From contig CAXGMD010000027.1 of NCBI GenBank assembly GCA_964010765.1, positions 1-37,362 of the forward strand: a DNA stretch of 37,362 bases. Direction: 5' to 3'. The position numbers and the translations under genes were made by a program. The DNA is from an uncultured bacterium. Its GTDB lineage: Bacteria; SAR324; NAC60-12. The notes under the pieces were generated by a model. That model was not told the origin of the DNA. It saw only the letters and a program-made list of their open reading frames with translations, and did no database searches. This document shows positions 1 through 37,362 of the stretch, piece after piece (the stretch's first letter is position 1; each line of letters starts with the position of its first letter).

Positions 1-23
1 ACTAGTACCATTACGGTCTTCAT
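1..23 (-). CDS. 5' end of a gene running off the window (MKTVMVL..., signal-peptide-like)
   Basis: Minus-strand GGGAG SD, then ATG at 23 and a K/hydrophobic N-terminus; only 7 codons visible. Confidence 0.4.
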
Positions 24-387
24 TTTGTCTCCCTGATTTCTGTTGTGAAACGTGACTTGAAGTGCTGCTGGTGATGCATTGAACAGACCCCCCCAACGCT
101 CCATCAACTAGGTGCCCGATCCTGCTGCAGATGGGTTGATCTCTCCGACCCCCCCGTACCCCCTTCTGTCCAGACTTCGATCCTATCTCCGAAAAAATAC
201 AAAAAATCCAGATCTGAGGATACTCAGAATCGTCATCACGCCCTTTTTTTGATTTAGCCTGTTCGATGCCAGAAAAGAGGCCACTTAGAACACACAAACA
301 GATTCAATACCGTTCCAAATCGACCTATACGGGTTCAATCGACTTCAGCACCGTCTAACCGTACCCCATCACCGATTCCCAGAGCCA

Positions 388-452
388 CCATCAACTGCTT
401 CAATTCACTTGAATACACGCAACTAGTCATTGGCTAAATTGACTGATTTCGT
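388..452. repeat. 65-bp imperfect direct repeat, copy 1 (copy 2 at 3183-3247)
   Basis: CCATCAACTGCTTCAATTCACTTGAAT...GATTTCGT; 60/65 identical by manual alignment. Confidence 0.9.
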
Positions 453-624
453 CGGATTTCTTTCTGTTGAGAAATCTCCTTTATAACCTAGAGACCATGC
501 CCGCACATATTCCTCTGCTTTGCACATTGACTTAACCTAACTTTCCAACCTGATTTTCATTAATAATGAATTCCCGCTTACCAACTGTTTGACTTTGGTG
601 TGCCGTGCTCAAATCACTGTCTGG

Positions 625-1119
625 CTAAAATTCTCCGAGCTTTTCAATTGAGAGCACACAGAAGGTCTCTTCCTTGTTCCAGTAGTCGCGCATGACAAAT
701 CTGATAATGATCTTACCACAAAATTCTTTCAGACTTCCCTCTACACTCTGGCATATTCTTACTTTGAAGGTGTCATTCTCCATCTTTGAAACAATTTGAT
801 AGTCAATTTTCTCTTCGTCCCCGCCAGGGTATGGATAGTTTGCATCAATGCAACCTCTCATTTGTGTTCTGTTTAGAAAGACTGCAGCCACGCTGTCATC
901 CCCATTCAGCTCTGTTATAAGTTGAGCAAAGCAACCAGGAGGAATAAGTTCATTCGCTGTTTGAAATTTACCCTGCTTTACAAAGTATTCTCTGGTTGTT
1001 GAACTTTGAGAACATTGATTTGGGTTCATTCTCACTATTTTCTGCTGCGCATTGATTTGCTGAGTAATTGTTAGGAGAAAATATAAGCAGCAGGTGACTT
1101 GAAAAAGTTGTTTTTTCAT
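625..1119 (-). CDS. Secreted hypothetical protein
   Basis: Open frame with Sec-type signal MKKQLFQVTCCLYFLLTITQQINA; several Cys; alternative GTG start at 1131. Confidence 0.65.
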   Translation of the reverse strand: MKKQLFQVTCCLYFLLTITQQINAQQKIVRMNPNQCSQSSTTREYFVKQGKFQTANELIPPGCFAQLITELNGDDSVAAVFLNRTQMRGCIDANYPYPGGDEEKIDYQIVSKMENDTFKVRICQSVEGSLKEFCGKIIIRFVMRDYWNKEETFCVLSIEKLGEF

Positions 1120-1326
1120 GGTCTTGTCCACAGTCTCATGTCAATGACAGTCAGTTCGAATAATTTCCATCAAGCATCAAAATTTCCATTGATGGGCCGT
1201 TCAGTCTTTTTCAACCAGACGCTACTGGATCTCATTAAAACCAAGCTGAGTTTTTGGGATCTGTTTTTTCACCAGACACAATTTCGATTCTTCTCTTAGC
1301 AAGAAAAATTTATCTGAGTAATCAAA

Positions 1327-2033
1327 ATGAAACCACTCCATAGACGTCCACTGCTCAAAAAATTGCTATAGCAGGATTAAGTATTGGCTCCGTTGGTTCT
1401 CTCGTATCTTGTTCTGCTTCGGGTGGAGGATCGGGTGAAAGTGATAATGCTACGGTTGACCTGGAACCAGTTGCTGCTGCTGATGAATCTGACAATGTTA
1501 GCAATCCCTCAGGTGTAGATTTAGATGAGAGTTTAGAGGTTAGTGATAACGCCACAGTTGAGGGGAATTCAGAAAGCTCGATTGATGATATTGAAAATGC
1601 CAGTGAATCTTCAGAGGTAGATTCGAATGAAAGTTCAGAAGTTAGCGACAATACCATAGTTAAGGAGGATCCAGACACCCCCATTGGTGCTACTGAAAAC
1701 GAAAACAATACCTTTGATGCTGATTTGATAATTGATACTACTGACAGTAATTATAGTGTTTTAGCGAATCCTGATGGTTCCTTGGCATTCAATGCTGTCA
1801 ACGGCATACCCAATCCAGGTATATTGGTACATCGAACCAGTCAGGACTCAGTTAACGTAGTAAGCCGCTATTGCACGCATTTGGGTTGTACGGTTGGCAG
1901 CAACTATGTTTGTGCTTGTCACAACAGCCGATTTGGTAAGGATGGGAGTGTTCTTCAGGGCCCAGCTTCTATTCCTCTTAAAACCTACACTGCTACAGTG
2001 AACGGTGACAGCATCCTGATCAATTTTTCTTAG
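1327..2033 (+). pseudogene. Tat-exported lipoprotein with acidic repeat linker and C-terminal Rieske [2Fe-2S] domain, frameshifted in an A6 run
   Basis: The ATG 1327 frame reads MKPLHRRPLLKK then stops at TAG 1369. The frame from 1362 is open to 2033, giving IAIAGLSIGSVGSLVSC (lipobox) and CTHLGC...CACHNSRF...GPA Rieske motifs. Confidence 0.75.
1440..1661 (+). repeat. Intragenic 102-bp (34-aa) period degenerate repeat, SDN(A/T)(T/I)V units
   Basis: Units start at 1440, 1542 and 1644, exactly 102 bp apart. Confidence 0.75.
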
Positions 2034-2236
2034 TTGTCCTCCCTGAAATAAAAAATTTCTAACCATTCGAATTAGTTCATATTGGTAATCTTCATAAAAT
2101 TTCATGGGCTAAAATATTAGCTTGGAATCACTAGGTCTCTTAACTCCCCCCCACTGTCCTCCGAGTCTATACGGATCGTTGACATACTTGGAAGCACAAT
2201 AACGTTGCATCCGTCAACCAATCCGAAAGAGGCATC

Positions 2237-2359
2237 ATGGAGTTTGGACAAAGAGATAACACCTACATCATCATTGCGCTCTGGACTGCCTGTACTGTTG
2301 GAGTCTGCGTTTCTCTGGCAGTATTGGAAACATTGCTGAAAGTGCCTGCTGTCCAGTAA
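2237..2359 (+). CDS. 40-aa single-TM microprotein MEFGQRDNTYIIIALWTACTVGVCVSLAVLETLLKVPAVQ
   Basis: AAAGAGG SD upstream of ATG; hydrophobic core; motif shared with the 29945 and 30204 ORFs. Confidence 0.6.
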   Translation: MEFGQRDNTYIIIALWTACTVGVCVSLAVLETLLKVPAVQ

Positions 2360-2549
2360 TAAATCTATCAAATTTGAATCCAGCTGGGGTCAAGCTGCCT
2401 CTGAGCACTACCTGCGATTGCAGGTTTGTCACGTAACAACAGTGCCAGCAGGTTTTTCATACCTGACACTAGTGGCCAATCAATAGTGCACTTGCCACGA
2501 TGCCCCAGCTGGTATTAGTACTATGGATTTGTGATGTCCAACTACACCC

Positions 2550-2819
2550 TCAGTTCTGTGTCGGAAAACTTTGCACCACTGGCGTGATTTCCCAATGACC
2601 CAGTTCGAGTACACTATCAAAAGCCTTATCAATGGCTTCCATCGAATCTGACTCAATGGCCATGTAGGCTGTGTGTTCCAGTCTGTTACTGTACATGGCG
2701 TGTAACTTCACACCTTTGTCAGTTAATTCCTGTATTGCAGAGTTATATTTCTTGAGTTTTTCCTGATTGCGAACATGGCAGGTCGAATAATCGTGTGTTT
2801 GTCCGATCATGAATAACAT
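2550..2819 (-). CDS. Small DUF3303/GYD-like protein (dimeric alpha+beta barrel type)
   Basis: GGGAG SD before ATG 2819 (MLFMIGQTH...); pattern H..Y...ESDS.EAI...EITPV. Confidence 0.6.
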   Translation of the reverse strand: MLFMIGQTHDYSTCHVRNQEKLKKYNSAIQELTDKGVKLHAMYSNRLEHTAYMAIESDSMEAIDKAFDSVLELGHWEITPVVQSFPTQN

Positions 2820-3182
2820 TAAATTCTCCCATTGATTGTGATTCAAAAAATACCAACCCACAGAAAAGCTAGTTGAACACCTTTGTCTGTGAGGCCGAAC
2901 TCAGCCCTGCTTCATAGAGTTCTTAGAATCGTCGTCACGTCATGTTTTTAAACTTTCATTGCCCCACTCAATGACCATAAATTTTAGCATTGTTTTGAAC
3001 TTAATGGAGCAACGTGTGTTGCATCTTAACCGAGCGGGGTATGCAGTAGTCGGAATTTGAGAGAATCAACTTGGGTGATGATTCACTTTGCTTGGAGATG
3101 CACTGTTGTTGAAGAAAATGTTCATAGATTTTTTTACATCAACAACAGATTGCGCCAACCTAGGTTTTTGTGCCAATTTGTG

Positions 3183-3247
3183 CCATCAACTGCTTCAATT
3201 CACTTGAATCCACGAAACTAGTCATTGACTAAATCAACTGATTTCGT
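3183..3247. repeat. 65-bp imperfect direct repeat, copy 2, abutting the tRNA-Lys att fragment region
   Basis: Matches 388-452 at 60/65. Confidence 0.9.
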
Positions 3248-3291
3248 TAAGTTTATTTCAGTTACTTCAAGTGCATTTTAGTAGAGATGGA

Positions 3292-3337
3292 ACTTTTAAT
3301 CAGGTGGTCCAGGGTTCGAGTCCCTGTCAGCCCACCA
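3292..3337 (+). mobile_element. Displaced 3' half of tRNA-Lys(UUU), the att core of an integrated element (not a functional tRNA)
   Basis: ACTTTTAAT anticodon loop, CAGGG-TTCGAGT-CCCTG T arm, acceptor 3' strand and CCA; upstream sequence cannot form the anticodon stem 5' strand, D arm or acceptor 5' strand. Confidence 0.85.
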
Positions 3338-3644
3338 ACAAAATCAGTTGCTTAGAAGTCAATCAAATTTCAGAGATCCTCAGAATTCCTCCTGCAGGCG
3401 CAATTCGGGCGCACTTCCAATAACAATTGTTCTCCTCACGATTCTTCACACTTCTACAGTCGTTTAGACCTAAGCCCAGAATTTCGCCAAGTTAATTAAA
3501 TTTTTCTGAAGTAATTCTAAAGATTGGGAAGAAGACGTGTCTGATGCTATCTCCTTGATGAGCATCTAAAACCTAAGTGATTTCAAAGAAGCTAAGTTAG
3601 AACTTCACAGTTTTATAGAATATTCTGGCAGCTTCTGTTTGGGA

Positions 3645-4412
3645 TCAGACCTGACAAGACATGCCTCCATCAACGAAGATCACGGTTCCGTTGATGTAGG
3701 ATGCGGCGTTGGAAAGCAGGAAGACAGCAACCCCACCGAGTTCATCCGGATCACCCCAGCGCTGCATAGGTGTTCTCCCAGAAATGAAGGAGGTGAATTG
3801 AGGATCTTTGACAAGATCGGTAGCCATCTCTGTGGCAAAGTAGCCAGGGGCGATACCGTTGCAGCGAATGCCTTGTGGTCCCAATTCAACAGCCAGGGCC
3901 TTGGTCAGGCCAACCACTCCGGCCTTGCTGGCAGTGTAGGCTGAGATGGTCTTACGAGCCTGGGGCCCCATGATTGAAGCAATATTGACAATTGACCCTG
4001 ATCCTTGAGCTTGCATCAAGCGCACGGCTTCCCGAGAAAGTAACCAACTCGCCCTGAGATTGGTGTTCACCACCTGATCAAAATCTTCTAGTTCAAATTT
4101 GATCAGCGGACGGCGGTGTTGAAAACCAGCATTGTTGATCAAGCCATCCAATCGACCGTACTGTTCCCGAATTTTTCCGAAAGCAGCAAGCACCTCATCG
4201 TCATTGGTGACGTCAAAAAGATAGTATTCAGCTTGTTGTCCCAACTCTTGAAGATATTGCTGACGCTCTTTGAGTAAGTTCTCATCTCGGCCATGCCGCA
4301 GGACGGTGGCTCCTGCTTCTGCAACTGCCTTGGCCATTGACCACCCCAGCCCCCGACTGGATCCAGTGATCAACACAATTTGGTTTTCAAGTGAAAACAA
4401 TTGTAGGCTCAA
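3645..4412 (-). CDS. SDR family oxidoreductase, gluconate 5-dehydrogenase (IdnO/Gno)-like
   Basis: TGSSRGLG, NNAG, YTASK and PGYFAT motifs. Confidence 0.9.
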   Translation of the reverse strand: MSLQLFSLENQIVLITGSSRGLGWSMAKAVAEAGATVLRHGRDENLLKERQQYLQELGQQAEYYLFDVTNDDEVLAAFGKIREQYGRLDGLINNAGFQHRRPLIKFELEDFDQVVNTNLRASWLLSREAVRLMQAQGSGSIVNIASIMGPQARKTISAYTASKAGVVGLTKALAVELGPQGIRCNGIAPGYFATEMATDLVKDPQFTSFISGRTPMQRWGDPDELGGVAVFLLSNAASYINGTVIFVDGGMSCQV

Positions 4413-4427
4413 GAAATTATTCTGTTT

Positions 4428-5483
4428 TTAAAGATATTTTTGTCGCTGCTCATCGAATTCTTCCGACCACTGCTTAATCAAATTGCTTTTAGTCGTGTGA
4501 TCAAGCCATGATCCTTCCAGGCCGTTGAGCATAAAGTTCTTGAGGTCATCGATGCCGTAACCGAAAGCTTCGATCATCATCCGCTGGCATTTGATTGGGT
4601 CGACTAGATGAAAAGAAGGATCGTCCGTATTTGGATGAATTTTTAATCCAGCCCGAGCCATTTGACGAATTGGGTGTTCTTGAGCCCATAAATCGGCGCT
4701 CAAGGTTCGAAGATAGTAGCTGTTTGTCGGGACCACCGTGATCAAAATTCCTTGATCAATGCAACGTGAGACAAGGGCGGGATTGTCGAGAACTGAGTAG
4801 GCATGATCGAGCCGATCAACTCCCAGAACATCCATTGCGGTTTCCACGTTCTTCCAGGAAGTGCCAAATTCTCCGGCATGAGCGGTTGTCTTCAAGCTCA
4901 CTTTTTTTGCCAATGCGTAGGCATCAGAAAATTTTTCAGGTGGATTGTTGACTTCGTTGTAATCCATTCCGATGCCCACAACGGCAGGATGACGGTGGGC
5001 GCACATCAACGCTACCATTTCGAGACCTGCGGATGCAGAGGCCTCACGATCGATACTGGGGATGAGTAAGCTGGTGATCCCGAAGTCTGTCTCAGCCTCG
5101 TTCATGCCCAAAAGAATGGCGTTCTGCAATTCGCTGTAAGAGAGATCAGTCGCTGCTAGAGTGCCTGTCGGGTTCCAGAAAAACTCTGCATGTCGAACCT
5201 GCTGACGGGAGGCGTCTTCCAGGTATTCATAGGTGATTCGACGCAGGTCATCAGGGTCTTGGAGAATTTGGTTTTCCAACTCACGGAAAACGTGGAGGAC
5301 CCCGACCGGCTTCTCACCACGGACGTAAAAAGCATTAATTTCAGCATCTGTGGTGCGGGCACCATTCTTACGAGCCAGTTCCTTCATGGTCTCCTTGCGG
5401 ACGGTACCAAGGAGATGACAATGCAACTCGATCTTGGGGATTTGCTGCAAAAACTGATTCAGAGTCAGGTTTGCTTCGCTCAT
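4428..5483 (-). CDS. Adenosine/adenine deaminase family amidohydrolase
   Basis: PKIELHCH, HAGE, RLDH and NTDDP metal/catalytic motifs. Confidence 0.9.
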   Translation of the reverse strand: MSEANLTLNQFLQQIPKIELHCHLLGTVRKETMKELARKNGARTTDAEINAFYVRGEKPVGVLHVFRELENQILQDPDDLRRITYEYLEDASRQQVRHAEFFWNPTGTLAATDLSYSELQNAILLGMNEAETDFGITSLLIPSIDREASASAGLEMVALMCAHRHPAVVGIGMDYNEVNNPPEKFSDAYALAKKVSLKTTAHAGEFGTSWKNVETAMDVLGVDRLDHAYSVLDNPALVSRCIDQGILITVVPTNSYYLRTLSADLWAQEHPIRQMARAGLKIHPNTDDPSFHLVDPIKCQRMMIEAFGYGIDDLKNFMLNGLEGSWLDHTTKSNLIKQWSEEFDEQRQKYL

Positions 5484-6373
5484 TGGTTTTGTCTCTGTTT
5501 TAGGGCTTTGATACAGATTTGAAGCGTAATCTTGGGGTCAATTCCGGTTCCAATCGAAGCATTCACAGTCTGCACAAAGTTGAACTCTGTCTGACCGTAT
5601 CGAGAATCATTCTCAGTGTGTACGGATAGGTTGACTCGCTCAAACTTGATTAGGAACGGCTGGACAACAGCCAGAGCAGCAATCGGATCGTAGATTGCCA
5701 TCCGCTCTCGTCCTCGGGAAAGGGCGATATCGAGGTAGCCTCCCAGTAAGTCTGCCAAAAGACCATCCTCCAAAACTGGCGCATCAGCTGGACCAAATGT
5801 GACTTGGCGGCAGAGTTCCAGATCGACAACCCACAGTGGTGCACCATGCTGAAGGACAGTGGCGAGGGCGTCTGCATCAGCAAAGGCATTGTATTCGGCA
5901 TGCTCGGTGTGGTTGCCTCTGGCCCGACTACCCCCCATCCAAGTTAGACTCCTTAACCTCTGCAGCTTGTCCGGAAAGCTTTGGTAGGCGAGAGCGAGGT
6001 TGGTGAGTGGACCGATGGCAAGCACGTCTTTGGTGCCTTCGGAATCCAGCCAGCTTGCCAAAGCTGGCTGCGCTTCCTGGACGTGTGGTGCTCGAACCAA
6101 GGGCAGGAATTGTCCTCGGCTGCGCATACCCTTTGGTCCTAGAACTCTTTCTGCAGTCTCCAAAGGACGGGACAACGGACCACCTGCACCTTTGTAGATT
6201 GGCCATGAGAAACCAAAATGGTGGATCGCACCTAAAGCGTTGGCACAGACTTGCTCCAGTTGGGAATTGCCTGCGACGAGGGACACGCCATCAATGGCAA
6301 CGCCCTCCGCTTCAAGGACCAGCAAGGCCCATAAGTCGTCAAATCCAAAGTCGGTATCGACCCATAATCCCAT
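5480..6373 (-). CDS. Nucleoside hydrolase (IU-NH family)
   Basis: DTDFGFDD Ca-binding motif, GPLTNLA, MGG...GN...AEYN. Confidence 0.9.
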   Translation of the reverse strand: MGLWVDTDFGFDDLWALLVLEAEGVAIDGVSLVAGNSQLEQVCANALGAIHHFGFSWPIYKGAGGPLSRPLETAERVLGPKGMRSRGQFLPLVRAPHVQEAQPALASWLDSEGTKDVLAIGPLTNLALAYQSFPDKLQRLRSLTWMGGSRARGNHTEHAEYNAFADADALATVLQHGAPLWVVDLELCRQVTFGPADAPVLEDGLLADLLGGYLDIALSRGRERMAIYDPIAALAVVQPFLIKFERVNLSVHTENDSRYGQTEFNFVQTVNASIGTGIDPKITLQICIKALKQRQNQ

Positions 6374-7392
6374 CAGCCAGCTCCCTTGATTTGGTGTCCA
6401 AACTGCTCGGGTAGGTCAAAGGCTAGGGTGGCTCCGATTGGATAAGGGGTATTCCCGGCTGGAGTGGAAGCTGTGATCCGACCTAGGGGGGAGGTGATGA
6501 CGTATTCCCACATCTCACCAGCGAAAGATACACCAGCAACCGTCCCACGGAAGGGGCCACTTCCTAAGCTGACACCACCAGGACGCCAGGCTAAAGATCC
6601 AGATGGAGCGTTGTATCCACTGATCTTGCTGCCGTCCCTGCCAATCAAGGCTCCCTCACGAACTTCGAAAATGTTCTCAAAGCCCATGAAATCGGCAGCA
6701 AAGACAGTACTGGGATGGTTGTAGAGTTCAGCTGGAGTGCCCATCTGTTCGATCAAACCGTCCTTCATCAGGACGACTCGGTCAGCTAGCGCAAGAGCCT
6801 CCCCTTGGTCATGGGTAACAAAGACCATGGTGATGCCGCTGTTGCGTTGCAGGCGCTGCAATTCAGACCGCATGTCCAGCCGCAAACGAGCATCCAGATT
6901 CGAAAGTGGCTCGTCAAGCAACATGACCTTGGGTTCCAGAACAAGAGATCTAGCCAAGGAGAGCCTTTGTTGCTGGCCACCGGAGAGCTCGCTCGGTTTA
7001 CGATTGGCAAATTCGCCAAGTTCGACCGTATCGAGACTTTGTTCCACTCGTTTCTTGATCTCACCATTTGAAACTTTTCTGAGTCGCAGGCCAAAGGCTA
7101 CATTTTCAAAGGCAGAAAGATGGGGGAATAATGCGTAGGACTGAAACACTAACCCAACACCACGTTTATTGGCAGGGACTTTAGTGACGTCGTTCCCATC
7201 AATCTCGATTGTCCCTGAGCGAGGAGACAATAGACCTGCGATGGCTCTCATCGTGGTGGTTTTGCCACATCCTGAGGGTCCAAGAAGAGTGATCAGCTCT
7301 CCTTTGCGGATGTTCAGGCTGAGTTTGGACACCGCGACCGTGTCCCCATAAGCAAGCGTCAGATTTTTCAGGGAAACAAAGGACTCAGACAT
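6373..7392 (-). CDS. ABC transporter ATP-binding protein (PotA-like)
   Basis: GPSGCGKT, LSGGQQQR, LLDEP; likely start ATG 7392 overlapping the permease stop. Confidence 0.92.
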   Translation of the reverse strand: MSESFVSLKNLTLAYGDTVAVSKLSLNIRKGELITLLGPSGCGKTTTMRAIAGLLSPRSGTIEIDGNDVTKVPANKRGVGLVFQSYALFPHLSAFENVAFGLRLRKVSNGEIKKRVEQSLDTVELGEFANRKPSELSGGQQQRLSLARSLVLEPKVMLLDEPLSNLDARLRLDMRSELQRLQRNSGITMVFVTHDQGEALALADRVVLMKDGLIEQMGTPAELYNHPSTVFAADFMGFENIFEVREGALIGRDGSKISGYNAPSGSLAWRPGGVSLGSGPFRGTVAGVSFAGEMWEYVITSPLGRITASTPAGNTPYPIGATLAFDLPEQFGHQIKGAG

Positions 7393-8161
7393 AGCGAGAG
7401 AAGCCCAAGAATTTTTCAGCGAGGAAAATGATCCCCACGGACATGATTGCGAGCAACGCAGAGAGGGCTGCAACTGAGGGGTCGTAAGTGATTTCCATAT
7501 AGGCCAGCATATCAATTGGCAGTGTGCGTACCCCTGGACCGGAAAGAAACAATGAAACGGGTACCTGATTAAAGCTAGTGACGAATCCCAAAATGAAAGC
7601 TGCTAGGACTCCTCCGCGAATATTGGGCAGCACTACTTTGACAAAAGCTCCCAATCGTGTGCAGCCCAGCAATATAGCAGCTTCCTCCATGTCGCTTCGC
7701 AAATTCTCCAAACTAGCTATTACAACTCGTACCGCATAGGGAATTACCAGCGCAGTGTGAGCCATGAAGAGCGCCAGTGAGACCGTGAAATCAAGTGGAA
7801 TCACCAGGTAACGCAACAGTCCGAGTCCAACAATGATCCCCGGAACGATGATTGGAGCTGCGACGATCGTTTTGACCGTCTCCGCAAAAGGTAGACGATA
7901 GCGACTGAGAGCGTAGGCTGCCGGAACGCCGAGCACCAAGGCCGTCAGTGTTCCAAATACAGCAAGGAACATGGAGAGAGCAAAACTCTCCCGAAAACTC
8001 TGGACTTTGAAGACTGCCCAATACCATTTGAGCGAGAGTCCCTGCGGTGGAAAAGCCAAATTTTCTCCAGCCGATAGACCTGCTGCAATAATGATAAAAA
8101 ATGGCCCGATCAGGAAAGTGAGGGTCAGTCCAATAATCAAAAATGATGTCCACTTACCCAT
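7385..8161 (-). CDS. ABC transporter permease (PotC-like)
   Basis: TM helices, EEAA..LG loop, FVTSFN...TLP. Confidence 0.92.
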   Translation of the reverse strand: MGKWTSFLIIGLTLTFLIGPFFIIIAAGLSAGENLAFPPQGLSLKWYWAVFKVQSFRESFALSMFLAVFGTLTALVLGVPAAYALSRYRLPFAETVKTIVAAPIIVPGIIVGLGLLRYLVIPLDFTVSLALFMAHTALVIPYAVRVVIASLENLRSDMEEAAILLGCTRLGAFVKVVLPNIRGGVLAAFILGFVTSFNQVPVSLFLSGPGVRTLPIDMLAYMEITYDPSVAALSALLAIMSVGIIFLAEKFLGFSRYV

Positions 8162-8308
8162 CAGGATCTTCTGCCAAGAACACTGTTCCGCAGATCTTTT
8201 CCAAGTGCGAAGAGGTCCGGTGAAAATTTTGATCTCATACTTTCAAAAACAAGAGCCAGTAGAGTGATTGTCTGCCCATCTAGGATTGTTATACAGTTGA
8301 TTTCTGGA

Positions 8309-9130
8309 CTACTTTCGAGCGGTCGCAATCCGTTTGAAGAGTAGATTGGAGCCAAAACTCATTGTGATCAAGATAGTGGCAATGATTCCTGCGGACACAA
8401 AGTCATTGGCTACATTCACTCTCTGATAAAGCAGTGTCTCCAGCATCAAGACCTTCGCTCCCCCAAGGATCGCAGGGGTGATGTAAGCGGTGAGAGAACC
8501 CGTAAAAACCAGAGTTCCTCCGATGACCAGCCCTTCCTTGGTCAGTGGAAGGATGACCTTCAGAAAGACCTGCAGCCAGTTTGCTCCCAAAACTCGGGCA
8601 GCAGCAACCGCGTCATTTGGCAAATTTTCCATGGCGGAGATCAGGGAAATGATCATCAGTGGCATGAAGAGCTGAAGTAATCCCAGGAAGACCGCTGTCT
8701 CTGTAAATAACAACCGAATCGGTGTGTCACTGAGTCCCAACCCGACGATGGCATCGTTGACAATGCCCGTACGTCCCAAAATGACGATCCAGGCATAGGT
8801 TCGTGCGACAGGGGAGATCATCAGTGGCAAGACCACTAGCCCAAAGATTCGTCCACGATGTTTGGATGGCAGATGGAAGATGGAGAATGCTGTCGCATAT
8901 CCGATAACGGCGCTGACCCCTGCAACGAGGAAGCCTAGTTTGAGAGTTCGGAAAAAGACCGTCTGATTCAGGGGCTTGCTGATAAAGTCCGCATAGCCTT
9001 GCAGCGACCAAGCTTCATCGACCTTGAAGCCTTCTGAAAGGAGGACGAGGACAGGCAACAAGAAGAGGGTTGCTGTGAAAAGTACTGCAGGGAGGGCCAG
9101 CACCAAGCCCTCTAGACGGTTTTGAAACAC
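8309..9130 (-). CDS. ABC transporter permease (PotB-like)
   Basis: RTYAW..ILGRTG, AARVLGA and TPAILGG motifs. Confidence 0.92.
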   Translation of the reverse strand: MFQNRLEGLVLALPAVLFTATLFLLPVLVLLSEGFKVDEAWSLQGYADFISKPLNQTVFFRTLKLGFLVAGVSAVIGYATAFSIFHLPSKHRGRIFGLVVLPLMISPVARTYAWIVILGRTGIVNDAIVGLGLSDTPIRLLFTETAVFLGLLQLFMPLMIISLISAMENLPNDAVAAARVLGANWLQVFLKVILPLTKEGLVIGGTLVFTGSLTAYITPAILGGAKVLMLETLLYQRVNVANDFVSAGIIATILITMSFGSNLLFKRIATARK

Positions 9131-9151
9131 GGTGGGAGTGTTGAGAAGGAG

Positions 9152-9177
9152 GATCCCGGAGTAATCACTCCGAGATC
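9152..9177 (-). other. Intercistronic stem-loop after the binding-protein gene
   Basis: GATCTCGGAGT-gatt-ACTCCGGGATC, an 11-bp stem with one G-U on the minus strand. Confidence 0.65.
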
Positions 9178-9199
9178 TCAGTCAGGTTTGATCAACTAT

Positions 9200-10219
9200 C
9201 TACTTGATGACCTTGGTGTTCCAACGCTCAACCCAGCCTTCACGATTGTCGATGATATCGGCAGGGCTGATGATGTTGAGAGAATCAATGAGCTCAGCAC
9301 CATAAGTCAGGCTCACGGCAACTTCGTCTGAGACTTGAACTTTCTTATTTGCGGGACTGTCAATCTTGGCGTTGGCAATGCGGGTCTGGGACTCCACGGA
9401 GAGCCAGTAATCCATGAATTGATAAGCCAATTCTTCATTGCCATTGCCTTTGGTCATGATCATCACATTCATCCCTCCCGTTTGTCCTTCTTGGGGATTG
9501 GCCCAGACAAAGGGAAGCGGGCTCTTAGCAAAGCTGCTCCAGGCAAAACGTCCAACGGGAGCTGCAATGACTTCTTCTTGGTTCATCAACTGCGCAAGTT
9601 GAGAAGATCGGACGTAAAAGGTGACGATGTCATCAGCCCTTGCGCCAATGCTATCAATGGTTTCTTCAAATCCGTAGCCTTGGTGGCCAAGTGCCTTTGA
9701 CAGCATGAAAAGAGTGAGTGGTCCCTGGGTGCCGGTGATGTTGGGAAGAGCGACTCTGCCGGCAAGTTCAGGGGATAGGAGATCCTTCCAGCTGTTGATT
9801 TGAATCAAGTCGGAGCGATAGACAATTGAACTGGCGTAGAAGGTGTAACCAACGGCCCAATTTTCACCGAGAGGATTCTTGGCCGCCTCATATAGATCAT
9901 TGTAGCTGGAGAGCTTTGAGACATCCAGATTCTGTAGAAGTCCCTTTCGAGCCAAGGCCAGTGCGTCATGAGAAGAGATCACTGCCATGTCGATCACAGG
10001 CTTGGCAGCATTGGCTTCGATTTTGGCCATCCGCTCGACGCTATTGCCGGTTTCGATCACCAGTTCGCAGTCACAGATTGCCTCAAACGGATCATAGAGC
10101 GCTTCTTTGTAAGCATCTTGAGCAAAAGAATAGACGGAGATGGTCAATTTCTTATCTGCGGCGACCGCTGTATGGACTGCGAGAATCGCGCTAATTGCTG
10201 CGAAAATGAGATATTTCAT
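9200..10219 (-). CDS. ABC substrate-binding protein (PotD/family-1 type)
   Basis: Signal peptide, PFEA...ETGNS..R.AK, NPQEG motif; AGGAG SD. Confidence 0.9.
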   Translation of the reverse strand: MKYLIFAAISAILAVHTAVAADKKLTISVYSFAQDAYKEALYDPFEAICDCELVIETGNSVERMAKIEANAAKPVIDMAVISSHDALALARKGLLQNLDVSKLSSYNDLYEAAKNPLGENWAVGYTFYASSIVYRSDLIQINSWKDLLSPELAGRVALPNITGTQGPLTLFMLSKALGHQGYGFEETIDSIGARADDIVTFYVRSSQLAQLMNQEEVIAAPVGRFAWSSFAKSPLPFVWANPQEGQTGGMNVMIMTKGNGNEELAYQFMDYWLSVESQTRIANAKIDSPANKKVQVSDEVAVSLTYGAELIDSLNIISPADIIDNREGWVERWNTKVIK

Positions 10220-10384
10220 TCAGCTCTCCTTGGGATGTTGCCTGGACTGAAAATCGCCCTGAAAGAATAGTACAGGAGGCTCCCTCGCCCCCAGTAATCA
10301 CAAGATTCGGTAGTTCACACCGGTATTTCCTCCAACTTTGGAGAATTTGGAGGTGCAGTACACAAGAAAATCAGCATTGGTCAA
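10220..10384 (-). promoter_or_regulatory. Putative sigma70 promoter and ~130-nt structured leader
   Basis: TTGACC (10384-10379), 18 bp, TACTGC (10360-10355); several hairpins before the SBP start. Confidence 0.4.
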
Positions 10385-10538
10385 GGGAATTTTTGAAGAG
10401 GAAGATAGACAGTAGAGATTTAGTTTGTTTAGCCAAGTTAATCGATCTGATCTTTCAGCAATATGCTGATGGAGTAATTTTCAATGACTATTTTGATCGC
10501 TTCAGTCGAAAACAAGCTTCAAGACATCCGATGAAAAA

Positions 10539-11432
10539 TCACACCAAATCAATCTGCTTCAAGAAATTCAGGTTTCTTTTAGCAGAAGTGAAAGCTTGAT
10601 CCGTTGTTGCTCTTGGCATGTCCTGTTCGATCACCCCAATGCCTTCGAAGTTGATGGTTTCAAGAACAGTCTTCAGTTCTCGAAAATCAATAATTCCATC
10701 TTCCAAGTCACACATCACATCCAGATCAAATGCCTGGTCTGAATCAAGGTTCTCCACAAGAACTTTTTTTTTGATTAGCCCATCTACATTTTTGAAGTGC
10801 AGGTAAGCAATACGCTCAGGGTACCTAATTAGAAAATCCAGCGCCGAGCGGTCGCCTGCTTCAGGACTTCCATTTGAATAAGCGTGATGGCCGGTATCAA
10901 AACATAGATCGATCCCGGTTGCCTCCATCAAATTTTGGATCTCATTTTCATATTCGTAGAGAGATTTGATATGCGGATGAAAAACGGTTTTGATGCCGTG
11001 TTCTTGGAAGGTGAATGCGGCCATCTCACGAATAATCTGAAAATATTTGTTTGATTGTGAGAGGGTCAAATCTGATTTTTTTTCACCGAATCTCCCAACA
11101 TCTGATTCATCCATTGTCACAAGATATTTTGCATTCATCTGAACCAGCAGCGAACACAACGAATTTAACTCTTCCCGAATACTATCTAAATTGCTGATTT
11201 GATCGAAGGCATAGCAGGCCGTTCCCGCACAAACTGACAAGGACCTCTTCTCAAGCTCGGTTGATAACTCCTGATAGTTTGCTGGTAGATAGCCAATGGG
11301 GCCTAGTTCCAGAGCTTGATACCCTGCGGAAGCAGCCTGATCCAAAAAAGTGTGCCAAGGTGTGCCTGATGGAGTTCCATCAGGATACCAGACTCCCCAA
11401 GAACAAGGGGCGGTAGCGATAGTTACTTTCAT
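10539..11432 (-). CDS. IolE-like sugar phosphate isomerase/epimerase (xylose-isomerase-like TIM barrel)
   Basis: APCSWGV, ELGP.GYLP, FHPH, DTGH, HFKN and IEQD motifs. Confidence 0.88.
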   Translation of the reverse strand: MKVTIATAPCSWGVWYPDGTPSGTPWHTFLDQAASAGYQALELGPIGYLPANYQELSTELEKRSLSVCAGTACYAFDQISNLDSIREELNSLCSLLVQMNAKYLVTMDESDVGRFGEKKSDLTLSQSNKYFQIIREMAAFTFQEHGIKTVFHPHIKSLYEYENEIQNLMEATGIDLCFDTGHHAYSNGSPEAGDRSALDFLIRYPERIAYLHFKNVDGLIKKKVLVENLDSDQAFDLDVMCDLEDGIIDFRELKTVLETINFEGIGVIEQDMPRATTDQAFTSAKRNLNFLKQIDLV

Positions 11433-12520
11433 ACTGATTCCGATTTCTTTAAGGTTTCGATGATTTTCTGGAACAGTTCCAGGTCTTCAAGCGAGTCCTG
11501 TAAACTTGTTTTTGGCTTACGACTGGAGGCAATACAGTCGTAAAACTCACAGATTTCATTGACGAAAGGATCCTTGTAATCAGGACCATAGATGGTGGTC
11601 TGAGCGTTCCCCTCAGCATACACAGAAAGTTCTAGTGTAGAAGCTTGATGGCGGACATAGGGAGACTCGTAATTTATTTTGAGCCGTCGATCTTTCTGAT
11701 AGATCTCGATGGTTGCGTCAAATTGAACGATTTCCTGGTTGTTCACTAACTCATAGGTTGCAAGAAATCCGTCGTATTCTAGGACGATGATCAGTAGCAC
11801 CCCTTGATGAGATGCCGCTGCTGCCTTGACCCTAATTGGGGATCCGAATAGCTCACGGACAGCAGAAAAACTATGACAACCAAGGCCGGTTAACATTTGA
11901 TAAGCGGTCCTGTGTGCTTCAGTTGTTTCCGGGCCGAGAGCGCTATCAAGTTGATGGTTGCGCTTCTTCTTGGATGCTTCGATTAAATCCGAGGGGATAT
12001 CAGCAGGTGAAAAGATCGGTCTTGTTTGATTCACAAAAAATGGGCCTTCACAAATAATGTCTCGGAATCTGAGATATTCAGTTTTCTTAGTGCTCACTCG
12101 AATCAGTTCCTTAGCCCTTAGGAACGATCCAGCGTAGCGACGCATGTAGCCAACCATTGTAATTTGATTTGGAAAACCCTGTTCTAAATGAACCAGTTCT
12201 TTTAGTTGCTGGATATTCAGGGTAGCTGGTTTCTCAACGAAGACATGTTTTCCAGATTTGATGGACTCCTGCACAAATTCAAAGTGATGTTGATCTGGAG
12301 ACAGCACAAATACAGCATCAATTTCAGGATCCTTTATGATACCAGATGGAGAAAGATAACTATTTGAAATATTATATTTATTTACAATAAACTCATTTAA
12401 TGAGGGTGAGATGTCCGCAACAGCTTTGATCCGATACTTATCATTTAGATCCGAAAGGATAGGCAAGTGAACAAGCTGGGCAACTTCGCCTAAGCCAATA
12501 ATTCCCACGTTTATTTTCAT
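11429..12520 (-). CDS. Gfo/Idh/MocA family NAD(P) oxidoreductase
   Basis: GIIGLG, HVFVEKP, VGYMRRY; GAGGGA SD before ATG 12520. Confidence 0.9.
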   Translation of the reverse strand: MKINVGIIGLGEVAQLVHLPILSDLNDKYRIKAVADISPSLNEFIVNKYNISNSYLSPSGIIKDPEIDAVFVLSPDQHHFEFVQESIKSGKHVFVEKPATLNIQQLKELVHLEQGFPNQITMVGYMRRYAGSFLRAKELIRVSTKKTEYLRFRDIICEGPFFVNQTRPIFSPADIPSDLIEASKKKRNHQLDSALGPETTEAHRTAYQMLTGLGCHSFSAVRELFGSPIRVKAAAASHQGVLLIIVLEYDGFLATYELVNNQEIVQFDATIEIYQKDRRLKINYESPYVRHQASTLELSVYAEGNAQTTIYGPDYKDPFVNEICEFYDCIASSRKPKTSLQDSLEDLELFQKIIETLKKSESV

Positions 12521-12941
12521 TTGATCCCTCACAAGCCTAAGAAAAATTTTTCGAGACAATTTTGGGTTTTTGCGCCCTGATTGAAATTTAAACAGTATTG
12601 AAAGTTTAAATTTTCTAATTTCTCGAGGAAATAGGTTAGAAGATGGTTAACCTTTAAACATACTCTTGACCATTTATTATTTCACTTTAGTTGTAGAAAC
12701 AAATTTTCAAAGATCTCAGTCAAGCAGTTAAGAAAATTAACAACTTAGTAAGTCGTTTAAGATTTTCAAAATATAAATCTAGTCATTGGATCATGATGTT
12801 TCTTAGCCGTTAGAGGTGTCATCAAATTAAATTTGCCTCAACTTTCTAAGTCAACCATTTGTTGAAGGAGGCCAAATGTAAACAGTTCTATCTGCTCACC
12901 AAGAATCGGTCCTATTTTGAAATTAATCAGTAAAGGAAGTC

Positions 12942-14873
12942 ATGAAAAAAAGTCTTTTTAGCAGGTTTTACAGATTCTCCACTATAACGGGTGTACTCAC
13001 ATTCACAGCGCTGTCAAATTCTGCTCAAGCACAAAGTTGCTCTAGTTACAATGAATCGCCGATGCTGGCAAACGCGGTCGCATCCGGAGCGCTCCCAGAG
13101 GTACGAGAACGTGTTCCTGAGGAACCACTAGTTGTGGAGGTCGCAGAGCAAATTGGTGTTTATGGTGGAACAATGGTTGATACCACGGGAGGGAACCGCT
13201 TAGCTGAATTCCGTCATTTTGGATATGAACCACTCGTGCGCTGGTCAGTAGATGGAAGTGAAATTGTACCTAACGTCGCCAAGAGTTGGCAGATTTCTGA
13301 TGACGCGACAACGTACACCTTCCAACTGCGAAAGGGTATGAAATGGTCTGACGGCGAGGAATTTACGGCTGATGATATTGTGTTTTGGTGGACGTACGTT
13401 GAGTCTAACAAGGACATACAATCCAAGCCGCGTGGCTACATGGTTGTCAAGGGCGAGCAAGCAACAGTAAAGGCAGTGGACAAACATACTGTTCAATTCT
13501 CGTGGTCTAATCCAAATGGCTTGTTATTGGAAAACCTAGCCTCCCCCTACGGAGTTCGGGTTGTACAATTTGCTGAGCACTACCATCGACAATTTATCAA
13601 GGGCTTGAACCCAGATGGGGTCGCAAAACTCATGGCGGCAGATGGTTCTACAGATTACACACAGTGGTGGAATGCTACTGTCGGTAGCTACGGCAAGCAG
13701 TCAGAATACAACAATCCCGCTCGCCCTTCTGTACATGGATGGATTCCCAAAGAACCCTTCCTCGGAAAAGAGCAATTCAAGTTCGAAAGAAATCCATACT
13801 ATTTTAAGGTGGATAAAGCCTGTAACCAACTGCCATACATTGATTATCGTCAATGGGTCCTGGCAGCGGATACTGAAATCCAGTTGGCAAAGTCGCTGAC
13901 TGGTGAGGTTGATATTAGCCGAGTCAATATCTCCACGCCTGCGAACCGAAGTGTCTTCTTTGAAAACATGGAGCAGGGAGACTACCGTTTTGTGGCCGCA
14001 GACTCAGCTGATATGAACGTGGCTAATTTTCAGTTCCCTGAAAATCATCCTGATACCTTCAGGGCTTCTGTTTACCGAGACAAAAACTTCCGCATCGGGC
14101 TGTCCCACGCAATTGACCGAGAAGAGTTGATTGATGTTGTCTTTCTAGGTCAGGGTGAACCGTATCAGGTGGCTCCACGTCCAAGGTCTCCCTTTTATTC
14201 AGAAAAGATGGCCAAACAGTACACTGAATATGATCCTGAGCTTGCAGCAGAATATTTGGATAAAGTACTCAGCAAGAAAGACAGTGACGGATTTCGGTTG
14301 CGCCCCAACGGTGATCGTTTTGTCGTTGTCATTGCGGTCAACAAAGACTTCAAGTCCGACTGGGTTGACATGATGGAGTTGATCAAAGGTTATTGGGAAG
14401 CTGTCGGAGTAGAAACGGTGATTGAGGTTCTTTCGGATGCAACATCCATCAGTCGGCGCGGAGCAGCTGATAATGATATCGGTCTTTGGCTATCCGAAAA
14501 TGGAGCGGGTCGCTTACCTCTCTTAGCACCTAATGATCTGCTTGGAGCAGACAATGACCTTGATTGGAAGAAATATCATGACACTAAAGGGAAAGAGGGA
14601 ACAGAGCCACCCGCAAATGTGAAGCGAATGCTGGAGCTGATTGATCAGATTCCACTGGTTGCTGGCGCCATGCAAGATGAGGTGATGAGTGAATTTTTGG
14701 AGCTGGTGACAGATAACTTTCCTCGCATTGGAATTGCTCTGCCAGCCGGAAACTATCGGGCTGTCAGCAATCGTCTCCGTAATGTGCCTGAGCCTCTGAT
14801 GGAGGGTTGGATGTATCCAGGAATTTCTCCTGCAAACTTTTCAACCTTTTACATAACGAAGGATAAGCAGTAG
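12942..14873 (+). CDS. ABC family-5 (DppA/OppA fold) substrate-binding protein, sugar/glycoside-binding AgpA-like subtype
   Basis: ESPML...V..G.LP.V.ER.PEEP.V N-terminus, LRKGMKWSDG, ERNPYYFKVD...QLPYID. Confidence 0.9.
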   Translation: MKKSLFSRFYRFSTITGVLTFTALSNSAQAQSCSSYNESPMLANAVASGALPEVRERVPEEPLVVEVAEQIGVYGGTMVDTTGGNRLAEFRHFGYEPLVRWSVDGSEIVPNVAKSWQISDDATTYTFQLRKGMKWSDGEEFTADDIVFWWTYVESNKDIQSKPRGYMVVKGEQATVKAVDKHTVQFSWSNPNGLLLENLASPYGVRVVQFAEHYHRQFIKGLNPDGVAKLMAADGSTDYTQWWNATVGSYGKQSEYNNPARPSVHGWIPKEPFLGKEQFKFERNPYYFKVDKACNQLPYIDYRQWVLAADTEIQLAKSLTGEVDISRVNISTPANRSVFFENMEQGDYRFVAADSADMNVANFQFPENHPDTFRASVYRDKNFRIGLSHAIDREELIDVVFLGQGEPYQVAPRPRSPFYSEKMAKQYTEYDPELAAEYLDKVLSKKDSDGFRLRPNGDRFVVVIAVNKDFKSDWVDMMELIKGYWEAVGVETVIEVLSDATSISRRGAADNDIGLWLSENGAGRLPLLAPNDLLGADNDLDWKKYHDTKGKEGTEPPANVKRMLELIDQIPLVAGAMQDEVMSEFLELVTDNFPRIGIALPAGNYRAVSNRLRNVPEPLMEGWMYPGISPANFSTFYITKDKQ

Positions 14874-14880
14874 GTCACTT

Positions 14881-14917
14881 GGGGTGAAGATTGAGATCGC
14901 TTCGAGATCTTTGCCCC
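14881..14917 (+). other. Intercistronic stem-loop after the binding-protein gene
   Basis: GGGGTGAAGAT...ATCTTTGCCCC, an 11-bp stem with G-U pairs. Confidence 0.6.
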
Positions 14918-14936
14918 GCCTTGATATCCTATTCAG

Positions 14937-15944
14937 ATGCTTAGATTCCTCGTCCGAAGACTCTCGTTGATGATGATTACGGTTTTCGTCATCACTGTGG
15001 TTTCCTTCTTCATTATCATTCTACCACCTGGTGATTTCGTGGATAGGATCGTATTGGAGGCCAACCAGTATGGGGAGGTTTTTGAGGAGCATGAGATTGC
15101 TGATCTGCGCCGAATGTATGGACTCGATCAGAGCGCGTTAGAACAATATCTGATATGGATGGGAAATATTCTCTTTCGTGGAGATTTCGGATACTCCTTC
15201 GGGTGGGATGTTCCAGTTTCTGAATTGATTTCTCAACGTCTGGGACTGACAACGACTCTCTCCGTCGTTACCTTGATGTTCATCTGGATCGTAGCGATCC
15301 CAATCGGAATCTATTCTGCGGTTCGTAAGTATTCTCTTGGAGATTATGCAGCCACTTTTGTAGGTTTTGTGGGGCTTGCGGTACCAAATTTTCTCCTAGC
15401 ACTCGTTCTCCTCTACATTTCATTCCGTTACTTTGGCCAAAGCGTTGGAGGACTATTCTCTCCAGAGTATATCAATGCTCCCTGGTCATTCGATAAGTTC
15501 CTCGATTTACTATCTCACCTCTGGATACCGACAATTGTTCTGGGGACTGCTGGGACTGCGGAAGTTATCCGGAAAATTCGAGCTAACCTCCTTGATGAAT
15601 TGCATCGTCCGTATGTGCTGACAGCCCGAGCGAAAGGACTCACAGAATTAAATCTGGTCATTAAATACCCCGTGAGACATTCGCTGAATCCCTTTGTTTC
15701 CGATTTAAATGACCTATTTGTAAAAATCATCTCGGGTGAAACAATTGTTGCTGTCGTACTGGGTCTGCAAACGACAGGACCTCTTCTCTTGCAAGCTCTC
15801 AAAGAAGAGGATCTGTACCTCGCATCTTCCTTGATCATGTTCCTGAGCTTTCTTGCTGTGTTGGGAACTCTATTTTCAGATCTCTGCCTGATGTTATTGG
15901 ATCCGCGCATCAGACGCCAAGCGAGGGAAGGAGAAATGATGTGA
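14937..15944 (+). CDS. ABC permease (DppB/OppB-like)
   Basis: LPPGD, GDFGYS and YVLTARAKGL motifs. Confidence 0.92.
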   Translation: MLRFLVRRLSLMMITVFVITVVSFFIIILPPGDFVDRIVLEANQYGEVFEEHEIADLRRMYGLDQSALEQYLIWMGNILFRGDFGYSFGWDVPVSELISQRLGLTTTLSVVTLMFIWIVAIPIGIYSAVRKYSLGDYAATFVGFVGLAVPNFLLALVLLYISFRYFGQSVGGLFSPEYINAPWSFDKFLDLLSHLWIPTIVLGTAGTAEVIRKIRANLLDELHRPYVLTARAKGLTELNLVIKYPVRHSLNPFVSDLNDLFVKIISGETIVAVVLGLQTTGPLLLQALKEEDLYLASSLIMFLSFLAVLGTLFSDLCLMLLDPRIRRQAREGEMM

Positions 15945-17041
15945 GTTTCGCTGCAGATAACGCAAACTACGGAACATTGATCTGGCGAAGATTCCGGCGA
16001 CATCGTTTGGGCTTTTTGGGGTTCTTGTTCACGATTTTCATTTACCTGGTGGCTGCATTCACCGAATTCCTGGCGCCTCACTCACAATCTACCTACAAAG
16101 CTCGTGATGTCTATGCTCCACCCCAATCAATTCGTTTCTTTGTTAAGGATCGATCTAGACAGGAAACCTTCCGGCTCCACGTCCTAGGATATCGCTCAAA
16201 AGTCGATTATGACTCTGGGAAGCGAACTTTCGTAGAAGATCCACGAAAAATCATTCAACTGGGTTTTTGGGTGAGGGGGGATAAATACGAACTTTGGGGT
16301 TTGTTTGATTATGACCGGCACCTCTTCGGTCCGATTAAAAAAAGTGACCGTGTTTATTTTTTTGGTGCGGACAGATTGGGTCGGGATGTTCTCAGTAGGA
16401 CGATCCATGCGACCCGTGTGTCCATGACTATTGGTTTGGTGGGTGTCGCGCTGAGTTTGATTTTGGGAATCATGATTGGAGGAATTTCAGGGTTTTTTGG
16501 AGGTTTCATCGACCTTGGTATTCAGCGAATGATTGAAATTCTGCAGTCCATTCCTTCGATCCCATTGTGGATTGGTTTAGCCGCCGCGATCCCACCGACA
16601 GCTCCACCGATTCAGACTTATTTCCTGATCACAATCATCCTTTCGATCATCGGATGGACCGGACTCGCCCGCGTTGTGCGAGGACGATTTATGGCTCTCA
16701 AAAATGAAGATTTTATTAAGGCCGCAAGGCTGGATGGAAATCGGCCGCTGCGCATTATTTTCAAATACATGCTTCCGAATTTTCTCTCTCACATTATTGC
16801 AGTGGTAACCCTGGCGATTCCGGGAATGATCATCGCTGAAACGTCGCTAAGCTTTCTGGGGATCGGCCTAAGGCAACCAGTTGTCAGTTGGGGGGTGCTG
16901 TTACAGGAAGCACAGAATCTCAAATCGATTTCGACGGCTCCCTGGCTGTTTCTTCCAGGCTTTGCTGTCGTGCTTGCAGTCCTGTCTTTGAACTTTCTTG
17001 GTGATGGCCTGCGAGATGCGGGGGATCCTTATGAGAACTGA
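15941..17041 (+). CDS. ABC permease (DppC/OppC-like)
   Basis: GADRLGRDVLSR, ETSLSFLGIG, NFLGDGLRDA. Confidence 0.92.
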   Translation: MSFAADNANYGTLIWRRFRRHRLGFLGFLFTIFIYLVAAFTEFLAPHSQSTYKARDVYAPPQSIRFFVKDRSRQETFRLHVLGYRSKVDYDSGKRTFVEDPRKIIQLGFWVRGDKYELWGLFDYDRHLFGPIKKSDRVYFFGADRLGRDVLSRTIHATRVSMTIGLVGVALSLILGIMIGGISGFFGGFIDLGIQRMIEILQSIPSIPLWIGLAAAIPPTAPPIQTYFLITIILSIIGWTGLARVVRGRFMALKNEDFIKAARLDGNRPLRIIFKYMLPNFLSHIIAVVTLAIPGMIIAETSLSFLGIGLRQPVVSWGVLLQEAQNLKSISTAPWLFLPGFAVVLAVLSLNFLGDGLRDAGDPYEN

Positions 17042-19127
17042 TCTCTTGATGTCTGTCCAAGGGCTTTCTGTTTCTTTCTGGGAAGAGAAGCGTCGCCTCC
17101 AGGCGCTTAAAGATGTTTCCTTTGACATTCCAAAAAGCAAAACGGTTTGTCTTGTAGGGGAATCTGGTTGTGGAAAGTCGGTAACTGCAAGAACGCTCTT
17201 GGGGATCACGGGTGCCAATTCGACGATTGACGAGGGAACGATCCATTACTCTGATCCAAAAGGGACACTCGTAGATATAGTTGGTTTGAAGCCTGATTCC
17301 AAAGTCTTACGAAGGTTGCGTGGGAATGATGCAACGATGATTTTTCAGGAACCGATGACGGCGCTGTCATCCTTCTACACGATCGGGAATCAAATCGTTG
17401 AAGCTCTGCGACAACACGAAAGGGTCACCAAAAACCAGGCAAGAGCCCGGGCGATTGAGGTTCTGGAAGCAGTTGGAATGCCTGATCCACAGGCTCAGAT
17501 GGAATCCTATACTTTTGAGCTTTCAGGTGGTCAGAGGCAAAGAGCCATGATTGCCATGGCGCTGATGACAAATCCTCGCCTGTTGATTGCCGATGAACCC
17601 ACGACAGCCCTGGATGTGACCACACAGGCGGTTATCCTGGATTTGATGCGTACGATCCAGAAGAAATTTGAGATGTCCATCTTGTTCATCACTCACGATC
17701 TGGGGGTTGTGTCAGAAATTGCTGATGAAGTTGTGGTGATGTACTTGGGAGAAGTGGTTGAATCAGGACCTGTTGAGCAAATTTTTTCCAAACCCCGTCA
17801 TCCCTATACAAGAGCACTGATTTCTGCTGCACCACATTACGCTGGCAATCAGGAATCGAGGCTGCCCGTCATTCCAGGAATTGTCCCTTCACTGTTGGAG
17901 AGACCCACCGGATGTGCTTTTTCCACGCGCTGTCAGCATAACAAGTCAGAATTGTGCAATATAGATCGGCCTCCAATCAATCTTGGTAGTACAAATGTTC
18001 GGTGTTTTCTAGGGAGAGCAGGTGTTCCTGAAGAGTTCAAGAAAGAGGGAGTAACCACAGCCAGTGACGAAGGGGAGAAAACGGAATCACTTGCAAACGT
18101 GGCTTTGCAGGTGGAATCAGTGTCTCGACAGTTTGTGAAGCGAACGGGCTTAATCCGTAGAAAAGAAAAAACGATTCGTGCTGTAACTGAGGTGAGCCTG
18201 GAAATAAAAGAAGGAGAAACGCTGGGTCTTGTAGGTGAGTCGGGCTGTGGCAAAACAACACTTGGTCAAACCATTGCTGGATCGATAGATCCCTCTGATG
18301 GCAAGATTCGATTAGCTATCGAGGGACAAATGCGTGAGATTTCAAATTTGTCCGAGCAGGAGCGGCGGAATGCTTGGCAGCACATCCGCTTTGTTTTTCA
18401 GGATCCATTTGCTTCACTCAATCCCAGGATGACTGTTTTTGAGATTGTGTCTGAATCTTTGAGAAATGGACCCTCACGCATTGAAGATCGGCGCCTCCGG
18501 CAGCAGAGAGTCTATGAAGTCCTAGAAAGAGTTGGGCTAGATCCTGCCCAGAGTGATCGCTATCCTCATGCCTTTTCGGGTGGGCAGCGCCAGCGAATTG
18601 GGATTGCCCGGGCCCTTGCTCCCAAACCGAAAATTGTGATTGCTGATGAACCTGTGTCTGCCCTAGATGTTTCGGTGCAGGCTCAAATACTGAATCTTTT
18701 TCAGGATTTGCAGAGAGACCTTGGCCTGACCTATCTTTTCGTTTCGCATGACCTGAATGTCGTCTCTAACATTTCTGACCGTGTCGCAGTTATGTACGCA
18801 GGACGCATTGTAGAAATCGCCCCAACTGATGAAATCTATAGTTCTCCTCGTCATCCATACACTGCAGCTCTTCTTTCAGCTGTCCTTACGCCAGAATATA
18901 CCCCCAATAAATCTCGTAGAGAGCCTTTGCAGGGACATCCTCCAAACCCAGCCAATTTGCCTCCAGGCTGCTCCTTTGCTCCAAGATGTTCTTTCGCGAG
19001 TTCAAATTGTCAGCAGAATTCACCAACGCTGGAGTGCGATGATGAAGGGAGGCTCGTGGCCTGCCATCGTAAGAATGAACTAACGCTCTCAGGTATCACA
19101 AGGGTTAGCGGAAACGCGGTAGCATAA
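17031..19127 (+). CDS. Fused double ABC ATPase (DppD-DppF)
   Basis: Two GESGCGK Walker A motifs, two SGGQRQR signatures and two Cys-containing C-terminal HPYT domains. Confidence 0.92.
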   Translation: MRTDLLMSVQGLSVSFWEEKRRLQALKDVSFDIPKSKTVCLVGESGCGKSVTARTLLGITGANSTIDEGTIHYSDPKGTLVDIVGLKPDSKVLRRLRGNDATMIFQEPMTALSSFYTIGNQIVEALRQHERVTKNQARARAIEVLEAVGMPDPQAQMESYTFELSGGQRQRAMIAMALMTNPRLLIADEPTTALDVTTQAVILDLMRTIQKKFEMSILFITHDLGVVSEIADEVVVMYLGEVVESGPVEQIFSKPRHPYTRALISAAPHYAGNQESRLPVIPGIVPSLLERPTGCAFSTRCQHNKSELCNIDRPPINLGSTNVRCFLGRAGVPEEFKKEGVTTASDEGEKTESLANVALQVESVSRQFVKRTGLIRRKEKTIRAVTEVSLEIKEGETLGLVGESGCGKTTLGQTIAGSIDPSDGKIRLAIEGQMREISNLSEQERRNAWQHIRFVFQDPFASLNPRMTVFEIVSESLRNGPSRIEDRRLRQQRVYEVLERVGLDPAQSDRYPHAFSGGQRQRIGIARALAPKPKIVIADEPVSALDVSVQAQILNLFQDLQRDLGLTYLFVSHDLNVVSNISDRVAVMYAGRIVEIAPTDEIYSSPRHPYTAALLSAVLTPEYTPNKSRREPLQGHPPNPANLPPGCSFAPRCSFASSNCQQNSPTLECDDEGRLVACHRKNELTLSGITRVSGNAVA

Positions 19128-19187
19128 ACTTGATAGGTTAAAAAGCCTTTCAAAGACCAAATAGTAACAAACACAGATAGGCAGATC

Positions 19188-20567
19188 ATGAAACAAGAAA
19201 TTTACGGACATCTTACACTGGATAGCATGGCCACCCATGTTCCGCACAATTTTAAGGTGCCCGATGGAACCAAAACACTGCGACTTGAATTTGCACACAC
19301 ACCAGAGCATCCAGGAGTGGGTAACATTCCACACCAGCTTAGTATTTCAGTTTATGGCCCGAATGGGGCACGGGGAACCAGGCACAACAATGATGATCAA
19401 CAACCGATTATCTCCACAAACTGGGCATCACCGGGGTATCTGAGTGGCCCGATTGAGCCAGGAGATTGGACTGTTGAGTTGGATGTTCACCGCATCCTGC
19501 CACCTGGTAGCGTGGATTATCAAATCAATGTGTTCTGTGAGAACGAAGTCACAGATGCTAAAGCGCCAAAGGCTACCCCATTGAGGCCCAATTCAGTGAG
19601 GCGGCGTGGTCCGGGTTGGTATACTGGGGATCTACATGGGCATACCTATCATTCAGACGGAGATTTCAGTCCAGCGGAATTCCTAGAGGAAGCCTGGAAG
19701 AGGGGGTATGATTTTGTTGCCTTGACGGACCACAATACTCAGTCGGCAGTTCCCGAAATTACGAGTCTGGCTGGAGAGGCAATGACTATTCTAGGGGGAG
19801 TGGAACTGACAACCTTCAATGGGCATGCTGTTGTCCTTGGTGTTAGCGAATGGACAGAATGGCGAGTCAAGGATGGTAGCTCGATGAGCGCTCTGGCTTC
19901 AGATCTTCAAGACAGAGGCGCACTTTACATCATTGCTCATCCCAAGAGTGAGGGTCACCCAATCTGTACGGGTTGTCGTTGGGCTTTTTCGGATATGATG
20001 CCCGGACCTGCAAGGCATTTGGAAGTCTGGAACAGAGGCTGGGCAGGCTCTCATAACGAACCGGGACTGCGCCAATTCTACAAATGGCTCAATGAGGGAT
20101 TCCGAATGGTTGCATCTAGTGGAACAGACAGTCACCGTCCAATGCCTCCTGATGTCCGTATCGGAGCAAACAGAGTTTATGCTCACGATAATACCCAGGA
20201 TGAAATTCTTGCTGGCCTCAGAAGAGGACATTGTTTTGTAACCAGTGGTCCTGAGATCAGTTTCACAGCTGAAACGGAAGATTCAAAAGCTAGTATGGGA
20301 GATTTAGTGAAGCCAGGTCAGCTGAAATTGAAGATGGGTTGGTCTTTGGGGCTAAACGGATTTGATCCCTTTGAGTTAGATGCTGTCCTGATTAAAAATA
20401 ACGAGACTTTGGGCCGTTGGTCCTGTGGTGATCATTCAGATTCTGAGTTTACAACAATCTCTAAGGAAGCAGATTGGTTTACCCTCGAATTGAGAGATCC
20501 GAGAGGGGAACTCCATGCACTCTCAAATCCTATATTTGTTGGTCAGCAGGTTGGTACTTGGCGATAG
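19188..20567 (+). CDS. PHP-domain metallohydrolase, CehA/McbA family-like (paralog 1)
   Basis: GDLHGHTYHSDG, TDHN, E...GH, AHP, GTDSH, SNPIF. Confidence 0.85.
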   Translation: MKQEIYGHLTLDSMATHVPHNFKVPDGTKTLRLEFAHTPEHPGVGNIPHQLSISVYGPNGARGTRHNNDDQQPIISTNWASPGYLSGPIEPGDWTVELDVHRILPPGSVDYQINVFCENEVTDAKAPKATPLRPNSVRRRGPGWYTGDLHGHTYHSDGDFSPAEFLEEAWKRGYDFVALTDHNTQSAVPEITSLAGEAMTILGGVELTTFNGHAVVLGVSEWTEWRVKDGSSMSALASDLQDRGALYIIAHPKSEGHPICTGCRWAFSDMMPGPARHLEVWNRGWAGSHNEPGLRQFYKWLNEGFRMVASSGTDSHRPMPPDVRIGANRVYAHDNTQDEILAGLRRGHCFVTSGPEISFTAETEDSKASMGDLVKPGQLKLKMGWSLGLNGFDPFELDAVLIKNNETLGRWSCGDHSDSEFTTISKEADWFTLELRDPRGELHALSNPIFVGQQVGTWR

Positions 20568-20636
20568 AGTAGAGGAATCACTGCGTAGCTGCTCTGTAAC
20601 CTCGCCTCGTTTGATTAACTCTTGAGGAAGAAAACA

Positions 20637-22091
20637 GTGGAAGAATTTATTCTGTCATCAGGTCAGCAAATTGAGTTCGACATTCACGTTGATCGTAGCA
20701 CCAAGGCGAGGTCTCCATTCTTTGAGATTCCTGTGCATGTGCCGAAGGGGGTCACTCGGATTGATGTCAACTTTCAATACGAAAAGTCTGACGATTGTCT
20801 GATTGATATTGGTATCTTGGATAGCACTGCCACAGACTTTCCGACTCGAAAAGGCTTTCGGGGTTGGAGTGGTGGGGCACGGGATCATTTCTTCATAGCC
20901 CGAGACAGTGCGACTCCTGGATACTATGCGGGTGAGATTCCAGAAGGCAGATGGAAGATACTGCTGGGGCTCTACATCCTCCCTGAGGAAGGAGCAAGCG
21001 TCAAATTGGGGATGAAAGCTGATGATTCTGCTCGACAGCTATTCGTTGCTCCTGAACCGGTTCGGGTACGGAGAGACGGCCCAGGATGGTTCCGAGGGGA
21101 TCTGCACTGCCATACCTATCACAGCGATGCCAAGGGAGCCCCGGAGGTCCTTGCAGAAAACGCTAGATCGGTTGGGCTCGATTTCCTGGCTGTTACAGAT
21201 CATAACACAACCACGCAGTGGCAGTACTTTGGCCAGCAGAGTACCCCAGATCTAGTCTTTGTCCCAGGTATGGAACTGACCACCTACCGTGGGCATGCCA
21301 ATGTCTTTGGTCTTTCGGAGTGGATTGATTTTCGGATAGGCGGAATTGAAGACTTGCCAACGTTTCTTGAGGAAGTGAAACGCCAAAATGCGATCTTTTC
21401 TGTCAACCATGACAAGGAACCTCTTGTTTGGGACTATGACTATCCCGAAATGGATTGCATGGAGGTCTACCACGGACACTGGCTTACCAGTAATGATGGT
21501 GTCTTGAAAACGTATGATCGACTGCTCGCGGAAGGCCGTCAAATTTCACTGATCGGTGGTAGTGATCTGCATCAGCCTGAAGGATTGAGATCGCCAGGGC
21601 CCTTTGGTCTAGGCAAGCCCACAACAGTCATTTGGGCTCCCTATCTAGATGCTGGTTCTGTTGTGGGCGCTCTGAAAAATGGATTTGGGTATGTGACAGA
21701 ATCCCCAACTGGGCCTCATCTGGCCTTCACCGTAAATGATCAACCCATGGGAAGCCACATTAAACGCTCTGAGTTAGGCTCCAATGATCTCGAGGTGAAT
21801 TTTGAAGTAAGAGGTGCTGAGGGTGATCAACTACGTTTTGTGACAGAGGACGGTTGCATTCAGACATACAGAATTCCCTCAGATGATTGGCAGGATAGCA
21901 TGACAATTTCAGTTCACGGTAAATTTCTCCGTGCAGAAATCGAAGCTAAAAATAGCCGTCAACGATTGATCAATGAACTAGTGGACTGGTACAAAGAGCG
22001 TCCTATTTACAACCGATCTCAACAATCCTTGGAAGATCCTCCGAGAATCCTCAGAACGCTGAGCAATCCAGTTTTTTTCAAAGATTCTTGA
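20637..22091 (+). CDS. PHP-domain metallohydrolase, CehA/McbA family-like (paralog 2)
   Basis: GDLHCHTYHSD, TDHN, GSDLH, SNPVF; GAGGA SD favours GTG 20637 over TTG 20622. Confidence 0.85.
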   Translation: MEEFILSSGQQIEFDIHVDRSTKARSPFFEIPVHVPKGVTRIDVNFQYEKSDDCLIDIGILDSTATDFPTRKGFRGWSGGARDHFFIARDSATPGYYAGEIPEGRWKILLGLYILPEEGASVKLGMKADDSARQLFVAPEPVRVRRDGPGWFRGDLHCHTYHSDAKGAPEVLAENARSVGLDFLAVTDHNTTTQWQYFGQQSTPDLVFVPGMELTTYRGHANVFGLSEWIDFRIGGIEDLPTFLEEVKRQNAIFSVNHDKEPLVWDYDYPEMDCMEVYHGHWLTSNDGVLKTYDRLLAEGRQISLIGGSDLHQPEGLRSPGPFGLGKPTTVIWAPYLDAGSVVGALKNGFGYVTESPTGPHLAFTVNDQPMGSHIKRSELGSNDLEVNFEVRGAEGDQLRFVTEDGCIQTYRIPSDDWQDSMTISVHGKFLRAEIEAKNSRQRLINELVDWYKERPIYNRSQQSLEDPPRILRTLSNPVFFKDS

Positions 22092-22186
22092 CCGGAGTTT
22101 AAAATCAAATTGATTCATTTGGAACCAAAGAAACCCCGTTGAAACAGCTTCTGGATTAACATCTTTAAGAAAAACAGGTCAGATTC

Positions 22187-22828
22187 ATGAAATTGAAAAG
22201 GGCATTTACTGAAGAAATCAACCTTCAATACTTGTTGGATCTTCCAGAGAACTATTCCTCAGAGAAAAATTGGCCTCTCGTGATATTTCTGCATGGTTAC
22301 GGAGAGCGCGGAGACAATCTTGAGCTGGTTCGAAAGCATGGCCCGCCTAAATTAGCAGGGGAAGGTCAGCAATTCCCTTTTGTTCTGGCAAGCCCACAAT
22401 GTCCTGCTGAGTTCCATTGGCGCAGCAGTTTCATCATTTCCCTGGTTGAAGAACTTCTGGCGAACTACTCAATTGATCCGAATCGAGTCTACTTAACAGG
22501 GCTGAGTATGGGAGGGTATGGGACTTGGCAGGCAGCCTTGGAATATCCAGAGAAATTCGCTGCAATAGTACCTATCTGCGGAGGAGGATCGCACATAGAT
22601 TTGCCGTTTATGGACCGTTTGAGAAACCTGCCGATTTTGGCCTTTCATGACAGCGGGGATGATGTAGTTCCTTACCAGGAATCAGTTAGGATGGTGGAAA
22701 AAGTTAACGCTTCAGGCGGGAATGCGAAACTGAAGACTTTTCACGAAAAATCTCACGATTCATGGACTGCTGCTTATGCCAATCCAGAACTTTACGAGTG
22801 GATGCTGAGCAAAACCAGAACCCACTAG
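22187..22828 (+). CDS. Alpha/beta hydrolase (carboxylesterase/phospholipase-like)
   Basis: FLHGYGE, GLSMGG nucleophile elbow, D.VVP, HDSW. Confidence 0.88.
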   Translation: MKLKRAFTEEINLQYLLDLPENYSSEKNWPLVIFLHGYGERGDNLELVRKHGPPKLAGEGQQFPFVLASPQCPAEFHWRSSFIISLVEELLANYSIDPNRVYLTGLSMGGYGTWQAALEYPEKFAAIVPICGGGSHIDLPFMDRLRNLPILAFHDSGDDVVPYQESVRMVEKVNASGGNAKLKTFHEKSHDSWTAAYANPELYEWMLSKTRTH

Positions 22829-23097
22829 GCTACTCGATATCCGTAGTACCAAACATTCGGCACCTTTCCGACATTACGGACAGTATGGATAGCCTGTGCC
22901 GGGATAAAAATTTCTTCTCCGATTACTGGTCTGTGCATTTGCCCTTCGACCTCAATTTCTATCTGCCCCTCTGCCAAAATCACTAGTTCTTCGGTTGAGT
23001 GCGAAAAGTCCTGCCAGACTCTTCCCGGTGGATCTCTAAAGATCCCGAAGCTGAAACCTCGAGATTCCCATTGCTGACGTATTTTCTTTGCGTCCAT
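22825..23097 (-). CDS. Small cupin-domain protein
   Basis: H..EE....EG and GEEIFIPA...HTVRN cupin motifs; likely start ATG 23097. Confidence 0.8.
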   Translation of the reverse strand: MDAKKIRQQWESRGFSFGIFRDPPGRVWQDFSHSTEELVILAEGQIEIEVEGQMHRPVIGEEIFIPAQAIHTVRNVGKVPNVWYYGYRVA

Positions 23098-23336
23098 TTT
23101 AAATGCTTCTTTGAGTGTTAGATGATTTGAAGTGACTTTCCAACTACAAGAAGTCCCTACTCCTGAAAAGAGATTCCAGCCAGAGTTGCCCCGATTTTGG
23201 CATGGCAAGATGAGAAAAAATTCTGAGATTTTGTTTCCGGTGAACTCAGACTTTTCATCTGAAGCCAACGCGACTATCTTTGCCTCCAAGTTTCATAATG
23301 CTCTAGATCCAAACACTATTGAGGAAGAACCCCTTT

Positions 23337-24308
23337 ATGACACCTGTGAAAGCCGCTGATTGGACAACAGTCCAAAAAATTACCATTTCCAATGGTCCTG
23401 CGAGAGCTCAATTGATTAGTTATGGAGCTACTTTGACGGATTTCCGACTGGATGGGTTCCCCTATTCTTTGGCCTTGGGTAGTCCTGATCCAGAGAGTTA
23501 TTTCGGGAAAATGCGATACTTTGGGGCTATTGTGGGACCCATTGCGAATCGAATTGCTCAGGGTAAGGCTCTCCTTGATGGTCAAAGTTTGCAGCTGGCA
23601 GTCAATGAAAACGGGAATGCCTTACATGGGGGACTGGAGGGAATCTCCCAAAAAAATTGGCAGGTTGAGGAGTTGCAATCGGATCGGGTCACCTTTTCTG
23701 TAGAAACCTCGGATGGAGAGAGTGGGTTACCTGGACCGCTTGAAATCAAGGTGAGCTATTCGATCCAGAATGACGGTGCCCTCAAAATTGAGCTTGTAGC
23801 GGAGAGTGAAAAACCAACTTTCTGTAATCCCGCTTTTCATGGGTATTGGTGTCTGAATGACAAGGGCTTATCAGGTCACAAGCTGACGATCCAGGCAGAT
23901 CACTTCCTGCCAACAAATGAAGCCCTGATTCCAACAGGAGAGATTCAGCCGGTCGCTGATACTCCCTATGATCTTAGGCAGCCAAGCGCTTTACCTGCGG
24001 AAATCAGCCTGGATACCAACTTCTGTTTGAATGGGAGTGGATTGCGAGAGGTAGCCAGATTGGAAACAGACGAGCTCGCAATGATTGTGGAAACAGACGC
24101 CCCAGGATTGCAGGTTTATGACGCCGCCCGGCTGGATACATCCCCAGTTCTTGGTCATTCGGGGAAGCCTTATGGTGGGCATGCAGGCATTGCGATGGAA
24201 CCTCAATTCTGGCCAGATGCTCCAAATCAGCCAAATTTTCCATCCATTACTTTGCGGCCGGGGGAGCGTTTCAGTCAGACCTCGTTCTTCCGCTTCATCC
24301 GGAAATAA
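23337..24308 (+). CDS. galM: Aldose 1-epimerase (mutarotase)
   Basis: G..ANRI, LHGG, HGYW and EPQFWPDAPN motifs. Confidence 0.9.
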   Translation: MTPVKAADWTTVQKITISNGPARAQLISYGATLTDFRLDGFPYSLALGSPDPESYFGKMRYFGAIVGPIANRIAQGKALLDGQSLQLAVNENGNALHGGLEGISQKNWQVEELQSDRVTFSVETSDGESGLPGPLEIKVSYSIQNDGALKIELVAESEKPTFCNPAFHGYWCLNDKGLSGHKLTIQADHFLPTNEALIPTGEIQPVADTPYDLRQPSALPAEISLDTNFCLNGSGLREVARLETDELAMIVETDAPGLQVYDAARLDTSPVLGHSGKPYGGHAGIAMEPQFWPDAPNQPNFPSITLRPGERFSQTSFFRFIRK

Positions 24309-24325
24309 ACCGAGAAGTAGGGAAA

Positions 24326-25540
24326 TCAAGCATTAGCTTCTGGAATTTTCGCAAAGCGGAGGTCTGTCACGTCTTTCACACGAACAGGGCGTCCTTCCTT
24401 TGCGGAGCAAATTGCCGCCATTGTGGTTTGCACATCTCGTTTTCCGTCTTCTCCGGTGTAGCTCGGTTTACGGCCATGGATGAGCGCATCAATGAACTCA
24501 TTGATCTGATTCTGATGCGCTTTGCTATAATACGAAACCTCAGACTGCCAGATATCGTCACCACCCTCATCAAACCGAAAAGTTCGAGTTTCTTTATCCT
24601 TGCGGTGAAGAACCAGATGTGTGCTCTCCCCCATCCATTGCAGTCCTCGGCCTCCTTCACCCAGCACTTCAATCATTCCCTGGTCACCAATGATGCTCAA
24701 ACTGAAGCCATACATCGGGTCAAACTTCCCATTGAGTGTTTCAGCTCGCATCCAGACCCCTTGACAGGCAAGATCGTCGTAGGTCCAGGTGATGATTGGG
24801 ATGTCCCCTGAGTCCTCTGGGCGGTAAACGTGCGTTTCGCCTTCATCGACTTGGTAAGCCGTCTTCATCCAGCTGATATCTGATTTCAGTGCATAGACTT
24901 CCTTGATTCTTGACCCCATTAGGTATTCAGCGGTGGCAAAGAAATGAACACAATGATCAAACATCCAAGGGAAGCCCGCACCCCCGGCCTTTTTAGAGTC
25001 CATCCGCCATCCACGATGATCATCAGTCACTGGACGGCCGGTCTCCAGTACTCCCGGACGTTCGACCCACGATCCAAATTGTTGACGTATCTGCTGAGGC
25101 TTACCGATTTCACCAGCATCAATTAAAGTTCGGGCCTGTTTGAGCGAGGTCATGAAGATGTAGGATTCACCAACCATCAGCGTGACACCCTGGGTGTGAG
25201 CGGCCTCACAAACTTCCTGCCCTTCAGTCAACGTCAAACAGAATGGCTTTTCACAGAGAATATTTTTTCCTGCCATGGCTGCCGCCAGAGCCATTGGAGA
25301 ATGCAAAATCGTGGGAGTGGTGATGTCTACGGTATTAATCTCTGGATCCTGTAGCATCTGCTCATAAGCGGTGTAGGTTTTGGGAATACCATACTTATTC
25401 GCGATCTCTTTTAAACGAGCTGCGTCAAGATCACAGACAGCTATAACCTCTGCATCTGGATGGGCTGAATAAGCCTTAAGATGACTCTCACAGACCATAC
25501 CCAGGCCAACGAGCCCTACATTCACTTTTTTAACTTTCAT
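24326..25540 (-). CDS. Gfo/Idh/MocA family oxidoreductase
   Basis: GLVGLG, LCEKP, WR....AGG, DHCVH. Confidence 0.9.
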   Translation of the reverse strand: MKVKKVNVGLVGLGMVCESHLKAYSAHPDAEVIAVCDLDAARLKEIANKYGIPKTYTAYEQMLQDPEINTVDITTPTILHSPMALAAAMAGKNILCEKPFCLTLTEGQEVCEAAHTQGVTLMVGESYIFMTSLKQARTLIDAGEIGKPQQIRQQFGSWVERPGVLETGRPVTDDHRGWRMDSKKAGGAGFPWMFDHCVHFFATAEYLMGSRIKEVYALKSDISWMKTAYQVDEGETHVYRPEDSGDIPIITWTYDDLACQGVWMRAETLNGKFDPMYGFSLSIIGDQGMIEVLGEGGRGLQWMGESTHLVLHRKDKETRTFRFDEGGDDIWQSEVSYYSKAHQNQINEFIDALIHGRKPSYTGEDGKRDVQTTMAAICSAKEGRPVRVKDVTDLRFAKIPEANA

Positions 25541-25657
25541 ACTTTGACCATGATTCCAGATGTCATTTCAGGAACATGGAGGCAATTGCATCCATGGATC
25601 GCTTCTTATACTATCGGTTTTTCGAATAATCGACACGTCTGGTAAAAGGATACTCAA

Positions 25658-27361
25658 ATGTCTGAAATTTCAAAGGGACTCGCTAACGGGTTAACCAATT
25701 ATGGGGATCCAGAGTTTGCTAAATATCTGCGACGCTCATTTGCGAAATCCATGGGCTACACCAATGAATCCCTGGATAAGCCGATTGTTGGCATCTGTTA
25801 CACTGAAAGTGGTTTCAACAACTGCCACCGGCATTTCCCTGAGATGCTTGAAGCGGTAAAAAGAGGGGTGCTGGCCTCAGGCGCTTTGCCGATGCCATTT
25901 CCGATGATCTCGCTGGGGGAGGTTTTCTTGAGTCCAACCTCGATGGTCTACCGCAATCTGATGGCGATGGCCGTGGAGGAGATGATCCGGGCTCAGCCAA
26001 TGGATGCCGTTGTCTTGATGGGAGGTTGTGACAAAACAATACCCGCCTTGTTGATGGGAGCAATCTCAGCTGGAAAACCCGCCATGATGTTGGTAGCCGG
26101 GCCAATGATGACAGGTCGCTACAAGGGAGAGCGTCTGGGTGCCTGTACGGATTGCCGACGCTTTTGGGCTCAATATCGTGCAGGGACCATCTCTCAGCAG
26201 GAAATCGATCAGATTGAGGGAAATCTTGCGGTTACTTCAGGGACTTGTGCGGTGATGGGTACAGCCTCCAGTATGGCAGTGATCGCAGAAACACTGGGTG
26301 TGATGCTCCCAAATACGGCATCGATTCCCGCTGTTCACGCAGACAGATTGAGAGCTTCTGAACAAACTGGGGCCTTGGCTGCTAAAATGGCCATCCAAGG
26401 GGGTCCCAAGCTGGAGCAACTGATCACTGAGAAATCGGTGGAAAATGCGCTGCGAGTCTTGCTGGGTGTTTCAGGTTCGACCAATGCCATGATTCACCTC
26501 ACCGCAATTGCTGGAAGAGCAGGAGTGGAGGTTGACCTGAAGCGATTCAATGAACTCTCAGATGAAACCCCGGTATTGGTGGATCTCAAACCTGTGGGGA
26601 CTGGCTACATGGAAGATTTTCATGCAGCTGGAGGATTGGACGGAGTTTTACGTGCGCTAGCTTCGCAATTGAACCTCCAAACGCTTGATGTGACCGGGCA
26701 AAACTTGGAGCAGCGACTCAAACAGGAACAGGCTGAAACGACGGATCTAAGCGTGATTCGGAATACTCAGAATCCAGTAGATGCCCAAGGGGGCTTGATT
26801 GCTCTGCATGGGACCTTGGCACCCGAAGGCGCAATTCTGAAACGTGCTGCGGCCACTTCTTCTTTATTGGAACATGAGGGTAGAGCGGTTGTTTTTTCTT
26901 CTCTGGAAGACCTCGCAGCCCGAATCGATTCTCCCGATCTGGATGTGAATGCGGACGATATTCTGGTTTTACAAAATGCTGGACCTCGCAGCCCCTCAGG
27001 GATGCCTGAGGCGGGTTATTTGCCGATTCCCAAGAAGTTAGCAAAAGTGGGGGTCAAAGACATGGTTCGTATCTCGGATGCACGTATGTCGGGAACTGCA
27101 TTTGGCACAATTGTGTTGCATGTCACTCCGGAAGCAGACCTTGGTGGTCCACTGGCGCTTGTCCAAAATGGAGATCGTATCCGTCTCTCGGCTGCGGCCA
27201 AAACGATTGACCTTCTGGTCACTCCTGAGGAATTAGAGCGCAGGCGTTGTGCTCTGCCCCCCTCATCGACACCACCCTCACGTGGATATCGAAAGCTCTA
27301 TCACGATACGATCCTACCAGCTCCTCAAGGATGTGACTTTGATTTCCTGGTGCCAAATTAA
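25658..27361 (+). CDS. IlvD/Edd family dehydratase, probably a sugar-acid dehydratase
   Basis: NNCH, GGCDKT, GTC.VMGTA, GMPE, SDARMSGT. Confidence 0.9.
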   Translation: MSEISKGLANGLTNYGDPEFAKYLRRSFAKSMGYTNESLDKPIVGICYTESGFNNCHRHFPEMLEAVKRGVLASGALPMPFPMISLGEVFLSPTSMVYRNLMAMAVEEMIRAQPMDAVVLMGGCDKTIPALLMGAISAGKPAMMLVAGPMMTGRYKGERLGACTDCRRFWAQYRAGTISQQEIDQIEGNLAVTSGTCAVMGTASSMAVIAETLGVMLPNTASIPAVHADRLRASEQTGALAAKMAIQGGPKLEQLITEKSVENALRVLLGVSGSTNAMIHLTAIAGRAGVEVDLKRFNELSDETPVLVDLKPVGTGYMEDFHAAGGLDGVLRALASQLNLQTLDVTGQNLEQRLKQEQAETTDLSVIRNTQNPVDAQGGLIALHGTLAPEGAILKRAAATSSLLEHEGRAVVFSSLEDLAARIDSPDLDVNADDILVLQNAGPRSPSGMPEAGYLPIPKKLAKVGVKDMVRISDARMSGTAFGTIVLHVTPEADLGGPLALVQNGDRIRLSAAAKTIDLLVTPEELERRRCALPPSSTPPSRGYRKLYHDTILPAPQGCDFDFLVPN

Positions 27362-27561
27362 CGTTGTTTCTAGACGCGATAGCTAATGATCAGATTTTCT
27401 TGATTAACTTGAAATTAATCTAAAATTTTAGTGATGATTGATAATGGTCAAAAAAGACTGGACTCTAATAAACTTGAATAGATGACCTGAGTTATCAACT
27501 CTGTTATTTTCCAAATACTTTAAACTGAAACGAATAATTAAATTCTAAAATTATTTGATCA

Positions 27562-28263
27562 ATGGACAGACAAAGATTTGATAACCTTGGACTTGCTGGC
27601 TTAGGAAATCGTTTGAAGGAAGATTTGGAATGTCTTCTCTATCCAGGTAAAGACTGGGTGCCACCTCGTGATGGAGTGACTGACATCATCATCAGAGGCC
27701 AGGTTCAACGTGAATTGAAATCCATACAGCGTCAGACCAACAAGACTTTCTGCTTTGTTACCCATGATCAGGATGAAGCCCTCACCATGTCCGATAGAAT
27801 TATCGTGATGAACATGGGGAAAGTCGAACAGGATGGTTCACCAGAAGAATTATATTTCAAACCAGCTAGCAGATTCGTAGCAGATTTTATAGGTGAGACC
27901 AATTTTCTAAGTGGAAGATTGCTCGGTCAGGAAAATGATGTGGTTAAAATGGAGTGGTTTGGACATACATTGCAGGGTTACTCAACTGGAAATAGACCAA
28001 CAAATGATTCGCAAATCACAGCCTCCATCAGATTAGAGAGATTGGAATTTCATCAAAGGTGTCCTAATCGAGTGAATCAAGTCAGAGGGAAACTAGTCAA
28101 TAGAACCTTCCTAGGTAGTCGAATGGTTATTGATTTTCATGTCGAGGGGACTCCGGATGAAAAATTGCGCGCCTTTGTAGACCCAGATCTAGGAAAGTCC
28201 ATTGGCGAAAACTTGATTTGGGCTACATGGAAGCCAGAGAGTATGGCTATCTTAAGAGACTAG
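27562..28263 (+). pseudogene. Chimeric ORF: unrelated ~44-aa N-terminus fused to the C-terminal half of a PotA-like ABC ATPase
   Basis: FVTHDQDEALTMSDRI and FVADFIGETN are present; Walker A, the ABC signature and Walker B are absent. Confidence 0.8.
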
Positions 28264-28463
28264 GTGTGATTCTAACGAAAATTTTTCAATGAAATAAAAA
28301 ATGTTCATTGCAATCGGTCTCTCCTCCAAAATTCCTGTCCCTTTCTTGATTCATTCAAAAACCTGCGCCTGAATCATCTAAGTTAAGCTTCCTAATAATG
28401 AACGGTCAAATTAACTTTCATTAGCACAAATAAGACGTTATTTTTAATTTTATAGTCAAATAA

Positions 28464-29660
28464 GTGGCTGAAGACTCAAAGAACAAAGCTACGTTTTACT
28501 GCTACTGGCTGATGAGCCTTTACGGTGTTTCAATCGTGATGATTGGGACTCTGGTTCCTGAGCTCTTGCAATACTTTGAAGTGTCGCTCAGTGAAATTGG
28601 ATTTCTGATGACAATTCAATGTTTCGGGGGGATTTTAGCTTTATTTCTAGGCAGTCGTTTTGCTGAAAAGGTGAAAAAGTCATTAATCATTCCAATTGCG
28701 TTTGGAGCCTTGGGGCTAGGCCTTTTAATTGTGGGTTACTCACCCTCTTTTATAGTCTTACAATCCGCTTTTTTCATTACGGGTTTTTTCATTCGCATTA
28801 CAGATATTTTTTTGAATGCTTTTGTGGGCCAAATACACCAGGAAGAGAGTGGAATTTATTTAAATCGCCTTCATATGTTTTTCAGTATTGGTGCGTTTAC
28901 CGGTCCATTCTATTCTGGGATGCTGATCAAACTAGATTTTCATTGGCAACAAATCTATTCAATCATTGGAATTCTTTTCGTTGTATCTGCATTGCTGGGA
29001 TGCTGGTTCATTTTGCCCATTGGGAAGATGCATCAGACACAGTCGCCAATGAACAGAGCTCCCTTAAATTTCTTAGAAATAATCCAAGATCCCAAGATTT
29101 GGCTTCTTGGTGCTACTCTCTTGTTCTACTCCTTCCATCAGCTATCCGTCACAGTTTGGTTGCCCTACTACATGGAGGACGCGTTAGGAGCCTCCAAGGA
29201 GATGGCGAATCTTGCTATTTCACTATTCTGGTTTGGTATCATTTTGGGGAGGTTTTTCGTTTCCATCATCGTGAAAAACCAGGATCCAGCGAGACTGCTT
29301 TCCTTCGGAGCTTTTGTAGGTGCGTTTTTGTTAATGGTTGGTCTTTATTCCAGAGACATATTCTTAACTACAAGTGCATATTTCATAGTTGGTTTGCTGA
29401 CAGGTGCGGTGATCCCGTTGGCATTTACAATCTGCTATAAAATTTTTCCAGAAGTGATCGCCCTGGCAACTACCTTTTTGTCAATTTTCCTCCTCTCTGG
29501 ACAAATGGTCGGACCCTGGCTATTGGGTATTAGTGCAGAGATATTCACAATTCATCATGCTATCTTTTTGACTGTCATCACCTTGTTTGGCTGTACGGTC
29601 GTTTGGAAGTTGGTGAGCCCTCCAATTGCTAGTATCCCCACCAAGCCTGCCTTGAGATGA
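28464..29660 (+). CDS. MFS transporter (TsgA/FucP-like)
   Basis: About 12 hydrophobic segments; LN.LH.FF.IGA..GP and W.G...GRF motifs. Confidence 0.85.
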   Translation: MAEDSKNKATFYCYWLMSLYGVSIVMIGTLVPELLQYFEVSLSEIGFLMTIQCFGGILALFLGSRFAEKVKKSLIIPIAFGALGLGLLIVGYSPSFIVLQSAFFITGFFIRITDIFLNAFVGQIHQEESGIYLNRLHMFFSIGAFTGPFYSGMLIKLDFHWQQIYSIIGILFVVSALLGCWFILPIGKMHQTQSPMNRAPLNFLEIIQDPKIWLLGATLLFYSFHQLSVTVWLPYYMEDALGASKEMANLAISLFWFGIILGRFFVSIIVKNQDPARLLSFGAFVGAFLLMVGLYSRDIFLTTSAYFIVGLLTGAVIPLAFTICYKIFPEVIALATTFLSIFLLSGQMVGPWLLGISAEIFTIHHAIFLTVITLFGCTVVWKLVSPPIASIPTKPALR

Positions 29661-29944
29661 AGAACTTCAGGCACTGTGCATGTGATTTGGAAAACCTTCC
29701 TAGAATATTCTCATCTCAGCCAATTTCTTATCTAGATCATTAAGTTCCTGATTCTACCTTTTAAAACTCACCTAACTGACCTGAAAAAAAGGATTACTTC
29801 CAACGCTAGCTCACCTCAACTCATGGCTCTCTCTGCATGGAAATCAAGTTGGTATGAATTTTTCAGCAGTATTTGACGATGATGGTGTTTTACTGAGAGA
29901 GTACACACTGATTTTGTTGATGATTCATAATTTCAGGAGGGAAT

Positions 29945-30055
29945 ATGAGCCCAAATAATGATGGAAGAAATGTTTTTTTATGGATGGTCTTTATGGGATT
30001 TATCTTTGTCTCCTTGGTTGTCCTAGAACGAGTGATGGAGGTTCCCCAAATTTGA
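29945..30055 (+). CDS. 36-aa single-TM microprotein MSPNNDGRNVFLWMVFMGFIFVSLVVLERVMEVPQI
   Basis: AGGAGG SD at 29935-29940; 19/32 identical to the adjacent 30204 ORF. Confidence 0.75.
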   Translation: MSPNNDGRNVFLWMVFMGFIFVSLVVLERVMEVPQI

Positions 30056-30203
30056 TGAGGATAGGGGTTGGAATGGCTATCTTGCAAAGCTTCGAGCATT
30101 AAGTTGATCTACAAAGCTTGACTTTCCTGAGAAAGTACACGCTTTCTTGATCACTGATCTTTGCCATTCTCAAGACCCATTCCTAAGCTTTGGGGACCCC
30201 AAT

Positions 30204-30338
30204 ATGAACGACGGTAGAAATTTTTTTCTTTGGCTGATTTTTATGGTCCTCATTTTTATCGCACTTGGTCTACTCGAAACCTTTCTTGAAGTTCCGGATA
30301 TTGGATATCGAGTTGTGCAAGGAGACATGATTTCCTGA
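30204..30338 (+). CDS. 44-aa single-TM microprotein MNDGRNFFLWLIFMVLIFIALGLLETFLEVPDIGYRVVQGDMIS
   Basis: Tandem paralog of the 29945 ORF; the alignment favours ATG 30204 over TTG 30147. Confidence 0.7.
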   Translation: MNDGRNFFLWLIFMVLIFIALGLLETFLEVPDIGYRVVQGDMIS

Positions 30339-30423
30339 CAATAGAAGCTTTCATCAAAAAGCGCTCATGAATCTTCTGCCAGGTCCGCTAGTCAATTTGT
30401 TTCATAAATTCTAGGAACCCAAC

Positions 30424-31071
30424 ATGATGAAAAACTCAGTCGTCAAAATAATGGTTCTTGGAACAGGTCTTTGCCTTTTGGCTATGCCTGTTTTGGGATT
30501 TAAAGAGGAAGATCTGGAAAAATTACGGCGGACCAATGAATGTATTCGTTGTGATTTGAGTGGTGCTGATTTGAGATCTGCGAAGCTGAGTCGGGCTAAT
30601 CTAAGATCATCGAATCTTTCAGGGGCGAATTTGCGAGGAGCTGCCCTAAATGAGGTGAATTTAAGCTTGGCAAATCTGAGTGAAGCAGAGTTGGTTGGCT
30701 CAAATCTACGGCGATCTAACCTTCATAAAGCAAATTTAAGTGCATCTGATTTGAGCGCTGCGGACTTGTCCGCGGCAGATTTCCGTGAAGTTGATCTCAC
30801 AGGAGCAAATCTACGTGGATCAGATTCACGAGCAACTGATTTTTGGAAGGCGAATTTCAAGGAGGCCAATATACGAAGAGCCGACATGCGTGAAGCAAAT
30901 CTTTTTGGAACGGATTTTAATCTAGCTGACATTCGTGGGGCAAATCTCAACTACGCGGATTTAGAAAATGCGAACTTGACTGGTGCGGATATGAGAGAAG
31001 CGCGAATGCTTGATGCTAGATTTTGTAATACTAAAATGCCGAACCAAGAGATGAATCATTCCGGGTGTTGA
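30424..31071 (+). CDS. Secreted pentapeptide-repeat protein
   Basis: Signal peptide, C..CDL cap, long A(D/N)LXX repeat run. Confidence 0.9.
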   Translation: MMKNSVVKIMVLGTGLCLLAMPVLGFKEEDLEKLRRTNECIRCDLSGADLRSAKLSRANLRSSNLSGANLRGAALNEVNLSLANLSEAELVGSNLRRSNLHKANLSASDLSAADLSAADFREVDLTGANLRGSDSRATDFWKANFKEANIRRADMREANLFGTDFNLADIRGANLNYADLENANLTGADMREARMLDARFCNTKMPNQEMNHSGC

Positions 31072-31337
31072 ATTAATCCCTTTCAATGGTGACGTAATAG
31101 GTCTGTTGTCACTTCATGATTCAGGATTTCAAATAATTCAATTTGCACCCTTGGCATCAGGTTTTTTACAGAAAAACCAACCCCAGTTCGTCCTCCAGTT
31201 GAATTGATCAATTTCCCCGTCTTAATCTAGAATCCTTACTTGTCAAAGCTTGCAAATGCTGGGTATTCTTGTTTCCTGCTACCACAAAACTTGGGCTTAA
31301 TAAGTTCACAGACAAACAGGAAAACAACACAGGTCCC

Positions 31338-31925
31338 TTGGCAAAGCTTTACTTCTATTACTCCGCAATGAACGCAGGCAAAACCACTACTTTGCTGCAA
31401 TCCAGTCACAACTATGTTGAAAGGGGGATGAACACCCTTCTGCTGAAACCAAAAATTGATGACAGAGAAGGAGAAAAAATCATTCGCTCACGGATTGGAC
31501 TCGAGGCGGAATCCCATGAATTTGAAAAAAATGACAACCTGTTTCAGGAAATATCCAACCAGTATAAGGATCAACAACTCCACTGTGTGCTGGTGGATGA
31601 AGCACAGTTCCTCAGTCGGGATCAGGTAAAGGAATTGGGAGAAGTGGTGGATCGATTGAAGATCCCCGTATTATGTTATGGATTACGCACCGATTTTCTT
31701 GGTGAATTGTTTGAGGGAAGCAAGTGTCTGCTGGCCTGGGCCGATGAACTTAGAGAAATCAAGACCGTTTGCTACTGTGGTAAAAAAGCTATCATGACGG
31801 TTCGACTGAATGTGGAAGGCAAGCCAGTGCAAGCCGGCGAACAGATCCATATTGGTGGCAACGAAAGCTATGTTTCTATGTGCCGTCGCCATTTTAAATC
31901 AAGCTTGGGCTTCAGCAAAGACTGA
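31338..31925 (+). CDS. tdk: Thymidine kinase
   Basis: [30 protein letters not shown] and Zn Cys motifs; start TTG 31338 by homology. Confidence 0.95.
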
Positions 31926-31933
31926 AGGGAAAA

Positions 31934-32542
31934 ATGTCTGCCAGAATACTCTCGATTTCCACTGGGAGGGTTGTGCCTCTTGCGCTCCCAAATCCGCACA
32001 AGGGATCTCAGAAGACAACAAGGTCTACGATTGTCAAGAGTCCGGTTTCCAGTCTGCAGGACCCACAGTCGATCGTATGTCAAACGGTGGGGCTAGAAGG
32101 AGATCAGCAAGCGAACCATTCAGTACACGGAGGCAGGGACAAGGCAGTTTATTGCTATCCTGCAGAACACTATCCTTTTTGGAAAGGTGCCCTCAAGACC
32201 ACGGAGGATAAGCTGGCGCGGCTGGATCAACATGGGGCTTTTGGAGAGAATCTGACTATCGAGGGGCTGACCGAAGAGCAGGTCTACATCGGGGATGTCT
32301 GGCAGATTGAAGAGGTGCAACTCGAAATCAAGGCGCCACGGGAACCCTGTTTTAAATTCAATGCGCTCATGGGTGATCGGTTAGCAGGTAAGAAGATGTT
32401 TGCTGAGGGTCTTAGCGGTTGGTATCTCTCGGTGCTTAGCCCGGGTGTTTTAAGAGCAGGTGATCAAATTAAAGTGATCTCAGATCCTAGAGAAAAGTCG
32501 ATTGCGGAAGTTTTCAAAGACTTGGGACGCAAAACGATTTGA
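31934..32542 (+). CDS. MOSC domain protein (YiiM-like)
   Basis: GL.GD.Q....HGG.DKA, FGENLT, PREPCFK. Confidence 0.9.
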   Translation: MSARILSISTGRVVPLALPNPHKGSQKTTRSTIVKSPVSSLQDPQSIVCQTVGLEGDQQANHSVHGGRDKAVYCYPAEHYPFWKGALKTTEDKLARLDQHGAFGENLTIEGLTEEQVYIGDVWQIEEVQLEIKAPREPCFKFNALMGDRLAGKKMFAEGLSGWYLSVLSPGVLRAGDQIKVISDPREKSIAEVFKDLGRKTI

Positions 32543-32634
32543 AATTATCTACTGATCCTTTCCCATCTTGTCATCTTTGGTCAGCATTGAGTTTGAAAAA
32601 TGTTTAGGTCCAGTCAGCTTCAATAACCAACTTA

Positions 32635-33038
32635 TCATTGTTTATTCCACCAATCATAATATGGCAGCAGTTCTTTCAAAGAACGTCCTTGTCGGCATCT
32701 AGTATCACCTCGGCCTCCAGATTGCTCTCGTTGGTTTCCCGAATCAGTTGTCGACAATTCCCACAGGGAGGAATCACGAATACGGATCCTGCTTCATCTT
32801 TCCAGACAGCTACAATCCTCTTAATCTCATATTCTCCGTTAGTAATCATCGCGGCAATCGCAGCCTTTTTTGCACAAAAAGTGTTGGATCCTGAATCATT
32901 ACAGACCCCTTAATATACTTGGTCACTCCTGGAAAGTAAGGCACACCCTACATCCCCAAAGAGGCCGTCTTTTACTTTTCTGGTTTTGATGACGGACGCA
33001 GCCTGGTTGATCAGTTGAGGAATTTTATTTTCACTCAT
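32635..33038 (-). pseudogene. cdd: Cytidine deaminase pseudogene
   Basis: Manual translation: VGCALL...VY*GVC...FCAKKAAIAAM...PPCGNCRQ...LKELLP; in-frame TAA at 32910-32912 and a frameshift near 32680. Confidence 0.85.
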
Positions 33039-33040
33039 TC

Positions 33041-33877
33041 TCACTCGAAATATAAAAGGTTGCTCTGTTCATAAGAGACAAGATCGTAGAGTAAGCGATA
33101 ATAGGTGGTCGCTTCCGGATTCGCCCCAATTCCATACTCATGCAGAAACATCTCTTCCCAACCTTCCCCAAGATTCCAGTTCATACTCCAAGTTGCTGTA
33201 GCCAAATCCCACCAAACGTCTGCCACACCAAGTTCACCTAAGTCGACGAAACCTTGCAGCCGATTCTGATCAAAAAGGATATTTGGAACACAGTGGTCTC
33301 CATGACAGACGACCTCCTTGGTTGAAGAAGGTTGTTGTTCCTGCAAGAAGCTCAGAGCTTCGTCTAGGCTGAGATGTTGAAACTCAGGATGAAAATGCTT
33401 TTCGGGTTGAATTAATCCCAGTTGAGCTCGTTTGGAGACATGCTCCAGCGAAGTCTCGAGCCGGAAATCAAAGGGACAGTTGGAGACGGGGGCGTGATCG
33501 TGAAAATAGAGTAAGGCCTTCCCCAGAAGGGAAGCCAACAGCTCTGGGTTAGCTTTTAGATCGGGTTCTGTTCCGTTTGTTCCCCTTAATTCCTTCACTC
33601 AGTAACCACGCTGGATCAGCATCCAGATCAAAATCTATGATCATGGGAACTGGTAAAAAAGCTTTAGCCCATTGCAGACATTCCAATTCATCTGCAGTCC
33701 AAGGATAGCCCTTTGAACCATTTTCAGATATCTCGTCGCACCGTTAGGGTTGCTTAGACGATAAGTGCAAGCATGATCAAAAGGAGCCCAAGCTACCGTA
33801 GTGGTCCAATTTGATATAGAGTTTTCTAAGCTCTTTGGGATAGGAAAAGATGGGCTGAATGTGGATTGGTGTTGCAT
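33041..33877 (-). pseudogene. Aminoglycoside phosphotransferase APH(3')-family kinase, frameshifted
   Basis: YLK, HGD..VPNIL and DLGELGVAD.W.DLA motifs; the ADELECLQW...LPVP...WLLSEGIKG segment lies in another frame between ~33713 and ~33583. Confidence 0.8.
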
Positions 33878-33969
33878 TGCGTCATGAAGAGATCAATATA
33901 ATGTTTTGTTGCAAAATTTCATATTTGCGTAGCTCTAAGATTTTTCGGAAGCCTCCTCTCCAATGAGTA

Positions 33970-33979
33970 CCCCCCCCCC
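33970..33979. repeat. C10 homopolymer in the divergent intergenic region
   Basis: GTA-C10-GATAAT. Confidence 0.85.
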
Positions 33980-34023
33980 GATAATTCCAACAGACCTTCC
34001 TTGAGCGTTTTTTCAGTGGCTAA

Positions 34024-35211
34024 ATGGAAATGAAGATAGAATTAGTGCTGGATTCCAGCCAGCATGAGATGGATCGGAATAACCGAATGCTGCTCCTAGT
34101 CAATGCAGGCCTCTTCATAGTCATCGGCTCCATCATCAGTCGCTTGCATGTGCTGCAGGCCTGGATGGGGGTTAACTACGAAGAGTTTGCTTGGGTCCTG
34201 TTCTGTTTCAGCTGTGGTTCCATTTTGAGTAACCTAATCGTCGGCCGTCTGATTCCATTGTTTGGAGTGAAGAGGATGCTGATGCTCACAATGATTTGCA
34301 TCATCGTTGCCCTGATAAGTTTTTTGGAAAAACCAGCTTACACTACCTTGCTTGGCCTTTGGATGCTGCTTAGTTTTGGCTTTGGAGGTAGCATGGTCGT
34401 AGTGATGTCCCAGGCAGGCATCGTTCAAGCCCAGCAAGGCAAATCCTGGATGTCATTCTTTCAGGGGGTTAGTGGGATCGGGGTGATCGGAGGAATGGGA
34501 GTCGGCTTGCTCTCCAATTCCATGTTGTTCCCAATTGACAGCCATTTCCCTCTCGTGGGGTTGGCAATGCTCACACTCTTTGTGATCACGATCTTCGGAT
34601 ACATTCCCTATGAAACGGAGCAGGACCAAGAGGGAGCCAAGTTTAAGTTATCCACTCCTTTGATTTTACTCGCCTGCACCAACTTCGCTGTAATTCTGGC
34701 GATCAGCCAATTTCTCTCCTGGTCGGGTGTAATGCTTCGGGATGAATTTCAGTTTTCTGATGATCTGGCAACTCTTGGTTCTTTTGGCTTTATCCTCACA
34801 GAAACAGGGATCCGCTTCTACGGAGATATCTTGAGCAAACGTTTCGGGAAGATCCCTTTGCTGATTAATACTGGCTTGCTCACCTGTCTCTTTCTGTTTT
34901 CCATTTACCTAATTCAGCATCCAGTCTGGGCCTTGATCGGTTTTGTCTGTGTCGGCCTGGCGTCTGGCACCATCCAGCCAATTGTTTTTGGGCTTTCTGC
35001 AGAACAAAAAGGCAGCATGGCTCGAAACATGGCCTTTATCCTCTTGTTCCAGTCAATCGCTTTTTTGGCTGGTCCAATGATCACAGGCTCGATTGCTCAG
35101 AATGTGGGCCTCTTTGAAATCTATCTGTTCTGTAGTTGTGTTAGCGCATTGATTGTGCTGCTTGGGTTTTCCTTAGGTCGATTCCAAAAGGTTCAAATCC
35201 CTAAGCCGTAA
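34024..35211 (+). CDS. MFS transporter
   Basis: About 12 TM segments; G.L...FG..R and R..GD.L..RFG loop motifs. Confidence 0.85.
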   Translation: MEMKIELVLDSSQHEMDRNNRMLLLVNAGLFIVIGSIISRLHVLQAWMGVNYEEFAWVLFCFSCGSILSNLIVGRLIPLFGVKRMLMLTMICIIVALISFLEKPAYTTLLGLWMLLSFGFGGSMVVVMSQAGIVQAQQGKSWMSFFQGVSGIGVIGGMGVGLLSNSMLFPIDSHFPLVGLAMLTLFVITIFGYIPYETEQDQEGAKFKLSTPLILLACTNFAVILAISQFLSWSGVMLRDEFQFSDDLATLGSFGFILTETGIRFYGDILSKRFGKIPLLINTGLLTCLFLFSIYLIQHPVWALIGFVCVGLASGTIQPIVFGLSAEQKGSMARNMAFILLFQSIAFLAGPMITGSIAQNVGLFEIYLFCSCVSALIVLLGFSLGRFQKVQIPKP

Positions 35212-35231
35212 ATGACTTACGATTGTGTGAA

Positions 35232-36485
35232 TTAAGGGCTGCTAATCGGCTGAGGAATCTTAATGACGATCATCAGTAAAGTGGCAACCAACAGGATTCC
35301 TGCCAAGCTCATAAAGGCCCAAGGAATAGAATACTCTGCAACCAAAGCAATACCCCACATTCCAGAGGCTACATACAGTCGAGAACCAAGATTCATGATC
35401 GACAAAACCGTTGCATGCCGATGCACAGGAAAGATTTTTAAAGTTTGATCAGTCAGCAATACTTGCTTCACCCCCACCACGGAACGGATCCACAGAAAAA
35501 AGAATGCCACCATCCAGGCGTTGACACTCCAACTAAGCAGAACATAGCCAACTCCCAGAAACAGGAAGGTGCCCGCCAGAATTCGAGCAACTCCGAAGCG
35601 ATTTTGTAACACATGAACCTGCTTTAGGACCAGCCCTTCGATGGCCATTCCAGTGGCTGTCAAGAGGCCAAGTAAGGCTACTTCACCTCCCCGCTCTTCA
35701 AAAAAGGGCTGAATCATGATCAGCAGCGAGTCTGCAAAAGGCTGCGTTGCACAAAATAGCAAGATCATCACAATTAGAGTTCCTGAGAGTGATGAGATTT
35801 CAGAGAATCCAATTCGATCAAGCCAAGTAAAGTTTGAAGCTCTCTTGTGAGTTTCCTCACCCTCCTCCAATTGAATGCTCTCCCAAGGTAAGGAGAACAT
35901 TCCTAGTAGCGCCAGACCTACACAGAAGATGGTCAAGGCAATCAGGATATAAAAACTTTCAGGCCCCCAGATTCCCACGATTAGTGACCCTCCAAGAAAG
36001 GCAATGAAATTTGCTGTGGATTTGGCAAAACCAAAATAGCCAAGTGCTTCACTGTAGCGTTCAGACTTTTTTTGTCGGTCTAGCAATTCATGGAGATAGG
36101 CTTCGAGACAGCCCGAATGTAATGCACAGTGAATCCCACCGATGAAGGAAGCCAAAGCGAAGTGAAAAAACTGGGTGCCTTGGAGGAAAATGATTTCTCC
36201 AAGCAATTGTAGCAGCAGACCGATGACCAGTATCTTTTTCTTGGAAAGATGGTCCGCCAACAGTCCACCTGGAATTTCAAACAAGAGGTTGCTGAGTAGC
36301 AGCAGAATCGAAAGTTCAGAAATCTGAACGAGGTTGAGTCCCTTGTCTTGAAGATAAAGAACGTAGAACGGCAGATAGAAGTAGAGATTACTGAAAAGCA
36401 GGAGCAAGGCTAGACGGGCTGGGGCAGAGAAACCAAAGGGTAGAAGATATTGATGGATTTGACTTAGGATTCGGATTTCACCCAT
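35232..36485 (-). CDS. MFS transporter
   Basis: FEIPGGLLAD..S.KK motif A, SG..EA.L.E. Confidence 0.85.
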   Translation of the reverse strand: MGEIRILSQIHQYLLPFGFSAPARLALLLLFSNLYFYLPFYVLYLQDKGLNLVQISELSILLLLSNLLFEIPGGLLADHLSKKKILVIGLLLQLLGEIIFLQGTQFFHFALASFIGGIHCALHSGCLEAYLHELLDRQKKSERYSEALGYFGFAKSTANFIAFLGGSLIVGIWGPESFYILIALTIFCVGLALLGMFSLPWESIQLEEGEETHKRASNFTWLDRIGFSEISSLSGTLIVMILLFCATQPFADSLLIMIQPFFEERGGEVALLGLLTATGMAIEGLVLKQVHVLQNRFGVARILAGTFLFLGVGYVLLSWSVNAWMVAFFFLWIRSVVGVKQVLLTDQTLKIFPVHRHATVLSIMNLGSRLYVASGMWGIALVAEYSIPWAFMSLAGILLVATLLMIVIKIPQPISSP

Positions 36486-36700
36486 AAAATCACGTAATCC
36501 CCATGTGAAATGTAACTGAACCAGTCAACTGTGCAGATCAAAGAGCGAGAGTCATCCTTTAATCTGATTTGGAAGGTTGCAATCGTGTTGTCTCCTTCTG
36601 CTTTGACCAAAGTTTGTTCCACTGTTCCGATGGGCTTAATATAGCTAACAAAGGTTTGAACTGCACCATCAACGATCGGCTGCTCAATGCCCTTTTTCAT
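36464..36700 (-). CDS. Hypothetical protein or gene fragment
   Basis: Co-oriented 78-aa ORF filling the gap between VOC and MFS genes; no motif recognised. Confidence 0.35.
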   Translation of the reverse strand: MKKGIEQPIVDGAVQTFVSYIKPIGTVEQTLVKAEGDNTIATFQIRLKDDSRSLICTVDWFSYISHGDYVILWVKSES

Positions 36701-36797
36701 CCAGTAGGTGAACGGCTAGGACAAAGAGAAAAAGGCCCAGGAAGGAGATGCGGGTGACAGACACTTGATGTAGGTGCAGTGTAGGAGAGATTAAGAA

Positions 36798-37160
36798 TTA
36801 GTCTCGTTTGAAGTTCAATTCCAGGCGAACTCCGTTAGGGTCATGGATGAAGATCTGGCGAACAGGTGAGCTGGGTACATCCATTAGTTTGAAGGTAACA
36901 GACTTTTGTTCCAATCTCGCTTTCATTTCGTCGTAACCTTCGGCAATCCAAGCAACATGATCAATTGCGCCCGTTGGACCAGGTTTCGAATCAGTTTCTA
37001 CAAGATGGATTACCGGATGGCCCCCTGCGTAAAGCCAGGCTCCCGGAAAATCAAAAGGGGGACGATCGCCATTCTCAAATCCTAGGACATCCTCATAAAA
37101 ATGAATGGTTTCCTCAAGTGCTGAGGTTTCTATATTCACATGGTCCAGTCCAGAGATCAT
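36798..37160 (-). CDS. VOC/glyoxalase family protein
   Basis: LDHVNI, FY.DVLG, IDHVA, DPNG..LEL; GGAG SD. Confidence 0.9.
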   Translation of the reverse strand: MISGLDHVNIETSALEETIHFYEDVLGFENGDRPPFDFPGAWLYAGGHPVIHLVETDSKPGPTGAIDHVAWIAEGYDEMKARLEQKSVTFKLMDVPSSPVRQIFIHDPNGVRLELNFKRD

Positions 37161-37218
37161 TCCAACTCCATTATGAAAAGGGTTTTATCGAATTAGTACT
37201 TGGTGGCTGTTGACCAAT

Positions 37219-37362
37219 TCACCAGGGCTGTAATCCCAGTAGTCGCTTGCCAAGTTCTGTCAGTTCTGCTTTGGGGCCAAAGTCAGACTCCTTTCGGGAT
37301 CCAGCCGTACCACTAATTTTGTTCCCTGATTTTTCAGGTCGGGTTTGGTTGGCAAAGGATTC
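37219..37362 (-). CDS. Probable 3' end of a gene entering from beyond the window
   Basis: 48 open codons ending LTELGKRLLGLQPW*; a second frame is also partly open. Confidence 0.35.
   Translation of the reverse strand, partial: ESFANQTRPEKSGNKISGTAGSRKESDFGPKAELTELGKRLLGLQPW

Follow-up and report, generated by a model that had tools for sequence, protein, structure and literature searches.

The window (the whole 37,362-nucleotide stretch of SAR324 DNA analyzed here) carries two short open reading frames in tandem, ORF A and ORF B, each with its own upstream elements, and a third relative of the same family. The features are as follows:

2142..2236, + strand: conserved leader of the third family member, with a C-rich CCCCCCACTGTCCTCCGAG box, TTGACATACTTGGAAGCACAA and the AAAGAGGCA Shine-Dalgarno region
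2237..2359, + strand: third family member, 40 aa, subfamily 2, MEFGQRDNTYIIIALWTACTVGVCVSLAVLETLLKVPAVQ
2360..2440, + strand: conserved 3' flank of the subfamily-2 unit, with AATCCAGCTGGGGTCAAGC and a CCTGC...GCAGG hairpin (alignments A2 and A5)
29840..29869, + strand: near-invariant block GAAATCAAGTTGGTATGAATTTTTCAGCAG, located some 100 nt 5' of ORF A (alignment A3)
29873..29877, + strand: TTGAC box of the ORF A unit, at -72 from the ATG, a predicted functional element
29893..29906, + strand: first copy of a 14-mer, CTGAGAGAGTACAC (exact match), homologous to what directly follows the TTGAC box in other units
29935..29940, + strand: Shine-Dalgarno sequence AGGAGG of ORF A, as read from the sequence
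29945..30055, + strand: ORF A, a 36-aa predicted single-pass membrane peptide, MSPNNDGRNVFLWMVFMGFIFVSLVVLERVMEVPQI (translation, BLASTP, hydropathy)
30118..30122, + strand: TTGAC box of the ORF B unit, at -86 from the ATG
30127..30140, + strand: second copy of the 14-mer, CTGAGAAAGTACAC (exact match)
30204..30338, + strand: ORF B (ATG at 30204), a paralogue of 44 aa, the last 11 of which (GYRVVQGDMIS) form a C-terminal extension

A family of small, predicted membrane peptides under selection

ORF A and ORF B are as the sequence-only reading described them, with 19 of 32 residues identical in an ungapped BLASTP comparison. The same codon is used at 10 of these 19 shared residues and a synonymous one at the other 9, and the two genes have 62 of 96 aligned bases in common. 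The third relative that had been placed at 2237-2359 is real as well. Its pairwise match is weak (10 of 25 residues identical, E = 0.66); intermediate paralogues join it to the family, the family profile detects it with E = 3e-20, and its peptide is identical in G008 despite 5 nucleotide differences (counted by eye). The family peptides are net acidic, and each contains one hydrophobic 19-residue window with a mean Kyte-Doolittle value of 2.4-2.7 (2.36-2.66 for the best windows of ORF A, 36 aa, ORF B, 44 aa, and the third member, 40 aa).

The dN/dS comparison that had been suggested as a check reveals purifying selection on the peptides, with pN/pS values of about 0.02 for ORF A, 0.008-0.15 for other members and 0.19-0.49 for B-type copies. 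The ORF A peptide is the same in four genomes, except for the use of ATG or GTG as the start, and of the pair differences among its orthologues, 35 are synonymous and 3 non-synonymous (pN/pS 0.022). The corresponding counts in the C76a group (8 loci) are 246 and 7 (0.008), and the ratios are 0.049 for C76b, 0.148 for C66, 0.149 for C249 and 0.235 for a low-GC, phage-like group; intact orthologue groups span 0.008-0.25. Constraint is weaker on the B-type copies (0.19 for ORF B against G003 and 0.25 over five distinct B-type sequences), which have decayed in two genomes: the copy in G005 carries W->S and E->Q replacements and a GTG start, and that in G002 is frame-broken. Altogether, the frame is open in 56 of the 61 matches within the genus and interrupted by in-frame stops in 5, and some copies lack a start codon. 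Even I, V and L residues are fixed inside orthologue groups at a synonymous divergence (pS) of 0.35-0.40. Both ORFs are genuine coding genes under strong purifying selection and, judging by these substitution patterns, the family is almost certainly a real, translated one.

Across 67 distinct family sequences, W10, L24 and E25 are invariant, entropy does not exceed 0.7 bits at N6, L21, L28, V30 and P31, and at M14 and I17 it is lower than at most of the remaining helix positions, whereas positions 12, 13, 15, 16, 20, 22 and 27 are free to vary. The low-entropy stripe at positions 10/14/17/21/24/28, with a spacing of 4-3-4-3-4, corresponds to one face of the helix, so that the conserved surface comprises W10, M14, I17, L21, L24 and L28, followed by LE..LEVP.

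Matches to this family were sought in Pfam, NCBIfam, PADLOC, PHROG, PDB and Rfam, and none was found; at curated cut-offs, Pfam and NCBIfam yielded nothing either for the window ORFs or for the 25 members of alignment A4. The Pfam models Babuvirus_MP and CAAD, which matched 4 and 3 of these 25 members (best E = 8e-4 and 3e-3), were rejected: their scores of 15 and 15.9 bits fall short of the respective cut-offs of 27 and 30.7, and the aligned part is largely the hydrophobic helix (residues 5-30 of 44 and 4-39 of 40). In the ESM Atlas, the best scores (0.80-0.84) were at noise level, and the named rows, YncL and YniD-like, were not leads. Related representatives number 39 among 1.84 billion proteins, and all the relatives found are unnamed or labeled 'hypothetical protein'; small membrane proteins are routinely overlooked by annotation. 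Literature searches for SAR324 together with 'small proteins' or 'type I toxin' retrieved nothing. The lack of any family-library match, together with pN/pS values of 0.008-0.25, bears out the earlier proposal of an undescribed microprotein family under selection at the peptide level.

That proposal did not include the multi-copy nature of the family, its restriction to one genus or its sharing with phage-like contigs. There are 9 copies in this genome and 1-11 per genome across the nine genomes of the genus (5-11 in eight of the nine, 1 in G001), often in tandem, as in the A/B pair on C27 and the b/a pair on C76; at some loci, a third, degenerate copy lies upstream. In a census of 88 genomes of the phylum, combined with pattern-seeded scans, the family was present in 9 of 9 genomes of the genus and in 0 of 79 others; among the genomes searched, one SAR324 genus alone carries it.

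The suggestion, also made from the sequence, that the peptides are functionally tied to the MFS and pentapeptide-repeat genes beside them is not upheld; the other six copies in the genome adjoin unrelated genes. These neighbors include bestrophin, dehydrogenase/kinase, DUF3303, integrase, amidohydrolase and uncharacterized genes, and the conserved neighborhood expected of small membrane regulators does not extend across the nine copies of the genome. Two of the nine copies lie within ~0.6 kb of a pentapeptide-repeat gene and a third within 3.3 kb; given that the genome contains about 30 such genes, in clusters (a count from the listing), this proximity was discounted.

Upstream regions and presence in RNA libraries

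The 14-mer CTGAGARAGTACAC occurs exactly at 29893-29906 and 30127-30140, as had been noted, and, with up to 2 mismatches allowed, these remain the only two matches in the window (shuffled windows, n = 100, have a mean of 0.47 matches, and 8 of the 100 reach at least 2). The genome-wide scan that had been called for found no further exact site on either strand of the 3,857,247-base (3.86-Mb) assembly. The duplication is confirmed, but the 14-mer is not a stand-alone motif: when the 110 nt preceding each ORF are aligned globally, the leaders prove homologous over their entire length, with the blocks AAGTTG, TTGAC, the 14-mer, CACTGAT and ATTC.TAA in common. The 14-mer is therefore the part that has been preserved best in a gene-plus-leader unit duplicated in tandem. 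In the orthologous loci of three other genomes, 8 to 12 of its 14 positions are kept (alignment A3, counted by eye here and for each copy): copy 1 is identical in G003 and retains 9-11 positions in the other two orthologues, and copy 2 retains 8-12.

Homology of the upstream regions extends from ORF A and ORF B to other family units. The best-conserved non-coding stretch of the four-genome orthologue alignment A3 is the block at 29840-29869, possibly a regulatory or promoter-proximal element by its conservation; C76a-type units carry a similar GAAATCA...ATTTTT block upstream. The TTGAC box of ORF A is present in G000, G003 and G005 and absent in G002, CTTGACTTT at the ORF B box is invariant in the four-genome alignment, and TTGAC lies at a comparable distance (-85 to -89) in C76a-type units. 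The Shine-Dalgarno sequence of ORF A is kept in G003 and G005 and reads GAGGAA in G002. A similar purine run is found in most family units, most clearly as AGGAGG/AGGAGT in the A, C76a and MET/MNT types, and is weak or missing in the B-type, the C66-type and a few other units. Between 29600 and 30500, where 1.6 promoter-like sites would be expected, a scan detected a single sigma-70-like one (TACACA-18-CATAAT, its end 14 nt ahead of the ATG), and a terminator scan detected none. Compared by eye with the consensus sequences for sigma-54, sigma-32, LexA and NtcA, the A/B upstream boxes did not fit, and no conclusion was drawn from this. At gathering thresholds, Rfam had no match in the window; the only sub-threshold match, to mir-338 (E = 0.98), was attributed to chance.

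The leader of the third member, at 2142..2236, is common to the four subfamily-2 units of the genome (alignment A2) and to 14 subfamily 2/3 units of the genus (A6). In these units, a CCUC could pair with the GAGG of the Shine-Dalgarno sequence, which follows it at a distance of about 75 nt; the pairing is invariant in 14 of 14 units and hence cannot show covariation. On the reverse strand of the subfamily-2 3' flank, a GCTTGAC box resembling the sense boxes is present in 8 of 15 subfamily 2/3 units (counted by eye). The hairpin in this flank was rejected as an intrinsic terminator as it is not followed by a T run. An ORF that crosses the C-rich box ahead of 2237 on the reverse strand stays open in a paralogue, but on inspection it shows no synonymous bias, and it was read as non-coding.

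The locus is present in environmental RNA libraries. Seventeen metatranscriptome runs contained at least 46% of the sampled words, and both ORFs were covered by contigs in 4 of 4 runs, from 4 studies; such contigs carry neither strand nor ends and are not proof of transcription. One of them (run X8, 29895-30450) crosses both ORFs and the start of the pentapeptide-repeat gene. Recurrent contig ends at 30035/30037 and 30357 (three runs) were rejected as transcript ends because neighboring contigs overlap by ~30 nt, and they were read as assembly-graph breaks. In all four runs, depth was 8-19 over the two ORFs and 2-7.5 over the MFS gene, in runs that were chosen with this stretch and by a measure unsuited to ranking genes, so that the figures do not count as evidence. 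The suggestion that the genes are separately regulated is plausible in that each has its own homologous upstream region with TTGAC; against it, RNA contigs bridge from ORF A and ORF B to neighboring genes.

Relatives on phage-like contigs

A 33-aa member of the family is encoded on four IMG/VR viral contigs of 31-74 kb that are identical over 900 nt. It sits in a run of small same-strand ORFs together with a 74-aa ORF and a 28-aa hydrophobic ORF, 2 kb from a tail-fibre match. Read by eye, the 74-aa ORF has two hydrophobic segments; the 28-aa ORF was read off the sequence. Of the metagenome loci containing family members, 11 of 80 have a GC content of 30-35%, and the rest are at 37-47%. L126-L129 seem to represent one contig type, with the same peptide and matching offsets; L127, the one annotated, has its genes in the same order as the viral contigs (nucleotide kinase, phrog_818). 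In L131 and L156, the ORFs are packed as in phages and include PHROG-only ORFs, purM and adenylosuccinate synthetase, and L132 has the same gene sequence; the three are candidate viral contigs. The purA of L156 is 67-73% identical to that of the nine genus genomes, a level uninformative on the host. In the phage-like contigs, the family gene lies inside tight same-strand ORF runs with overlapping stop and start codons, which leave no room for a separate antisense gene. Five of the six distinct low-GC sequences form one group in the tree (support 91/86), inside an unresolved NDGRN subfamily.

The viral contig type (L163) has no DNA match in the nine genomes of the genus, and the search for a named phage relative of the viral contigs gave none (2% coverage). 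The best PHROG E-value for the family was 0.074, to families without an assigned function, and no lysis family was matched. Likewise, no lysin was found beside the phage copies in L163, L127, L131 or L156, where annotated ORFs of at least 80 aa, plus the 74-aa ORF, within 3-4 kb were compared with PHROG and Pfam. The chromosomal copies have no recognizable prophage context, except for an integrase adjoining the C168 copy.

Possible functions of the peptides

ORF A and ORF B are two tandemly duplicated members of a protein-coding family of 33-44 residues, in which a short polar N-terminus (M-N-D-G-R/K-N) is followed by one predicted transmembrane helix and a conserved, mostly acidic C-terminal cap (L-E-T/S-x-L-E-V-P-x-I). 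Each copy is a duplicated unit in which the ORF is preceded by a TTGAC-containing upstream region and a leader of ~50-85 nt that includes a Shine-Dalgarno sequence. Going by sequence, we predict that the peptides are translated and inserted into the inner membrane with a single-helix topology, where they might act through one helix face (W10, M14, I17, L21, L24, L28) and the E25/LEVP cap. They would do so by specific contacts between helices, with a partner membrane protein, which would thereby be modulated, or with further copies of the same peptide in a defined oligomer. The partner would be neither the neighboring MFS nor the pentapeptide-repeat protein, and unspecific membrane damage seems disfavored, as the acidic cap and the fixation of residues favor a specific contact.

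We lean toward such a partner-binding or self-assembling inner-membrane peptide, tentatively and with less than even confidence. The single conserved helix face, also characteristic of small membrane regulators, is consistent with partner binding without proving it. AcrZ, KdpF, MgtS, MgrB, CydX and SgrT are likewise single-pass peptides of 30-50 residues with one conserved helix face, which binds a larger membrane protein. These accessory or regulatory microproteins are single-copy and mostly encoded together with or close to their partners; unlike them, the SAR324 family comprises 1-11 copies next to unrelated genes, and there is no sequence relation. Against this reading, no partner was found, the neighboring genes vary between copies, and the combination of multiple, often tandem copies with decaying members is a pattern more typical of toxin or conflict genes. 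Co-folding of four ORF A copies with alignment A4 gave a score of 0.09, against a mark of 0.42, and speaks neither for nor against self-assembly. Should the peptide prove to be a modulator, the identity of the partner would direct attention to membrane physiology peculiar to the genus. Support for the family is unusually good for a microprotein, with near-absolute selection on 33 residues, several paralogue groups, presence in environmental RNA libraries and phage-borne relatives, and the peptide is a compact, synthesizable object for testing the function of such peptides.

A doubtful but serious alternative, which the sequence-only reading also raised, is that these are type I toxins, that is, small membrane-depolarizing peptides whose translation is checked by a cis- or trans-encoded antisense RNA, and of which many chromosomal copies are kept for roles in stress, persistence or abortive responses to phage. 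ORF A, ORF B and the third member all have the small (<60 aa), hydrophobic, single-helix build of these toxins, and the family resembles Hok/Gef, Ldr/Fst, TisB, Ibs, ShoB, ZorO and AapA in its length of 30-50 residues, in its several chromosomal copies (1-11 per genome, tandem pairs, a degenerate third copy at some loci), each with its own promoter-like region and leader, and in its narrow, genus-level distribution. Fst, too, has 33 aa and an acidic tail. Decayed copies (5 of 61 with in-frame stops, ORF B in G005 and G002, lost starts) fit the same pattern, the potential CCUC pairing with the Shine-Dalgarno GAGG in subfamily 2/3 is compatible with it, and the reverse-strand GCTTGAC box in 8 of 15 of those units is a lead. 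However, the family is unrelated in sequence to any described toxin family in Pfam or NCBIfam, and scans for promoters and terminators found no antisense signal at family loci, the RNA contigs being strandless. The predicted mRNA folds are no better than those of shuffled sequences (z = +1.7 for A and +0.6 for B), RNAalifold (-6 and -0.9 kcal/mol) did not recover a conserved structure, such as a covarying helix that hides the Shine-Dalgarno sequence, covariation amounts to a single two-sided change in 1 of 20 pairs and in 0 of 4 in a second alignment and is negligible, and the A/B locus has no terminator-like site. Further differences are the net acidic charge, the invariant acidic LE..LEVP cap, the conserved helix face with near-total residue fixation within orthologue groups, and the translationally coupled copies in phage-like ORF runs, where there is no space for an antitoxin RNA gene. 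If the peptide is a toxin or controls infection, it would provide a new sequence family for those classes.

We consider it improbable, on present grounds, that the family is a phage-host conflict or host-takeover peptide moving between SAR324 chromosomes and marine phages and acting at the inner membrane to block superinfection or DNA entry, time lysis or tune a host membrane machine. This reading draws on the four viral contigs, with their small-ORF run and nearby tail-fibre match, on the 11 of 80 low-GC loci, on the gene order of L127 and the packing of L131 and L156, and on the grouping of the low-GC sequences (91/86), which are under purifying selection. It is countered by the absence of viral-contig DNA from the nine genomes and of a named phage relative, by chromosomal copies that, save the one by the C168 integrase, lie outside recognizable prophages, by the lack of a PADLOC or PHROG match and of a lysin beside the phage copies, by the unproven viral status of L131/L132/L156, and by a 33-column tree, which cannot give the direction of transfer. 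As small phage-encoded membrane proteins amid other small membrane ORFs, the phage members resemble holins, antiholins and superinfection-exclusion peptides; in contrast to phage lysis proteins, they have neither a PHROG lysis match nor an endolysin neighbor and, with 33 residues and one helix, they are shorter than typical holin classes.

A broader and similarly improbable version is a membrane microprotein system shared by SAR324 and its phages, in which diversified autonomous chromosomal copies and phage versions would address the same inner-membrane target through the W...L..LE...LEVP face and decide the outcome of infection (exclusion, membrane energization, lysis timing). An analogy is with hli/HLIP, small host-like membrane proteins common to marine cyanobacteria and cyanophages, which are likewise one-helix, multi-copy in the host and present in marine phages. 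The SAR324 family differs in having no Chloroa_b-bind Pfam match (E up to 10 for window ORFs, up to 1 for the 25 members) and no E-x-x-N-G-R pigment-binding motif, its NDGRN preceding the helix, and no photosystem or HLIP-type family was matched. SAR324 is a widespread marine lineage not known to have cultured members; such a system, if true, would parallel the case of hli outside photosynthesis and give a first entry point to the interplay of phage and host in an abundant lineage that has not been cultured, and the family is a possible marker linking marine phages to a SAR324 host.

Finally, it is very improbable that the ORFs are regulatory upstream ORFs, the translation of which would control the downstream gene regardless of the peptide: although ORF B ends 86 nt before the same-strand pentapeptide-repeat gene and the run X8 contig joins both ORFs to the start of that gene, amino acid selection acts along the whole peptide, across paralogues with differing, in some cases convergent, downstream genes, and the transmembrane helix and C-terminal motif are kept over all 67 distinct sequences, which is unusual for leader peptides.

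The tandem genes and their duplicated leaders

The tandem microprotein genes and their more distant relative occupy the following positions in the window:

29945-30055, +, ORF A, 36 aa
30204 (ATG) to 30338, +, ORF B, 44 aa
2237-2359, third relative

ORFs A and B share 19 of 32 residues in a gap-free BLASTP alignment, with the same codon at ten of the identical residues and a synonymous codon at the other nine (nucleotide identity, 62 of 96), in agreement with the sequence-only reading, which had reported shared peptides with synonymous codon differences. The third relative that it proposed also stands: although pairwise similarity is weak (10 of 25), this protein is linked to the family through intermediate paralogues.

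The degenerate 14-mer CTGAGARAGTACAC, which had been noted before each ORF, is indeed found at 29893-29906 and 30127-30140, and these two are its only exact sites in the assembly of 3,857,247 bases. There was no further match in the window even at two mismatches (shuffle mean 0.47; two matches were reached in 8 of 100 shuffles). In a global alignment of 110 nt upstream of each ORF, the two leaders are homologous throughout, sharing AAGTTG, TTGAC, the 14-mer, CACTGAT and ATTC.TAA, with the TTGAC box at -72 (ORF A) and -86 (ORF B) relative to the ATG and the 14-mer just 3' of the box. Units elsewhere in the genus have an identical layout, for example, with the C76a-type TTGACATTACTGACTGATAGGTA in place of TTGACTTTCCTGAGAAAGTACAC of ORF B (C76a and C76b are the tandem members on another contig, C76). 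Thus, the 14-mer, as judged from these alignments, is the best-preserved portion of a duplicated gene-plus-leader unit. Three other genomes have orthologous loci, in which only 8-12 of its 14 positions are conserved (manual count), whereas the block 29840-29869 and CTTGACTTT of the B unit are near-invariant; these conserved upstream blocks are putative promoter elements. The leader of the third relative (2142-2236, +), those of L008, L007 and L006, and those of the aligned genus loci belong to up to ~170 nt of upstream DNA common to units of subfamilies 2 and 3, with an invariant C-rich box, TCCCCCC..CCTCCGAG, and, in some units, TTGATT-N15-CCCA(C/T)C further upstream.

The flanks of the A/B locus are ordinary chromosomal genes, namely, dihydroxy-acid dehydratase, MFS, a pentapeptide-repeat protein with an apparent N-terminal hydrophobic signal-like segment (by eye), thymidine kinase and MOSC, in an assembly of 266 contigs with 46% GC and 92% completeness. 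The adjoining MFS protein shares 87% identity with a protein of a SAR324 cluster bacterium and 94% with one from an uncultured MAG. The suggested link to the MFS and pentapeptide genes is not supported because other copies have different neighbours and the genome carries ~30 pentapeptide-repeat genes (manual count; 102 repeat stretches matched). For a genome of 3.9 Mb, this number represents a large expansion; examples lie on C51, C57, C19, C66 and C27:30424-31071, with several of them clustered on the same contigs. Separately, an APH-family ORF (33041-33598, -, 185 aa) covers only 78-234 of the 239 positions of its Pfam profile, which may reflect either N-terminal truncation of a phosphotransferase gene or a misassigned start.

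Environmental RNA libraries contain the A/B locus. Of the words sampled from 29700-30500, 46-73% were detected in each of 17 metatranscriptome runs from salt marsh and estuary, and contigs covered both ORFs in all 4 runs examined, from four studies (for example, 29583-30066 and 30037-30357 in one run and 29895-30450 in another), although such contigs carry no information on strand, ends or level and could include DNA carry-over.

Selection, range and diversity of the family

The family genes are coding, and selection on the peptide, which had been proposed from ORFs A and B, extends to all the orthologue groups in the table (pN/pS 0.008-0.226).

Selection in orthologue groups (Nei-Gojobori counts summed over pairs; pairs are not independent, and the bias is large)
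Group; sample; synonymous vs non-synonymous; pN/pS
ORF A; 4 genomes; 35 vs 3 (all 3 being ATG/GTG starts); 0.022
C76a; 8 loci; 246 vs 7; 0.008
C76b; 8 loci; 230 vs 37; 0.049
C66; 5; 54.5 vs 24.5; 0.148
C249; 5; 98.7 vs 47.3; 0.149
2237-type; 5; 128.8 vs 91.2; 0.226

ORF B is less constrained, with pN/pS of 0.49 over three orthologues, a value driven by the copy in genome G005 (W to S, E to Q, GTG start); the ratio is 0.19 against the G003 copy and 0.25 across five distinct B-type sequences. The G002 copy of ORF B is frame-broken, and in-frame stops occur in 5 of the 61 genus matches.

The evidence establishes a genuine, multi-copy family under selection that, among the genomes examined, is confined to one genus. 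The window's own genome encodes nine members: three on the window's contig, the tandem pair on C76 and singles on C66, C249, C68 and C168. The family profile detected 1-11 copies in each of the 9 genus genomes; the remaining 55 examined genomes of the order yielded none. With a broader profile, 9 of the 88 phylum genomes examined were positive, every one belonging to the genus; for the 79 outside it, the result is to be read as "not found" rather than "absent" because many of these genomes are incomplete. Searched with a profile, 1.84 billion cluster representatives yielded 40 matches at E <= 0.001, of which one is an unrelated 920-aa repeat protein and the others end in ...LE..LEVPxI; the longer matches resemble upstream ORF-calling extensions or read-through beyond the family stop, and no fusions to other families were seen among the 40. 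A word-indexed search with ORF B returned 13 clusters, the single named one being "hypothetical protein".

As the sequence-only reading had anticipated, the family is undescribed, within the known kind of small single-pass bacterial membrane peptides. There was nothing at curated cut-offs in Pfam and NCBIfam (the best sub-threshold Pfam matches, mainly over the hydrophobic helix, were Babuvirus_MP, 15 bits vs 27, and CAAD, 15.9 vs 30.7), no PADLOC match for any of 25 members, no match below E 0.07 in PHROGs or below E 0.79 among PDB sequences, no Rfam match and only noise-level scores in the ESM Atlas. A full-text literature search for SAR324 small proteins or type I toxins found no paper. Unusual features of the family are the autonomous duplicated units, the acidic C-terminal motif and the copies on phage contigs.

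Members fall into three sequence subfamilies (MNDGRN..., MQ/EFGQ.DNT... and METFNEDR...), ORF A grouping with the second in a 33-column tree. One genome of the genus, G001 (94% complete), has only two divergent copies (L078; G001:C6:19028-19120), e.g. ...MESGKNLALWTLATVTMMISLHFLEAMLLPQVDILL, without the LEVP cap. Further observations concern the surroundings of individual copies:

L049:1300-1392, -, degenerate third copy upstream of the C76 pair
L046:404-496, +, the same
window 2550-2861, -, L036:1551-1853, -, and L036:1930-2511, +, DUF3303 and phage-integrase-family genes beside family copies

The degenerate copy (~31 aa, ...SLEVLKTLL...), present in some genomes, suggests that arrays gain and lose copies. 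Between C76b and C76a (C76, between 7349 and 7755, L002) lies an 11-bp stem, GAACCATAACT / AGTTGTGGTTC, kept with a variable loop in L002 and 7 orthologous loci; with no T run after the stem, a classical terminator was rejected. The DUF3303 gene is convergent to two subfamily-2 copies within a longer duplicated segment, and a gene of the phage-integrase family comes after the C168 copy.

Peptide anatomy and possible modes of action

Each member has one hydrophobic window (mean Kyte-Doolittle 2.4-2.7). Among 67 distinct sequences, there is no variation at W10, L24 or E25 and almost none at N6, L21, L28, V30 and P31; entropy at M14 and I17 is below that of most other positions in the helix, and positions 12, 13, 15, 16, 20, 22 and 27 are free to vary. 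Spaced 4-3-4-3-4, the low-entropy positions 10/14/17/21/24/28 form a single helix face. With R or K at position 5 and an acidic cap, the peptides may adopt an N-in, C-out topology. The fixed face and the invariant E25/LEVP cap would provide a specific helix-helix contact, and I, V and L are not interchanged within orthologue groups at synonymous divergence of 0.35-0.40. Given these three features, our tentative preference is for an inner-membrane peptide that binds a partner or self-assembles in a defined manner.

That these are type I toxins, as had also been suggested, seems rather unlikely. The reading draws support from the number of copies, their tandem arrangement, the decay of some and the restricted taxonomic range. 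Of 15 subfamily 2/3 units, 8 carry a reverse-strand TTGAC box ~34 nt past the stop, a slight lead for a convergent RNA. Folding of the putative mRNAs is no stronger than that of shuffled sequences (z +1.7 and +0.6), and a consensus fold of 11 subfamily-2 units by RNAalifold reached -6 kcal/mol with essentially zero covariation. No terminator-like site was found at the A/B locus. For 14 subfamily 2/3 units, 205 nt of upstream sequence yielded a sole predicted helix, in which CCUC of the C-rich box could pair with the Shine-Dalgarno GAGG ~75 nt downstream. This helix is uninformative because both sides are invariant in all 14, making covariation impossible.

Relatives on phage-like contigs

The family has relatives on phage-like contigs. 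A pattern-seeded scan confirmed 86 relatives on metagenome contigs, of which 80 loci were kept, with GC of 30-35% in 11 and 37-47% in the rest. Four IMG/VR viral contigs (L163-L166; 31-74 kb, identical across 900 nt) carry three consecutive small hydrophobic ORFs (L163:2692-3102), the family member being third:

L163:3001-3102, 33-aa family member, one of a series of small ORFs on the same strand whose stop and start codons overlap

The two preceding ORFs encode 74 aa (two hydrophobic segments by eye) and 28 aa (hydrophobic, read off the sequence). Nearby are a nucleotide kinase and a tail-fibre match; no lysis-family PHROG or Pfam was found among annotated ORFs within 3 kb of the L163 member. 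These phage-borne copies suggest a role in infection, a reading of rather low probability. L126-L129, with the same peptide at matching offsets, are apparently one contig type, of which L127, the only one annotated, has the gene order of the L163-type contigs. L131 and L156 show dense same-strand packing, PHROG-only ORFs, purM and adenylosuccinate synthetase, and L132 has the same gene sequence (of these three, annotation covered L131 and L156); we regard them as phage-like, short of proven viral. Of the 6 distinct low-GC sequences, 5 cluster together (support 91/86) inside the NDGRN subfamily, which lacks internal resolution, and the low-GC sequences have pN/pS of 0.235. At L156:5486-8094 and L131:3759-6016, purM, a PurS-like protein and adenylosuccinate synthetase (top PHROG: 2-aminooxy adenylosuccinate synthetase) are possible nucleotide-metabolism auxiliary genes of the low-GC contigs.
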